A DNA stretch of 64,000 nt from Gemmatimonas sp. (lineage in GTDB: Bacteria > Gemmatimonadota > Gemmatimonadetes > Gemmatimonadales > Gemmatimonadaceae). This document shows positions 1 to 64,000 of this stretch, one piece after another. Location: contig OZ257156.1 of NCBI GenBank assembly GCA_965279375.1, positions 1,056,001 to 1,120,000 on the forward strand. Direction: 5' to 3'. The position numbers were made by a program, and so were the translations under genes. Positions within the stretch are counted from its first letter, which is position 1, and every line of letters begins with the position of its first letter. Under the pieces are notes generated by a model, which worked only from the letters and a program-made list of their open reading frames with translations, was not told the DNA's origin and did not search any database.

Positions 1-1701
1 GACGCCGCGACGCGTGGGCTTGGCGGCGGGCGTGTTGGCGTACTTGCCAACGCTTGCCGGAACTTCCCACGTTTCGCGCGAGAGATCATCGCTGAGTCGC
101 TTCCACGTGGTGCCGCCGTTCACCGTCTGCCACACCACGTTGGTGCCGTAGTAGAGTTTGCGCGGATTGATCGGCGAGAAGAGAATCGGCATCGTGCGCA
201 CGCCGCGGAAATAGTCCGGGCCTGCTGCCGCACCACCGCCACGACCGCGTCCGACCACTGGACTCACGTTCTGCGTCTGTCCCGTGCGTCGATCGAAACG
301 CGAAACGGTGCCACCGTAGAGAATGTCCGGATTGAGTGGATCGGGCGCGACGTAGCTGTATTCACTCGCACCGACCGGGCGCCAGTCGCGATAGGTGATG
401 CTGCCGTCGTTGCCGCGGCTGTTCACGCAGGCGGAGCCTGATTCCTGCTGTCCGCCGCACACGCGATAGGGCCACGCGTTGTCTGCCGTGACGTGGTAGA
501 ACTGCGCCGTGCCCTGATTGTACCACGAGCTCCACGTCTCGCCGTTGTTGACCGTGATCACCGCGCCCTGATCGGCGACGAGCAGCATCATCTCGGGGTG
601 CAGCGGATTGATCCAGAGCCGTTGGTAGTCGTCACCGCCGGGCGCGCCGCGCAGCGACTTCCACGTGACACCACCGTCGGTGCTCTTCCACGCGACGACG
701 TTCATCGAGTAGACGGTGTTGGGATCGTTCGGATGCACAGTGATCGCGGCAAAGTCGTCGCCGCGACCGAAGATGCGATTGTCGGACGTCGTGCGCGTCC
801 ACGTTGCGCCAGCGTCGTCGCTCTTGTAGATGCCGCTCTTGGCGCCCGCCGTCGCCGTGATGTAGATGCGCCTGGGATTGCTGGGGCTCAAGCCAATGCC
901 GATGCGACCGAGTCCATCGGCGGTGGTGGGCAAGCCGCCGGCGAGCTGTGTCCAGGTGGCACCACCGTCGGTGCTCTTGAACAGTCCCGAGTTGGGACCG
1001 CTCCATGCCGCGTTCTCCCACGGTCCCTGTCGCGCTTCCCAGAGCACCGCGTACACGGTGTTGGGATCGTCGGGCGAGAGCACGACATCGGCGCCGCCTG
1101 TGTTCTCGTCCTTGTACAGCACCTTCTCGAACGACTTGCCGCCGTTTAACGAACGGTAGATGCCGCGTTCGGTGTTGGGGCCGTACGGGTGGCCGAGCAC
1201 TGCAACGAACAGTCGATCGGGGTTCTTGGGATCGATGGCGATGCGCGGGATCTGCTGGCCATCGCGCAGTCCAAGATGCGTCCACGTCTTGCCGGCATCG
1301 TTGGAGCGATACATGCCATCGCCGGTGGAGAGATCGGGGCGCTGCAGTCCTTCACCGCTGCCGACATAGATGACGTTCGGATCGGACGGTGCGACTTCGA
1401 CGGCGCCAACCGAGCCGGTGGCCTGCGCATCGAAGATGGGATTCCACGTGCGCCCGGCGTCGTTGGTCTTCCAGACACCGCCGTTCGTGGCGGCCATGTA
1501 GAAGACGTTCGGTTGCGTGGGTACACCGACGGCGCTCTTGGTGCGACCGGCGCGGAAGGGTCCGATGTGTCGCCACTTGGGGCCGTGCATTGCAGCGGCC
1601 GGAAACGTGGCCTGCGCGATGGCGAGGCGCGGCGTGGTCGCAAAAGGGAGTGCGGCCGAGAACAGCAGCGCGGAGAGGACGGAGCGGCGGGTGCGGGGCA
1701 C
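1..1701 (-). CDS. Secreted BNR/Asp-box (VPS10/sortilin-like) glycosyl hydrolase-like protein; 3' end runs off the window
   Basis: Not in the ORF track because no stop lies in the window. Manual translation from GTG at 1701: MPRTRRSVLSALLFSAALPFA...KWRHIGPFRAGR...GGVWKTNDAGRTWNPIFD, with repeated S/T-x-D-x-G-x-T-W Asp boxes. Confidence 0.85.
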   Translation of the reverse strand, partial: MPRTRRSVLSALLFSAALPFATTPRLAIAQATFPAAAMHGPKWRHIGPFRAGRTKSAVGVPTQPNVFYMAATNGGVWKTNDAGRTWNPIFDAQATGSVGAVEVAPSDPNVIYVGSGEGLQRPDLSTGDGMYRSNDAGKTWTHLGLRDGQQIPRIAIDPKNPDRLFVAVLGHPYGPNTERGIYRSLNGGKSFEKVLYKDENTGGADVVLSPDDPNTVYAVLWEARQGPWENAAWSGPNSGLFKSTDGGATWTQLAGGLPTTADGLGRIGIGLSPSNPRRIYITATAGAKSGIYKSDDAGATWTRTTSDNRIFGRGDDFAAITVHPNDPNTVYSMNVVAWKSTDGGVTWKSLRGAPGGDDYQRLWINPLHPEMMLLVADQGAVITVNNGETWSSWYNQGTAQFYHVTADNAWPYRVCGGQQESGSACVNSRGNDGSITYRDWRPVGASEYSYVAPDPLNPDILYGGTVSRFDRRTGQTQNVSPVVGRGRGGGAAAGPDYFRGVRTMPILFSPINPRKLYYGTNVVWQTVNGGTTWKRLSDDLSRETWEVPASVGKYANTPAAKPTRRGV

Positions 1702-1784
1702 GGGAAGCTCGGAGTGTGGGTGATGTATACCGAGAATGTACGGCAACAGAAACGCGACCGCCGTCGGCTGCGCTGCGCTCGCCC

Positions 1785-4469
1785 CTACGTCCCCCTCGGC
1801 TTCGCCCTCCGCGTCGCTTCCGCCGTCAACGGATCGTCCGGCCACGGATGCCGCGGGTACCGCCCCCGCAGCTCCTTCCGCACCTCGAAGTACGAATTCT
1901 TCCAGAACCCCGCCAAATCCCGCGTCACCTGCACCGGACGCTGCGCCGGCGACAACAGATGCATCGTCAGCGGCACGCGCCCATCCAGCAGCATCGGCGT
2001 GCTCGTCCAGCCAAACACCTCCTGCAGCTTCACCGCCAGCACCGGCGCCGCCGGGTCGCTGTAGTCCAACGCCACCCGCGAACCACTCGGCACCTCCAAA
2101 TGCGTCGGCGCCAAGCGATCCAGCGTCGCGCGACGCTCCCAGCCCAGCAGGCCGAGCAACGCCTCGCTCCAGTCCACACGCTCGAGCTCCGCGAACTTGC
2201 GCATGCCATCGAGATGCGGCGCGAGCCAGTCGTCGAGCGTGGCCAGCAGTGCGTCGTCCGACACGTCCGGCCAGGACGCGTCGCTCGTGTGCATGAACGC
2301 GTGGACAAACGCGAGTCGCTCACGTACCCGAGTGCCGGACGCACTCCACGGCAATGCAGCGATTCCTTCGCGCGCGATGCCACGCGACAACGCCTGCTGC
2401 ACCAGCGCCGAGTCAGGGTCGCGCAGCGGAATATCTTCCAATGCGATCGCGCCCAGCATCACGCAGCGACGCGCGCGCACCGTTCGCGTGGCCTCGTGCC
2501 ACTCCACCACATCCTCTCGCGCGAGCTGATCGCCGAACGTCTGCATCACCTCGGCCAGCGACAGTGGCGCCGCACGCGCGATGCGGTACTCGGGCGGCGC
2601 CCCATCCAGCTCCGCCACGGCGAGAAACGGTTCGTCGCGCAGGGCATCATGCTTGGGGAGCGCCGCACCAAGTCCGCTCCGCAGCAAGTAGCGCGGCTCC
2701 GCTCCGGCGCGCCGCATCGCCACACGGTCGGGGAAGGCGAGAGCGAGCAGCGGTCCAACATTTAACGCGTCGTTGACGTCGGCGTCGGAAGCGCGTGCAC
2801 CATCGCGTACTGCATCGCGTGCACCACGCCCCTCGATGCGACGACGCAGTTCCTCGGCCAGCGTGCGCACACGAAACACGCCGTCCCGGTCCACACGGGC
2901 ACCAGCCAACAGCATCGCATCGTCGGCACCACCTCCGTGCCCACCACTTCCACTGCCGCCACGACGCAGCGCCTCCACTCGCAGCCGCATGTCGGCAGGC
3001 GCAGCGAAATCGCCGCGCGCAACATGCCCTCCGCCAAACCCGCTCCCGAACTCGCCGCGCAGCACGTCCCGCTCCTCGAGCAACGCCGCCACCTCCGCCC
3101 CCAACCGCGTCGCGCCCTGCGACTGTGCGCCCAGCAGCAGATGCGACAGACGTGGTTGCACCGGCAGCGCGACCATTCGCTTGCCATGTGGCGTGATGCG
3201 ACCGCTCGCGTCCGCAGACGTGAGCGCACCCAGCTGCGCGAGCAGCTCCCGCGCCTGCGCGAAGGGCCCGCCACGCGGTACGTCGAGCCATCGCAGTGCG
3301 GTGGGATCGGCGATCCCCGCATCGGCCAGCTCCAGCGCCAGTGGCACGAGATCGGCATCGACAATCTCGGGCCGAGTGCGCGGCATCAGCGCGTGCTCCT
3401 CGTGCGCATCCCACAGTCGATAGCAGCGCCCCGGCGCGACACGACCAGCGCGACCGCGGCGCTGATCGGCCGAGGCACGGCTGACCTTCACCGTTTCGAG
3501 GCGCGTGAGACCAGCGCGCGGATCGAAGCGCGGCAATCGCGACAACCCTGCATCGACCACCACGCGCACGCCTTCGATGGTTAAACTCGTCTCCGCCACG
3601 CTGGTGGACAGAACGATCTTGCGCGTGCCTGTGGGCGCGGGTGCAATGGCCGCGCTCTGGGCGGCCAACGGCATGGAGCCATGCAGCTGATGCACTACAA
3701 CACCTGCGCGATCCAGTCCGTCGTCGCCAGCGAGTCGCTCTCCAAAGCGACGCTGCTCTGCCGCGCCGGGAAGAAACACCAGCACATCGCCTTCGCTCTC
3801 GGCGACAGCCTCGCGGATCACTCGCGCAACATGCTGCTCCAGGCGATCGCCCGGCCGAGCCGGCCGATGCAACGTCTCCACAGTATAAGCGCGGCCGGCG
3901 CTGCGCACGACGGGCACGCTGTCGCGCGCGTTGTCACCAGCCAGCAACTGCGCGACGGCCACGCCATCGAGCGTCGCCGACATCACGAGAATGCGTAGAT
4001 CCTCGCGCAGCAACGCCTGCGTCTCGAGCACGAGCGCAAGTCCGAGGTCCGCCTGCAGCGAGCGTTCGTGGAACTCATCGAACAGCACGAGCCCATACAG
4101 TTCGAGCGCTCCGTCCGACGACAGCAGGCGCGTGAGCACACCCTCGGTGACCACTTCGATGCGCGTGCGCGCAGAGACGCGCGATTCGCCGCGCACGCGG
4201 TAGCCAACCGTTGCCCCGACCGACTCGCCAAGCGAGGCCGCCATGAAGTGCGCAGCGGAACGTGCGGCGAGCCGACGCGGCTCGAGCATGATGATGCGAC
4301 GGCCGGCGAGCCACGACTCATCCAGCAGGGCGAGCGGAACACGCGTCGTCTTGCCGGCACCCGGTGGCGCTTCGAGCACCGCGCTCGTGTGCTCAGCCAG
4401 CGCGAGCCGAAGCTCGGGCAGTACGTCGTCGATTGGTAGTGCGACTGCAGGTGCCACTGGGTGTACCAC
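1785..4469 (-). CDS. hrpB: ATP-dependent helicase HrpB
   Basis: APPGAGKTT, DEFHER, MSAT, QRRGRAGR motifs; HrpB C-terminus LRGRYPRHPWPDDP. GTG at 4469 overlaps the upstream stop (ORF track start 4514). Confidence 0.95.
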   Translation of the reverse strand: MVHPVAPAVALPIDDVLPELRLALAEHTSAVLEAPPGAGKTTRVPLALLDESWLAGRRIIMLEPRRLAARSAAHFMAASLGESVGATVGYRVRGESRVSARTRIEVVTEGVLTRLLSSDGALELYGLVLFDEFHERSLQADLGLALVLETQALLREDLRILVMSATLDGVAVAQLLAGDNARDSVPVVRSAGRAYTVETLHRPARPGDRLEQHVARVIREAVAESEGDVLVFLPGAAEQRRFGERLAGDDGLDRAGVVVHQLHGSMPLAAQSAAIAPAPTGTRKIVLSTSVAETSLTIEGVRVVVDAGLSRLPRFDPRAGLTRLETVKVSRASADQRRGRAGRVAPGRCYRLWDAHEEHALMPRTRPEIVDADLVPLALELADAGIADPTALRWLDVPRGGPFAQARELLAQLGALTSADASGRITPHGKRMVALPVQPRLSHLLLGAQSQGATRLGAEVAALLEERDVLRGEFGSGFGGGHVARGDFAAPADMRLRVEALRRGGSGSGGHGGGADDAMLLAGARVDRDGVFRVRTLAEELRRRIEGRGARDAVRDGARASDADVNDALNVGPLLALAFPDRVAMRRAGAEPRYLLRSGLGAALPKHDALRDEPFLAVAELDGAPPEYRIARAAPLSLAEVMQTFGDQLAREDVVEWHEATRTVRARRCVMLGAIALEDIPLRDPDSALVQQALSRGIAREGIAALPWSASGTRVRERLAFVHAFMHTSDASWPDVSDDALLATLDDWLAPHLDGMRKFAELERVDWSEALLGLLGWERRATLDRLAPTHLEVPSGSRVALDYSDPAAPVLAVKLQEVFGWTSTPMLLDGRVPLTMHLLSPAQRPVQVTRDLAGFWKNSYFEVRKELRGRYPRHPWPDDPLTAEATRRAKPRGT

Positions 4470-7162
4470 TACCGCTTGCGGCGCACGGGAGGATCGAGCT
4501 GCTGCAGCAGCCACTGCTGTGCGCGATCGATCACCTCGTCCTGTCCGTTGCGAATGCCGCGCACCGTCGGATGTACTTCGACAGCAGGCGTGATGCCGAT
4601 GCGTTGCACCTGTCCACCGTCAGCGCGACGGATCTCCAGCACAGGAATTCCCACGCTCAGCGCGCCCGGCAGTTCGAGCGTGCTGGCCGGCGACGCTGCG
4701 CCCGCGCTCGTGCTCCCGACAAACGTCACCGACGCCGCGCTTTCCAGTGCAATCGCAAGTCGCTCCATCGCTCCCTGTGTGCGCTCGTCGATCAACATCA
4801 CCACACGGCCACGATAGCGTCCCACAGTGTCCACCGTCATCCATCGCGCCTGCTGTACGCGTTCGTCGGCGCACTTGAGCGCGGCATCACGCAACGTGCC
4901 CACCAGGCATGGCGACGACTGCACCCGCTGCACTTCGCGCTGACGCACGAAGGTCGGTTGCGTGGCGAGCTGGCGCAGTACGAGCTCCGCGCGACGTTCG
5001 ACCATCTCGCTATTGCGTCCACCTGCGTCGGCACGGCCGTCGAGCACGAGGGCACGCATGCCGCGCATCGACTGCAGCGCGCTGTCGAGTTGCGCCGCGC
5101 TCAAACGTTCCAGGTCGATGTAGCCGATGCCGCCGTCGAGTCGGCGTACGGCGTTGGCGTCAGGACGTTGCACCGTTGGCAACAACGCCGCGTACGCGGC
5201 GCGGCGCGGCAACTCCACGCTGCGCTCCTTGTTTGACGCGTCGCGCAACTTGAACAGCGCACTACCCTCGGGACCGCGCGTGATCACGCGCATCTGTTCG
5301 CGCGTGCGTGTCCATTCATTGGACGTTGCGCCGATGCGACGATGCTCTGCCTGCCAAGCGGCCAGCGGAAAGCCATCGGCGGCGACGATCTCCGTGCCAC
5401 TCGTCAACGCGAGCATGCTCGACGCAGCGTCACGCACGACATCGGTGATGATCGCGCGCCCTTCAATGAAGCGCACACGAAACGGCGCGACGCTGGTGCC
5501 CAGCCACGTTTCCACCGAGGGTCCACGCAGCACGCCTTCGGCATCGTCGAGCGCGGTGGCCAGATCGCCAATGGCGACGGCGTACTGCTGCTCGTTACGC
5601 GCCGCCTCCAGTCGCGGAATCACACGCTCGAATACCGCGTCGAGATCTTCGTCGTACAGATCGCGATTGACATGGCGGGTGCGCATCGCGCTCCAGAGAC
5701 GGAAGCCCGCGAGAAGACGCGCGCCCATCGTTGGATAGTTCTGGTTGTCCATGCGCACAGGCAACGCGGCCGCAGCGACGTCTGACATGGGTGTACGCTT
5801 GGCGCGCGGCATGCGACCGTTGCGCAACAGCTGCAGCGCAGCGCGCAGTGCAGGCGTGCTGTCCGGCGCACTCACGCTATTGCCGGCGGTCATCGCCACG
5901 GTCGTATCGGCGATCAGTCCAATCGTGCCATCGGCGTGCTGCAGTTCACCGGTGCGAACGCGCACGACGTAGCCCGAAGCGAGCGGCAGACGCACGGTCG
6001 ATACGCCAGCAGCCGCGTCGAGCGCGAGCGGTTCCGACGGTGAGGCACTCTCTCCCACCAGCGTCGCCGTTCCCGACGAAATCAGCGCCAGCACAGCGCT
6101 CGGCAGCACCGATGCACCATTGGCCAGCACCACGACACGTCGCGCCTGATTTGCGCCCGCACCGGCCGGCACCATGGCAACGTCTCGACGCAGCCAACCA
6201 TCGACGCCCTCATCGAGCGTGCGACCGCTTCCGTCGCGACCTGGCAGCGCCGCACCGCCGCCCACCTGCCGTACACGCTCCGCAGGCGGCACGATTGCCA
6301 CGGAGGTCAGTGCGCGAGCCATCGCGGTGCGTACCGCGAACGCCTGCCAGCGCGCGAATGCCGCAGCGCCCACGTCGTCATTCGCAGCGCTTGCACCCGC
6401 AGGCCCGCGCATGTCGATCACCACGCGCAGTGGGTCGCGCGCGAGCGCTTGTCTGGTTACCGCGTCGTCCGTCGAGTCGAGGGCGGCGCCTATCGGCAGT
6501 CGCAGCACCAGCGTGCCATCCGCGGTGGTCTCCGCACGCACGCGCTCCGGTGCGATGGTGACCGACGCACCTTCGCGCTCGACGCGCGTGAGCGGATCGT
6601 TCAGCACGCGCAGGAGTTGCGTCACTTCGGAGGCGAGTCGCTCGGGGTCGGTCGCACTGCGAATGCCGGGGATCGCGCGGACCAGCGCCGAATCCCATGC
6701 CACGCCGCGCGATGCGACGTACGGATGGAACTGCGCGACCGTCTGCCAAAGCGTCGCCAGCGCACGCAATCGCTGGATTCCCGCGGAGTCGGAGGCAGTC
6801 GGCTCAGGCTCGACAGGAGTCGGCTCGACGGGCGGTGGTGCTGGTGCGGGCGCCGGTGGCGGCGCAGCATTCCTGCCGCGCGGTGTGCGAGCTGGTGGCT
6901 TGGGCGCCGGTTCCTTCACCGGCTCGGCCTTTGTCGGCTCGGTTGGCGGCGGCGTCTTGGGCTTGTCCGCCGGCTTCGCCGCTGGCTTGTCAGCTGGCGT
7001 CGCGGCGGGCTTGGCGGTCGTCGGCGTCGGCTCCTGCCCTTGCGGCGTCACCTTGAAGAAGCCGCTGCACCCTGCGCCGAGTAGTGGAAGCAGCAGGGCA
7101 AGCACTGGGAGCGTGCGCGACGTGGCGACCGGTGCGCGTCGCGTTGTTGAGTTGGGCGCCAT
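4469..7162 (-). CDS. S41 peptidase-family lipoprotein with two repeated modules, possibly inactive
   Basis: Lipobox LGAGC, Pro/Lys/Ala-rich linker, IGYID, VMLIDERT, GGQVQRIGITP motifs. Confidence 0.75.
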   Translation of the reverse strand: MAPNSTTRRAPVATSRTLPVLALLLPLLGAGCSGFFKVTPQGQEPTPTTAKPAATPADKPAAKPADKPKTPPPTEPTKAEPVKEPAPKPPARTPRGRNAAPPPAPAPAPPPVEPTPVEPEPTASDSAGIQRLRALATLWQTVAQFHPYVASRGVAWDSALVRAIPGIRSATDPERLASEVTQLLRVLNDPLTRVEREGASVTIAPERVRAETTADGTLVLRLPIGAALDSTDDAVTRQALARDPLRVVIDMRGPAGASAANDDVGAAAFARWQAFAVRTAMARALTSVAIVPPAERVRQVGGGAALPGRDGSGRTLDEGVDGWLRRDVAMVPAGAGANQARRVVVLANGASVLPSAVLALISSGTATLVGESASPSEPLALDAAAGVSTVRLPLASGYVVRVRTGELQHADGTIGLIADTTVAMTAGNSVSAPDSTPALRAALQLLRNGRMPRAKRTPMSDVAAAALPVRMDNQNYPTMGARLLAGFRLWSAMRTRHVNRDLYDEDLDAVFERVIPRLEAARNEQQYAVAIGDLATALDDAEGVLRGPSVETWLGTSVAPFRVRFIEGRAIITDVVRDAASSMLALTSGTEIVAADGFPLAAWQAEHRRIGATSNEWTRTREQMRVITRGPEGSALFKLRDASNKERSVELPRRAAYAALLPTVQRPDANAVRRLDGGIGYIDLERLSAAQLDSALQSMRGMRALVLDGRADAGGRNSEMVERRAELVLRQLATQPTFVRQREVQRVQSSPCLVGTLRDAALKCADERVQQARWMTVDTVGRYRGRVVMLIDERTQGAMERLAIALESAASVTFVGSTSAGAASPASTLELPGALSVGIPVLEIRRADGGQVQRIGITPAVEVHPTVRGIRNGQDEVIDRAQQWLLQQLDPPVRRKR

Positions 7163-7187
7163 ATTGCAAAAGATACCACACCATTCG

Positions 7188-8363
7188 ATGACTGATCGCC
7201 TCTACTATACCGACGCCTACACGCATCGCTTCACCGCCACCGTCGTCGAACTCGCCGACGAGGGCCGCCGAGTGTATCTCGATCGCTCCGCGTTCTATCC
7301 CACCTCCGGAGGACAGCCGCACGATCTGGGCATGCTCGGCGGTGTGCCCGTGGTGGACGTGGTCGACAAAGAGGATCGTGTGGCGCACCTGCTGGCCGCG
7401 CCGCTTCAAGCGCCGGTCGGCGCGACGGTGGACTGTGTGATCGACAGCACGCGCCGCTTCGACAACATGCAGCAGCACACGGGACAACATCTGCTGTCTG
7501 CGCTTTTCGCCGATCAATACGGATGGCCGACGGTCAGCGTGCACTTCGGCGATGACTACTCGACAGTCGACATCGCCGGCACCGGCCTCGATATGGATCT
7601 GCTGCGCGACGTGGAGTCGCGGGCCAACGCACTCATCGTGGACAACCGCGACGTCACGGTGTCCTTCGAGGAGTCCGCCACCGCCACGGGACTCCGCAAG
7701 CCGAGCGATCGCGACGGGACGTTGCGCATCGTGACGATCGCGGGACTCGATCGGAGTGCCTGTGGTGGCACGCATGTGCAGCGCACCGGTGAGATCGGCA
7801 GCATGCTGCTGCGTCGCGCTGAACGCACCAAGGGCAACACGCGCGTGGAGTTTCTCTGCGGCACCCGCAGCGTCACGCGTGCGCGACTCGACGCGTGGTT
7901 GCTCACGCAAACGGCGCGCCTCTTCACCGCCGCGCCGGACGACGTGCCCGCACTCGTCGAGAAGCAGCAGCAACGCGTGCAGGAGCTGGAGCGCGAGAAC
8001 AAGCGGCTCGCCCTCGAACTCGCCGCGCACGACGCGCGGACTCGCTGGTCTGCCACCACGCCCAGCAGCGATGGAATCCGTCGCATACGTATCGCACTAC
8101 CCACCGGCGCCGTGCGCGACGTGGAGCCCTTGGCGCAGGCGATCACCGCGCTCGGCGGCTGCATGGTGCTGGTGACGGTCGAATCGCCTTCGGCGCTTAT
8201 GCTGGCCACCTCCGCCGACAGCGGTATCGACGCGGGCCCCGCTCTCAAGCCCGCGCTCGCGGCGGCTGGCGGACGCGGCGGCGGTTCACCACGACTCGCG
8301 CGGGGGAGCGTACCGGACGCGGCAGCACTCGCGTCGATCGCGTCCTCCTTCAGCTTCGACTGA
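7188..8363 (+). CDS. Alanyl-tRNA editing protein (AlaX-type with DHHA1 domain)
   Basis: RLYY..AY, FYPTSGGQPHD, MQQHTGQHLLS, CGGTHV, GGRGGG; ATG at 7188. Confidence 0.92.
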   Translation: MTDRLYYTDAYTHRFTATVVELADEGRRVYLDRSAFYPTSGGQPHDLGMLGGVPVVDVVDKEDRVAHLLAAPLQAPVGATVDCVIDSTRRFDNMQQHTGQHLLSALFADQYGWPTVSVHFGDDYSTVDIAGTGLDMDLLRDVESRANALIVDNRDVTVSFEESATATGLRKPSDRDGTLRIVTIAGLDRSACGGTHVQRTGEIGSMLLRRAERTKGNTRVEFLCGTRSVTRARLDAWLLTQTARLFTAAPDDVPALVEKQQQRVQELERENKRLALELAAHDARTRWSATTPSSDGIRRIRIALPTGAVRDVEPLAQAITALGGCMVLVTVESPSALMLATSADSGIDAGPALKPALAAAGGRGGGSPRLARGSVPDAAALASIASSFSFD

Positions 8364-8410
8364 AGTCGCCAAGACTGAGCACGCCCACCCAACTCCTGGA
8401 GCACAACGAC

Positions 8411-8959
8411 ATGTCGGACTCGACGTCCATCTCCCGCCCCGCATCCACTGAGCACTCGACCTTTGCGCTCACGTACGTCGATGCGACGGCGCGAGCGCTT
8501 GCTGCCGCCGGCCACGACGACGTGGTCGCGTTGCTCGACACGCAGGTGACGCAGCTGCGCACGATGCTCTCGGAATCGTCCGTAACGGGATCGTTCGCGT
8601 ACGCGCCGGGCAAGTGGACGCTCTCCGAGTCGCTGCTGCATGTCGCGGACACGGAGCGCGTCTTCAGCTACCGACTCCTTCGCATCGCCCGGGGCGACCA
8701 GACGCCGCTCCCCGGCTTCGATCAGGACACTTGGGTGCCGAATAGCCGCGCCGGCGACCGATCGCTCGACAGCGTCCTCGCGGAGATCGACGCAGTCCGC
8801 AGTGCCACGCTCGCGCTGGTCCGATCGCTCGACGCTGAGGCCGTATCGGCGACCGGGACCGCCAGCGGTGCGACGGTCTCGGTCCGTGCGCTGGTGTGGA
8901 TGGTCGCTGGCCACTTCGCCCATCACCTCGATCTGACGCGCGATCGCTACCTCGCCTGA
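8411..8959 (+). CDS. DinB-family protein
   Basis: YAPGKWT...HVADTERVFSYRLLRIARGD.TPLPGFDQD...GHFAHH; GGAG upstream of ATG 8411. Confidence 0.88.
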   Translation: MSDSTSISRPASTEHSTFALTYVDATARALAAAGHDDVVALLDTQVTQLRTMLSESSVTGSFAYAPGKWTLSESLLHVADTERVFSYRLLRIARGDQTPLPGFDQDTWVPNSRAGDRSLDSVLAEIDAVRSATLALVRSLDAEAVSATGTASGATVSVRALVWMVAGHFAHHLDLTRDRYLA

Positions 8960-9075
8960 GCACGAGAGCGCGTATTCGTGGCTGACGTGCCCCGAGAGCG
9001 GCGCTAACTTTCCGACGCCGTGGCGCCCCGGGATTCGGGTTGCGCCGGCCCCTGACTGACGCCTCCGGAGCTCTC

Positions 9076-11127
9076 GTGTCCGCTGCACCAAACGTTGGAT
9101 CCCCCGTCGCCCTGACCGCGTCCCCTGAGACGGTGCGTCTCGCGATCGACACCGTCCGCACTCTTTCCATGGACGCGGTGCAGGCCGCCGAGTCGGGACA
9201 CCCCGGCACGCCGATGGCGCTGGCACCGTTGGCCTACGCGCTCTACACGCGCCATATGCGGCACGACCCGGCTTCGCCGTCGTGGCCGGATCGCGATCGG
9301 TTCGTGCTGTCGGTGGGTCACGCGTCGATGCTGCTCTACAGCTCCCTGCACCTCTCCGGCTACGCGCTGTCCCTCGATGACCTGCGCCACTTCCGTCAGT
9401 GGAAGAGTCTCACGCCGGGCCATCCGGAAGTGCATCACACGCCGGGCGTCGAAACCACCACGGGTCCACTCGGCCAGGGCGTGGCCAACGCGGTCGGCTT
9501 TGCCGTCGCCGAGGCGCATCTCGCCGCCGAGTTCAATCGCCCCGGTCACCACATCGTCGACCATTACACGTACTTCATCGCGGGCGATGGCTGCCTCATG
9601 GAAGGCATCTCGCACGAAGCGGCGTCGTACGCTGGGCACAACAAGCTCGGCAAGTTGATCGGCTTCTTCGACGACAACCGCATCACGATCGACGGCAGCA
9701 CGGACCTGAGCTGCAGCGACGATGCCGCCGCGCGCTTCGCGGCGTACGGCTGGCAGGTGCTGCACATCGCCGACGTGAACGACATCGCCTCCATCGACGC
9801 GGCAATCGCGCAGGCGAAGTCCGACCTCACACGTCCGACGCTCATCATCACGCGCACGCACATCGGCTTCGGCTCGCCCAATCGGCAGGATACCGCCAAG
9901 GCGCACGGCGAACCGCTCGGCAAGGACGAGATCGCGCTCACGAAGGCGGCGTATGGATGGCAGTATCCCGACCCGTTCACCGTGCCCGAGGAAGCGCTCG
10001 CGCATTGGCATGCGTCGGTCGCGGTGCGCGCCGCGTCGCACGCGGAGTGGGCCACGCGCTGGGCCGCGTACGCGGAGGCGTTTCCGGCGGAAGCAACGGA
10101 GCTCAAGCGGCGGTTGGAAGGCACGCAGCGCGCAGAGCTGGGCACGTCGTTCCCGACCTTCGACGCGAAGAGCGGCAACATCGCGTCACGCGCAGCGTCT
10201 GGCGCCGTGATCAACGCCATCGCACCGCACATTCCGGAATTGGTTGGTGGCTCGGCGGACCTTACCGGCTCCAATCTCACGAACGTGAAGGGCGCGTCGT
10301 ACTTCGCGCCATCGATTCCGGCCGGTCGCAACTTCCACTTCGGCATTCGTGAGCACGCCATGGGCGCGATCATGAATGGTATGGGATTGCACGGCGGCAT
10401 CATTCCCTACGGCGGCACGTTCCTCGTCTTCTCCGACTACATGCGTCCCGCTATTCGCCTTGCGGCGTTGATGGGCACGCACGCGATCTACGTCTTCACG
10501 CACGACTCCATCGGACTCGGCGAAGACGGTCCCACGCACCAGCCGGTGGAGCATCTCACGGCGCTGCGCTGCATTCCCAATCTCGTCGTGCTGCGCCCCG
10601 CCGACGCCGACGAAGTGTCCGAAGCATGGCGCGTCGCGTTGCACCACAAGACGGGCCCCGTGGCCATCGTGCTGACGCGACAGAAGCTCTCGTACCTCAA
10701 CGAGCACGCGCGCATTCGCGCGGGTGTGCCGCGCGGTGCCTATGTGCTCGCCGATGGTGTCTCCGGCACGCCGGATGTGGTGCTGCTGGCGACAGGTTCC
10801 GAAGTGGAGATCGCGCTCGCTGCGCGCGCCGAGCTGGCGGTACAGGGCGTGTCCGCGCGGGTGGTAAGCTGCCCGTCGCTCGAGCTGTTTGCGCAGCAGT
10901 CGCAGGAATATCGCGATCTCGTGTTGCCGCCAACGGTGCGTCGTGTGGCGATCGAGGCCGCCCATCCGATGTCGTGGTATCGCTGGGTCGGCTCCACGGG
11001 CGCAGTCGTTGGCATCGAGACGTTCGGCGCGAGCGCGCCGTATCAGACGCTCTATCGTGAGTACGGCATCACGGCGGAGCATCTGGCGCAGGTGGCGCAG
11101 GTGGCGCGCAAGGTCATCACGGCATGA
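9076..11127 (+). CDS. tkt: Transketolase
   Basis: [52 protein letters not shown] upstream of GTG 9076. Confidence 0.97.
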
Positions 11128-11552
11128 GCGCGCAACCGCACGGCGTTCGTGGCATGACGCGTGTCGCTTTGGCGGCGCTTGCCGCAGTGCTGCTCGGCGC
11201 ATGCGGTGAAAGTCTGTCGACGATGACCACGACGGCGATGGACGGTTGCATCGCCGCGCGTAACCCTGTGTTCATGAGTGGACACGGGGCAGACGCGCTC
11301 AAGACGCCGCTGCCGAAGGACGTCGAAGCGCTCGCCATGCGCCTGCGCTACGATCGCGCGTTCAAGACGCTCAAGGTGATCGCCGAGAACGCGAAGGATC
11401 AGGTGACGCTGGTGTGCGCGCTGGACATCATGTCGCATAACGGCTACATCGATGTGCGCCTTTTCGTGGAGCGCTATCTGAAGCATCCTTCGCCCGATGT
11501 GGCGTTGAATGCGCGCTTGCTTCTCGATCGACCGGTTCCGACCGGACTCTAA
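11124..11552 (+). CDS. Hypothetical lipoprotein
   Basis: ATGA overlap with tkt stop; hydrophobic stretch plus LGAC lipobox. Confidence 0.65.
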
Positions 11553-11561
11553 CGGCCCAAC

Positions 11562-11996
11562 ATGTCCAACGGATCTCCTGGTATCGGCGGTATCGCCGTG
11601 CGCGCGGTGTTCGCGCTGCTGCTCGTGTTCGCGACATACAATCCGGAAGGCGTGTCGTTCTATCACTGGGCGATCGCGCCGCTCCTGGGACACGCGCCAT
11701 CCACGGGCTCCGCGCCGCTCAAATTTCTCACGGGTGTCGGTCTGTTGAGCGGTTGGGTGGTGTTTCTGAATGCGACTCGCCGATCGATCGGCATTGGCGG
11801 GTCGGTGTTGGTGCTGGCGATCGCCGGCGGCCTCGTATGGCTGCTTGTTGATACGGGCATGGTGAGCGCACGATCTGCGCGTGGCATCACGTACGTGGTG
11901 GAAGTGTGCACGGCCGTGCTGCTGGCGGTGGGGATGTCGTGGTCGCATGTGTCGCGCTCGCTCAGCGGGCAGATGGATACGGACCAGGTGGATTGA
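11562..11996 (+). CDS. Membrane protein, DUF6524-like
   Basis: Four hydrophobic segments; LVFATYNPEG.SFYHW and GMSWSH...LSGQ motifs. Confidence 0.75.
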   Translation: MSNGSPGIGGIAVRAVFALLLVFATYNPEGVSFYHWAIAPLLGHAPSTGSAPLKFLTGVGLLSGWVVFLNATRRSIGIGGSVLVLAIAGGLVWLLVDTGMVSARSARGITYVVEVCTAVLLAVGMSWSHVSRSLSGQMDTDQVD

Positions 11997-12009
11997 TCAC
12001 CTGTTGCGA

Positions 12010-14232
12010 ATGCAGATGATGGCGCGCCGAGTTGCCCTGTGCGCACTCGGCCTGGCGTGTACCCTGGGGCTCGGAACGATCGCGTACGCGCAGCGGGATC
12101 CGTCTGCGGGCTTTGTGTGGGATTCTCTGCCTCGTGGTCCGCGCGCCTTCCGCACCACGCGGGCCATCAAGCTCGACGGAGTCTTCGCGGAGCCGGAGTG
12201 GGCAATGGCCGACTCCATCACCGACTTCACACAACGCGATCCGCAGGAAGGGCAGCCTGCGTCTGAGCGGACCGTGGTGCGTCTGCTCGCCACGCCGAAC
12301 GGCTTGGCGATCGGTTGGTGGTGCTACGACAAGCAGCCCGAACTCATCGTACGCTCGCAGCTGCGGCGTGATGCGTCGTTGAGCTCGGACGACTACGTCT
12401 CCGTCGCCATCGACGGACTCTACGACAAGCGCAGCGGCTTCTACTTCCGCACCAACGCCAACGGTGCGCTGTGGGACGGTGAGCATCTGACGTTCGAGTC
12501 GGGGAACGAGAACTGGGATGGCGTGTGGGATGCGCGCTCCCGCGTGACGGCTGACGGCTACTTCGTGGAGATGCTGATCCCGTGGGCAACGCTGCGCTAT
12601 CGCAGCGACCTGTTCGTGTGGGGCATGAACTTCCGCCGCTTCATTCGGCGCAAGAACGAAGAGCAACTCTGGCGTGCATGGAAGCGCACCGAGGGCTTTC
12701 GATTCCTCGAGCGCGAAGGCGACGTTGCCGGCTTCGACAGCTTGCCCAATCGCGCGCGCGTCGAGTTGCGACCGTACGCGCTGAGCGAGAGTCGGCTGGC
12801 CAATCGCGTGCTGTTGCCGAGTGGCGGCGACTCGGTCACCAGTCCAGCAGGCTCGTACGGACACGTCGGTCTCGACGTGAAGATTCCCATCACGCGCACG
12901 CTCACGAGCGACATCACGCTCAATCCGGACTTCGCGCAGGCGGAAGTAGACCGTCAGGTGGTCAACCTGACACGCTTCCCACTGTTCTTTCCGGAGCAAC
13001 GCCTGTTTTTCACCGAAGGCGCCGGCATCTTCGACTTCGGGCGCATCCAGCAGACGCAAATGTTCTACTCGCGTCGCATTGGCCTCAGTCGGAACGGCAC
13101 GCCTGTGCACATCCCGTTCGGCATTCGCATGCAGGGTCGCGCGGGGAGCAACCAGATTGGGCTCTTGGCTGCACGCACGGGCGATGGCGAGAACGCCAAC
13201 AATCTCGTGGCGCGCGTCAAGCACGACGTGCTCGGTCGCGGCTATGTGGGCGCGATGTCCACACTCAACGATCGCGCGAACGGCACCACCAACCTGGCCG
13301 GCGGCGTGGACTTCAACCTGCCGTACATCGTGCGCGGCGGACAGAACCTCGTCTTGCTCGGCAACGCGGCATGGAGCCAGGATAGCGCCGGCGGACCGGT
13401 GGGTGGCCACTATCGACTCATCGCCGACTATCCGAACGACAAGGCGGACATGGTCATTCGGCTCGATCGCATCGATCGCGCCTACAACCCATCGCTCGGT
13501 TTTGTGCAGCAGCGCGGCGTTAACCGGCTCGGCGGCAGCACGAGCCTGACGCCACGACCGAAATCCGGGCCCATTCGCCGGCTCGAGTTCGATCTGCTCT
13601 CGTACAACGTGGTGTGGGACCTCGATTGGCGCCTGAGCAACGCGTCGTTTGAAGTGAAGCCGATCGGGCTGCAGTTCCAGTCGGGCGACAGAGTCGAGAT
13701 CAATCTGCAGCGCGCGTTCGACGCACCAGACGAGGCGTTCGAGATCTTTCCCGGATCCACGCTCGCGGCCGGTGGCTACTGGTGGAACCGCGTCGAGGCG
13801 CAGTACAGCGGCAGCGAAGCGCGCGTTGTTCAGTACTCGGTCAACGCCAGTACTGGCGAGTTCTACGACGGACGCTCGAGCGAAGTGAGCATTGGCATGC
13901 GTCTGCGTCGGTCGCCCCATTTGCTTGCGCAGCTGGATTTCGTGCACTCCGCGGTCACGCTGGGCGATGCCTCCTTCGCCGCGCAGACCGCGCGCTTGCG
14001 TGCCGACTATGCCGTCGGGCCACGACTCAACACGACGCTGTTTGCGCAGTGGGACAACGAATCCGACCGCGCATCGATCAACGCGCGCATGCGCTGGACC
14101 ATCGTGCCCGGGAGCGATCTGTACGTCGTGTGGAACAGCAACTGGGACACCGAAGTCGCGTCACACGTACGGTGGACGCGACCGCAGCGCGGTGGCCTCG
14201 TGGCCAAGTACGTGTACTTCTTCCGAAAGTAG
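12010..14232 (+). CDS. CBM9-like domain plus DUF5916 outer-membrane protein
   Basis: IKLDG...EW, EMLIPW.TLRY, TLNPDFAQAEVD...NLTRFPLFFPEQRLFFTEG, FYSRRIG; terminal YVYFF beta strand. Confidence 0.85.
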   Translation: MQMMARRVALCALGLACTLGLGTIAYAQRDPSAGFVWDSLPRGPRAFRTTRAIKLDGVFAEPEWAMADSITDFTQRDPQEGQPASERTVVRLLATPNGLAIGWWCYDKQPELIVRSQLRRDASLSSDDYVSVAIDGLYDKRSGFYFRTNANGALWDGEHLTFESGNENWDGVWDARSRVTADGYFVEMLIPWATLRYRSDLFVWGMNFRRFIRRKNEEQLWRAWKRTEGFRFLEREGDVAGFDSLPNRARVELRPYALSESRLANRVLLPSGGDSVTSPAGSYGHVGLDVKIPITRTLTSDITLNPDFAQAEVDRQVVNLTRFPLFFPEQRLFFTEGAGIFDFGRIQQTQMFYSRRIGLSRNGTPVHIPFGIRMQGRAGSNQIGLLAARTGDGENANNLVARVKHDVLGRGYVGAMSTLNDRANGTTNLAGGVDFNLPYIVRGGQNLVLLGNAAWSQDSAGGPVGGHYRLIADYPNDKADMVIRLDRIDRAYNPSLGFVQQRGVNRLGGSTSLTPRPKSGPIRRLEFDLLSYNVVWDLDWRLSNASFEVKPIGLQFQSGDRVEINLQRAFDAPDEAFEIFPGSTLAAGGYWWNRVEAQYSGSEARVVQYSVNASTGEFYDGRSSEVSIGMRLRRSPHLLAQLDFVHSAVTLGDASFAAQTARLRADYAVGPRLNTTLFAQWDNESDRASINARMRWTIVPGSDLYVVWNSNWDTEVASHVRWTRPQRGGLVAKYVYFFRK

Positions 14233-14239
14233 CGGCTGA

Positions 14240-15382
14240 CTACTGCTTGGCGTACGGCGCGCACAGCGGATCGCCGATGACCAGGTCCTTCCACAGCACC
14301 ATCAGCGACGCGGCGTAGAACGCCTCCGCCAGCGTGAACCCGCGCAGGTATCGATCGAAGAGGATCCCGGGATTCACGAGCGCTGCGGTGTAGGGTTCGC
14401 TCACGTACCCCTTCGCACCGGTGACACCCTGTGCAATCAGATCGACGATGCGGCTCTGCCCGCCGATGACCGGACCAAAGCTTCGCGCACTCGTGGATAC
14501 GAAGGTCTCGGCCAATGCCCCCGGAAGAAAGCGAATGGCGTGATAGGTCTTTGGATCGAACGCGCCGTCGTTGCTCCCCCAACTCGTGTAACCCATCACG
14601 GGCGAAGTCGGAGCCACGAACGCAGTCGTCGAATCGAACTGCACGTTGAATCCTCCGATCTTGAGCCACGTCGCAGCCTGATACAGCTGTCGATTCGTCA
14701 TCTCGTATCCATCGATCTTCCTTCCCGTCGGTCTCGCGTCGAACAGAAATGGACCCCGAACCGGGCGCGCAGCAATCGAGCGATCAACGAGCGCCAGACA
14801 GTCGGCGACCTTCGCGCAGTCGAGTCGCGTGACGAGATACATCCCGAACCGCTCGCTGTTGAACGGCTCCTTCGAGTTGAAGTACGGGCTGCGATGGCGC
14901 GCCAGCCAGGCGGTGTCGAAACCAACCATCGGAGGAATCGACAGACGCATGCCGGCTAGGTGCGCATCCACCGCATAGCCACTGCCACCGCGAATGCGCA
15001 ACGGCGTCCCCGTCGTCAGGACGATGAAGTCGATGCGCTCTGGTAGCGCGTCGATTGCCTCGCGAATGGGTTCCAGAAGCTTTGTGCGAAAGTCAGCCCG
15101 CGTGATCTCGTCACGTGGCGAAACACTCACGCGAACCACATGCGACGCGGCAATGCCGCGGTGCTGCACGTAGTAGCGTCCGACGGTGCCACTCGCAGCG
15201 CTTTGCTTGTTGATGACCACCAGCACGCGATCGGGGCCAGTGCGTGGTGGCGTTTTGACTGCCTGCGCCGAAGCGTTGCCTCCAACGATCAGGCTCGCGA
15301 CAGCCGCGCCGAACAGGCGCAGCAGCGGCCATCGCACCGCGGTGCATGCACGGTGGTTGGGGGTTGGGCGGGATACGATCAT
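14240..15382 (-). CDS. TIGR03790-family protein (exosortase-associated)
   Basis: VLVVIN...YY..RGI, YLVTRLD, YTSWGSND, GYVSEP, GFTLAEAFY, IGDPLCAPY; start may be GTG 15337. Confidence 0.85.
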   Translation of the reverse strand: MIVSRPTPNHRACTAVRWPLLRLFGAAVASLIVGGNASAQAVKTPPRTGPDRVLVVINKQSAASGTVGRYYVQHRGIAASHVVRVSVSPRDEITRADFRTKLLEPIREAIDALPERIDFIVLTTGTPLRIRGGSGYAVDAHLAGMRLSIPPMVGFDTAWLARHRSPYFNSKEPFNSERFGMYLVTRLDCAKVADCLALVDRSIAARPVRGPFLFDARPTGRKIDGYEMTNRQLYQAATWLKIGGFNVQFDSTTAFVAPTSPVMGYTSWGSNDGAFDPKTYHAIRFLPGALAETFVSTSARSFGPVIGGQSRIVDLIAQGVTGAKGYVSEPYTAALVNPGILFDRYLRGFTLAEAFYAASLMVLWKDLVIGDPLCAPYAKQ

Positions 15383-15448
15383 CTGCACACAATGCGCTGC
15401 GGAGTGCGTTGTGGGAACCGGCAGCGGCGGCTCAATGCTTTCTTCGGC

Positions 15449-17044
15449 ATGTCCTCCACCCTGACACTCGCCTTCGTTGCACCGTGGGAATGCTCGCGTG
15501 CGGTAGCCAACATACCCCGCCAACCTCGAAGCGATGTCGTGGTCGTTCTCCTCGAGTCCGTCGCCAAGGGCGCGTCCTTGCCGTGGCACCGACAGAAGCT
15601 CGTCCTCGTCCTGTCGGCGATGCAGCACTTCGCCAAGGCACTGGAGACGGCCGGCTTTCGCGTGCTCTACCGGCGCGTGCCCAGCTACGCCGATGGGCTC
15701 GTGGCGGTCGCGCAGGAGCTCGGGGCAAGCCGTGTCGTGGCGACGGAGGGACGAGAGCAGGACATGGTGGACGAACTCTCGCGCGCGGACGTATGGCTGC
15801 GCGAGATCGGCGTACCACTCGTGCTGCGCGAGGATCGCGGGTTTCTGGCGTCGCGCGGCGAGTTCGTGGAATGGGCCGCGGGCAAGAAGGAGCTGCGCAT
15901 GGAGTGGTTCTATCGGCAGATGCGTCGCAAGCATGGCATTTTGATGGAGCCCGATGGCACGCCGACCGGCGGTGCGTGGAACTTCGATGTCGAGAACCGG
16001 AAGCCCTGGCCGCGTGATCGCGCCGTGCCTGCACGCCTCGCCACCCCGCCCGACGAGCTCACCGCTTCCGTGATGCAGCGCGTGGCCGCTTGGCGTGGGC
16101 GTTGGGGAACGGTGGACTCGTTTGCCTTGCCGACCACACGCGCTGGCGCGAAGGCGTGGCTCGAACGCTTCATCGTCGAACGTCTGCCTGAGTTCGGGCC
16201 GTACGAAGATGCGCTCGTCTACGGTGAAGCAGACCTGCTGCATTCAGCGTTGTCATCGCTGCTCAACGTGGGCCTCCTGCATCCGCTGGAGATCGTTACG
16301 CGCGCCGAACGTGCGTATCGCGAGGGTCTGGTCCCAATCGCCTCCGCCGAAGGATTCATTCGCCAGATACTCGGCTGGCGCGAGTACATCCGCGGCATGT
16401 ACTGGCATCTCATGCCGGGGCTGCGCACGGCCAATGCGCTCGAAGCGCCGCTGCCACTGCCAGCGTGGTTCTGGGCCCCGGATGGTGAAGCGTACACCGA
16501 CTCGCACGAGGCTTCGTCGCCGTGCGGCATGCGCTGTCTCGCAGACAGCATTCGCTCGGTGCGCGATCATGGGCGCGTGCATCACATCGCGCGGCTGATG
16601 GTGCAGTGCAACTTTGCCACGTTGCTTGGCGTGGAACCGGCCGCCCTCGCGCGCTGGTACTGGAGCGCGTTCACGGACGCCTACGAGTGGGTGCAGCTCC
16701 CGAACGTGGTGGGCATGGGCACGTGGGGCGATGGCGGGGCACTGGCGTCCAAGCCCTACGTGGCATCGGGCGCGTACATCAATCGCATGAGCAACTACTG
16801 CGGCGGCTGTCAGTACAACGTCAAGGAACGCACCGGTGCCAAGGCATGCCCGGTCAACCTGCTCTACTGGGACTTCCTCGATCGACATCGCGCCCGCTTC
16901 GCGTCACATCCGCGCATGTCGATGATGATTCGCCACGTCGAGAAGATCCCTGATCCCGAGCTGGTGACGATTCGCCGAGAGGCGCAGGCGTTTCGCGCGT
17001 CGTTGGCATACGACAGCGACTTCGGGCCGCGCGTTCCGTTGTAG
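15449..17044 (+). CDS. Iron-sulfur bacterial cryptochrome/(6-4) photolyase (FeS-BCP, PhrB/CryB class)
   Basis: H.QKL, GG.WNFD.ENRK, FGPYEDA, EGFIRQILGWREY, HHI.RLM, KPYVASGAYINRMSNYCGGC...ACP (4Fe-4S cysteines). Confidence 0.93.
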   Translation: MSSTLTLAFVAPWECSRAVANIPRQPRSDVVVVLLESVAKGASLPWHRQKLVLVLSAMQHFAKALETAGFRVLYRRVPSYADGLVAVAQELGASRVVATEGREQDMVDELSRADVWLREIGVPLVLREDRGFLASRGEFVEWAAGKKELRMEWFYRQMRRKHGILMEPDGTPTGGAWNFDVENRKPWPRDRAVPARLATPPDELTASVMQRVAAWRGRWGTVDSFALPTTRAGAKAWLERFIVERLPEFGPYEDALVYGEADLLHSALSSLLNVGLLHPLEIVTRAERAYREGLVPIASAEGFIRQILGWREYIRGMYWHLMPGLRTANALEAPLPLPAWFWAPDGEAYTDSHEASSPCGMRCLADSIRSVRDHGRVHHIARLMVQCNFATLLGVEPAALARWYWSAFTDAYEWVQLPNVVGMGTWGDGGALASKPYVASGAYINRMSNYCGGCQYNVKERTGAKACPVNLLYWDFLDRHRARFASHPRMSMMIRHVEKIPDPELVTIRREAQAFRASLAYDSDFGPRVPL

Positions 17045-17081
17045 CGTTCCATAGCGACGCACCGTCGCATAGCATTCAGGC

Positions 17082-18239
17082 GTGGAGACTCCCCCAACGC
17101 GCCTGCACGTCAAGCCACCGCAGTCCACGCCCGCGCAACGCAAGGCGCTGCGCGAGGTCGTGCGCGCGTCATGCGAGAATCTGCCGGGCACGTATCGCAT
17201 GCTCGGCACCACGGGGATGGTGCTCTACGTAGGACAGTCGCGAAAGCTGCGCACGCGGCTGCTCTCTTACTTTCGCGCGAAAGGACGTCGCAACAAGGCC
17301 GCGCGTATCCTGCGACACGTCTTCCAGATCGAATGGGAGTACGCGCACACCGAGTTCGGTGCGCTGCTGCGCGAGCTGCGGCTCATCAAGCAATACCGAC
17401 CGCCGTTCAATGCGATGATGGTGACCGACGATTGGCCGCGCGGTTACCTCGCGCTCACCGGTGGACCCGTGCCCGGGTTGCGTGTCGTTCCGCGATCGGA
17501 TGATCCATTGGCGGTCGCGCTCTTCGGGCCGTTCCGCAAAGTGTCGGCGCTCCGTGAAGCGACGCGCGCCCTCGCTGAAGCGACCGGCCTTCGCGACTGT
17601 ACGCTCGAAGACGCGCGATCGGCGCGCGGTACGACTTCGCTGTGGTTTCAGGACGACGACACGCCGCGTAGCGCGACGCGTAAGGCGAGCACGCGCACCC
17701 GTGCGCCCGGCTGTCTGCGCCATGATGTGGGAACGTGCCCCGGGCCGTGTATCGGCGCGGGGGAAAGCGCGCGCTATCGCGACGCCGCGCGTGATGTCCG
17801 CGAGTTTCTCGAAGGGCGCAGCGATGCACCGGTGGCAACACTCACCCAGCAGATGCAGTCCGCTTCTGAATGCATGGAGTTCGAGCGTGCCGGGGTGTTA
17901 CGCGATCGCCTTGCCCGTGTTCGCTGGCTGCACGAGCGCGTGCAGCATTTTCACGCGAACGTCGACCGTCTTACCTTTCGCTACCACGCCGTGGGTCCGG
18001 GCGACCGCGAGTGGGTGTACCTCGTGCGCCGTGGGACTGTACGCGCCGAACTGCCAGCGCCTGTGACAGATGCGGAACATGCAGCGTTGGCCGCGCAGCT
18101 CGAACGCATCTACAACGGACCGGATCCCACCGGTGCCGACATTCCCACGCACGACCTCGACGAGTTCTACCTCGTGGCGAGTTGGTTTCGCCGGCGCCCG
18201 CACGAGCGGGCCCGCGTGGTGCGATCAGCTCACCGATAG
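17082..18239 (+). CDS. GIY-YIG nuclease, UvrC N-terminal/Cho-like, with UVR domain
   Basis: PGTYRM...LYVGQSRKLRTRLLSYF, ELRLIKQYRPPFN, C..C...CPGPC, MEFERAGVLRD; no UvrC C-terminal half. Confidence 0.85.
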   Translation: METPPTRLHVKPPQSTPAQRKALREVVRASCENLPGTYRMLGTTGMVLYVGQSRKLRTRLLSYFRAKGRRNKAARILRHVFQIEWEYAHTEFGALLRELRLIKQYRPPFNAMMVTDDWPRGYLALTGGPVPGLRVVPRSDDPLAVALFGPFRKVSALREATRALAEATGLRDCTLEDARSARGTTSLWFQDDDTPRSATRKASTRTRAPGCLRHDVGTCPGPCIGAGESARYRDAARDVREFLEGRSDAPVATLTQQMQSASECMEFERAGVLRDRLARVRWLHERVQHFHANVDRLTFRYHAVGPGDREWVYLVRRGTVRAELPAPVTDAEHAALAAQLERIYNGPDPTGADIPTHDLDEFYLVASWFRRRPHERARVVRSAHR

Positions 18240-18346
18240 ATGCACGAAGTGCCCGGATATTACTCCGGGCACCTCGTGTCCTGCACACCGTCCGCTCGCT
18301 TCGGGTCCCGCCCCTGGTTGGCGGAACGGTGCTTTCCCTTTGGCAG

Positions 18347-18547
18347 TTACGCCGGCTTCTTGCCCTTCTTGTGCGTCGTGTCCGACTTGGACTTGGCGCT
18401 GTCCGGCTTGGCCATTGCCGCCTTCTCGGTCGGCTTGGCAGGGGCCGCTGCAGTAGCAGCAGCCTTCTTGGCCGGCGGCTGCTGCGCAGAGGCAGACGCA
18501 GCAAGGACGACTGAGGCGGCGGCGACGGCGAGGCGAATACGATTCAT
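18347..18547 (-). CDS. Small secreted Lys/Ala-rich protein (66 aa)
   Basis: GGAG upstream of ATG; signal peptide ending ASA-Q; low-complexity basic mature part. Confidence 0.75.
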   Translation of the reverse strand: MNRIRLAVAAASVVLAASASAQQPPAKKAAATAAAPAKPTEKAAMAKPDSAKSKSDTTHKKGKKPA

Positions 18548-18673
18548 GGGTAGCTCCGGTGAAGCGTGGTGGCACTATGCACTGGTGACTGCGAAAGGCG
18601 CTCGCTCACTTGTCTTGGCCCTGTATGACGCGCAGCGTGAGTGCAGCACGAGTCACTCACGGTGACGCGGTGT

Positions 18674-18707
18674 AGAGTAGAGACACCGACCTTAACCGGC
18701 GATTAAC
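18674..18707 (-). promoter_or_regulatory. OmpR/PhoB-type direct repeat (TTAA-N7-TTAA) with -10 TACTCT
   Basis: cTTAACcggcgaTTAAC at 18691-18707 (11-bp period); minus-strand TACTCT at 18679-18674. Confidence 0.5.
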
Positions 18708-18735
18708 GATTTGAACTCCTCGCTCCCCTGCCATC

Positions 18736-19416
18736 GTGCGCCTGCTCGTCGTTGAGGATGATCCAAAGCTCGCTCGGCTGATCGCGCGTGGCTTGCGTGA
18801 GGCCGCCTATGCGGTGGACGTCACCGGGGATGGCCGCGACGCGATCGCGCAGGCCGCGATCAACAGCTACGACGCCATCATTCTCGACCTGATGCTGCCG
18901 GGCGCTGACGGACTGACCGTGTGCAAGACGGTGCGCGCGCGCGGCATCACGGCGCGCATTCTCATGCTCACCGCGCGCGACGCGATCGCCGATCGTATCG
19001 CGGGCCTCGACCAGGGCGCGGACGACTATCTCACCAAGCCATTCGACTTCGGTGAGCTGCTCGCACGACTGCGCGCGCTGCTGCGTCGGCCGGAGGTGCT
19101 GCAGCCGTCGCGACTACGAGTGGGCGACCTGGAGATCGATGCACTCGCGCAGTCTGTCGTACGCGCTGGTGTGCCGATCGCACTCACGTCCAAAGAGTAT
19201 GCGCTGCTCGACCTGCTCGCGCGGCGCGTTGGGCAGGTGGTGTCGCGAGCCGACATCGTCGCACACGTGTGGGACGACAATCACGACCCGTTCACCAACG
19301 CCGTCGAGGTTTACGTCAATCGACTGCGCGGCAAGATCGATCGGGAGCCGTGGTCTCCGCTCATCCACACTCGCCGCGGCGCTGGCTACATGCTCGCTGA
19401 ACGTCCGCCTGCCTGA
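18736..19416 (+). CDS. OmpR/PhoB-family response regulator
   Basis: LLVVEDD, ILDLMLP, GADDYLTKPF, VEVYVNRLRGKI, IHTRRGAGY. Confidence 0.95.
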   Translation: MRLLVVEDDPKLARLIARGLREAAYAVDVTGDGRDAIAQAAINSYDAIILDLMLPGADGLTVCKTVRARGITARILMLTARDAIADRIAGLDQGADDYLTKPFDFGELLARLRALLRRPEVLQPSRLRVGDLEIDALAQSVVRAGVPIALTSKEYALLDLLARRVGQVVSRADIVAHVWDDNHDPFTNAVEVYVNRLRGKIDREPWSPLIHTRRGAGYMLAERPPA

Positions 19417-19421
19417 TCGCG

Positions 19422-21008
19422 ATGCGTACCTCGATTCGCCTGCGGTTGACGCTCTGGAACGCCAGTGTGCTGGCGATGGTGCTCATTGCGTTCGCCACCG
19501 CTGGGTGGTTCACGCTCGCCGCGGTGTTGCGTGAACGTGGCGACGCGTCGGTGCGCGAATCCGCCGAGGCGATTGCAGGGGCCGTCCGCGCCGAACGTTT
19601 GGCAGCGCAGGCACGCGGCGAAGCAGTACCCGTGCGTGGTGACGCTGCGCGCGCGGCGCTGCGCGAGCTGCGCACGCACGATCTCGACATCTTCATCGCG
19701 GACGAGGCCGCGCGGGTGGTGGCCACCAGCCGCAGTGCCGCGCGTACTCGTTCTGGCGCATCGAAGCCGCGCGCGGTGGCGGCGGCGCCACGGCTGCCGG
19801 TGGAGGCAGACACCCTCGCGATTCCCGCGCCGGTGCGCGCGCTGCTGCAGGAGGGCGCGCGCACGGGCGAAGTGTTGGTTCAGAGTATCCGCTTTGACGA
19901 CGTGAACTGGCGCGCGGCAGTAACCCGCGTGTCTGGCGACTCCACGCGAGACGGCGACCGAGCGCTCGTCGTCGGTGTGCTGCGCTCGAGCGACGAAGAC
20001 CACGCCGTGCTGGTGCGCGTGCGAACAACGCTGCTCTTCGCGATCCCGTTCGCACTCATCGTATCGGTGCTCACGGGCTACGCGATCGCGAGACGCAGTC
20101 TGGCACCGATGGACGAGATGGCGGCACGCGCCGCGCGCATCTCTGCCGCGACGCTCAGCGAACGCCTTCCCGTCAACAATGCGCACGATGAGTTGGGTCG
20201 GCTCGCCACGGTCATCAACGATCTGCTCGGCCGCGTCGACGTCGCCTTCCGCAAACAGAAGCAGTTCGTCGCCGATGCCTCGCACGAGTTGCGCACGCCG
20301 ATCGCCATCGTTCGTGGCGAAGCCGATGTGACCCTCCAGCGGCCGGAGCGTGAGGAGCCCGAATATCGGGAGGCGCTGGCCGTCATCCGCGATGAATCGG
20401 TGCGGCTCACGCGCATCGTCGATGACCTGTTCCTGCTCGCACGCACCGACGCTGGAAGTCCTCTCGATCGTCGGGAACGCGTGGATGTTGCGGAGCTGCT
20501 GGGCGCAGGGCTGCGCAGTGTACGAACGATTGCTGACGCGCGTGGTGTTCAGCTCGATCTGATCGTCCCAACCGCCACCGCGAGCGCGACGACCTCGGAC
20601 GTACCGACCGTAATTGGCGATCGCGGGCTGCTGCGTCGCCTGCTACTCAACCTGTTGGACAACGCGCTCAAGCATACGCCGCGTGGTGGACGCGTAGCGG
20701 TCACCCTCTCTGCTGCGCCGACCCAAGTCGTCTTCGTCGTATCGGATACCGGCCCTGGTGTTCCGGCCGAACTGCGCCCGCGCATCTTCGACCGCTTCGT
20801 GCGTGCGGAGCATACCGTCGGCGCTGACGGCACGGTGCCAGCGGCGTCCGCCGAGAGCAGCATGATGCCCGAGGTGCCGTCGGCGAGTGGTGCCGGCCTT
20901 GGCTTGGCGATCGCTCAGGCCATCGCGCATGCACACGATGGTGACATCGCGCTGGACACCGACGCGCCGTCAGGCGCGAGCTTTCGCGTGACGCTGCCTG
21001 CCTCGTGA
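19422..21008 (+). CDS. HAMP-domain sensor histidine kinase
   Basis: Two TM segments, DELGRL HAMP, ADASHELRTP, NLLDNALKH, DTGPG, GAGLGLAI. Confidence 0.95.
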   Translation: MRTSIRLRLTLWNASVLAMVLIAFATAGWFTLAAVLRERGDASVRESAEAIAGAVRAERLAAQARGEAVPVRGDAARAALRELRTHDLDIFIADEAARVVATSRSAARTRSGASKPRAVAAAPRLPVEADTLAIPAPVRALLQEGARTGEVLVQSIRFDDVNWRAAVTRVSGDSTRDGDRALVVGVLRSSDEDHAVLVRVRTTLLFAIPFALIVSVLTGYAIARRSLAPMDEMAARAARISAATLSERLPVNNAHDELGRLATVINDLLGRVDVAFRKQKQFVADASHELRTPIAIVRGEADVTLQRPEREEPEYREALAVIRDESVRLTRIVDDLFLLARTDAGSPLDRRERVDVAELLGAGLRSVRTIADARGVQLDLIVPTATASATTSDVPTVIGDRGLLRRLLLNLLDNALKHTPRGGRVAVTLSAAPTQVVFVVSDTGPGVPAELRPRIFDRFVRAEHTVGADGTVPAASAESSMMPEVPSASGAGLGLAIAQAIAHAHDGDIALDTDAPSGASFRVTLPAS

Positions 21009-21038
21009 CGTGATGTGCGTGAAGACGGAGGCTGGTGG

Positions 21039-21353
21039 TTAAGCCTCCAGTTGAGCGCGTCGCGAAAAGGCGATCAGTCGCCAATACAACGCCCGAATCT
21101 CGTCGTCGGGCAGTCCGACTTCGCGCGCCAGTGCCGAGGCGCGCGCAACGACGGCCGCCTCGCGTGCCGGATCGGTGATCGGCTGCCCCATGGCCGTCTT
21201 CACGCGCCCAACGGCGCGTGAAAGGGCCATGCGTTCGGCGATCGCGTTGATGATCGTCGCATCGACGCGCTCGATCTCCGCGCGCAGCTCGGCCAGCGTG
21301 CGCTCGCGCGGCGCAGGCGCCGGCTTTCGCTCGGGTAGCAGCGCGGCGCTCAT
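21039..21353 (-). CDS. Chorismate mutase (AroQ/CM_2)
   Basis: LAELRAEIERVD...ERM...VGRVK...ITDPARE; ATGA overlap with aroF stop. Confidence 0.88.
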   Translation of the reverse strand: MSAALLPERKPAPAPRERTLAELRAEIERVDATIINAIAERMALSRAVGRVKTAMGQPITDPAREAAVVARASALAREVGLPDDEIRALYWRLIAFSRRAQLEA

Positions 21354-22408
21354 GCCGCGCTCCGCGCAGCGATACCCGCATCCACGCACACGTCGCGCCC
21401 CACCGCGTTGGCGACTGCCTTGAGCTGATGCATCATCGCCGCAAATGCAGCCGGCTCCTGTGACTGTTCGCCGTCGGAACGCGCCTTCGCTGGATTCGGA
21501 TGCACTTCCACGATCAAGCCGTCCGCGCCGGCCGCAATGGCGGCCATCGCCAACGGTGCGACGAGATCGGCGCGTCCGCCTGCGTGACTCGGATCCACGA
21601 TCACGGGCAGATGCGTCTCGCGCTTGAGCACCGGAATCGCCGCCACGTCCATCGTATTGCGAGTCGCCGTTTCGTACGTGCGAATGCCGCGCTCGCAGAG
21701 CATCACATCACCGTTCCCCTGCGCCATGATGTACTCGGCGGCCATCAGCAACTCGGTGATGGTGCCCGAGAGGCCGCGCTTGAGCAGGACTGGACGCTGC
21801 ACCTTTCCGACTTCGGTGAGCAGCGGGAAGTTCTGCATGTTGCGCGCCCCGATCTGCAGCACGTCGGCGTAGGCGGCCACCAGCTCCACCTGTCGCGGGT
21901 CCATCACCTCGGTCACGATCGGCATCCCCGTTTCGGCGCGCACATCGGCGAGCAGTTGAAGACCCGGCTCGCCCATGCCCTGGAAAGCGTATGGCGAGCT
22001 GCGCGGCTTGAAGGCGCCGCCGCGGAGCATGCGGGCACCGGCCGCCTGAACCGCGTGCGCGGTCTCATGCAGCATCTCTCGTCCTTCCACCGAGCACGGT
22101 CCGGCAATCACCACGATCTCGCGTCCGCCAATCACGGTCTTGGCGGGGTCGCCGAAGCGAATGTGCGTGTTGCTCAGCGAGTACTCGCGCGAGGCCAGCT
22201 TGTACGGCTTGGTCACCGGCATCACCCGCTCGACACCGGGGAGCGCGGCCAGCGCCATCTCGTGCAGCTTGGCCTCCTCGCCGATGCAGCCGACGATGGT
22301 GCGCTGGTCACCACGGCTGACGTGGGCGCGGAGACCCGCTTGCTCGACGTACTCGACAATGCGGTCGAGGGCGTCCTGGGAAATGTTGGCGGCGGTCACG
22401 ATGATCAT
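21350..22408 (-). CDS. aroF: DAHP synthase, type I-beta, with N-terminal regulatory domain
   Basis: [58 protein letters not shown]. Confidence 0.95.
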
Positions 22409-22465
22409 CGAGCTCCTCTGGGGATTGGGTATCCGCGGGACTCGTGCAGGCCGGGCCGCAAACGA

Positions 22466-22497
22466 CGCGAGGCCCGTGCTTTTGCACAGGCCTCGCG
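22466..22497 (-). terminator. Attenuator hairpin in the aroF leader
   Basis: Minus strand CGCGAGGCCUGUGC-AAAA-GCACGGGCCUCGCG (14 bp, one G-U pair) followed by UCGUUU. Confidence 0.7.
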
Positions 22498-22517
22498 GTA
22501 GTCAGGATTCTCAGCGC

Positions 22518-22601
22518 TTAGTCGCGCGCAGTCCGATCGCCGTGGCCCATGCTGGACGGCGTAAAATAAAATCGGCTGGCGGAGTAGAGCGCGGAGTTCA
22601 C
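22518..22601 (-). CDS. Putative leaderless Phe/Tyr leader peptide (27 aa)
   Basis: GTG..TAA ORF MNSALYSASRFYFTPSSMGHGDRTARD; TTT-TAT-TTT codons stand out in GC-rich DNA. Confidence 0.75.
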   Translation of the reverse strand: MNSALYSASRFYFTPSSMGHGDRTARD

Positions 22602-22607
22602 GACCGC

Positions 22608-22636
22608 AGCCTAGGGCGCCAACGCGATTCTGTCAA
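22608..22636 (-). promoter_or_regulatory. Sigma70-type promoter of the aroF operon
   Basis: TTGACA (22636-22631), 17-nt spacer, TAGGCT (22613-22608); leader GTG follows after 6 nt. Confidence 0.8.
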
Positions 22637-22649
22637 TATCTTTGCCCGC

Positions 22650-23249
22650 ATGCACGAATCCGCCGCAATCCCCGCCAGCGACGGCGCGTCCAACGCGCCG
22701 AGCGTTGCGTTTCAGGGAGAACTCGGCGCGTTCAGTGAGCTCGCCATTCGAACGTACTGGCCACACGGTGCGGTCGCGGTACCCTGCGCGACCTTCCCAG
22801 ACGCGATCGCTTGCGTGGTCGCGGGCGAGGCGGAGTTCGCGGTGATTCCGGTGGAGAATGCCATCGCCGGTATGGTGCACGCGGGACGAAAGGCGCTGGC
22901 GGACGCCGCCGATCAGATCGTGCAGCGCCACGAGGTGCGTGTCCCCATTCATCTGTGTCTCATGGCACCACGCGGAGCGTCGCTCGCTGAGCTTCGCGTG
23001 GTGCGCAGTCATCCGGTCGCCCTTGCGCAGTGTCGCATCTTTTTTGCGCGGCACGGCTGGCTGGAGCCTACTCCGCACGCAGACACGGCGGGAGCTGCGC
23101 GTGATGTCGGCGCGCGCGGCGATCGCACCGAAGGCGCCGTCGCTGGTGAAGCGGCCGCAACACGATACGGATTGGACATCATTGCGCGACATGTTGAAGA
23201 CGTGCCGGCCAACTGGACTCGTTTCGTCATCGTCAGCGCCACCGCGTGA
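22650..23249 (+). CDS. pheA: Prephenate dehydratase, catalytic domain only
   Basis: VAFQGELGAFSE, VIPVENAIAG, SHPVALAQC, DTAGAA, NWTRF; ends without an ACT domain. Confidence 0.9.
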   Translation: MHESAAIPASDGASNAPSVAFQGELGAFSELAIRTYWPHGAVAVPCATFPDAIACVVAGEAEFAVIPVENAIAGMVHAGRKALADAADQIVQRHEVRVPIHLCLMAPRGASLAELRVVRSHPVALAQCRIFFARHGWLEPTPHADTAGAARDVGARGDRTEGAVAGEAAATRYGLDIIARHVEDVPANWTRFVIVSATA

Positions 23250-23313
23250 GTCGGCATCGCCGCGCACGCGTCCCTCTTAGAGCACTGTGCGAAAGCACTG
23301 TACTGGAGTTTTC

Positions 23314-25080
23314 GTGAAGAGACCCTCGTTGCCGCGCGACGCTCGCCTCGTACTGTCCGCATCCGTTGCCGCGGGCGCGCTCCTGCTGCTCGCCACGACG
23401 TTGCGTGCGCAGACGGCACCCAAGCGCGCGCCAGTTCCCGCAGCGTTCGCTCCCATCACGCGCGGCATCGCCGGCGAACTCTCAGGCGATCGCGCGCTGC
23501 GCACGGTGGCGTTCGTGGAGCAGTTCTTTCGTCTGCCGGGCAATCGCGGTTTCGACGCGTCCATCGATACCGTTGCCGCGCTGCTCAATGCGGCCGGCTA
23601 CGTGCTCGAGTCGAACGCCAAGTCCAGCGATCGTCTCGTGTATCGCATCGAGTCGCGCCCCATGAAGGATCCTGCGTGGACCCCGGACGACGCTTCGCTC
23701 ACGATCGTTGGACGCAGCGCGCCGTTGCAGCAGTGGAAGACCAACCACAACATGCTGGCGATCAACTCGTTCTCCACGGCGCCAGGGGGGGTGACGGCAG
23801 CGCTGGTGGATGTCGGTGCTGGCACCGATGCCGATTTCGCCAAGACGGACGTGAAAGGCAAAATCGCGCTCGTCGACGGCAACGCGCGACAGCTGTTCCC
23901 CAAGGCGATGCAGCGCGGCGCTGTCGGCGTGCTCGCCACACAGAAGCTACCGTCCTACAACCAGCAGTCGAAGAACCCCACCTCCATTCAGTTCACCGGC
24001 ATCTCACGCGATACTGTCGCGCAGGGATGGTTGATCTTCGTCTCCTCGGCGTCGCGTGATTCGCTGCGTGCTGCACTGGCAGCGGGCCCGGTGCAGGTGA
24101 ACGCGATGGTGCGTGCACGCTTCGAAACTCGTCCTGAGCAGACGATCGTCGCGGAGATTCGCGGCAGCAGTGCGCCGAATGAACGGTTTGTGTACTCGGC
24201 ACACGTGCAGGAGCCGGGCGCCAACGACAACGCGTCGGGTGTGGGGTTGCTCGCCGAAATCGCGCGCACGGCGGCGGTGCTGGTGAAGAGTGGCCGCGCC
24301 AACCCCGCCCGTACGCTCACGTTCCTCTGGGGCGACGAGATTCGCTCCACTGGCCGCTTCCTCGCGGAAGACAGCGTGCGACGCAGCGGTGTGAAGTGGG
24401 GCATGTCGCTCGACATGGTGGGCGAGAACACCGCCAAGACCGGCGGCACGTTTCTCATCGAGAAGATGCCTGATCCGTCGGCGGTGTGGGTGCGCGGCGA
24501 AGACCAGCACACCGAATGGGGCGGACGTCCGCTCACGGTGGACGAGATTCGTCCGTACTGGTTCAACGACTTCGTGCGCCAGCGCTGCCTCGATCGCGCG
24601 GCAACCAACGGCTGGGTCGTGAAGGCCAACCCGTTCGAGGGCGGCAGCGACCACACGCCGTTCCTCACCAACAAGATTCCGGCTGTGTTGTTGTGGCACT
24701 TCACCGATCAGTTCTACCACACCGATCTCGATCGCATCGAGATGGTGAGTGCCTCCACACTCGGCAACGTCGGCAACTGTGCGTTAGCCACGGGATTGCT
24801 GCTCGTGCAGGGTTCGCCAGCCATCGCCACGGCGGCGCTGAGCGAGATCGTCGCTGTCGCGGAGCGCGAGCTGGCCACGCAGGGCGCGCTCTCCTCGGCC
24901 GCCATCAAGGGCGGCGCTGACGCGAGCAAGGAGCGCCCGATCATCGATGCGTGGCGCGACTACTACGTGACCGCGCTCTCCAAGGTGCCGGAGATCGCCG
25001 TGACGCCGGGTGCGATGGACGCCGCCGTAGCTGCGGCACAGGAGCGGGTGAAGAAGGCGGCGGCCTCCGTCCGACCATAG
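23314..25080 (+). CDS. M28-family metallopeptidase with PA domain
   Basis: Signal peptide; SAHVQEPGANDNASG, WGDE, LDMVG, GGSDH, YHTDLD. Confidence 0.88.
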   Translation: MKRPSLPRDARLVLSASVAAGALLLLATTLRAQTAPKRAPVPAAFAPITRGIAGELSGDRALRTVAFVEQFFRLPGNRGFDASIDTVAALLNAAGYVLESNAKSSDRLVYRIESRPMKDPAWTPDDASLTIVGRSAPLQQWKTNHNMLAINSFSTAPGGVTAALVDVGAGTDADFAKTDVKGKIALVDGNARQLFPKAMQRGAVGVLATQKLPSYNQQSKNPTSIQFTGISRDTVAQGWLIFVSSASRDSLRAALAAGPVQVNAMVRARFETRPEQTIVAEIRGSSAPNERFVYSAHVQEPGANDNASGVGLLAEIARTAAVLVKSGRANPARTLTFLWGDEIRSTGRFLAEDSVRRSGVKWGMSLDMVGENTAKTGGTFLIEKMPDPSAVWVRGEDQHTEWGGRPLTVDEIRPYWFNDFVRQRCLDRAATNGWVVKANPFEGGSDHTPFLTNKIPAVLLWHFTDQFYHTDLDRIEMVSASTLGNVGNCALATGLLLVQGSPAIATAALSEIVAVAERELATQGALSSAAIKGGADASKERPIIDAWRDYYVTALSKVPEIAVTPGAMDAAVAAAQERVKKAAASVRP

Positions 25081-25288
25081 CGCCGCGTCTCCCGTGAAAG
25101 ACACGACCAATAGCGCATCTTCGCGTCTGACTTCGGACACACGGGGTGTGGTGGTTCCCCCCACAGCAGGGCAAGCGTTCGCCGGATTGTCGACAAAGTT
25201 GCTTCACGACACCGTGAGGCCGTCGGCAATCGCCGAGTGAATGGCCCCACGCGCGAGATGCAGCGCGCCCTGCAGGAGAGAGTCCGAG

Positions 25289-26698
25289 ATGTCCAACGTG
25301 CGCGTTGCCACACCGCGTGAGTTCGTGTCGTATAGATCGAAACCGACGCAGGTCCCCAAGGTCTCGCAGACGCTTCTCAATCGCTACGACGTCTCGGTCC
25401 CTCGCTACACGAGCTACCCCACCGTTCCTGACTGGACGGGCGCGTTTGACGCGCAGATCTGGAAGGGCCATCTGGCGACGCTGGGCACCTCCAATGCCCC
25501 GTTGGCGCTGTACGTCCATCTCCCCTTCTGCGCGTCGCGCTGCCTGTACTGCGGCTGCAACGCTACGGTCACCACGCGCGCCGAAATCGTCGACCGCTAC
25601 CTCAATCGCCTCGAGCGCGAGATCGGCATGGTCGCCGAATCGATCGGCACGAGCCCGCGCATCGCCGAGATGCATTGGGGTGGCGGCACACCCAACTTCC
25701 TCAACGAAGCACAGATCGATCGGCTCTGCACACTGTTGCGTCGCAACTTCGCCATCGACGCACGCACCGAGATGTCGATCGAGGCGGACCCGCGCCTGGT
25801 GACCAAGAGCCAGCTCGTGCGCCTGCGCCAGCTCGGCTTCTCGCGCATCAGCTTCGGCGTGCAAGATCTTGATCCCGTCGTGCAGGAAGCGATTGGCCGC
25901 GTGCAACCGGAAGCGCTCGTCACCGAGGTCGTGCAACAGGCGCGCGACGTGGGCTTCAGCGGCATCAACCTCGATCTCATCTACGGACTGCCAGCACAAA
26001 CGTCCGAGAGCTTCGCGCACACCGTCGAAGCGGCGATCGGCCTCAACCCCGATCGCGTCGCCTGCTTTGGCTATGCGCACCTGCCGTGGATGCGATCGCA
26101 CCAAAAGCGCATCGACGAATCGCTGCTGCCAACCAACGGCGCACGCTTCGTGCTCTTCCGCAGCGCCGTCGAGCGCTTCGTCGACGCGGGGTACGCCTGG
26201 CTCGGCATCGATCACTTTGCCAAGCCGGAAGATCCACTCGCGCTGGCCGCCGACGCTGGTCGCCTGCATCGCAACTTCATGGGCTACACCACGCGCAGCG
26301 GCGAGCACCTGCTGGGCTTGGGAACGAGCGCGATCTCCGAAGTGAACGGCTGGTTTGCGCAGAACGCGCCGGAACTCGGCGGCTGGCAGCGCGACATCGA
26401 TGCGGGACATCTCCCACTGGCCCGCGGCCACGTCCTCTCGGATGACGACGTGCAGCGCAGCGCTGCCATCGCACACCTGATGTGCAACGCCGAGCTGCCG
26501 TACGACCTGTTCGTGGGAGATACCGCCGCACTCTGCGATCGCTACGAAGCCTTCGCCAACGACGGACTCGTCACCTTCGAAACCGATCGCCTGCTCGTGA
26601 CACCATTGGGCCGCTTCTTCCTGCGCAATCTCTGCGCAGCGCTTGACGCCTATCGCGGCGCGAGCGACGGCTCGCGGCGCTTCTCACGCGCAGTCTGA
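25289..26698 (+). CDS. hemN: Oxygen-independent coproporphyrinogen III oxidase
   Basis: PRYTSYPT, LYVHLPFCASRCLYCGC, HWGGGTP, DLIYGLP.QT, RNFMGY, RFSRAV. Confidence 0.95.
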   Translation: MSNVRVATPREFVSYRSKPTQVPKVSQTLLNRYDVSVPRYTSYPTVPDWTGAFDAQIWKGHLATLGTSNAPLALYVHLPFCASRCLYCGCNATVTTRAEIVDRYLNRLEREIGMVAESIGTSPRIAEMHWGGGTPNFLNEAQIDRLCTLLRRNFAIDARTEMSIEADPRLVTKSQLVRLRQLGFSRISFGVQDLDPVVQEAIGRVQPEALVTEVVQQARDVGFSGINLDLIYGLPAQTSESFAHTVEAAIGLNPDRVACFGYAHLPWMRSHQKRIDESLLPTNGARFVLFRSAVERFVDAGYAWLGIDHFAKPEDPLALAADAGRLHRNFMGYTTRSGEHLLGLGTSAISEVNGWFAQNAPELGGWQRDIDAGHLPLARGHVLSDDDVQRSAAIAHLMCNAELPYDLFVGDTAALCDRYEAFANDGLVTFETDRLLVTPLGRFFLRNLCAALDAYRGASDGSRRFSRAV

Positions 26699-26709
26699 CG
26701 CGTCGTCCC

Positions 26710-27321
26710 ATGCTGCACACAATCAGTACCGCGCAGTTGCCAAGCCGCATCGGCCCGAACGCCATCATTCAAGTCGCGACGGCGCTCCGAGACCGGTTCG
26801 GCGCCACGCTGGCCGAGCCGCTGTTGCTACAGGCGACCGGCTATCGGATGACAGCGCTGCCGTCGGAGATGGTGGACGAGCGCGAAGCACAGGCGCTGGC
26901 CAAGGCCGTAGTGGAGCGCGTCGGACCATGGCTGGGCACGAGCGTGCTGCGCGAGGCGGGCCATCGCACAGGCGACTATCTGCTCGCCAACCGCATCCCG
27001 CAGATCGCGCAGCTGGCGATGCGTCTCGCGCCGAGACACATCGGGCTTTCGTTGTTGCTTGGTGCGATGTCCAAACATGCGTGGACGTTCGCCGGCAGCG
27101 GACACTTTCGCGTGGTGCGTACGTCGGGCGCGCCGGAGCTCGTCTTTGACGACTGTGCCATGTGCCGCGGCATGCATGAGCAGCGGCCAATGTGCGACTT
27201 CTATGCCGGTACCTTCGAGCGACTCATCCAGGCCGTCGTCGCCAAGCACGCCAGCGTGACCGAAGTGGAATGCATGGCCCAAGGCGCCGAGCGGTGCCGC
27301 TTCCAGCTGCACGGGGTCTAA
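26710..27321 (+). CDS. bchJ: BchJ (V4R-domain bacteriochlorophyll biosynthesis protein)
   Basis: RIGPNAIIQ, AG..TGDYLLANRIP, HAWTFAGSG, CDFYAGTFERL, EVECMAQGAERCRF. Confidence 0.9.
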   Translation: MLHTISTAQLPSRIGPNAIIQVATALRDRFGATLAEPLLLQATGYRMTALPSEMVDEREAQALAKAVVERVGPWLGTSVLREAGHRTGDYLLANRIPQIAQLAMRLAPRHIGLSLLLGAMSKHAWTFAGSGHFRVVRTSGAPELVFDDCAMCRGMHEQRPMCDFYAGTFERLIQAVVAKHASVTEVECMAQGAERCRFQLHGV

Positions 27322-27353
27322 CTGCTCGCTGCAGCCGGCCCGTACTTGCGCCG

Positions 27354-28130
27354 CTACGGCTTGAGCAGCTGCCGCAGCAGCACGCCGGGTTCGAGCATCG
27401 TCTCTATGCGCAGCACGGTGCGTGTGATATCGTCCAGCCAGAGGTGGGCATCGTTGTTGCGCCCCAGCTGCACGACCACGTGCACGAGTGCATTCTTGCC
27501 ACGCAACTCGCGATCGGCCACACGCACGGTGTAGCGTCGCAACTGCTGATCCACATCGTAGACCTGAATCACTGCGGCATCGCCCTCCTCGAGCGGAAGC
27601 GACTTCACCGCCAGGTCCCAGTTCGACGCGTCGAAGAACGCATCGCCCATCGTCGTGTCGATCATGCGCGCGGCCTTGGAAGTTGCATCGACTCGTCCCG
27701 CCACACGGGCGCCGTCGAACTCCAGCAGGATCGCGCGCTGTGGCTGCACGCCGTGATGCCAGCGCGGCGCCAGCGTCTGCGCGTCGCTGACAGTGCTGTC
27801 CACATACAATCCGCCGCCACGACGCGACGTCTGCACGCGCCGAATGACTGGCTCGTCCCCGCGAATGGGCAGGATCTCGTCGACGAGTGAGCCGAGCACC
27901 TGCTCCTCACCGTCGCGCAGCACGGACAGCACGTATTCGAATGTGCCGTAGCGGATGCGCGTCGGCTCTACGTTCGGCGAGCCTGGAATCGTCGTTTGTG
28001 CGGCAACTCGCGTTGGTCCCAGCAGTCCGCTGCACAGCGCCACGAGCAAGAGCGCGATGCAACCGAGGCGGGGACGGTTCGGGACGGGCTGACGGATGTG
28101 CATGTCAGTGCGAACGTAGATCATCATCAA
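27354..28130 (-). CDS. Hypothetical secreted beta-rich protein
   Basis: Signal-like hydrophobic segment; alternative ATG at 28103. Confidence 0.65.
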   Translation of the reverse strand: MMMIYVRTDMHIRQPVPNRPRLGCIALLLVALCSGLLGPTRVAAQTTIPGSPNVEPTRIRYGTFEYVLSVLRDGEEQVLGSLVDEILPIRGDEPVIRRVQTSRRGGGLYVDSTVSDAQTLAPRWHHGVQPQRAILLEFDGARVAGRVDATSKAARMIDTTMGDAFFDASNWDLAVKSLPLEEGDAAVIQVYDVDQQLRRYTVRVADRELRGKNALVHVVVQLGRNNDAHLWLDDITRTVLRIETMLEPGVLLRQLLKP

Positions 28131-28182
28131 AAGTTAACCGATCGCGTGCAACTCTTTTTCGCATGCTGACGTCCTATCCGGC

Positions 28183-31100
28183 ATGCGATTTTCGATGCGA
28201 ATCTTCACTATTGCCGTGGTTTCCTGCGCCTTGGCGCGCCCGCTGGCCGCACAGTCCGCCGCCGACCTGATCCGCGGCCGCGTTGTCGATGACTCGAGTC
28301 GAGCGGTGGCGGGAGCGAGCGTGTTCATCACGCGAGGCCCCGATCGACTGGTCCAGCAGACGACCACAGATAGTGCCGGACGCTACCGCAGCCAGTTCGA
28401 GAACGGCACTGGTGACTATCTCGTCTCAGTCTCCGCTCCCGGCCTCAAGGCGGCGCGGCGGCGCGTGCAGCGTGTTGGGACGGAACGCGAGCTGATAGCC
28501 GACTTCATCCTTTCTCGCGATCTGGCCACGCTGGCCGCGGTGAAGGTGACGGCCGAGAAGCCGGTGCGCGCCAGAAACTCGGTGGGCAAGTTCAACACCC
28601 CGGAGCCCGGCGCCAACGAGGCCTGGTCAGGCGGGGTGAATGGACAGGTCGCGCCGGGACAGGCAGGCGACATCAACGCCATCGCCGGCACGGTCCCCGG
28701 CGTAACGATGACCGCCGGCGGACCCTCCATCATGGGCGCACCCAGCTCCTCCAATCTGAACACCCTCAACGGCATGGCACTGCCCGGCGGATCGCTGCCG
28801 CGCGCGGCCCGCACCGAGACCCGCGTCACCGGCGCCACCTTCGATCCCACACGTGGTGGTTTCTCCGGCGCCAACATCGACACGCGCCTCTCCCCGGGCG
28901 ACCGCGACTATCAGCAGCGCAACGCCTACTTCACGCTCGACGCCCCACAGCTCCAGGCCACCGATGCCGTCGGCCGCTCACTCGGCCTGCTCAACCAGAG
29001 CTTCCGTGGCAGCATCGGCGCGGACGGTGAACTGATTCGGAAGACGCTCACCTACAACATCGCCCTCGATCTCTCGCGCAGCAGCAGCGATCCGGCCACC
29101 CTGCTGGGCGGCTCGTCCGACGCCTGGCAGCGCGCCGGCGTCGCGCCAGACTCCGTTAACCGACTGCTGCAGCTCGCCACGGCGGCGCGTATTCCCACCG
29201 GAGGCGGCTCGATTCCCACGTCGCGTCAACGCGACGCCATCAGTTGGCTCGGCCGTCTAGACGATGTGCGCGACTCGCTGCGCACCCTGACGCTGACCAC
29301 GTACGCCAGCCGCAGCAGCGAAGGTGCGCTTGGCTTTGGCCCGCTCGCCACGCCCGCCTCGGGCGGCAGGAACGAAGAGCGGACGATGGGCGGGCAGTTC
29401 ACGCACTCCGTCTACGTGGGACCGGGCCGCTGGGTGCTGATGCAGAACAAGCTGTCGGCGAGCCGAGTGACGCAGCGCTCGACACCGTACCTCGTACTCC
29501 CCGGCGCCACGGTGCTGGTGCGCTCGGCCTCCGACGCCGCCGCCAACGATGTCGCGTCCCTAACCCTCGGCGGCAGTCCGTGGATCGCCACCGATGATGC
29601 GCGCTGGATTGTCGAAGGCTCGAACGAGCTGATCACGAACAAGCGCGGCACCAAGCACCGCTTCAAGTCGCTGCTGTGGGGACGCGCCGATGGACTCAGG
29701 CAGAGCGGACTCCCCAACAGCCTCGGGCAGTACGCGTACAACTCGCTCGCTGACTTCGCGGCCAACCGGCCAGCCTCGTATTCGCGCACAATCAGTCAGC
29801 CGACGCGCAGCGCAGAGTCGTACAATGGCGCGCTGGCCATCGCGCACCAGTGGAACAAGTCGCGCTGGTTCAGCATGCTCTACGGCGCGCGCGTGGAAGC
29901 CAATGCCTTCGGTGGCACGCCCCCGGTGAACAGCGCACTCGATGCCGCACTCGGTGTGCGCAGCGGTGTGGCACCGACACGCGTGCACGTCTCGCCGCGC
30001 ATGGGCTTCTCGTACACGTACAGCCGCGCGAAGGACAACGGCAACGGCATGAGCATGAACCAGCTCGGCTCGTTTCAACGTGCCGTGATGGGCTTCGTGC
30101 GCGGCGGCATCGGTGAGTTCCGCGATCTCTACAAACCCTCCACGCTGGCCGATGCAGTAGCGGGCTCCGGTCTCGTCGGCAGCACACTGGGGCTGTCGTG
30201 CGTGGGCGCTGCGGTCCCGGTGCCCGATTGGAACTCACTCGCCGCCAATCCGGGCGCGCTGCCTACATCGTGCGTCGACGGAACCAGTGCACTCGCGGAA
30301 CGCGCACCCTCAGTCACGCTGATCGATCCGTCGTTCGACGTGCCGCGCAGTTGGCGCGCATCGCTCGGCTGGGCGAGCAGCGTCGGCAAGTGGACCGTGA
30401 AGGTGGACGGCCTCGCGTCCTATGATCTGTCGCAACCCAGCACGCTCGACGCCAACTTCGCCGGTGTGTCGCGCTTTGCACTCAGCAGCGAAGGCGATCG
30501 CGCGATGTTCGTATCGCCCGCCGCGATCGATGCGGTATCGGGTGCAGTGTCGGCACGCGAGTCGCGGCGCTCGAATGCGTTCGGGCGCGTCGCGCAGCGC
30601 ACCAGCGATCTGCGCGGCTACGGTGGGCAGCTCACGGGCACCATAGCGCCCGACGTCTTCAAGTTCCGCTCGAAGCTGCAGGTCTATACATCGGCCTCGT
30701 ACACGCTGCAGCGGCTGCAGCAGCAGTTCCGCGGCTTCGACGGCGCCACCTTCAACGATCCGCGCGCCAAGGAGTGGGCCGTCGGCAGCAACGAGGCGCG
30801 TCACGCGTTTGTGCTGCAAGGTGGTATCGGCATTCCGAAGGTCGGCTTCTTCACGCTCTTCTCGCGCATCCAGTCCGGCATGCCATTCACGCCGCTGGTG
30901 CAGGGCGACATCAACGGCGACGGCCGCGCCAACGATCGCGCCTTCGTGCCCTCACTCGGTGGCACTACCGATCCCGCACTCGCGGCGCAGTTGCGCGCGC
31001 TACTGGCCGCGTCGCCAGGCAATGTGCGCAGCTGTCTCGAGTCGCAGCTTGGCGCCGTGGCAGGCCGCAATAGCTGCCGTGGCGCGTGGACGCAGTCGAT

Positions 31101-31899
31101 GAATCTGCAGTGGCAGCCGCGTGTGCCGATCAAGGTGCAGGGACGCAACATCGTCGCCAACGTCGCGTTTCAAAATCCACTCGGCGGACTCGATCAGATG
31201 CTGCATGGCGCCGCCAATCTGCGCGGTTGGGGCACACGCGCTGCGCCCGACCCCACGTTGCTCGTGCCGCGTGGCTTCGACGCCAGCACACAGCGCTTCA
31301 GGTACGACGTCAACCCTCGCTTCGGTGACACGCGCGCGTTCCGCACGTTGTCGCGCGAGCCGTTCCGCGTCACCGTCGATTTCTCGATCAACTTCAGCAC
31401 GCCGTACGATGTGCAGCAGTTGCGTCGCGCCATCGAGCCCGTGCGCACGCCGCGCGGCTGGGAGCGACGCACGGTCGACTCGCTCACCGCGTTCTACATG
31501 GACAAGTCGTCGAGCGTGCACCGCGTGCTACTGGCGGAGAGTGATTCGCTCTTCCTCACAAGGGACCAGATCGACAAGCTGGTCACCGCAGATTCAGTCT
31601 TCGGCAATCGCGTTCGCGAGATCTATCGACCGCTCGCCGAGTATCTGGCTACGCTACCCGGTGGTGTGCCGGGCAAGGCCGCGCTCGACAGCGCGAATGC
31701 GGTCGACAAGCGTTACTGGGTCATCTTCTGGGAGCAGGTGGACGTCGTGAGTCCGATCGTCACGGCGCAGCAGCGCGAACTGATGCCCTTCCTCAAGAAC
31801 ATCTTCGCCGTAACCGAGAAGGACCGGAAGAATTCCAAGTGGTACATGGGCTATCCCGTTCCCGCCGTGTACAAGCGTCCGAAGATCGGCTCGAGCTGA
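28183..31899 (+). CDS. TonB-dependent receptor-like protein with N-terminal carboxypeptidase-regulatory-like domain
   Basis: Signal peptide; IRGRVVD...TTDSAGRY; plug-like TFDPTRGGFSG; SPRMGFSY; GDINGDG..ND. Confidence 0.75.
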   Translation: MRFSMRIFTIAVVSCALARPLAAQSAADLIRGRVVDDSSRAVAGASVFITRGPDRLVQQTTTDSAGRYRSQFENGTGDYLVSVSAPGLKAARRRVQRVGTERELIADFILSRDLATLAAVKVTAEKPVRARNSVGKFNTPEPGANEAWSGGVNGQVAPGQAGDINAIAGTVPGVTMTAGGPSIMGAPSSSNLNTLNGMALPGGSLPRAARTETRVTGATFDPTRGGFSGANIDTRLSPGDRDYQQRNAYFTLDAPQLQATDAVGRSLGLLNQSFRGSIGADGELIRKTLTYNIALDLSRSSSDPATLLGGSSDAWQRAGVAPDSVNRLLQLATAARIPTGGGSIPTSRQRDAISWLGRLDDVRDSLRTLTLTTYASRSSEGALGFGPLATPASGGRNEERTMGGQFTHSVYVGPGRWVLMQNKLSASRVTQRSTPYLVLPGATVLVRSASDAAANDVASLTLGGSPWIATDDARWIVEGSNELITNKRGTKHRFKSLLWGRADGLRQSGLPNSLGQYAYNSLADFAANRPASYSRTISQPTRSAESYNGALAIAHQWNKSRWFSMLYGARVEANAFGGTPPVNSALDAALGVRSGVAPTRVHVSPRMGFSYTYSRAKDNGNGMSMNQLGSFQRAVMGFVRGGIGEFRDLYKPSTLADAVAGSGLVGSTLGLSCVGAAVPVPDWNSLAANPGALPTSCVDGTSALAERAPSVTLIDPSFDVPRSWRASLGWASSVGKWTVKVDGLASYDLSQPSTLDANFAGVSRFALSSEGDRAMFVSPAAIDAVSGAVSARESRRSNAFGRVAQRTSDLRGYGGQLTGTIAPDVFKFRSKLQVYTSASYTLQRLQQQFRGFDGATFNDPRAKEWAVGSNEARHAFVLQGGIGIPKVGFFTLFSRIQSGMPFTPLVQGDINGDGRANDRAFVPSLGGTTDPALAAQLRALLAASPGNVRSCLESQLGAVAGRNSCRGAWTQSMNLQWQPRVPIKVQGRNIVANVAFQNPLGGLDQMLHGAANLRGWGTRAAPDPTLLVPRGFDASTQRFRYDVNPRFGDTRAFRTLSREPFRVTVDFSINFSTPYDVQQLRRAIEPVRTPRGWERRTVDSLTAFYMDKSSSVHRVLLAESDSLFLTRDQIDKLVTADSVFGNRVREIYRPLAEYLATLPGGVPGKAALDSANAVDKRYWVIFWEQVDVVSPIVTAQQRELMPFLKNIFAVTEKDRKNSKWYMGYPVPAVYKRPKIGSS

Positions 31900-31936
31900 A
31901 CGCAAGCTGAACCAGACGAGCGACGGATATGGAAAC

Positions 31937-31975
31937 GGACGGGGTCGGTACGAATGTGCCGGCCCCGTTTCTGTT
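31937..31975 (+). terminator. Intrinsic terminator
   Basis: GGACGGGGTCGGTAC-GAAT-GTGCCGGCCCCGTTT followed by CTGTT. Confidence 0.7.
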
Positions 31976-32066
31976 CGTGCGAAGTCGCAGATCGCGCGGT
32001 AGGATATGCTGGTCGCCGATATCGGCCTGTGCAGCACATTCTTCCTTTTGCAATCCGAGATCTCCA

Positions 32067-33110
32067 ATGCCTCCCACGTCTCTTGTACGTGCGCGCGCCA
32101 TCGTTGCCGCTTTCGCATCGATCGCACTCGTTGCAGTCGCGCCAACAACTGCATCGGCGCAGTTCAGCAATCTCTTCTTCTTTGGCGACAGCTTCAGCGA
32201 CAATGGCAACGCCACCGGACTCTCGCTGCTTGCCGGTCTGCCGTCGCCAACGCCGCCACCGTACGCACCGGGACGTTTCTCCAACGACTCCGTCTGGACG
32301 CAGCTCTTTGCCAAGAAGCTTGGCGCGCCCGCTGCGGCAGGTCCCGCGTGGCTGGGGCTCGGCAACAACTATGCGGTAGGTGCTGCGACGACCGGCTTCC
32401 TCGGCGGCTTTGGCTCACCGACCGGCATGAAGTCGCAAGCGGCGCAGTTTGCACAGGACTACACACCGAATCCCACGCCGAACAACGCGCTGTACGTGCT
32501 GTGGGGCGGTGGTAACGACATCATTCAGGCGGTCCAGGGCGGACTCTCGCCATCCGCGCAGTTGGGCGTCGCACAGGACGCCGCGCAGAACATCGTCACC
32601 ATCGCGCAGGGACTCTACCAGTTCTACGGCGCGCGTAACTTCCTCATTCCGTATCTGCCGAATGCAGGCGTCGGTCCTTTGTTCGCCAGCAAGCCAGCCG
32701 ACGCACTCGCCGCAACAAGTCTCACCACGACCTTCAACGCGTTGCTCGCGGCCGGCGTGCAGTCACTCGGCGCCACGCCCGGCGTCAACGCATACGGCTT
32801 GAGCCTCAACAATCTGCTGACGAACGTGCAGATCGACGCGGCGCAGGGTGGACAGCGGTATGGCATCGTCAACACCACAGTACCCTGCTTTCTCCTTCCG
32901 CCTGGCCAGCCGCTCGACTGCAGCAATTCACTCTTCGCGGACGATCGCCATCCCACGGAAACGATGCATCGCCTGATCGCCGACGCTGCCTACGATCGCG
33001 TCGTCAACGGTCGCGACGTGTCGGTCGTTCCGGAGCCTGCGACGGTGCTGTTGGTGGGGACGGGGCTGCTGTTTGCTGGGGTGGTCGCGCGTCGCCGTAG
33101 GAGCGCCTGA
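32067..33110 (+). CDS. SGNH/GDSL hydrolase with PEP-CTERM sorting signal
   Basis: FGDSFSDNGN, GRFSN, NYAVGAA, GGGND, DDRHP; C-terminal VPEPAT, TM segment, RRRR. Confidence 0.92.
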   Translation: MPPTSLVRARAIVAAFASIALVAVAPTTASAQFSNLFFFGDSFSDNGNATGLSLLAGLPSPTPPPYAPGRFSNDSVWTQLFAKKLGAPAAAGPAWLGLGNNYAVGAATTGFLGGFGSPTGMKSQAAQFAQDYTPNPTPNNALYVLWGGGNDIIQAVQGGLSPSAQLGVAQDAAQNIVTIAQGLYQFYGARNFLIPYLPNAGVGPLFASKPADALAATSLTTTFNALLAAGVQSLGATPGVNAYGLSLNNLLTNVQIDAAQGGQRYGIVNTTVPCFLLPPGQPLDCSNSLFADDRHPTETMHRLIADAAYDRVVNGRDVSVVPEPATVLLVGTGLLFAGVVARRRRSA

Positions 33111-33151
33111 GCAGCTCGTCGGGGTGTGCGAACGCACGTGCGACCATCGGG

Positions 33152-33721
33152 CTACGCACACCCCTCGGCCAGCTCCACCGCATCCCGTCTTCCCACACGA
33201 AATCGTGTGACGCGCTTGCCATCGGTCTCGAATAGCACGCGCATCTTCGGATTGGTCGGTGAAGTCACGATGAGATAGTGCCCCGCGGGGCCGTCATACG
33301 GATGCGCGGTCACTTTCACCCGCCCCTTGTAGCGACCGAGCACCTCCGTCTCGCTCGCGCCAACGCCAACTCCTTCGGCGGTCTTCACGTCCTTCGTGTC
33401 GATGTCGGCGCGCACGATCGTGTCACCCTCCACCATGAACGACACACCCTCGGGTGCCGTGGAGAGGTAGCTCTGCCCGCACGATTCATCGGGCTCGATG
33501 CGCTCGGTGCGTGCGGTCGCCTTGAGCAAGCGCGCGGTGGCGCCTACACGCATACCGATGCGCACGGGCCCCACGCCGTCAGGTCGTGCGATCCACAGCG
33601 ACGCACTCGATGTCGCTTCCGTTTCGGTGGGCGCGGGTGATTGAATCGGCAGCTGCACGAATGCGCTGACGCACGCCATCACCGACAGCGTGCGCCAACG
33701 ACCTCGAACGACTATCGCCAT
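33152..33721 (-). CDS. Hypothetical secreted protein
   Basis: 189-aa ORF with DGVGPVRIGM and terminal EGCA; fills the gap between confident genes. Confidence 0.7.
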   Translation of the reverse strand: MAIVVRGRWRTLSVMACVSAFVQLPIQSPAPTETEATSSASLWIARPDGVGPVRIGMRVGATARLLKATARTERIEPDESCGQSYLSTAPEGVSFMVEGDTIVRADIDTKDVKTAEGVGVGASETEVLGRYKGRVKVTAHPYDGPAGHYLIVTSPTNPKMRVLFETDGKRVTRFRVGRRDAVELAEGCA

Positions 33722-33739
33722 GCATGCTCCAACGAATGG

Positions 33740-34609
33740 TTAGGCAGCCACCGCCACCGTCAGCGCCGCCGTGTAGCCGGCCGTCACCGATCCCGACATC
33801 GTTGCCAGCTCGAGTGCAGAACCGTCGCTGAACACGTTGTCGGTCGCGAGCGATACACCCGCGAGGTTGCGAATACTGTTCTCGTAGCCCGTGGTCGCAT
33901 ACACCAGATCGCACGCGGCCTTCGGCAACGCAATCTGCGACGTCGCCACCTTGTTGGCCACATTCGTTGCTGCCGCGAGGCTCTGGAACACTTCGAAGTG
34001 GATGTGCGGCCAACGACCCGAGTAGCACGCCGGGAAGATCGATGTGAACGAGACCTTGCCGTTCGCGTCGGTTGCTGCCACGCCACGCAGATAGTTCTGA
34101 TTCGTCGCACCCGCTGAGTAGAGCGAGTACAGCCCCGCGCGATCGCAGTGCCAGATGTACACCGCACGATTGGCGAGCACCGCGCACGTCGATGAGTTCA
34201 CCAGCGTCAGCTCGATCGTGAGTGGAATGCCCGCCGCCGTTCCGCTCAAGCCGGCAAAGCTGGTGCGGATGTCATTGCGCACCACGCCCGTCTGATTGAG
34301 CACGTTCGCACCGTTCGAGCCATCGCCCGGATACGGTCCAGCCGTCTCCTCGGGGATCTTGCTGCACGTCGCGCTGCCGGGACTCGTTCCTGTGTCGGTC
34401 GTATCGCCTGTCGAGCCCGTGATCGAGTCGGAGCCGCTGCTGCATCCGAGTAGCTGCAGCGCACCAAATCCAAAGCCAACACCGGCCGCCGCGCGCAGCA
34501 TCATGCGACGGTCTACAACGCGACCGGTCGAAATGAGATCGCGGTGAAGACCACCGAAGTCGTCGTGGTCATCATCGTGATGTGCGTCGTGATGCGAGCG
34601 GTTGGACAT
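33740..34609 (-). CDS. Intradiol ring-cleavage dioxygenase-like Tat lipoprotein
   Basis: DRR twin-arginine, LLGC lipobox, ETAGPYP, VYIWHCD..G.YS, CY.GRWPHIH. Confidence 0.88.
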   Translation of the reverse strand: MSNRSHHDAHHDDDHDDFGGLHRDLISTGRVVDRRMMLRAAAGVGFGFGALQLLGCSSGSDSITGSTGDTTDTGTSPGSATCSKIPEETAGPYPGDGSNGANVLNQTGVVRNDIRTSFAGLSGTAAGIPLTIELTLVNSSTCAVLANRAVYIWHCDRAGLYSLYSAGATNQNYLRGVAATDANGKVSFTSIFPACYSGRWPHIHFEVFQSLAAATNVANKVATSQIALPKAACDLVYATTGYENSIRNLAGVSLATDNVFSDGSALELATMSGSVTAGYTAALTVAVAA

Positions 34610-34785
34610 GCGGACCTCTCCTCGGGAATCAATCGGTAAGGAACATGTCGCACCTCACGATGCGGCAGTCTTCAATACCAAGAACCCGCCCGTCCCAAAC
34701 CACCCTACGTCTTGATGACCGATCATACACGTATGGCAACGGCACTCACGACTCGACAGACTTTGGAGAGCTGCGTGAGATCGCA

Positions 34786-34922
34786 AACTGCAGGGGAACT
34801 GCCGATAACAGGGATAAGGAACGACGGAAAACGCGGATACCACAACAGCAAATGATTGCTGTTCGCAGTATCCGCGTTTTCTGTTGCAGGTAATCCCTGT
34901 TATCGGCAGTTCCAATGCAGTT
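34786..34922. repeat. Long nested inverted repeat (~137 nt)
   Basis: Perfect 21-bp arm 34795-34815/34893-34913; 19-bp arm 34822-34840/34868-34886; 8-bp arm 34844-34851/34856-34863; outer AACTGCA/TGCAGTT. Confidence 0.9.
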
Positions 34923-34960
34923 GCAGTTAACGCCCTCGCAACCACATCAATCCCCGCCAA

Positions 34961-34995
34961 GCACTCAGCGATGTCAGCACAACACCGCTGAGTGC
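34961..34995 (-). terminator. Hairpin just downstream of ahcY
   Basis: GCACTCAGCG...CGCTGAGTGC perfect 10-bp stem about 10 nt after the stop; weak U-tract. Confidence 0.55.
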
Positions 34996-35004
34996 CGCCG
35001 AGCA

Positions 35005-36495
35005 CTAGTACCGGTAGTGATCCGGCTTGAACGGTCCCATCGCATTCACGCCGAGGTACGACGCCTGCTCGGTGTTCAACACGGTAAGCTTCACGCCGAG
35101 CTTGTCGAGGTGCAAACGCGCCACCTTCTCGTCGAGATGCTTGGGCAGCGTGAACACCTTCTTGCCGTACTTCTCCGCGTTCGCGTGCAGCTCGAGCTGC
35201 GCCAACACCTGATTGGTGAAGCTCGCGCTCATCACGAAGCTCGGGTGACCCGTCGCGCAGCCGAGGTTCATCAGGCGGCCTTCGGCCAGAATGAGAATCG
35301 AGCGGCCGTTCGGCAGCACAAACTCGTCATACTGCGGCTTGATGTTGATGCGCTTCATGCCTTCGACCTTCTTGAGACCGGCCATGTCGATCTCGTTGTC
35401 GAAGTGGCCGATGTTCGCCACGATCGCCTTGTCCTTCATGCGGCTCATGTGCTCGACGGTGATGACGTTCTTGTTGCCCGTCGCCGAGATGAAGATGTCC
35501 GCCGTATCGACGATGTCTTCGAGCGTCGTCACCTGATAGCCTTCGAGTGCGGCCTGTAGCGCGCAGATCGGATCGATTTCGGTGATGACCACGCGCGCGC
35601 CCTGACCCTTGAGCGCCTGCGCGCAACCCTTGCCCACGTCGCCGTAGCCCATCACCACCGCGATCTTGCCGGCGAGCATCACGTCCGTCGCGCGGTTGAG
35701 ACCATCGATGATGCTGTGACGGCAGCCGTACAAGTTGTCGAACTTCGACTTCGTCACGGCGTCGTTCACGTTGATCGCCGGGAACGCCAACGTGCCCGCG
35801 CGCTCCATCTCATAGAGGCGATGCACACCCGTCGTCGTCTCTTCCGACACACCGCGAATGCCCGCGAGCACCTTCGTCCAGCGGCCTGGGTTCTTCGCCT
35901 GCTCCGCGCGCAGCAGATCGAGAATCACGCCCCACTCTTCCGGCTCGTTGTCCGCGTCGAACGACGGAATCGCGCCGCTCTTCTCGTACTCCGCGCCACG
36001 ATGCACCAGCAACGTCGCGTCGCCACCGTCATCCAGCAGCAGATTCGGTCCGCCGCCGTCCGACCACATCAGCGCCTGCTCCGTGCACCACCAGTATTCC
36101 TCGAGCGTCTCGCCCTTCCACGCAAACACCGGCGTGCCCTTCGGCGCGTCAGGCGTTCCCGTCGGTCCAACGGCCACCGCGGCCGCCGCATGATCCTGCG
36201 TGCTGAAGATGTTGCACGACACCCAGCGCACATCGGCGCCGAGCGACACGAGCGTCTCGATGAGCACTGCCGTCTGCACCGTCATGTGCAATGAGCCCAT
36301 GATGCGCGCGCCCTTGAGCGGATGCTTGCCCGCGTACTCCGCGCGCAGCGCCATCAGCCCCGGCATCTCGAACTCAGCGAGACGAATCTCCTTGCGGCCC
36401 CACTCGGCCAGCGAAAGATCCTTTACTGCGAACGCCGGACGATCCAGCGCGGTGAGCGCGAACACGCCGTTCTCTGTCATCACTGCTGTTGCCAT
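35005..36495 (-). CDS. ahcY: Adenosylhomocysteinase
   Basis: [66 protein letters not shown]. Confidence 0.98.
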
Positions 36496-36517
36496 TGTGT
36501 GCTGTCCTCAAAAGGGG

Positions 36518-37522
36518 CTATCGGGAGATGTGCAAACGAACGGCCGCTGACGCATCGACAGCACGCGCCGTGGCGGTAAACAGCGCTGGTCCGGTGGCCT
36601 CTGTGTCCACCGGCAGCGGTACGTAGCGCACACCGGCAAAGCCGGCGGCGTCCAGCCACGTCGTGATGGCATCGGCGTCGAAGCCGAGCCAGACGTGTCC
36701 CATCTGTTGGCGATACTCCTCGTGCGCATGCGCGCGCATGTCCGCAATCAGCAGACGACCGTTAGGCCGCAACACACGACGCACTTCCGCCAGCGCACGC
36801 GCCGGCTCGGCCACGTGATGGAGGACGAGCAACAGCACCGCCACGTCAAGCGAGGCGTCGGGAAGCGGTAGCGCTTCCAGCACGCCCTCCGACAACGTGA
36901 CATTCTCGACACCCAGCAATCGCGAGCGCGCCGCCGAAAGCATCGCCGGCGAGCCATCGATGGCGTGGACATGCGCCACATGTGGAGCCAACGCCGCCGT
37001 CAGCGTTCCGGTGCCGCACCCGAGATCGCCGATCACCAACGAGTCGTCGAGCAGCGCGAGTGCTGCCGTCAGGTCCGCTCGCGCGCCGAACATCGTCGTG
37101 CGCAGCGCATCCCACTCGGCGCTCGCCGTGGCAAAGAACTCCTCGCTCCGCGACCGGCGCGCCGTGAGGACCGCATCCACCCGCGCGACATCCTGCGCCG
37201 CCGCCGGCGTCGCTGCCATCGGCGAACGCACCAGCGCCCACAGCGCGCGCGCCTCCTCGTCCAACGTCGGCGAGCAGCGATACCACCGGCTGGCCCCTTC
37301 GGCCCGCGAGGTCACCCACCCCTCGTCGGCCAGGATGCGCAGATGCCGACTGATCGTGCTCTGCGGCAACTGCAAGGCCGCACACAGCTCGCCCACTGTC
37401 AGCTCCTGGCGCTCGAGGACGAGCAGGAGCCGACAGCGAGTGGTGTCCGCCAGCTCGTTGAGCCGGTCGTGGATGGCGTGTCGAGGAGAAGTCAGCGTCA
37501 GATCCGAAGAGTATCCGTTTAT
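36518..37522 (-). CDS. sahR: SahR-type regulator (ArsR HTH fused to class I SAM-methyltransferase-like domain); start uncertain
   Basis: ELTVGELC..LQLPQSTISRHLRIL, DLGCGTG, HVWLGF; directly upstream of ahcY. The only canonical in-frame start is GTG 37609; ATA 37522 and CTG 37501 are alternatives. Confidence 0.85.
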   Translation of the reverse strand: MNGYSSDLTLTSPRHAIHDRLNELADTTRCRLLLVLERQELTVGELCAALQLPQSTISRHLRILADEGWVTSRAEGASRWYRCSPTLDEEARALWALVRSPMAATPAAAQDVARVDAVLTARRSRSEEFFATASAEWDALRTTMFGARADLTAALALLDDSLVIGDLGCGTGTLTAALAPHVAHVHAIDGSPAMLSAARSRLLGVENVTLSEGVLEALPLPDASLDVAVLLLVLHHVAEPARALAEVRRVLRPNGRLLIADMRAHAHEEYRQQMGHVWLGFDADAITTWLDAAGFAGVRYVPLPVDTEATGPALFTATARAVDASAAVRLHISR

Positions 37523-37537
37523 CCGGATTAATGGATA
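37512..37537. promoter_or_regulatory. Candidate SahR operator
   Basis: TATCCGTTTATCCGGATTAATGGATA: near-palindrome containing two overlapping ATCC-N8-GGAT units. Confidence 0.65.
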
Positions 37538-37692
37538 ATCGACTGTTCGGACGAGTTCAACTCCCGCACGAGGTGCGATTTGGGCGGCCCGAGGGCCACC
37601 CGCCGCCACCGACGTCGCGCCCTAACTCCGCACCTTCGTGTCGGACAGGCCCCGACGCACGGCCTCGTCATTGCAGCTATGGTAGCGATACC

Positions 37693-39012
37693 ATGCTGAA
37701 TCTCCCCTTCGCTCTCGATCTGATCGTCGCCGCCCTCGTTGGGCTGGCGCTGGGGATCGAACGCGAATGGACCGGGCACACCGACGGACCCGACGCCCGA
37801 TTCGCGGGCATCCGGACCTTCGCCATGCTGGGCGTGCTCGGCGGGTTCGCCGGCTGGTTCTACCGCGAGGGGGCGACGGGCATCGCGGTCGGCATGCTCG
37901 CGGCCACCATGCTCTTCCCCATCGCGGCGTACGCCTCCGCGATGCGGCGCCCCGGCACCACCACCGATGGCACCACCGAGGTGGCCGCGCTCATCGTGGC
38001 GGCCCTTGGCTTCACTGCCGGCTTCGGCCAGCGCACCGTGGCCAGCGCGGTGGCGGTCGTTGTCATCGTGCTCCTCGCCGAAAAGTCGGCGCTGCAACGG
38101 GCGCTCAAGCGGGCCGACGAGGTGGAGCTCAAGGCCGCAGTGCAGTTCGCGGTGCTCGCGCTGATTGTCCTGCCGCTGCTCCCTGACGGCGCCTACGGCC
38201 CCTACGACGCCATCCGACCGCGCGCGCTGTGGACCGTGGTGCTGCTCTTCTCCGCGCTCAACTTCGGCGGCTACCTGGCGAGACGCATCATCGGCGAAAC
38301 GCGCGGGCTGGCGTTTACCGGGTTGCTGGGCGGACTCGTCTCCTCCACAGCGGTCACCCTCAACTTCAGCCGCCGCAGTCGTACCAACGCCGAGCTATCC
38401 GCGCCGCTCGCGCTGGGCGTCATCGCCGCCTGCACCGTGCTCCTGCCGCGGATCGCACTGGTTTGCACGGTCCTCCGCCCTGACCTCGGAGCGGCTGTCC
38501 TGCCGGTACTGGCGATGCCATTCGCCGTGGGCGTCGCAATCATCGCGCAGGCGCTCTGGCGAGCGCGACACGCCGCGGCACAGACGGCGACAGATCACTC
38601 GCAAGCGGAAAGCGCCGACCCGCTCAGCCCGGCCGACGCGTCGCCGCGCGCAAAGACCAACCCACTGGGGCTGGCATCGGCACTGCAGATGGCACTGGCC
38701 TTTCAGCTGGTTCTGTTCGTGATTGCCTTCATGCAGGAACGCATTGGAAATGCCGGCGTACTCGCGACCGCCTCGTTGCTCGGCCTCACCGATATGGATG
38801 CGCTCACCGTCTCTATGACACGCCTTGCGGCGGATCCGGCGCAAACCGATCTCGCTGCGCGCGCCATCGGGATCGGAGTGCTCTCCAACACCGCACTCAA
38901 GGCGGGCTTGGCGCTCTCGATCGGCGCCAGCGCCTTTCGCGCACGCGTCGCCGCGGGACTCGGACTGCTCGCACTGGCGAGCGGCATCGGTCTCTGGCTG
39001 GTGTGGTCATGA
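37693..39012 (+). CDS. MgtC/SapB-family membrane protein with DUF4010
   Basis: GLALGIERE, AGIRTF, TTEVAAL, GGLVSSTAVT, GLTDMDA. Confidence 0.88.
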   Translation: MLNLPFALDLIVAALVGLALGIEREWTGHTDGPDARFAGIRTFAMLGVLGGFAGWFYREGATGIAVGMLAATMLFPIAAYASAMRRPGTTTDGTTEVAALIVAALGFTAGFGQRTVASAVAVVVIVLLAEKSALQRALKRADEVELKAAVQFAVLALIVLPLLPDGAYGPYDAIRPRALWTVVLLFSALNFGGYLARRIIGETRGLAFTGLLGGLVSSTAVTLNFSRRSRTNAELSAPLALGVIAACTVLLPRIALVCTVLRPDLGAAVLPVLAMPFAVGVAIIAQALWRARHAAAQTATDHSQAESADPLSPADASPRAKTNPLGLASALQMALAFQLVLFVIAFMQERIGNAGVLATASLLGLTDMDALTVSMTRLAADPAQTDLAARAIGIGVLSNTALKAGLALSIGASAFRARVAAGLGLLALASGIGLWLVWS

Positions 39013-39836
39013 CAGTTCCAGTCACGAGCAGTGCGCCATCATCACGCAGCGTCGCGATCGTATCCGCGATCGGCCGCGCCGTGCGCGAGTCGATCACCAG
39101 CATTGGCACGGGATCGCGCTTCATCCTCGATGTGCTGCGCGCCTCGCGCGACACAGCCAGCTGGATGCCGCAGTTCACGTTGCATGCGCGCACCCTCGGC
39201 GTGGGCTCGCTCCCCATCGGCATCTTCATCGCGATCTTCACCGGCATCGTGCTGGCGTTGCTGGCCAGCTACTCCGTGGGCGACATCGTGCCGCCGTATT
39301 TCGTCGGCACGCTGGTGCAAAAGACGGTCACGCTCGAACTCGCGCCGGTGCTCACCGGACTCGCACTCGCTGGTCGTGTCGGTGCCAACATCGCCGCGGA
39401 GCTGGGCACGATGCGGGTGACGGAGCAGATCGATGCGTTGGAGACGCTCACCTTCGATCCGATGAGCTACCTCGTCGTGCCGCGTGTGTTGGCATCGGCA
39501 CTGATGTTTCCGATGGTCGTGGGCGTGGCGATGCTGGTTGGTGTGACGTCGGGATGGCTCGCGGCGATCGGGTTGCTCGATGTGACGACGCCGCAGTTTC
39601 TCAAGGGCGTGCGCATCTTCTTCGTGGACTTCGACGTGCGCTATGGACTGGTGAAGGCGGCGAGCTTCGGTGCAGCGGTAGCGCTGATTGGTTGCCGCGC
39701 CGGCCTCACCACCGAAGGCGGTGCGCAGGGCGTGGGACGCAATGCCACGCGCGCGGTCGTGATTTCCGCCGTGATGATTCTCGTACTCGACGCCTTCTGG
39801 GCCGTGGTCTGGCTCACCGGCCGTACTCTTCGCTAG
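39009..39836 (+). CDS. mlaE: MlaE-family ABC permease
   Basis: ELAPVLTGL.LAGRVGA.IAAELGTMRVTEQIDALE, GGAQGVG..T.AVV; ATGA overlap with the upstream gene. Confidence 0.92.
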   Translation: MTVPVTSSAPSSRSVAIVSAIGRAVRESITSIGTGSRFILDVLRASRDTASWMPQFTLHARTLGVGSLPIGIFIAIFTGIVLALLASYSVGDIVPPYFVGTLVQKTVTLELAPVLTGLALAGRVGANIAAELGTMRVTEQIDALETLTFDPMSYLVVPRVLASALMFPMVVGVAMLVGVTSGWLAAIGLLDVTTPQFLKGVRIFFVDFDVRYGLVKAASFGAAVALIGCRAGLTTEGGAQGVGRNATRAVVISAVMILVLDAFWAVVWLTGRTLR

Positions 39837-39845
39837 CCTTCACAC

Positions 39846-40859
39846 ATGACCACCGAACGACGCACGAATGATTTTCTCGTCGGTGCCACCGTGATCATCG
39901 TGACGGTGGTGCTGATCGTCGCCGTGCTCTGGGTGCAGCAGGCCGATCTGCGCGGCAAGACGCGGCACGTAGTCGTGCGCACGCGCGATGTGGGCGGCGT
40001 GTCGCTGGGCAATCCGGTCGTGATCCGTGGCGTGCGATCTGGTCAGGTGGAAGGCATCGCGCTCGGCGAGCGCGGCTGGGTCGTGCTCAAGCTTGGCATC
40101 GATCGTGGCGTGACGATGCCCACTGATCCGGTGGTGTTGCTGGTAGCCGCGAGTCTGTTCGGCGAGTGGCAGGTGAACGTCGCCGATGCGACCGGTGTGC
40201 CGCCCGATCGCGAGTTGCGCGCCGCGCTGGCCGAAGCGCACACGAGCGGTGATACGTTGGCCGGCGCCGTGCTACCGGATATTGCGCAGCTCACCTCCGT
40301 TGCGGGACGTATCGCTGGTGATGTCGCGCAGGTGTCCAATCGCGTGCAGGTGGCATTCGACGACAAGGCGGCCAAGGAGCTGCGCGAATCCATCCGCAAC
40401 TTCGCGCAACTCTCCGCCGAACTGGCGCGCACCGTGCAAGCGCAATCGAAAAATCTCGATCGCATCAGCACGGACGTGCAGCAAGGACTGACATCGGTCA
40501 ACGCCGCCGCGGCCAACCTCAGTCAGTTCTCGAGCCGAGTCGACTCGGCGACAAGCCGCGGCGAGTTGCAGCAAATCGTCGCCAACTCGCAGAGTGCCGC
40601 GCGCGAGTTGATGCAGGCGACTGCATCGCTGCGCAAACTTTCTGACGACGTCGCGGGCACGCAGGCGCGCTTGTCCTCCGCCGTGTCGCGCGCCGATTCC
40701 GTCTTCTCCAAGCTCAACAGCGGCCAGGGCACGCTCGGCCGCATGGTCAACGACCCGCATCTGTATCAGAGCAGCGACTCGCTGGTGTCCGAACTGCGTG
40801 CCCTGGTTGCCGACGTGAAGAAGAACCCGCGGCGCTACATCAACGTGCGCGTGTTCTGA
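39846..40859 (+). CDS. MlaD/MCE-family protein
   Basis: N-terminal TM, GNPVVIRGV..GQV MCE domain, helical region, GTLGRMVND..LY, DVKKNPRRY. Confidence 0.88.
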   Translation: MTTERRTNDFLVGATVIIVTVVLIVAVLWVQQADLRGKTRHVVVRTRDVGGVSLGNPVVIRGVRSGQVEGIALGERGWVVLKLGIDRGVTMPTDPVVLLVAASLFGEWQVNVADATGVPPDRELRAALAEAHTSGDTLAGAVLPDIAQLTSVAGRIAGDVAQVSNRVQVAFDDKAAKELRESIRNFAQLSAELARTVQAQSKNLDRISTDVQQGLTSVNAAAANLSQFSSRVDSATSRGELQQIVANSQSAARELMQATASLRKLSDDVAGTQARLSSAVSRADSVFSKLNSGQGTLGRMVNDPHLYQSSDSLVSELRALVADVKKNPRRYINVRVF

Positions 40860-40866
40860 GCCCGCT

Positions 40867-42225
40867 CTATTTCATCGCCGAGTACACGAGCGTCTTGAAG
40901 ATCTCGCCCACACGCGCCGTCGAGCCGTAGATGTTGGTGTAGACCAGCGCGACGAGCTGCTCCTTGGGATCGGCCCAATAGGTCGTGGCAAACGCGCCAC
41001 CCCAGTTGAACGCACCGATGCTTGCCGGCGAGGCAAAATCGTTCTGCGGCGTTTCCACGGCGAAGCCCAATCCAAACGCCGGCTGCAGCGTACCGATCTG
41101 ATTGGTGAGCATCATGTCCACCGTCTTGCGACTCAGCACGCGCACACCATCCAGTTCGCCGCCGTTCAGGAACATCTGCAGAAAGCGCGCATAGTCCGAG
41201 ATCGTGCCCGAGAGTCCCGCGCCACCGGAGAAGTAGCCGATCCCGCGGTTCGGATAGTCGGGATGCACGTCGGTCGTCTGCGTGTGTGAGGCGGAAAGCT
41301 TACCCTCCGTTTCCGCGTGCAACGCCACCAATCGTGCCTGCTTGTCCTTCGGCAATGCAAACCAGGTGTCGTTCATCTTGAGCGGCACGAAGATGCGCGT
41401 GCGGAAGAACTGATCGAGCGGCATCCCCGAGAGCACTTCTACCAGACGGCCAAGCACATCGATGCTCAGGCCATAGGTGAACCGTTCGCCCGGTTCATGC
41501 TTGAGCGGCAGCGTGGCGAGAATGCGCATCTTGTCCGCAAGCACAGCGCCGTCGGTGCCGATTCCCGAGGGAACGCCGGCCTTGGCGTAGACGGCGCGGA
41601 ACTCCTCGCTGCCGATCGACGGATAGTCGAGCCCCGACGTATGCGTGAAGAGTTGGCGAATGGTGATGCGACGTGCTGCCGGTCGCGCCTCGTAGCTCGA
41701 ATCCGCCGCGTTGAACTTCGTCAGCACCTTCATGGTGCGGAATTCGGGCAGATACAGCGACACCGGATCGTCGAGCTGGAACTTCCCCTCTTCCCAAAGA
41801 ATCATCGCAGCGAGCGAAGTGATCGCTTTCGTCTGCGACGCCATGCGGAAGATGTCGTCCGTACGTTGTGGCGCACCGGTGCCCAGGTCACGCGTACCGA
41901 ACGCCTTGCTGTAGACGACTTTCCCACCGCGAGTGATCAGCGCGACTGCGCCGGGAATCTTCTTGTTGATAACCATCCGCTGCAGTGCGGAATCGATGAG
42001 CGCCAATCGCGCCGGCTCGAATCCAAACGCGCGTGCTTCAGCAGCCGAACTCGCCTGCGCCTTCGCCACGCGAAATGCCACCGTCTGCGGCACGAGGGCG
42101 AGGAGGATCGGAAGCGCGACACGTGCTGCGCGACGCGACAGCACCGACGTGGCAGTGCGACGGCTGCACAGGCGCGGACCGCTGGGCAGCGACGAGGGCG
42201 GTAACGAGGACAACAACGAGGGCAT
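40867..42225 (-). CDS. Serine hydrolase (beta-lactamase class C-like)
   Basis: FRMASQTK (SxxK), LFTHTSGL, PGERFTY, GGAGL, WGGAF. Confidence 0.9.
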   Translation of the reverse strand: MPSLLSSLPPSSLPSGPRLCSRRTATSVLSRRAARVALPILLALVPQTVAFRVAKAQASSAAEARAFGFEPARLALIDSALQRMVINKKIPGAVALITRGGKVVYSKAFGTRDLGTGAPQRTDDIFRMASQTKAITSLAAMILWEEGKFQLDDPVSLYLPEFRTMKVLTKFNAADSSYEARPAARRITIRQLFTHTSGLDYPSIGSEEFRAVYAKAGVPSGIGTDGAVLADKMRILATLPLKHEPGERFTYGLSIDVLGRLVEVLSGMPLDQFFRTRIFVPLKMNDTWFALPKDKQARLVALHAETEGKLSASHTQTTDVHPDYPNRGIGYFSGGAGLSGTISDYARFLQMFLNGGELDGVRVLSRKTVDMMLTNQIGTLQPAFGLGFAVETPQNDFASPASIGAFNWGGAFATTYWADPKEQLVALVYTNIYGSTARVGEIFKTLVYSAMK

Positions 42226-42362
42226 GGACGCTCGGGGCGGAGGGAAGCCCAAACGTCATGTCCCGCACCAGTCTCAGCAAGCGTTTCGATGTCGTCCGCC
42301 GGACCGTTACAGCCGTCTGGCGTACCCGCCGGTCTTCCAGACCTCGACGCCCGCCTGCGAGC

Positions 42363-43286
42363 CTAGGCGCCGGCGGGCACAGCCAGCACGGCACAGCGCG
42401 CGGTCCGCAGAACGCGCGTGGCCACGGAACCCACCACCAGCCGTTCGATGAAGCTGTGTCGCTGGGTGCCGACGGCGATCAGGTCGGCATTCGCCTGTTG
42501 GGCCACCGCCAACAGCGCCGGCGCCGGATCCCCGCGCACGGTCACCGTCTCCACCGTCACGCCAGCCGGCGCGTTGAGATGCGCCCGCACCTTGTCGAAC
42601 AGGGGCGGCAGTGTGCGACCGTAGTCCGCGTCCCACGCCTGCCAGTCCGCCGAGGGATGCTCGAACCGGGGCCGCACATGCACCAAGGTCAGCTTGCCCG
42701 TCGGGCCAACGAGACGCAGTGCCAGATGTGCCGCGTGAATGCTCGCGTCGCTGAAATCGAGGCCGATCACCGCCTGCTGCGGCGGCACCGCGAAGCGCGC
42801 CCCAACCGCCAGCACCGGCACCGAGGACTCCCGCAGCGTGGCCAGCGTCGTTTCCGTGCCGAACAGTCGATCGAGCGGATTGTGCCGACCGATGCCCATC
42901 ACCAGCAGCGACGCTCCACGCCGAGCCGCTTCGGTGGCCAGCACACGGGGCGGCGGCCCCACCAGCACCTCAGACGGCCAGGATGGCGCCGCTGCCACCG
43001 CGATCGACACGGCTCGGCGCACGTCCTCCAGCATCGACAGGCGACGCATTTCGTCGAGCTCGAGCGGGACTGGCAGCGCGTCCATACCCGCAGCGACGCC
43101 AGGTGTCGGTGCGCAGACGCCGACGACCTGGATGGACGCATCGAACGCACCGGCCGCGCACTGCGCCGCCGCAAAGAGCGCTTCCTGCGCTGCCGCCGCA
43201 CCGTCACAGGCCACGACGATCGGGCCACCATGCAGATGTACGTCGTGCGTCAGATCGGAATGCGCGTGGTGTTCCATGACCGACAT
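42363..43286 (-). CDS. Tandem universal stress protein
   Basis: IVVACDG, LLVMG...LFGTET, IGLDFS, DLIAVG...VGSVATRVLR; RBS GGAGG. Confidence 0.9.
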   Translation of the reverse strand: MSVMEHHAHSDLTHDVHLHGGPIVVACDGAAAAQEALFAAAQCAAGAFDASIQVVGVCAPTPGVAAGMDALPVPLELDEMRRLSMLEDVRRAVSIAVAAAPSWPSEVLVGPPPRVLATEAARRGASLLVMGIGRHNPLDRLFGTETTLATLRESSVPVLAVGARFAVPPQQAVIGLDFSDASIHAAHLALRLVGPTGKLTLVHVRPRFEHPSADWQAWDADYGRTLPPLFDKVRAHLNAPAGVTVETVTVRGDPAPALLAVAQQANADLIAVGTQRHSFIERLVVGSVATRVLRTARCAVLAVPAGA

Positions 43287-43496
43287 GGTGGGACCCTCCG
43301 TGGCAGGCGCGCGCGTCATCGGAATCGTTGCGACGCGACACAGGAAGAGGGTCGCACTTTGCAACGCCGCGCTCTATCGGGGAGACCGGCGCGCTCCGTC
43401 AGGGAAAGACGGACATTGCGGCGCGGAATCACGCTCGCCGAAACCGCCTTTCCCTCAGGCGGCGTCCCGCGCCTCGCGTCTCGCGCCTCGCGCCGG

Positions 43497-44858
43497 CTAC
43501 AGCGCCCAGCGCATCGAGCGAGCGACGGCATCCAGCAACCGCTGCACCAGCGGTCGCCTGGCCCACGCGGCGGGGAGTATCTCCTGGCTGCAGCGCAGGT
43601 CGTCTATAAAGGACTGCTCCAGCGCTCCGGCAAACCCGTCGTCGAGCAGCAGCAGGTTGCACTCCGCATTGAGCCAGAAGGAACGAAAGTCGAGGTTGCT
43701 CGATCCGATGACACTCGCGTGTGCATCGACGACCAGCGTCTTCGCATGCAAGGTGGCCGTTTGGTATTCGTAGATGCGTACGCCACTCGCGAGCAACGGC
43801 GCATACGCGCCATGCGCGGCACGACGTGCCAGCGCGACATCGGTTTTCTCACCGGGCAGCAGCAGTCGCACATCCACGCCGCGGCGCGCCGCACGCATCA
43901 GCAAACGCAGCGCGCGCGTTGGCGGTGCGAAGTACGGTGTGGTCACCCACAAGCGTTTGCGGGCACCACCTACCATCGCGGCCATCACCGCCATCATCTC
44001 GCGCTGCCCTCGACCTGGCCGAGAATCGAGCACGAGCACCGCGCGATCCGTCTCCTCCACGGCCGACGCGGCACGCGCCACGCGGCGCCCGCGTTTGCGA
44101 TCGCGGCGCAGCGCGATGCGTCGCTCCACGCGGGCGCGAAGGGCCTGCGCACTGAACGCCCGCATGCTTGCCAATGGCGGTACCTCGATCCCATCGCTCC
44201 ACGACACGTACTCCAACCCCGGCAACGCCGGACCCGCGGCGCGATCCCACCCTTCGGCGAACACCGCCGCGAGTTCCTGCGCCACGGTGCCTTCGATCCG
44301 CATGAACGTGTCGCGCCACGCACCACCGTGCGTGCGAAGAGAGGAGCCATACTCCTCGCCGATGTTCATGCCACCCGTGAATGCCACCGCTCGATCGACG
44401 ACGATGATCTTGCGATGATCGCGACGCAGCGCTTCGAACGGCAGATGCCAGAAGCGATGAAAGTGACGCAGCACAACACCACCCGCTTCCAGTGCGCGCC
44501 AGAACGCATCCTTCGTTGCGAAGGACCCGATCGCATCGGCCAGCACATACACGCGTACGCCACGCTGCACCGCCGAAATCAGCGCCTGCTGCACTTGGGT
44601 GCCGATGCGATCATCGCGCAGGATGTACGTCTCGAGCAGAATCTCGTCGCGCGCGTCCGCCAGTGCGTCGAGCACCGCATCGAAGGCCTCCGCGCCGTCC
44701 ACCAGCAGCGTGGGCGCCGGCGCGGCGTGGTACTGACCGCGCTCGATGCGCTGCACCAACTCCATGAACGCATCGTCCCGCACGCCGGCTGGGATCGCTT
44801 GTGCCAGCGCCCACGCGCGATAGCGCCGCAACTCGCGTGGCAGTGGTTCAGTAGCCAT
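43497..44858 (-). CDS. Phospholipase D-family cardiolipin synthase (ClsB-like)
   Basis: Two HKD motifs (HRKIIVVD, HAKTLVVD), GGMNIG, TPYF, GSSNLDFRS. Confidence 0.9.
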   Translation of the reverse strand: MATEPLPRELRRYRAWALAQAIPAGVRDDAFMELVQRIERGQYHAAPAPTLLVDGAEAFDAVLDALADARDEILLETYILRDDRIGTQVQQALISAVQRGVRVYVLADAIGSFATKDAFWRALEAGGVVLRHFHRFWHLPFEALRRDHRKIIVVDRAVAFTGGMNIGEEYGSSLRTHGGAWRDTFMRIEGTVAQELAAVFAEGWDRAAGPALPGLEYVSWSDGIEVPPLASMRAFSAQALRARVERRIALRRDRKRGRRVARAASAVEETDRAVLVLDSRPGRGQREMMAVMAAMVGGARKRLWVTTPYFAPPTRALRLLMRAARRGVDVRLLLPGEKTDVALARRAAHGAYAPLLASGVRIYEYQTATLHAKTLVVDAHASVIGSSNLDFRSFWLNAECNLLLLDDGFAGALEQSFIDDLRCSQEILPAAWARRPLVQRLLDAVARSMRWAL

Positions 44859-44866
44859 GTTGCGGC

Positions 44867-45235
44867 ATGAGCCTATTCATACGCCTGCTCGTCAATGCGG
44901 TTGCCCTGTGGTGTGCCGCGCGCTTCATCGATGGGATCAGCTACACGGGAAGCTGGCCGGGACTCGTGGGCCTGTCACTGGTCTTCGGCATCGTCAACGT
45001 ATTCATCCGACCAGTGCTGTCGTTCTTTTCCTTTCCGCTGCAGCTGCTCACCCTCGGCCTGTTCACGCTGGTCCTGAACGCGCTGATGTTGATGCTCACC
45101 GGTTGGCTGGCGGCGCGCTTCGACATCGCCTTCGCTGTGCGCGGTTTCGTCCCAGCACTCCTCGGCGCGATCGTGGTCAGCCTGGTCAGTATGGTACTCG
45201 GCGCGTTCTTCTCGTCGGGGGACGACGAAGACTGA
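44867..45235 (+). CDS. 4-TM YvlD/DUF360 ('phage holin family') membrane protein
   Basis: VN.FIRPVL..FSFPL.LLTLGLF.LVLNA motif. Confidence 0.85.
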   Translation: MSLFIRLLVNAVALWCAARFIDGISYTGSWPGLVGLSLVFGIVNVFIRPVLSFFSFPLQLLTLGLFTLVLNALMLMLTGWLAARFDIAFAVRGFVPALLGAIVVSLVSMVLGAFFSSGDDED

Positions 45236-45269
45236 CCCTGAGAGCGCCGCTGGCCGTGGTCGGCGGCGC

Positions 45270-45324
45270 TTGACAGCACCGGGCATTGGGCCGTAGCGTC
45301 CGATCAAAGTCATCGTATGACTTT
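45270..45324 (+). promoter_or_regulatory. Sigma70 promoter plus palindromic operator of the GntR-SDR-uxuA operon
   Basis: TTGACA 45270-45275, 18-nt spacer, TAGCGT 45294-45299; AAAGTCAT-CGT-ATGACTTT at 45306-45324. Confidence 0.7.
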
Positions 45325-45356
45325 ATCAGCAGATCACGTGCTCCAAGTCGACCGTT

Positions 45357-46094
45357 ATGACCAACATGTCGCGGCTCCCCCCGTCGATCGCGCCACTCAG
45401 GCGTTCGACGCTCCCCAATGACCTCGCCGACCGGATCAAGCTGCTGATCCAGCGCGACCGCTACACACCCGGCGACCGGCTCCCGTCCATCGCCGCTCTC
45501 GCCCGCGACTTCGGGGTGGGCGCCCCGACGGTGCGCGAAGCGCTCAAACGGCTCGAGATGGCGGGGGTAGTCAGCATTCGCCACGGCTCCGGCGTGTACG
45601 TCAGCCAGGATGACGACGCTCTTCTCATGACTAATCCGGTGTTCACCGGCACGGTCTCCAAGAAGCTGCTGCTCGACCTCATCGAGGCCCGCATCGCCAT
45701 CGAGGTCACCAGCGCCGGACTCGCCGCGCGCAAGGCGACCGACCTGCAACTCGACGACCTCGCGCAGCTGCTCGATCAGGCCGCGCGGCACATCGACGAC
45801 GACGAGATCCTCAATCGCACCAACATGGCGTTCCATCGCGCCATCGCCATCGCCTCCGGCAACGTCGTCTTTCGGCAGCTTTTTGAAGTGCTGACCAACC
45901 TCTTCACCGACGAACAGCGCGCCATCCTCGACATCCAGAATGCGCGCGCCACCGATCTCGACGAGCACACGGCGATTCTCGAGGCGCTGCGCACGCACAA
46001 CGTCGAAGGCGCGCGCTCGCTGATGAAGCAGCATCTCGAAAAAGTCCGCGCCGATCTCGAGCAGTGGGATCCGACCACGCACCCCATCCGATGA
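45357..46094 (+). CDS. GntR/FadR-family regulator
   Basis: PGDRLPS..LA..FGVG.PTVREAL..L, FCD domain FHRAI...EH..I..AL. Confidence 0.93.
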   Translation: MTNMSRLPPSIAPLRRSTLPNDLADRIKLLIQRDRYTPGDRLPSIAALARDFGVGAPTVREALKRLEMAGVVSIRHGSGVYVSQDDDALLMTNPVFTGTVSKKLLLDLIEARIAIEVTSAGLAARKATDLQLDDLAQLLDQAARHIDDDEILNRTNMAFHRAIAIASGNVVFRQLFEVLTNLFTDEQRAILDIQNARATDLDEHTAILEALRTHNVEGARSLMKQHLEKVRADLEQWDPTTHPIR

Positions 46095-46915
46095 TGACTC
46101 CCTCCACAGACCTCTTCGATCTGTCCGGTCGCGTCGCGATCGTGACGGGCGGCTATGGCGTGCTTGGCAGCAGCATGGCGCACGCGCTCGCCGCCGCTGG
46201 TGCGCGCGTCGTCATTCTTGGCCGCCGCGCCGATGCCGCCGATGCCGTCGTCCAATCCATTCGTGCCGCCGGCGGTGAAGCCATGACGGCGCTGGCGGAC
46301 GTGGTGGACGAAGACGCACTGCGCGCCGTACGCACGGAGATCCTCGCTTCCTGGGGACGCATCGACATTCTCGTAAATGCCGCCGGTGGCAACGTCGCGC
46401 GTGCGCGCAGCGACAACGCGCTCCCATTCGGCATTCCACTCGATGCGTTCGACGAAGTGCTGCGCCTCAATCTGCACGGCACGGTGCTTCCCTCGTTGAT
46501 CCTGGGTGAGGCCATGGCCGAGCAAGGGCGCGGATGCATCATCAACATTTCGTCGATGGCGTCCACGCAAGCGTTGAGCGGCGTGATGGGCTACTCCGCC
46601 GCGAAGGCGGCCGTGGAGAACTTCACCAAGTGGCTCGCCGTCGATCTCGCACGCCGGTGCGGCGATGGTCTTCGCGTCAACGCGATCTCGCCCGGCTTCT
46701 TTCTCGCCACGCAGAATCGCGCCGTGCTCGTGAACGCCGATGGTTCGTGGACGCCGCGTGCGACGGCCGTTCTCGCCAAGACACCGATGGGTCGCTTCGG
46801 CAGTCACGCCGAGCTCAATGGTGTGCTTCGCTTCCTTTGTAGCGACGCGGCATCGTTCGTGACCGGCGCGGTGATTCCGGTCGATGGCGGCTTCAGCGCC
46901 TTCTCGGGGGTCTGA
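46091..46915 (+). CDS. SDR oxidoreductase, probable D-mannonate oxidoreductase
   Basis: TGGYGVLG, LVNAAGGN, YSAAK, VNAISPGFF..QNR, PVDGGFSAFSGV; adjacent to uxuA. Confidence 0.85.
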   Translation: MMTPSTDLFDLSGRVAIVTGGYGVLGSSMAHALAAAGARVVILGRRADAADAVVQSIRAAGGEAMTALADVVDEDALRAVRTEILASWGRIDILVNAAGGNVARARSDNALPFGIPLDAFDEVLRLNLHGTVLPSLILGEAMAEQGRGCIINISSMASTQALSGVMGYSAAKAAVENFTKWLAVDLARRCGDGLRVNAISPGFFLATQNRAVLVNADGSWTPRATAVLAKTPMGRFGSHAELNGVLRFLCSDAASFVTGAVIPVDGGFSAFSGV

Positions 46916-47952
46916 TGCGGATGGCCTTTCGTTGGTACGGACCACACGATCCCGTACCCCTCGCGCACATTCGACAGATACCGGGCGTCACCGGCATCGT
47001 CAGCGCCGTCTACGACGTGCCCGTTGGCGACGCGTGGACCGCGGATCACGTCGCGCGCTTGCGCGACACGATCAACGCGGCAGGACTCGACTTCGCCGTC
47101 GTCGAAAGCATCCCGGTACACGAGTCGATCAAGCTGGGCGATGCCGACCGCGATCGTCTCATCGATGCATACTGCGAAAGCGTCGTCAACGTCGGTGCAG
47201 CGAACGTCCCGGTGGTGTGCTACAACTTCATGCCCATCTTCGACTGGACGCGCACCAATCTCGCGTTTCCCCTACCGGACGGCTCCACCACACTCACCTA
47301 CAGCGACGCCGCCCTCTCGCGCATCGATCTGTCGCGCGGCACCGGCGAACTGCCCGGATGGAGCACGGCTTACGATGCCGATGCGCTCGCATCGCTGCTG
47401 GCGCGCTGGCGCGCCGTCGACGCCGAACAGCTGTGGGAGAACCTCGCCTACTTTCTCGAACGCGTCGTTCCCGTGGCCACATCCGCCGGCGTGAACATGG
47501 CGATCCATCCGGACGATCCCCCATGGTCGATCTTCGGACTGCCGCGCATCATCACCAGCGCTGCCGCACTTCGGCGGTTCCTGACGCTCGTCGATCAGCC
47601 AGCGAACGGACTCACCTTCTGCACTGGTTCGCTGGGCTCTGCCGCCGACAACGATCTTCCCGCGATGGTGAACGAGTTCGCTGCCATGCGCCGCATTCAC
47701 TTCATGCACTGCCGCAACGTGAAGCGCACCGGCGAACGCGCCTTCGATGAAGTGGCGCATCCGAGCCGCTTCGGCGATGTGGACATGCGCGCCGTGCTCG
47801 CCGCACTACACAAACACGGCTACGCCGGACCGATGCGCCCCGATCACGGTCGTATGATCTGGGGTGAACAGGGACGCCCCGGCTACGGACTGCACGATCG
47901 CGCACTCGGCGCGATGTATCTGCAAGGAGTGTGGGAAGGGCTCGCTGGCTGA
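46915..47952 (+). CDS. uxuA: Mannonate dehydratase
   Basis: FRWYG..DPV.L..IRQIPG, VESIPVHE.IK, CYNFMP.FDW.RT, HPDDPPW, MRPDHG. Confidence 0.95.
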   Translation: MRMAFRWYGPHDPVPLAHIRQIPGVTGIVSAVYDVPVGDAWTADHVARLRDTINAAGLDFAVVESIPVHESIKLGDADRDRLIDAYCESVVNVGAANVPVVCYNFMPIFDWTRTNLAFPLPDGSTTLTYSDAALSRIDLSRGTGELPGWSTAYDADALASLLARWRAVDAEQLWENLAYFLERVVPVATSAGVNMAIHPDDPPWSIFGLPRIITSAAALRRFLTLVDQPANGLTFCTGSLGSAADNDLPAMVNEFAAMRRIHFMHCRNVKRTGERAFDEVAHPSRFGDVDMRAVLAALHKHGYAGPMRPDHGRMIWGEQGRPGYGLHDRALGAMYLQGVWEGLAG

Positions 47953-47997
47953 TCGCGTGACAGCGATGCTCAGCGCGCACGTCGTCTCCTCGATGCC

Positions 47998-48555
47998 ATG
48001 GATCCTGCAATGTGTTACACGCGCGCGCTGAGTGCCGCCCTGCTGTTGATGTTGCCGAACATCGCCGCTGCACAGCGTGCGGCGCGTGAGCCGTCAGTCG
48101 ACGTCGCCGCGATTCGTCGAGCACGTGCGCAGTTCAACGACGCCATCACGCAGCGCGACCTCGAGTCCATGGCCCGCGTACTCGCACCCGGCTATCACCT
48201 CGTCACCGGCCGCAGCGCGCAATCACATGGTGCGGACTCCGCGATGGCGCGTTGGCGCAGCAGCTTCGCCGGAGACAGCGCGTATGGCTGTGTGCGCACA
48301 ACGCTGCGTGTGCAGGTGAATCGCGCGTGGGGACTCGCCGAGGAGTCGGGCAATTGGCGATGCCGCATCGGTCTTGGTGGCCCGTCCGTCGCGACCGGCA
48401 GTTATACCGCCAAATGGCAGCGCGACACGGCAGGGCGTTGGCGCATTCAGGTGGAGGTGTTCACGACCCTCGCCTGCACCGGCACGCCAGCGGGTTGTGT
48501 GCCGCCGGATCCGATTCCTGCCGATTCATCGACCGCCGGATCGCGGCGCGACTGA
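47998..48555 (+). CDS. Secreted NTF2/SnoaL-like (DUF4440) protein
   Basis: Signal peptide; FNDAI...D, GSYTAKWQR...WRI. Confidence 0.75.
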   Translation: MDPAMCYTRALSAALLLMLPNIAAAQRAAREPSVDVAAIRRARAQFNDAITQRDLESMARVLAPGYHLVTGRSAQSHGADSAMARWRSSFAGDSAYGCVRTTLRVQVNRAWGLAEESGNWRCRIGLGGPSVATGSYTAKWQRDTAGRWRIQVEVFTTLACTGTPAGCVPPDPIPADSSTAGSRRD

Positions 48556-48588
48556 CGCGACTGACAGGATGCCCGGGAACCCTCGCGC

Positions 48589-48615
48589 TAAAGTCCTGCG
48601 GCGAGCTGCCGATAC
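48589..48615 (+). promoter_or_regulatory. Sigma-28 (FliA)-type promoter
   Basis: TAAAGTCC-N11-GCCGATAC versus consensus TAAAGTTT-N11-GCCGATAA. Confidence 0.7.
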
Positions 48616-48627
48616 CCCGTAACGCAC

Positions 48628-48724
48628 CTCTGTTGTCCGAAAAGAGCACCCCGCCGGTGACGGCGGTCCGCAGAGCCAGCCAACTCACGCTCAGGTGAGT
48701 CCGGGCGGTCGCCGAAGCACGGAG
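48628..48724 (+). ncRNA. c-di-GMP-I (GEMM-I) fold riboswitch, G20A variant
   Basis: CGAAAAGAGCA-CCCCGCCG-GTGA-CGGCGG-TCCGCAGAGCC...ACTCAC/GTGAGT...GGTCGCCGA; ungapped register with the Vc2 aptamer core as recalled. Confidence 0.75.
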
Positions 48725-48803
48725 TCTTTACCCGGGGCCACGCAGGCACCGGGGGGTTCGTTGCATGGATCGGACGACATTCGCCCATCTCAGGAGCGTT
48801 GTC

Positions 48804-50384
48804 GTGAAGCACGCAAAATTGTTGTCAGTCTCATTGGGCCTGTGCTTTGTCGCAGGCTGTTCCGATAGTCCTACCAAGGCCCCGGCGTCGAATCCGACGT
48901 CGCTGCCGTCATCCTATCTCGTGCTGCTACGAGATACCGTTGCTAGCGCTGCGAGCGTTACAGCCAAAGCCATGTCCGCCGCAACGTCCAACAACATCGG
49001 CACCGCACCAAACACCGGCGGCGCTCGCGTCGTCGTCACAGAAGACGATGTAGAAGTGCTGGCGTCACTACACGCGGCCGTCGTCTCCGTCACACCGGAT
49101 CAGGTCGATCGTCTGCGAGCCGATCCGAGCGTGGAAGCCGTCGAGCCGATTCGCCCCGTCACGCTTTTCGCCGCCAGTCTGTTGACGACGCGCTCATGGG
49201 GACTCGATCGCATCAACCAGGCCGCACTACCTCTCGACGGGAAGACCACGCGCTTCGGCGGCGATGGCCAGGGCGTGCGTATCGCCATCTTCGATAGCGG
49301 CATTCGCTGGACGCACTCCGAAGTGGCGGGCCGCGTGGTGGGCGGGTACGACGCATTCACGAATGCCCCGAAGACCAGCGGTGATCCGCACGGCCACGGC
49401 ACGCTCGTCGCGTCGCTCGCCGCCGGCACGTCCTACGGCATCGCGACAGCCGCCACGCTGCTCGACGTGCGCGTCATGAATGCGGCTGGCTCCGGCAGCT
49501 CACTCGAACTCGCCCGCGGCGTTGACTGGGTGATCGCCGAGAAGAAGCGCGTCGCCGGTCCGATGGTCGCCAACATGAGCCTCGGCTACGCGGGCGGCAG
49601 CACCGTCATCGATGCACTTGTTGATCGTCTGCGCGCTGCTGGCATTGTGGTGGTCGTCGCCGCGGGCAACAACGGCGGCGATGCGTGCAACGTCTCACCC
49701 GCCCGCGCGCCGGGAGCGATCACCGTGGGTGCGTCGGCCGGTGGTGCGCTGGACACGCGTCCCGCATACTCAAACGGCGGCGCCTGCGTGGACCTCAGCG
49801 CGCCGGGCGACGCCATTCCCGGCGCTGGCGCTGCCGGCGATGCGACGCTCGTCATGGCGTCCGGCACGTCGATGGCCTCGCCGTTCGTGGCTGGTGCCGC
49901 TGCCGCGTACCTCGCGGTGAACAAGACAGCCACACCGGATGCCGCCGCCGCGTGGATCATCGCCGAAAGCACCGTCGGAAAGCTCAGCGGCCTGCTCCCC
50001 AACACGAGCAATCGACTGCTCACGTTGCAGCGTTTGCCCGGCCTGACTGCGCCAACGACAACCCCTGCACCCGTTCCAACACCTGCACCCGCTCCGACTC
50101 CGACGCCGACCATGCCGGCACCGGCGAGCACATTCACGCTCACCACATCGTGCGTCGCGCGCGTCTGCACCATCGATGCGTCTGTCCCCACCAACGTGAC
50201 CGCCGCGAACGCGACAACAGTCGTCTACACGTGGACGCTCACGGGAGTCGGCACCTCCGTCGGCACCAACCTGCGTCGCATGGTGATCACCTTCGGCTCG
50301 GCGGCAACACTCCCGCTTACCGTCACCGCGAAACTCGGCACCACAACGCTCGGCACCGCAACCACCACGCTCACGGTGAAGTAG
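48804..50384 (+). CDS. S8 subtilase (aqualysin/proteinase K-like) lipoprotein
   Basis: AGGAG upstream of GTG 48804; lipobox VAGC; prodomain; WGLDRINQ; D-H-S triad (FDSG, HGHGT, GTSMASP); Pro/Thr linker; beta-rich C-terminal domain. Confidence 0.92.
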   Translation: MKHAKLLSVSLGLCFVAGCSDSPTKAPASNPTSLPSSYLVLLRDTVASAASVTAKAMSAATSNNIGTAPNTGGARVVVTEDDVEVLASLHAAVVSVTPDQVDRLRADPSVEAVEPIRPVTLFAASLLTTRSWGLDRINQAALPLDGKTTRFGGDGQGVRIAIFDSGIRWTHSEVAGRVVGGYDAFTNAPKTSGDPHGHGTLVASLAAGTSYGIATAATLLDVRVMNAAGSGSSLELARGVDWVIAEKKRVAGPMVANMSLGYAGGSTVIDALVDRLRAAGIVVVVAAGNNGGDACNVSPARAPGAITVGASAGGALDTRPAYSNGGACVDLSAPGDAIPGAGAAGDATLVMASGTSMASPFVAGAAAAYLAVNKTATPDAAAAWIIAESTVGKLSGLLPNTSNRLLTLQRLPGLTAPTTTPAPVPTPAPAPTPTPTMPAPASTFTLTTSCVARVCTIDASVPTNVTAANATTVVYTWTLTGVGTSVGTNLRRMVITFGSAATLPLTVTAKLGTTTLGTATTTLTVK

Positions 50385-50658
50385 CGACGGCGTTGCATCG
50401 CACAAACGCGCCCTCGACGACGCCGAACGTGAGTCGCTGAGCCTTGGTCTCACCGACGGCGTCGGACACGGGGGCGCGAAGTGTGAATCGCGGCGGTATT
50501 CGGAACGACCGCGGCCCTTCGGTTCAATCGCGACCGAAGGCATGTGCGGTACCGTTCGAGTTGACTCTCCCCTTCGCCGGCCGGCAAGACAGCCTGTTCA
50601 GCATCTGCTCTGGGGGTGCATTACATTGTACCGATCGTTCCACGAATCGGAGAGGTCT

Positions 50659-51219
50659 ATGCCCCCCGCTGTTCTCACTCGCGAAGAAGTCGTTGCCCGT
50701 GTCATGGCGGTCGTCCGTCGTCAGGGGTACGACGGTGCCTCGATCTCCGAGCTTTCCAAGGCGACTGGGCTCGGTAAGTCGAGTCTGTACCATCACTTCC
50801 CCGACGGGAAGGATGACATGGTCGGGGCGGTCATTGGCTCGCTCGAGGCGTCGCTCGAAGCGTCCGTCTTCGCGCCGCTCCGGGCCACAGGAACGCCAAG
50901 CGATCGCATCCTCGCCATGAATCGTTCGCTGGAAGCGTTCTACGACAACGGGCGAGAGGCGTGCGTGCTCGCCATCCTCGGCATTGGCGATTCGTCGCGG
51001 CGCTTTCACCCGCGGGTCAAACAGCTTTTCCGATCGTGGATCGCCGCGATTGCCTGCGCTATCGAAGACAGTGGAGTTTCGCCGGAGCTCGCGCGAGCCC
51101 GCGCCGTGGACGCGCTGGTTCGCATCGAGGGCGCGCTGGTTCTGGCCAGATCGCTCGAGGAACCCGCCATTTTTGGGCGGACGCTGGACGCCCTCCCAAA
51201 CGAGCTGCTGGAGCCCTGA
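50659..51219 (+). CDS. TetR-family regulator (LmrA/YxaF-like)
   Basis: GYDGASISELSKATGLGKSSLYHHFPDGK; GGAG upstream of ATG 50659. Confidence 0.9.
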   Translation: MPPAVLTREEVVARVMAVVRRQGYDGASISELSKATGLGKSSLYHHFPDGKDDMVGAVIGSLEASLEASVFAPLRATGTPSDRILAMNRSLEAFYDNGREACVLAILGIGDSSRRFHPRVKQLFRSWIAAIACAIEDSGVSPELARARAVDALVRIEGALVLARSLEEPAIFGRTLDALPNELLEP

Positions 51220-51238
51220 GGCTCGCCGGCGGTCCCCC

Positions 51239-51284
51239 TTGCGAATATCCGACAGACTTTCTATTGTACCGAACGTTCGGTACA
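51239..51284 (+). promoter_or_regulatory. Sigma70 promoter overlapped by a perfect 20-bp TetR-type operator
   Basis: TTGCGA-N17-TATTGT; palindrome TGTACCGAACGTTCGGTACA at 51265-51284; partial copy at 50627-50646. Confidence 0.8.
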
Positions 51285-51319
51285 CACTAGAGGGTCACCC
51301 GCTTACGGAGATCAGCACC

Positions 51320-51865
51320 ATGCCACGCATTCAGCCTGTCGACACCACGACGATCACTGGCGTCGCCGCCGACCAGTTGGCCGCCACCAAGAAGATGTTC
51401 GGTTCGGCGCCAAACATGTTCACCACGGCCGCGCAATCGCCCGCCACAATCACGGCGCTCAACGGCTTCTTCGCTGCCATGGGCAAGTCGGCGCTGGGCG
51501 GGAAGATCGGAGAACAGGTGGCCGTCGCCATCGCACAATCCAACGGCTGCGAGTACTGCCTCTCCGCGCACACCGCGATCGGTGGTATGCACGGGGTCAG
51601 CGCCGCCAACCTGACCTCCGCTCGCGCTGGTCGCTCCGACGACCCCAAGGCGCAGGCGGCGATCACTCTCGCGCTGGAAATCGTCGCCACGAAGGGACGG
51701 GTCTCCGATGCCGCCCTGGCAGCAGCGCGCCTCGCGGGACTGGGCGATGGCGAGATCGTCGAGGTGCTCGGTCACGTCGCCCTCAACATCTTCACCAACT
51801 ACTTGAACAACCTCGCCGGCACCGACGTGGATTTCCCGCGGGTTCCGCTCGAGCAGGCAGCCTAG
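51320..51865 (+). CDS. AhpD/carboxymuconolactone decarboxylase-family protein
   Basis: E.VAVAIA..NGCEYCLSAH, VALNIFTNY.N...TDVDFP. Confidence 0.9.
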   Translation: MPRIQPVDTTTITGVAADQLAATKKMFGSAPNMFTTAAQSPATITALNGFFAAMGKSALGGKIGEQVAVAIAQSNGCEYCLSAHTAIGGMHGVSAANLTSARAGRSDDPKAQAAITLALEIVATKGRVSDAALAAARLAGLGDGEIVEVLGHVALNIFTNYLNNLAGTDVDFPRVPLEQAA

Positions 51866-51869
51866 CGTC

Positions 51870-52514
51870 ATGAGCCTCTCCCTCGGGCAACTCTGGCGCT
51901 ACCCCGTCAAATCCATGGCCGGCGAGCGAGTCGACCGCGCGTCGCTCACCCCGCTGGGTGTACCCGGCGATCGCCTGGTCTGGGTTCGCGGTCCCGAGGG
52001 AGTGCGCACGGCGCGCCGCCAGTTCAAGCTCCTGGGACTGCGCGGCACGGTGTCGCCAGAAGGCGGGGTGCTCGTGAACGGCCATCCATGGGACTCAGCC
52101 GACGCGCTCGCGCTCGTTCGGGAAGCTGCCGGCGACGACGCATGGTTGGAGCGCGCGCCGACGGGTCATCAGTTCGACATTCTGCCGTTGCTGGTCGCCA
52201 CGGATGGCGCGGTTTCAGCGTTCGGTCGCGACGTTCGGCGGCTCCGGCCCAATCTTCTCATCAACGGAGTCGACGGCATGGATGAGACCACATGGGAAGG
52301 CGCCACCCTCACCATCGGCGAGGCCCGCATCAAGCTTGACTCGCTCCGTGCGCGCTGCCCGATGACCACGGTCGATCCAGACTCTATCACCCGAGACAGC
52401 GAGGTGCTCAAAGACATCGGCCGACGGTTCGGAGGCAAACTTGCGCTCAACGCCGCGGTGATGCACGGTGGCGAAGTCTCGGTTGGCGCCCCCGTGCGAT
52501 TCCAGCGGGGCTGA
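51870..52514 (+). CDS. MOSC-domain protein
   Basis: LWRYPVKSMAGE, GDR, RRLRPNL, RCPMTT.DP. Confidence 0.9.
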   Translation: MSLSLGQLWRYPVKSMAGERVDRASLTPLGVPGDRLVWVRGPEGVRTARRQFKLLGLRGTVSPEGGVLVNGHPWDSADALALVREAAGDDAWLERAPTGHQFDILPLLVATDGAVSAFGRDVRRLRPNLLINGVDGMDETTWEGATLTIGEARIKLDSLRARCPMTTVDPDSITRDSEVLKDIGRRFGGKLALNAAVMHGGEVSVGAPVRFQRG

Positions 52515-52522
52515 CCCGCGGC

Positions 52523-52581
52523 CCGCATCGCTACCGCATCGCTACCGCATCGCTACCGCATCGCTACCGCATCGCTACCGC
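52523..52581. repeat. 11-bp tandem repeat (CCGCATCGCTA) x5 plus 4 nt
   Basis: Five perfect copies between convergent genes; the last copy contains the kdgK stop codon. Confidence 0.95.
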
Positions 52582-53645
52582 TTGATCCGCCCGCCCCCTT
52601 CACCCGCCAGCAACGCATCCACCTCAGCCGCCGGTACGCGATTGAAATCGCCCGGTATCGTGTGCTTGAGGCACGAGGCCGCCGTCGCGAACTCCAGCGC
52701 CGCCGCATGCGAGCGTCCCGTGACCAACGCGTACAACAGCCCAGCGGCAAAGGCGTCGCCGGTGCCTACGCGATCGACAACATCCTCGATCTCGTAGCGC
52801 GCGCTCACATGGTACGCCTCACGATCCAGCGCGCACGCTGACCATCCGTAGTGCGCCGCGCTGTTGCCGTCGCGCAGCGTGATGACCTGCATGCGCATGT
52901 TCGGAAACTCGTCCAGCACCTGCTGCGCCACGTCGCGAAACCACGCGTGATCGATCGCGCCCGACGGTGGCGCGCTCTTCGGCACAATGCCCAACATCTC
53001 CTGACAGTCGGAGCGCCCCGCGATACCGATGTCCGCATACGACACGATCTCGCGCATCACTTCGGGCGGACGCTTGCCGTAGCCCCACAATGACGCGCGA
53101 TGGTTATAGTCGCAGCTCACCGTCACACCCAACCGCCGCGCCGCCTGCACACCCTCGAGCGTCAGCGCGGCCGCAGACGCACTGATCGCCGGCGTGATGC
53201 CGCTCAGATGAAACCACGTGGCTCCGTCGAGTGCCCGTTCCCAGTCGATCGCGCCGGGGCCGGCCACGGCCAGCGTGGAATCGGCGCGGTCGTACAACAC
53301 GCGGCTCGCCCGATGCCCAGCGCCCGCCTCGAGATAGTAGGTGCCCAATCGACCGGGCGTCCGCACGGTGCGCGAGACATCCACGCCGTACCGCCGCAAC
53401 TCGCCCAGCCCTGCCTCGGCCAGCACGTTCTCCGGTGCTACGGTCACGAACGACGTGGCAATCCCGTCCGACGCGAGGGCGACGGCGACGTTCGCCTCGG
53501 CGCCGCCAAACGTCGCTTCCAGCGTCGCCGACTGCATCAGCCGCTCATTCCCTGGCGCCTTGAGCCGAAGCAAAAGCTCGCCGTACGCCACCACGTGCGG
53601 CACACGTTGGGAGTGGCTCTTCGATTCGTTTGCGGTACCCATCAA
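52575..53645 (-). CDS. kdgK: 2-keto-3-deoxygluconate kinase (PfkB family)
   Basis: GELLLRL, FGGAEANVA, GITPAIS, DRVGTGDAF, KHTIPGD; coupled to eda. Confidence 0.88.
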   Translation of the reverse strand: MMGTANESKSHSQRVPHVVAYGELLLRLKAPGNERLMQSATLEATFGGAEANVAVALASDGIATSFVTVAPENVLAEAGLGELRRYGVDVSRTVRTPGRLGTYYLEAGAGHRASRVLYDRADSTLAVAGPGAIDWERALDGATWFHLSGITPAISASAAALTLEGVQAARRLGVTVSCDYNHRASLWGYGKRPPEVMREIVSYADIGIAGRSDCQEMLGIVPKSAPPSGAIDHAWFRDVAQQVLDEFPNMRMQVITLRDGNSAAHYGWSACALDREAYHVSARYEIEDVVDRVGTGDAFAAGLLYALVTGRSHAAALEFATAASCLKHTIPGDFNRVPAAEVDALLAGEGGGRIKR

Positions 53646-54280
53646 ACGGTCCCCGCGGTGGAGAGCTCGGCGACGGTGGCTTCGACCTCTGCACGCACCT
53701 TGTCGAACTCACCCGCCTGAAGCCACGCCGCCGGCGCCATCCACGACCCGCCGCAGGCAATCACGCGCCCGGTCGCCATGTATCGCGCGACCATGTCACG
53801 CCGGATGCCGCCGGTCGGAATGAACTCCACGTCGCGATAAACCCCGCCAATCGCTTCGATGAACTTGGCCCCACCCACCACCTCGGCGGGAAAGAACTTC
53901 ACCACACGCAGCCCCAACGATCGAGCCTGTTCGATCTCGGTCGGCGTGCAGACGCCCGGGTAGATGGGCACCCCGATCTTCTGACAGTAGGTCACCACCG
54001 CCGGGTTGAGCCCGGGGGAGACGATGAACTGCGCCCCCGCATCCACCGCCTGCTGTGCCTGCTCCGGCGACAGGACCGTACCGGCGCCCACCAGCACATC
54101 GGGCCGCTCCGTCGCGATCCGCCGAATCGACTCGACGGCCGCATCCGTCCGAAATGTCACTTCGGCGATCGGCATCCCACCCGCCGCCAGCGCATCCGCC
54201 AGCGGTACGGCATCCCCCGCCCGTTCCAGGACAATCACGGGTAGGACCCGCACTCGGCGGAGTGTGTCTAAAGCGTTCAT
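53642..54280 (-). CDS. eda: KDPG/KHG aldolase
   Basis: EVTFRT, VGAGTVL, FIVSPG, PG..TPTEI, KFFPA, PTGGI. Confidence 0.95.
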   Translation of the reverse strand: MNALDTLRRVRVLPVIVLERAGDAVPLADALAAGGMPIAEVTFRTDAAVESIRRIATERPDVLVGAGTVLSPEQAQQAVDAGAQFIVSPGLNPAVVTYCQKIGVPIYPGVCTPTEIEQARSLGLRVVKFFPAEVVGGAKFIEAIGGVYRDVEFIPTGGIRRDMVARYMATGRVIACGGSWMAPAAWLQAGEFDKVRAEVEATVAELSTAGTV

Positions 54281-54328
54281 CGGCGAACTGATATTTGGTG
54301 TGATGGAATGTGGCCCTGTCGGGCACTG

Positions 54329-54943
54329 CTATCGTGAAGCACCTGAGGCGCGCTTGGCCCAGGCCTGCTGCAGCACTGGCTTGATGACCTTGCTGAACTC
54401 CACGTACGCCGGCGCCAGGAAATGCAAACTGTGCGGGCGATAGAGCTCCCCGCGCGGATTGCCCGCGGCATCAATGAGGACCGGGTTCAGGTCGATCGCT
54501 CGCATATAGCCGGCGCGCGCAGCGACATACCGACGGACGGCAGCGTTGGCGGAATCCACAACGGCCCAGCGAGCGCGCTTGTCCGGGGCCTTCTGGATAT
54601 CAACGTAGAATAGCTGAGCACCGGGTAGCGCCTCGTGTGCCCGATCGAAGAACGCCTCGACCGGAAGCGGTGCCATCTGCTCTGCAAGATTTTCCCATTG
54701 CCGAAAAATGCTAGATCCGATGAACAAGATCCCATTCTTCGGCGGAGGCGTCGCCAGATCGACGTCGAGAAAAGCCTGTATCTCCTTGTCGTACTTGATG
54801 CTCTGCCCGTCCGGGACATACGCCGGCTTGGGCGCGACCGCCGCTGCTCCCGGGACGACGGACTGCTGCGCCGAGGCCGGTAAAGCCGCTAATAGCGAGG
54901 CGAAGAGGCCCGCAACGCAAAGCCGCGACCGAGACGACCTCAT
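54329..54943 (-). pseudogene. GDSL/SGNH lipase-like gene with an apparent in-frame internal deletion
   Basis: ILFIGSSIFRQW...APLPV joins directly to EAFFDRAH; the NR.FGGS and G.ND blocks are absent; DxxH reads HSLH. Confidence 0.55.
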
Positions 54944-54992
54944 TCGACGAGCACCGCGTTCTCCATGTTGGAACAGAGAAATCATCGATCGC

Positions 54993-56237
54993 TCACGGCG
55001 TGAAGAGTCCGATGAACAGCTGACAGAAGAGCGCGCCAGCGACGGTCATGCTGAAGCCCCACAACAGCAGACTCCGGAAGAGCTTCTTGGAGTCCTCGCC
55101 CGCCGGGATGGCCGCAATGCACAGCGCGCCGATCGTGGACAGCGGCGAGACGTCCACGATTGCTGCCCCGATATTAATGCTGAGCGCGATCTGCAAGGGA
55201 TTGCCGCCACCAAGCTTCTGCACCAGCCCAGGCACCGCCGGCAGGAACGCCGGATAGACCACGCCGGAGGTCGAGCTGTAGGTCGAGATTAGTCCGGTGA
55301 CGAACGCTATCGTGCCGTTCACCGTGTTGGGTGTGGCGATTTGCGCGAGCATCGTGGTGAAGAGATCCATGCCGCCCGTCTTCTCGAGCACGCCGATCAG
55401 CACACTCACGCCGCATACCATCAGAATCACCGCCCACGGCACCGACTTCACCATCGCCGAATCGTCGCCAAGTCCGGTGAACACCAGAACGCTGGCCGCG
55501 GCAAACGCCGCCAATCCGGGATTCACCTTCCAGACGATGACCGCCGCAATCCACGCGGCACCCACGGCGAGCGTGAGCAGATGTCGTCGTTCGAACGGCG
55601 CGGTGACTTCAGTCGTCTCGATCCGCCCACCCTTGAGCAGCGCCGGACCGCCGAACAACGACCACGCCGCCAGCGCCGCCAGCGCGTGCGCCGCGAAGTT
55701 GGCCGCCAGGACCGAGCCCGCGTGCCCCCCCAATCCTGCCTTCGCCATCAGCGTCTGCACGATCGCGCCCACCGCTGAGATGGGCGATAGGTTACCCGCG
55801 TTCGCACCGTTGCCGACCATCAGGGCCGTCAGCAGCACCGGCACCTTGGCCCGAGCGGCAATCCCCATCGCCAACGGCGCCAGCAGCGCCACCGTGGCGA
55901 TCGCGCCCGGCCCGCAGGTAGAGATCACGCACGCGAGACAGAAGAAAAGAAGCGGCAACATCGCAGCACTTCCGCGACACAATCGAACCGCTGAATGCGT
56001 TACGGACGCCATCGTGCCATTTGTCTGCGCGATGCCGAACAGCAACGTGACACCCAGCAGCGTGAGGAATAGCGAAGACGGAAACGTCGCCATCAGCGCG
56101 TCGACCTTCCAGCCCGCGCCGTAGAGCCCGATCGGCCAAGCCAGGGCCACGGCCAGCACGCCGACATTGATGCGCGACGTCAGGCTGGCGCCGATCACGA
56201 GCAGCAGCGCCAGCAGCGACAGGACGGCCGGGCTCAT
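54993..56237 (-). CDS. MatC-like dicarboxylate carrier (SLC13/IT superfamily)
   Basis: INVG.LA, FP.SLFLTLLGVTLLFGIAQTNGT, DVSPLSTIGAL; coupled to the MatB-like ligase. Confidence 0.75.
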   Translation of the reverse strand: MSPAVLSLLALLLVIGASLTSRINVGVLAVALAWPIGLYGAGWKVDALMATFPSSLFLTLLGVTLLFGIAQTNGTMASVTHSAVRLCRGSAAMLPLLFFCLACVISTCGPGAIATVALLAPLAMGIAARAKVPVLLTALMVGNGANAGNLSPISAVGAIVQTLMAKAGLGGHAGSVLAANFAAHALAALAAWSLFGGPALLKGGRIETTEVTAPFERRHLLTLAVGAAWIAAVIVWKVNPGLAAFAAASVLVFTGLGDDSAMVKSVPWAVILMVCGVSVLIGVLEKTGGMDLFTTMLAQIATPNTVNGTIAFVTGLISTYSSTSGVVYPAFLPAVPGLVQKLGGGNPLQIALSINIGAAIVDVSPLSTIGALCIAAIPAGEDSKKLFRSLLLWGFSMTVAGALFCQLFIGLFTP

Positions 56238-57754
56238 TGGCCGACCGTCGGCGCAGCGCCGGTAGTCGCCGGCGTCGGCTCGGGAGTCCAGGGTGGCAGC
56301 AGGTGCTTTTGGACCTTGCCAAGCGCCGTGCGCGAGAGCGCCGGCACGCGCACGTAGCCGCGGGGCAGCTTGAACGACGCCAGCTGCGTGCGCAGGTGGG
56401 CGTCGATCGCCGCTGCATCGATTTCAGCGTCCGTGACCAGATAGGCCAGCGGGACTTCGCCGCGCTTGGGGTCGGCAATGCCAACCACCGCCGCCTCGCG
56501 CACGCCGGGCAGCTCGGTGAGCAGCTCCTCGATTTCGCGTGGGTAGATATTGAAGCCGCCCGAGATGATCAGGTCGCTGCGTCGCCCTTCGAGCGTGATG
56601 TACCCGTCCGCCGATCGCACCCCGACGTCGCCCGTGCGAAACCAGCCGTCCACGAACGACGCCGCGGTCGCATCGGGGCGGCGCCAGTAGCCGTCGCAGA
56701 CATTGGGGCCGCGCACCCACAGTTCGCCGCTCGTGCCGTCGGGGAGCTCCATCCCCGCTTCGTCGCGAATGCGAATGCTGGTGGCGGGCAACGATAGCCC
56801 CACCGTACCCGCCTTTCGCTCGCCGACGTACGGGTTGCTCGCGTTCATGAGTGTTTCGGTCATCCCGTAGCGCTCGAGGATCACGTGGCCGAATCGAGCG
56901 TCGAACGCTTCCAGCACATGGGCCGGCAGCGGCGCCGATCCCGACACGAACAGCCGCGCGCGGGCACCGATCGTCTTCGCCGCCGCCTCGGGCACGTCGA
57001 GCAGTCGCACGTACATCGTCGGCACACCGAAGAAGACCGTGGGCTGATACCGCTCGAACCAGTCGACCGCTCGTTCGTGCTCGAACCGTTCGACCAGCTT
57101 CATGTGGCAACCGCTCACCAACCAGCAGTGAATGCCGTTGGCCAGGCCGTGCACATGGAATAGCGGCAGCGTCGCGAGGTAGCGATCGGACTCCGAGAAA
57201 CTCCAACCGGTGACCAATGCCAGCGCGTTTGCCGCAAAGTTGCCGTGGGTGAGCACCGCGCCCTTGGATGCGCCCGTGGTCCCGGAGGTGTACACGAGGG
57301 CGGCGGGCGTCGAGGCGTCGGAGAGCTGCTGTGGTCGTTCCGCCGGATGCGCCGCGCACTCCGCTGTCAGGACATCGATGTCCCAACAGACCACGCCATC
57401 AGGGAACGCCGACGCCTGCGCCGCCGTCGTCACCACCGCTGTCGGATCGGCATCGGTGACGATGTGCCGGATCTCGCGCTCGCGGTACAGGATGTTGATG
57501 GGCATCGCGATGACGCCGAGCTTCACGCACGCGAGCCACAGATCGATGAACTCGATGCGATTGACCAGGTAGATCCCCAGGCGCGCGCCGGCGGTCAGTC
57601 CACGTGCCGCGAGCAGCTGCGCCATTCGATCGCTGCGTGCATCGAGATCACCGAAGGTCAGCTCGGTGATCTGTCCGGCGGCGTCCTCATATTCGAGAGC
57701 GAGGCGCTCGCGCCGACCGATGAGCGAAAGATCGAAGAGATTCAGGAGGGACAT
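56234..57754 (-). CDS. Acyl-CoA synthetase, malonyl-CoA synthetase MatB-like
   Basis: YTSGTTGASKG, LPLFHVHGL, SGSAPL, ILERYGMTET, GWFRTGD, GKVQK. Confidence 0.82.
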   Translation of the reverse strand: MSLLNLFDLSLIGRRERLALEYEDAAGQITELTFGDLDARSDRMAQLLAARGLTAGARLGIYLVNRIEFIDLWLACVKLGVIAMPINILYREREIRHIVTDADPTAVVTTAAQASAFPDGVVCWDIDVLTAECAAHPAERPQQLSDASTPAALVYTSGTTGASKGAVLTHGNFAANALALVTGWSFSESDRYLATLPLFHVHGLANGIHCWLVSGCHMKLVERFEHERAVDWFERYQPTVFFGVPTMYVRLLDVPEAAAKTIGARARLFVSGSAPLPAHVLEAFDARFGHVILERYGMTETLMNASNPYVGERKAGTVGLSLPATSIRIRDEAGMELPDGTSGELWVRGPNVCDGYWRRPDATAASFVDGWFRTGDVGVRSADGYITLEGRRSDLIISGGFNIYPREIEELLTELPGVREAAVVGIADPKRGEVPLAYLVTDAEIDAAAIDAHLRTQLASFKLPRGYVRVPALSRTALGKVQKHLLPPWTPEPTPATTGAAPTVGQ

Positions 57755-57765
57755 GGGCGGCTAAG

Positions 57766-58239
57766 CTATCGCAGCCCCAGCTCTCCGGCGATGGCGCGAA
57801 TGCCATCCACGTGCAGGCCGTCCTCCTCGAAAACAAGCACGCCCACGAGCGCGCGGGACACGTCATCCGGCAGTCGATCGGCGCGAAACGCCTGAATCAC
57901 GGGCCCCTGCGACATCGCGGCGCTGAGCCGAGTGTGCGACCACTCCGGGTCGAGCGTCGGTTCGCTGTCGAAGCCGTGCGCGAGGACATGCGAGATCATG
58001 CGCGCCGCCACGCCGCGGTAGACGAGCGTGGGCACGTCGCCCCCGAAGCTTCGTTCGAAGAGGACTTGCCACGCCATCGGACGTGCGCCTTGCGAGCGGA
58101 CACCTTTCGCAACGACGACACGTGGACGCGTGGCCACGACGTGCATGCGAGAGACCGCGTCCTGCAGATCCGCGAGGATGCGCGCGTCTCGCGGTGCGCT
58201 GGACGACGGTGCGGGGACTTCCGGATTCGATTCTGACAT
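57766..58239 (-). CDS. Hypothetical protein
   Basis: ORF co-oriented with and ending 11 nt before the matB-like gene; ATG 58239. Confidence 0.55.
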   Translation of the reverse strand: MSESNPEVPAPSSSAPRDARILADLQDAVSRMHVVATRPRVVVAKGVRSQGARPMAWQVLFERSFGGDVPTLVYRGVAARMISHVLAHGFDSEPTLDPEWSHTRLSAAMSQGPVIQAFRADRLPDDVSRALVGVLVFEEDGLHVDGIRAIAGELGLR

Positions 58240-58414
58240 GCCACACAATCTTCTCGCACGACCGTCTGGCAGCCATAGCGGCCTGCCGACTTTCGGCACC
58301 GCGTGGAGCGGAACGGAGACTTTAAGGCACCGATCGCTCCTTCTGTCCCATCCCACACCCCGTTCGCCACAAAGCAGCTGACGCGGCGACCGCGCCGCAC
58401 CGAACTTCCCCAAC

Positions 58415-58924
58415 ATGACCTTTCATTCATCGCTCGTGCTCGCGCTGCTGGCCATGGGCGCCCTTCGCTCTCGGCCATCACCGCGGATGGCCCCGATCAC
58501 CGAGACTCGTCGTCACGCCGACGTCGCCCGACTGACGTGGATGGCCGGATGCTGGATGCATCGGTCGGGCACACGAACCATCGAGGAGCAGTGGATGCTG
58601 CCGATGGGAGGATCCCTGATTGGGATGGGTCGGACGGTGGATGGCGGGGTGCTGCGCGAGTGGGAAGCGCTCCGCATCGTCAGTCAGAACGACAAGGCCG
58701 ACTACATCGCCCAGCCGAACGGCGGCAGTCCGACGCGCTTTGCCGAGGTGGTCACGAACGACAGCGTAGCCGTCTTCGAGAATCCGACGCACGACTTTCC
58801 TCAGCGCATCGCGTATCGTCGAGTGCACGCCGACTCGATCATCGCCACAATCTCCGCCGTGCGCGACGGACGTTCCCGTGGGATGGAGATCCCGATGGGT
58901 CGCGTGCGCTGCGGCGGCGCGTAG
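58415..58924 (+). CDS. DUF6265-like protein
   Basis: L.WMAGCW, EEQW..P.GG.LIG, Y.AQP.G, FENP.HDFPQRI.Y. Confidence 0.8.
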   Translation: MTFHSSLVLALLAMGALRSRPSPRMAPITETRRHADVARLTWMAGCWMHRSGTRTIEEQWMLPMGGSLIGMGRTVDGGVLREWEALRIVSQNDKADYIAQPNGGSPTRFAEVVTNDSVAVFENPTHDFPQRIAYRRVHADSIIATISAVRDGRSRGMEIPMGRVRCGGA

Positions 58925-59014
58925 TCTCAACGCCGCTGCGCGGCCGAGCATTCGTCTGCATCTTGCCGCAGCGTTCTTGCGCGACGGCGTCTTCACTTCG
59001 TCCAACCGTTCGGC

Positions 59015-59806
59015 ATGCTCACTCGCATACTCGTTGTCGACGACGAGCCCCTCGCCCGCGAGCGCCTGAGCGTCCTTGTCGGCGCGCGGGCCATCGACGC
59101 GGAGATCCGTGAGGCCGCGAGCGGCGAGTCGGCAATCGCGATGATCGAAGCGTGGGCACCACAGCTGGTGTTTCTCGACATCGAGATGCCGGACGGCACC
59201 GGGCTCGAAGTGGTGGCGCGCGTCGGCGCGCACAACATGCCGTGCACCGTGTTCACCACAGCCCATGACGAATTCGCCGTGAACGCGTTCGATCTGGCGG
59301 CGGTGGACTATCTCCTCAAGCCGTTCGACGAGGCGCGCTTCGACCGGGCGTGGAGGCGGGCACTCGAGCGCCAAACGCGCGAGGCGATTGTCGCGCAGGC
59401 ACGCCGTCTGGGAGATCTTGCGTCGGCCTTTCCCGAGACTGCGCCGGAACCACGACCGTCGGCGCCTCGCTACATCGATCGGCTGGTGGTGAAGCAGGAG
59501 CAGCGCACGGTCGTGGTCATGCTGAGCGACGTGCAGTGGTTCGAGGCGGACGGCAACTATGTCGTGCTGCACGCGGGACGGGAGACATATCAGGTGCGCG
59601 ACTCACTCACGAGTCTGGAGACTCGCCTCGACCCGGCGCGGTTTGTACGCATCCACCGTCAGACGATCGTGGACATGCGCGCGATGAAGGAGATTCAGCC
59701 GTGGTTCGGCGGTGATCAGATGATGATCCTGCGCAATGGCCAACGGCTGAAGGTGAGTCGCAATCTCCGGGCGGCGGTCGCCAAGCGCATCGCTGGCGAA
59801 TGGTGA
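59015..59806 (+). CDS. LytTR-family response regulator
   Basis: VDDEPLAR, FLDIEMP, DYLLKPFD..RF, FVRIHR, VSR. Confidence 0.95.
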   Translation: MLTRILVVDDEPLARERLSVLVGARAIDAEIREAASGESAIAMIEAWAPQLVFLDIEMPDGTGLEVVARVGAHNMPCTVFTTAHDEFAVNAFDLAAVDYLLKPFDEARFDRAWRRALERQTREAIVAQARRLGDLASAFPETAPEPRPSAPRYIDRLVVKQEQRTVVVMLSDVQWFEADGNYVVLHAGRETYQVRDSLTSLETRLDPARFVRIHRQTIVDMRAMKEIQPWFGGDQMMILRNGQRLKVSRNLRAAVAKRIAGEW

Positions 59807-60936
59807 CGGACACCGCCGGTCCCGTTCAACGACTGCAGCGCTGGCTGCTCGGCTTCTGGATCGTCCCGGTATTGGTCGGCACCCTGGGATTCGTTCTGGT
59901 TCCGTCGCGTCTGAATCCTGGACTGTCACTGGCAGCGCTGTTTCTCGCCCAAATCGCGATCTGGGGAGCGTGGGTGGGGTGGACGATCTTGCTCTGGCGA
60001 CTCGGCGATCGGCTCGCATCGCGCGGCGCTGGCATGGCGGTGCAGATCATCGCGTTCGGCGTGGTCGGTATCGTTGTCGTGGTGGCGCAGATCTTCTGGC
60101 AAGCGACCATCGCGAGCGCATTCGGTTGGATCGAGCCGCGCGGCGTGGAGAGTACCCTCGTCATCGGACTGCGAACGAACGGGGACTATTTCGTGGTGAT
60201 GTATGCGGCCGTGGTGCTTGCGCAACTGGCGTTTCGCTGGCTGGCCACGTTGCAGGCGGCGCAGGTCAGCGCTGCGCAACTCGGAGAGGATCTCGCGCGT
60301 GCGCAGCTTCGTGCGCTGCGCTCACAGTTGCATCCGCATTTTCTGTTCAACGCCTTGAACTCCGTGGTCACGCTCATCGGACGCGATCCGGCGCGTGCAG
60401 AGCAGGTCGTGGTGCAGCTCTCCGATCTGTTGCGCGCAACGCTGCGCTCTGCGGAATCGCAGGAAGTGACGTTGTCTCAGGAACTGGAGCTGACTCGACG
60501 CTATCTGGCCATCGAGCAAGTGCGCTTTGCCGATCGTTTAACCGTGCATTGGCGCGTGCCGTCCGTTCCACATGTGCTGGTGCCGGCGTTTGCGCTGCAG
60601 CCGTTAGTCGAGAACGCGCTCGTGCATGGCATTGCGCGGAGCACAGCGGGAGGAACGGTCACGATCGACGTGACGTTCGATGACACGTCGGTCACGCTGC
60701 AGGTTGGCAATACGGGGCCGGGGCTCTGGCCGCCGTCCACCGCCAGCGGCGCCGGTACGGGATTGAGCAATCTGCGAACACGGTTGGAACGACTCTACGG
60801 CGATCGCGCTTCCTTGCGACTACAAGAGGGTCCGATGCCAGCACTGACGGCGAGCGATGCAGCGCCAACAGGCGGAGCCGGCGTGGTCGCGACGCTTCGT
60901 CTGCCGCGCTCCACCTCAGGCGCTGTGGACACGTAA
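59800..60936 (+). CDS. LytS/YehU-type sensor histidine kinase
   Basis: N-terminal TM segments; LRSQLHPHFLFNALN, EQVRFADRL, LQPLVENA..HG, GTGLSNL..RL. Confidence 0.93.
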   Translation: MVTDTAGPVQRLQRWLLGFWIVPVLVGTLGFVLVPSRLNPGLSLAALFLAQIAIWGAWVGWTILLWRLGDRLASRGAGMAVQIIAFGVVGIVVVVAQIFWQATIASAFGWIEPRGVESTLVIGLRTNGDYFVVMYAAVVLAQLAFRWLATLQAAQVSAAQLGEDLARAQLRALRSQLHPHFLFNALNSVVTLIGRDPARAEQVVVQLSDLLRATLRSAESQEVTLSQELELTRRYLAIEQVRFADRLTVHWRVPSVPHVLVPAFALQPLVENALVHGIARSTAGGTVTIDVTFDDTSVTLQVGNTGPGLWPPSTASGAGTGLSNLRTRLERLYGDRASLRLQEGPMPALTASDAAPTGGAGVVATLRLPRSTSGAVDT

Positions 60937-62324
60937 ACCAGCACGCTGTTTTCTGCAGATGCTGACGGCAGACCGCCGGCAGATGGTACAGGCGACTCCC
61001 AGCGACTGTTGCCCACGTAGACGACGCCGGACGCCGTGGCCGCAATGCTCGTTGGCGCCGGCGCGAGCGACGGCTGCCGATCGGCGACGGCCACATCGAT
61101 CACCGCTGTGAAGGTCGCGTTCAGCGTGATCGCCAGTATCTGTGGGACCGTGCCGCCGTTCTGGACGGCATACACGCGCCCGCCGTGCCACGCGATTCCG
61201 TCGAGCCCGAGCACGCTTCTGCCCGGTGCGTCTGTGACGCGTTGGATCCGCCGTGTGGCGAGCGTCAGGACATAGAGCCCATGCGAATAGTCGGCGAGGA
61301 GAACTTTCTCTCCGCCAGGGAGGAGCGTCAGTCCCTGCAGCGATCGAAAGCCCGGATGCCGAAGTGCACTCCATCGTTGTGCCCTATGGTGCCACCAGTA
61401 CAGCTGCCCTGTCTCACTATCGCTCACCAACACGTCGCCACCGGGCAGTGGCAGCATATCGCCGGGAAGGTGCGAATCGTATGGATTGGGGAGCGGATGC
61501 CATTCGACGACCGCACCGTCGGCGATTCGCACGCGGAGCAATGCTGCTCCCGGTGCGCTCGGAGCGCCAAGCGGCCGCGGCACGAGCGGATGTGGAGCGC
61601 TCGTGACCCACAAAGAACGGTCGTCCAACGCCACACGCGTGGAAAGAACGGCGGCGACGCGCGCGTCGCGTGACACTCCCAAGTCTCGCCAATCTCCGTT
61701 CGCGGTCAGCGAGAGCACGGTCCGGCCGCGGATGCTCGTGACGAACAGCTGTCCGCTGCGCGCACTGGCCGCGAGCCCCTCCACCAGCACCGACGAGTCG
61801 ATCGACGCAAGCGCACGTCCTCGCACCACCGGCAGCGACGCCTCCTGCAACGCGTCTACGTCGGCGCGATCGAGATTGTCGTTCGCCCATCGATGCAGCA
61901 GCGTGTCCTGCCAGACGGCAGCAGCTTGATGCATCGCGACGAGCGCGTGGGACGCGGCGACAAATTCCGAGGCCCGGTTGTCGAGCGCGGCGGCGCGCGC
62001 ACGCGCGAGCCAGTACGCCGGCTGTGTCGGCCATGCATCGGTGGCCGCGCGTAGCAGCGAATCCCTCACCCACTGCGAGGTGGCTTGCTGTGCCGCACGG
62101 AACGCGGTGCGTGCGACCGTCGCCGAATCGGCGGCGGCGTCGCGGCTCGACGGTGGCGTCGCGCGCCGGAATGGTGCGGCATTTTGCGCCTGGACGGTTG
62201 CGACGCCGCTCAATGGTGCCGCAAGACCGATCAACAGTGCGAACGATCTCGCGTTGCGCACGCGGGGCGGAGCGAGCTCCCGCGCTGGCGTCTGTGATTC
62301 GCGAAAGCGCTCCATCTGCCTCAT
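60795..62324 (-). CDS. Secreted beta-propeller (SMP-30/gluconolactonase-like) protein
   Basis: ATG 62324 overlaps the upstream stop; EGLA, SLQGL, ADYSHGL, GLDGI..., VQNG. Confidence 0.7.
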   Translation of the reverse strand: MRQMERFRESQTPARELAPPRVRNARSFALLIGLAAPLSGVATVQAQNAAPFRRATPPSSRDAAADSATVARTAFRAAQQATSQWVRDSLLRAATDAWPTQPAYWLARARAAALDNRASEFVAASHALVAMHQAAAVWQDTLLHRWANDNLDRADVDALQEASLPVVRGRALASIDSSVLVEGLAASARSGQLFVTSIRGRTVLSLTANGDWRDLGVSRDARVAAVLSTRVALDDRSLWVTSAPHPLVPRPLGAPSAPGAALLRVRIADGAVVEWHPLPNPYDSHLPGDMLPLPGGDVLVSDSETGQLYWWHHRAQRWSALRHPGFRSLQGLTLLPGGEKVLLADYSHGLYVLTLATRRIQRVTDAPGRSVLGLDGIAWHGGRVYAVQNGGTVPQILAITLNATFTAVIDVAVADRQPSLAPAPTSIAATASGVVYVGNSRWESPVPSAGGLPSASAENSVLVYVSTAPEVERGRRSVATTPAPPVGAASLAVSAGIGPSCSRKEARSP

Positions 62325-63121
62325 GGCGCGAGGTGCAGATACTTGGGATTCCGCGCGAGCGCGCGCGTGGCGGCATCCTGCAGTGCGCGCACGGTCGCAG
62401 CGCTGATCGGCGCACCGGGGATCGTCGGAGGGAGAGCCGCCGGCGGGATGCCGGTGATGCGCTCCAGCAGCACGATGGCGCTCAGGTACGTGCCGATGAT
62501 GGTGGGATGCAGTTCGTCGGCGTACAGGTCGCGGTACGCGCTGAGCTCCGGTGAGAAGAGCTCGGCGTAGATCACCCAGGCATCGCCAGCGGGTGCGAAG
62601 ATCCCTTCCACGGCGCGCGCCGCATTCCGATACGACGTGGCGACGTTGGGAAAGTCGAATAGCCGGCCGGCGCTCGGCCACACCATGAACAGCACCGGTT
62701 CGGCACCAGTTTCTCTGATCAGCGGTGCGAACTGCATGGTCCACGTCTGCAAGTGCTGCTGGCTTTCCGGCAACGCCGACGAGCCTTGCTGCAACACAAC
62801 GTGCGACCATCGGCGATTCCGAAGCCAGAGCCGCGTGGTGCCCTGCTGGTAGTGATCGCTCAAGGCGTAGTCGGGCAACGCAATCGTTGCCACGGCGATG
62901 GTGGTGTCGCCGGCGAGACCGGCGAGCTCCTGCATCATGGCGGGAAGGCTGTTGGAGTACGTCAGCGAGTTCCCGATGAAGAGCACGGGGTGGGCGGCCG
63001 TAATCGTCGGCGGCGGCGAGACCGCGCCGGTCGAGCAGCCTCCGAGCAGCGGCGCCAGCAGTGGCGCCAGCAGTGGCGCCAGCAGAAGCATGGCGCGCCG
63101 GGTCTTGAATCGTGTAGGCAT
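62321..63121 (-). CDS. SGNH-hydrolase-like lipoprotein
   Basis: Lipobox LGGC; VLFIGNSLTY.N, VVLQQG, D..HP...GTYL. Confidence 0.8.
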   Translation of the reverse strand: MPTRFKTRRAMLLLAPLLAPLLAPLLGGCSTGAVSPPPTITAAHPVLFIGNSLTYSNSLPAMMQELAGLAGDTTIAVATIALPDYALSDHYQQGTTRLWLRNRRWSHVVLQQGSSALPESQQHLQTWTMQFAPLIRETGAEPVLFMVWPSAGRLFDFPNVATSYRNAARAVEGIFAPAGDAWVIYAELFSPELSAYRDLYADELHPTIIGTYLSAIVLLERITGIPPAALPPTIPGAPISAATVRALQDAATRALARNPKYLHLAP

Positions 63122-63379
63122 GACGCATGGTGCAGGCAGAGGCGTTGCGTCGCGACGCGCGTGGGCCAGAGTGTGCCTGCTCCATGGTCAACGGTGAACG
63201 CGCGGTGATCGACTTAGCGCCTGTGACCATGCATCCGGTGGGCGATCTGCTGCGGATAGCGAAGACCGTGCGCCGCGAGGCTACCTTTCGCGGCCACAGC
63301 GCGAGGACGTCAGCGTTCGATTCTGACCTGTCGCATCGTCCTCACGCGCGAACGCCTGCCGCCACCAGGGTCCGAGCAC

Positions 63380-64000
63380 GTGCTGACGCTTTTCACCATC
63401 GTTTTTCTGGATCTGATCGGCTTCGGCATGATCATTCCAGTGTTTCCGTTCTACGCGCAGGAGGTCGGCGTGGACCCGGCGTCGGTCATCTTCTTCCTCG
63501 GCCTCTACTCGCTGGGGCAATTGGTGGGTGCGCCGATCTGGGGCACGCTTTCCGATCGCATCGGGCGGCGACCGGTGCTGCTGATGACACTGCTCGCCAA
63601 TGCGGGCGCCTCGTGGATGCTGGCCTACTCGGACAACGGCCTGTTTCTCGGGGCGTCGCGTATCGTCGCGGGTCTGGCGGCGGGCAACATCTCCGCGGCG
63701 TACGCCTACACGACCGACATCACCACTGACGCAACGCGCCCCAAGGCACTTGGCTTGCTTGGCTCCGCGTTCGGGCTGGGATTCATTCTGGGTCCGGCGC
63801 TGGGCGGGCTACTGGCGGGGGCCAATCCGGATGACGTGGGTGCGCTCGCACGCGTGGCGCACGGCGCAGCCGCGTTGTCGATCGTCGCGTTCGTTCTGAC
63901 GCTCTTCAAGCTGCCGGAGTCGCTGCCGCCGGAAAAGCGCGCGCAGAAGGGGAGCAAGCGTCCGAGTCTGATGGCGCAGTTCAAACGCCCGGTGCTGCGC
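63380..64000 (+). CDS. MFS transporter (DHA1/TetA-like), truncated by the window end
   Basis: Manual translation: VFLDLIGFGMIIPVFP...GTLSDRIGRRPVL...AFGLGFILGPALGG; start approximate. Confidence 0.88.
   Translation, partial: MLTLFTIVFLDLIGFGMIIPVFPFYAQEVGVDPASVIFFLGLYSLGQLVGAPIWGTLSDRIGRRPVLLMTLLANAGASWMLAYSDNGLFLGASRIVAGLAAGNISAAYAYTTDITTDATRPKALGLLGSAFGLGFILGPALGGLLAGANPDDVGALARVAHGAAALSIVAFVLTLFKLPESLPPEKRAQKGSKRPSLMAQFKRPVLR

Follow-up and report, generated by a model that had tools for sequence, protein, structure and literature searches.

The window analysed here is a stretch of 64,000 nucleotides from Gemmatimonas sp. Its positions 48628-48724 are a riboswitch aptamer with the GEMM-I (c-di-GMP-I) fold, within a 248-nt leader that precedes a gene for a lipoprotein subtilase (Table 1). 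The product had been described in an earlier note as a secreted subtilase, and the protein agrees with that description: it contains a Peptidase_S8 domain (1.7e-34) with intact Asp, His and Ser motifs, and its signal sequence is of the lipoprotein type (…LCFVAGC, with the lipobox FVAGC). The same strand carries, upstream (45357-48555), a hexuronate-type gene cluster with no relation to the riboswitch; it encodes a GntR/FCD regulator, a short-chain dehydrogenase, the D-mannonate dehydratase UxuA and a DUF4440/SnoaL-like protein. A block at 48590-48616 (…AAGTCC…GCCGATAC…) is conserved among the window and the genomes G100 and G026, and is possibly the leader's promoter. A scan for sigma-70-like promoters found none, and the promoter type of the phylum may fall outside such a scan.

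Table 1. Positions of the aptamer, the expression platform and the subtilase gene in the window, and of the U92 copies in their own loci.
Feature	Position	Strand	Remarks
Outer P1, 5' strand (CUCUGU)	48628-48633	+	Pairs with 48719-48724; the outer stems of orthologues and class members differ in sequence
Switching strand (UGUUGUCCGA)	48631-48640	+	In P1 or paired with 48770-48779; 10-bp helix in the MFE fold
Inner P1 (CG)	48638-48639	+	Pairs with 48713-48714
Position 20 (A), pocket base reading the alpha purine	48645	+	Aligns to U in RF03168 and to G in RF01051
P2: G-C/C-G pairs, ACC/UCC loop, 6-bp stem, GUGA tetraloop, C44	48646-48671	+	
Junction: A47 (48672), G48, A49	48672-48674	+	RF03168 alignment
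P3: bulged A 48678, loop 48689-48694, bulge C-G 48702-03 (G83 = 48703)	48675-48710	+	
C92, pocket base pairing with the beta guanine	48712	+	Aligns to U in RF03168 and to C in RF01051; column 79 of alignment A3
Outer P1, 3' strand (ACGGAG)	48719-48724	+	Partner of 48628-48633
Linker hairpin without U-tract	48731-48755	+	Predicted folds
Element X (UCGGACGACA)	48770-48779	+	Pairs with 48631-48640 or with the start region; both in constrained folds
Shine-Dalgarno AGGAG (48792-96); UGUCGUG with GUG start (48804-06)	48792-48806	+	
Lipoprotein subtilase (Peptidase_S8), 526 aa	48804-50384	+	Pfam domain, lipobox, motifs
U92 copies	L177 1490-1566; L182 1490-1568; L198 1490-1568 and 2677-2753		
U92 copies, minus strand	L185 1460-1543; L197 1465-1543	-	

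Fold and pocket of the aptamer

The three helices P1, P2 and P3 meet in a three-way junction, and P2 is closed by a GNRA tetraloop. This architecture, together with A47, C92 and C44 with G83, is shared with the c-di-GMP-I riboswitches of the Rfam family RF01051 and with Vc2 of Vibrio cholerae; all of these pocket and tertiary-contact bases are found in the window copy by alignment to the model consensus. In P2, CCGCCG (48651-56) pairs with CGGCGG (48661-66) around the GUGA loop (48657-48660), and ACC (48648-50) faces UCC (48667-69) in an internal loop whose last base, 48669, is C44. The tip of P3 is ACUCAC/GUGAGU. The names C44 and G83 for 48669 and 48703 are those of the Vc2 numbering, which we take to apply to these two bases. 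The register of positions 20 and 92 was taken from the consensus lines of RF03168 (c-di-GMP-I-UAU) and RF01051, which differ exactly at two pocket positions: the base that precedes the G-C pair, and the 3' CC at its first C. The Vc2 position numbers follow the usage in PMC6140456. All the coordinates assigned to 48628-48724 in the earlier note agree with the sequence.

The window RNA differs from RF01051 in several features. Position 20 is, as had been claimed, an A and not the G of that family (48645, the base just before the G-C pair at 48646-47), the internal loop is ACC/UCC versus AAA/GAC, and P3 is continuous, without the CUAA/AUG receptor motif that the RF01051 consensus contains. On the other hand, a GEMM-I fold carrying both A20 and C92 is the sequence pattern of GEMM-Ib. 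At the base of P3, position 49 stands opposite a C (mismatch 48674/48710), at a place where 29 of 42 relatives have A-U.

Rfam scores, orthologues and covariation

A scan of the whole window at the Rfam gathering scores returned no match to any family. In a permissive scan of 451 bases (48450-48900), RF03168 aligned end to end to 48636-48717 (model positions 1-81, one inserted base) with 36.6 bits and an E value of 2.6e-6, or 7.3e-6 over the whole 5.31 Mb genome; with these values, the match exceeds chance. The gathering scores are 65.9 bits for RF03168 and 35 bits for RF01051. Since the score lies far under 65.9 bits, the RNA is not a member of RF03168. It shares with this family the GYRA-type tetraloop and the continuous P3, and RF03168 is its best-scoring Rfam model, but the consensus has U at both pocket positions whereas A and C stand there in the window RNA. 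Each clan was reported by its best model alone, so the RF01051 score of 48628-48724 is hidden behind that of RF03168. A search of the own genome with RF01051 (E<=10; 150 of 205 candidates scored) gave a list from which the locus is absent, and the window copy fails the 35-bit threshold. As far as covariance models bear on the earlier assignment to GEMM-I, they back it with the RF03168 match, whereas an RF01051 match at the gathering score is absent.

The leader belongs to a small clade. A BLAST search against 61 relatives gave one clear orthologue, in G026 (82% over 130 bases), and seven further matches that are fragments of 20-42 bases; with this yield, covariance models and patterns were required. 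Orthologues with A20 are present in G026, G100 and G073, of the same genus, and in G430, of another genus of the same family. Those of G026 and G100 stand before subtilase genes, and those of G073 and G430 share the same leader, including an identical P2-junction core, GCACCCCGCCGGUGACGGCGGUCCGCAGAGCC. A20 is kept in five of five subtilase-leader orthologues. Under RF03168, the G026 and G100 copies score 44.7-47.7 bits (44.7 for G026) and that of G073 scores 35.3, while the G430 copy gave no match at E<=0.01. These values place the subtilase-leader clade at the limit of the reach of Rfam. Of the 20 scanned loci of the class with A20 and ACC/UCC, 19 nevertheless pass RF01051 (36-57 bits; L075 fails), among them the G100 orthologue at 48.1 bits. 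The thresholds therefore leave a blind spot, in which the window copy and that of G073 have no listed RF01051 match and score too low for RF03168, even though RF01051 accepts close relatives.

GEMM-I-like RNAs are widespread in the genus, with RF03168 matches in 53 of 87 genomes in a scan whose stricter filters dropped the window's own locus. Among 30 genus loci that were read, position 20 is G in 27, C in one and A in two (G026 and G100). When 185,579 species genomes were scanned with a pattern for the core with ACC/UCC and, by design, A20, at least 120 stretches matched. Among the 80 loci listed, 21 are genuine aptamers, a lower bound like its parts: 14 from Gemmatimonadota, six from Actinomycetota and one from Limnocylindrales. 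About three quarters of the listed rows are chance matches within genes. The Actinomycetota aptamers among the matches listed come from Solirubrobacterales, Thermoleophilaceae and one unclassified lineage. In the papers searched, no report on GEMM-I in Gemmatimonas, Gemmatimonadetes or Gemmatimonadota was found.

The fold is supported by compensatory changes at several levels. Between the window, G026 and G100, the aptamer core is common, and the P3 tip (C-G to G-C) and the outer P1 change in a compensatory manner. RNAalifold predicted 17 pairs from 22 sequences, 11 of them with compensatory changes. In an alignment of 42 scaffold sequences (A3), on which the GEMM-I structure was imposed, standard pairs make up 84.3% of the 1126 cells, compared with 23.8-44.2% after the partners are slid by 1-3 columns. 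Both sides change at 15 of its 27 pairs, and its covariation score was matched by none of 500 shuffles. Pairing reaches 99.2% in P2 (helix 3), where four of six pairs show compensatory changes, and 84.7% in P3 (helix 4), where seven do; the inner P1 columns 4-81 and 5-80 are paired in 33 and 30 of the 42 sequences, respectively. The pairing, the compensatory changes and the shuffles together support the GEMM-I fold well and make the window copy a divergent member. The earlier claim of a GEMM-I-fold riboswitch is thus borne out by the end-to-end RF03168 alignment and by the covariation, as an aptamer of the c-di-GMP-I clan.

Divergence could also be a mark of decay, and the aptamer could be a ligand-blind relic whose leader is now constitutive. 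In the comparison with G026 and G100, the window copy is the lowest-scoring of the clade under RF03168; it carries a G at 48673 and the A-C mismatch at the base of P3. However, the G at 48673 occurs again in four of 22 independent copies of the A20 class, the G073 and G430 copies have an identical core, the pocket and tertiary-contact bases are all intact, and the expression platform is conserved. Decay is therefore extremely improbable.

The ACC/UCC internal loop had been pointed to as a possible mark of a variant ligand, and this did not hold. With position 20 left free, a scan of 401 phylum genomes gave 36 matches, spread over 30 of them (and none for a reversed control pattern), and the 32 copies read have G20 in 28 cases, C20 in one and A20 in three (window, G073 and G430). 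Given the frequency of G20, ACC/UCC was rejected as the mark of a new ligand class. From these sequences, the loop appears as a lineage-typical variation of the scaffold, uncoupled from A20, and 48628-48724 belongs to this scaffold, with A20 in addition. Model-based alignment also found the internal loops AAA/GAC, AAU/UGC and AAA/GGC in the phylum. Two GEMM-I copies have C20 (L029 1500-1591 in G015 and L176 1490-1565 in G273), one with an AAA/GAC loop and the other with ACC/UCC.

The search for further copies in the same genome, which the earlier note had proposed, returned one: a canonical GEMM-I with G20 at G000:C1:2049104-2049262 (locus L004 1500-1658), which scores 62.3 bits with RF01051 and has a 74-nt insert in P3. 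The gene that follows it has CarboxypepD_reg-like domains. With the scaffold model (R1; 150 of 5755 candidates scored), no further copy was found in this genome, and a hit at G000:C1:2404745 (22 bits, E 0.2) was dismissed as a chance match.

c-di-GMP and 3',3'-cGAMP as candidate ligands

The base at position 20 carries the question of the ligand. According to PMC6140456, the Vc2 G20A RNA binds c-di-GMP as well as cGAMP, several GEMM-Ib riboswitches found in nature show bispecificity, A20 is stably protonated with c-di-GMP bound, and A20 is necessary and insufficient for cGAMP selectivity. The caution, made at the outset, that A20 alone does not guarantee selectivity finds its support in the Vc2 G20A RNA. 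Geobacter aptamers, as reported in PMC6456294 and PMC8835794, prefer cGAMP 1200- to 1600-fold, and A20G reverses the preference. From the bispecific A20 RNAs and the Geobacter selectivity, it follows that A20 allows cGAMP binding and proves none. The window RNA is like Vc2 G20A (PDB 3MUM and 4YB1; PMC6140456) in its single G-to-A at position 20 within a c-di-GMP-type pocket; the mutant is engineered and binds both ligands, whereas the window RNA is natural and conserved in five genomes. The likeness to the Geobacter GEMM-Ib aptamers (Gs1761 and Gm0970) comprises the fold and the A20/C92 pocket. The differences are the phylum and the lack, in the window's genome, of a Hypr GGDEF or other known cGAMP synthase.

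The cyclase inventory was read from the complete genome (99.95% by marker genes), which encodes 18 GGDEF and nine EAL domains. The 16 GGDEF domains with an intact GG[DE]EF motif all read GHxxGD, with Asp at the Hypr position; of the other two, one is a GGDDF that keeps the Asp and one is degenerate. None of the 18 has Ser, Thr or Asn as its selectivity residue. The genome gave no match to SMODS (PF18144), nor to the DncV-like family (PF21654), whose control matched no genome either. The 3',3'-cGAMP signalling suggested by the earlier note, and the Hypr Asp-to-Ser change to which it had been tied, are thus without a counterpart here: among the known families, no cGAMP synthase (Hypr GGDEF or DncV/CD-NTase), the genomic companion of GEMM-Ib, was found. 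For the relatives, the reading covered 30 GGDEF hits out of 34-97 per genome set. Asp is present at 30 of 30 loci (of 53 hits) in the four genomes with orthologues. Five other A20-bearing genomes have it in 28 of 30 (of 97 hits), two loci having failed to match the selectivity-residue expression, and Ser or Thr in none.

The regulated genes are of the kind expected for c-di-GMP. At 20 other loci of the A20 class, the first long downstream ORF encodes a subtilase in four cases, a DUF11-repeat protein in three, an ice-binding-like protein in three, a SpaA-like, a GH5, a pectate-lyase-like and a YkuD protein in one each, and a product with no Pfam match in six. The products downstream of the class are all secreted or surface proteins, the usual type of GEMM-I regulon, and are consistent with c-di-GMP regulons; the window RNA, which itself precedes such a gene, resembles the RF01051 riboswitches in this respect, and close relatives, including an orthologue, pass the threshold of that family.

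Since c-di-GMP is certainly made in this organism and a cGAMP source of known kind is absent, c-di-GMP is the more likely signal. The canonical G20 GEMM-I of the same genome also supports it. The ligand of the aptamer is therefore most likely c-di-GMP, probably bound at an affinity lower than, or tuned differently from, that of the G20 copies. The retention of A20 in the five orthologues suggests selection, perhaps for a different response threshold. The same retention could also mean selection for a ligand other than c-di-GMP.

The aptamer could, accordingly, be a GEMM-Ib-like riboswitch selective for 3',3'-cGAMP, with cGAMP supplied by a synthase outside the recognised families. It has the A20/C92 pocket of the Geobacter cGAMP sensors (PMC6140456), and its orthologues hold A20 throughout though G20 prevails in the scaffold, which suggests selection for A. 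Pocket variants with U92, and Asn-type GGDEF domains in three genomes that bear them, add to this. The selectivity is nevertheless distinctly improbable, given the Asp of the GGDEF domains in the window's genome and in its relatives, the unmatched SMODS and DncV-like families, and an A20 that by itself, as in Vc2 G20A (PMC6140456), confers no selectivity.

The U92 variants are copies with U in the C92 column, six of the 42 with the ACC/UCC scaffold, all with G20 and all from sister Gemmatimonadota genomes (Table 1). The feature is absent from the window's genome. The G20/U92 pocket might accommodate a dinucleotide of G plus A bound the other way round, or else c-di-GMP by way of a G-U wobble. 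Three of the five U92-bearing genomes, these three of family f2, encode Asn-type GGDEF domains (L289 in G164, L290 in G400 and L296 in G219) with the motif NDQ[YF]GHE[AC]GN … GGDEF, in which Asn replaces Asp at the base-selectivity residue. Such domains were not found in the window's genome, nor at the G478 and G150 loci that were read. Together, the U92 variants and the Asn-type GGDEF domains make dinucleotides besides c-di-GMP conceivable in Gemmatimonadota and keep a bolder reading open. By this reading, the phylum would use a second, mixed-purine (cGAMP-like) dinucleotide, read by the A20/C92 and G20/U92 variants and made by a cyclase beyond Hypr and CD-NTase; in some families the candidate cyclase would be the Asn-type GGDEF, and in the window's genome another enzyme. 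Such a second signal is very unlikely.

With c-di-GMP as the favoured ligand, the A20 signature alone appears as a poor predictor of cGAMP signalling: the genome has the normal set of c-di-GMP components and encodes no cGAMP synthase of a known kind. With its ACC/UCC loop and GYRA tetraloop, the window RNA is a concrete and testable example of a natural A20 aptamer on another scaffold, and its ligand preference bears on the role of A20 outside Geobacter, namely a tuning of the affinity for c-di-GMP versus a change of specificity.

Expression platform and proposed direction of the switch

The sequence between the aptamer and the gene allows two mutually exclusive pairings. The word GUUGUC occurs both in the 5' P1 strand (48631-48640) and around the start codon (48800-48806), and element X is complementary to both regions. 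The GUUGUCCGA of the 5' P1 strand, the X consensus UCGGRCGAYA and the block GGAGCGYUGUCGUG, which holds the Shine-Dalgarno (SD) sequence and the GUG start, are each conserved in five of five orthologues. In the unconstrained fold of the window, 48631-48640 pairs with 48770-48779 around intact P2 and P3. When the tail is folded alone, with the aptamer excluded, X and the bases that follow it pair with the SD and the start in all five orthologues, and in the constrained fold the SD-start block is fully paired once P1 is formed. The state in which P1 is open (anti-P1) is lower than the P1 state by 1.5-6.7 kcal/mol in the constrained folds of the five orthologues. The gap is small, so that ligand binding could reverse it, and from this a translational OFF switch is inferred. 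Two of the five leaders (window and G100) keep part of the SD paired, in small local hairpins, even in the anti-P1 state.

In the proposed mechanism, the 5' P1 strand and the start region would compete for X. In the ligand-free RNA, the 5' strand would pair with X and leave the ribosome site accessible. With the ligand bound, P1 would be locked, X and the following bases would then pair with the SD and the GUG, and translation would be turned off. On balance, the leader is probably a c-di-GMP-responsive translational OFF switch before the lipoprotein subtilase gene, the OFF direction being predicted solely from thermodynamic folds. A Gemmatimonas-like bacterium would then turn off a surface-anchored subtilase as the dinucleotide rises. 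The predicted OFF platform differs from the Geobacter GEMM-Ib examples, in which the ligand is described as inducing the reporter (PMC6456294).

The same aptamer, with the same likely ligand, could also turn the gene ON, or act on transcription or RNA stability. The aptamer and X are separated by a hairpin (48731-48755), and the unconstrained MFE folds of G100 and G026 already hold the sequestering hairpin. RNA contigs confined to the leader (48639-48866) could stem from a leader RNA that is stable or terminated. On the other hand, the three-way complementarity is found in five of five orthologues and the SD and start are paired only with P1 formed, a scan of the + strand found no terminator-like site and no U-tract terminator, and the contigs are blind to RNA ends and strand and may come from DNA in the libraries. 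Control of this other kind is therefore rather unlikely. Positions 48666-48651 resemble a terminator on the minus strand, but they are merely the reverse complement of P2.

Short contigs (151-233 nt, 90-99% alike) from three freshwater metatranscriptome runs match the leader and, within the 801 bases compared, leave the coding region uncovered. The runs cover small shares of the stretch (0.05-0.10), and in run X3 no contig matched it. Blind as they are to ends and strand, and with possible DNA in the libraries, the contigs hint weakly at transcription of the leader in close relatives. Their differences from the window fall in the P3 loop and in the linker.
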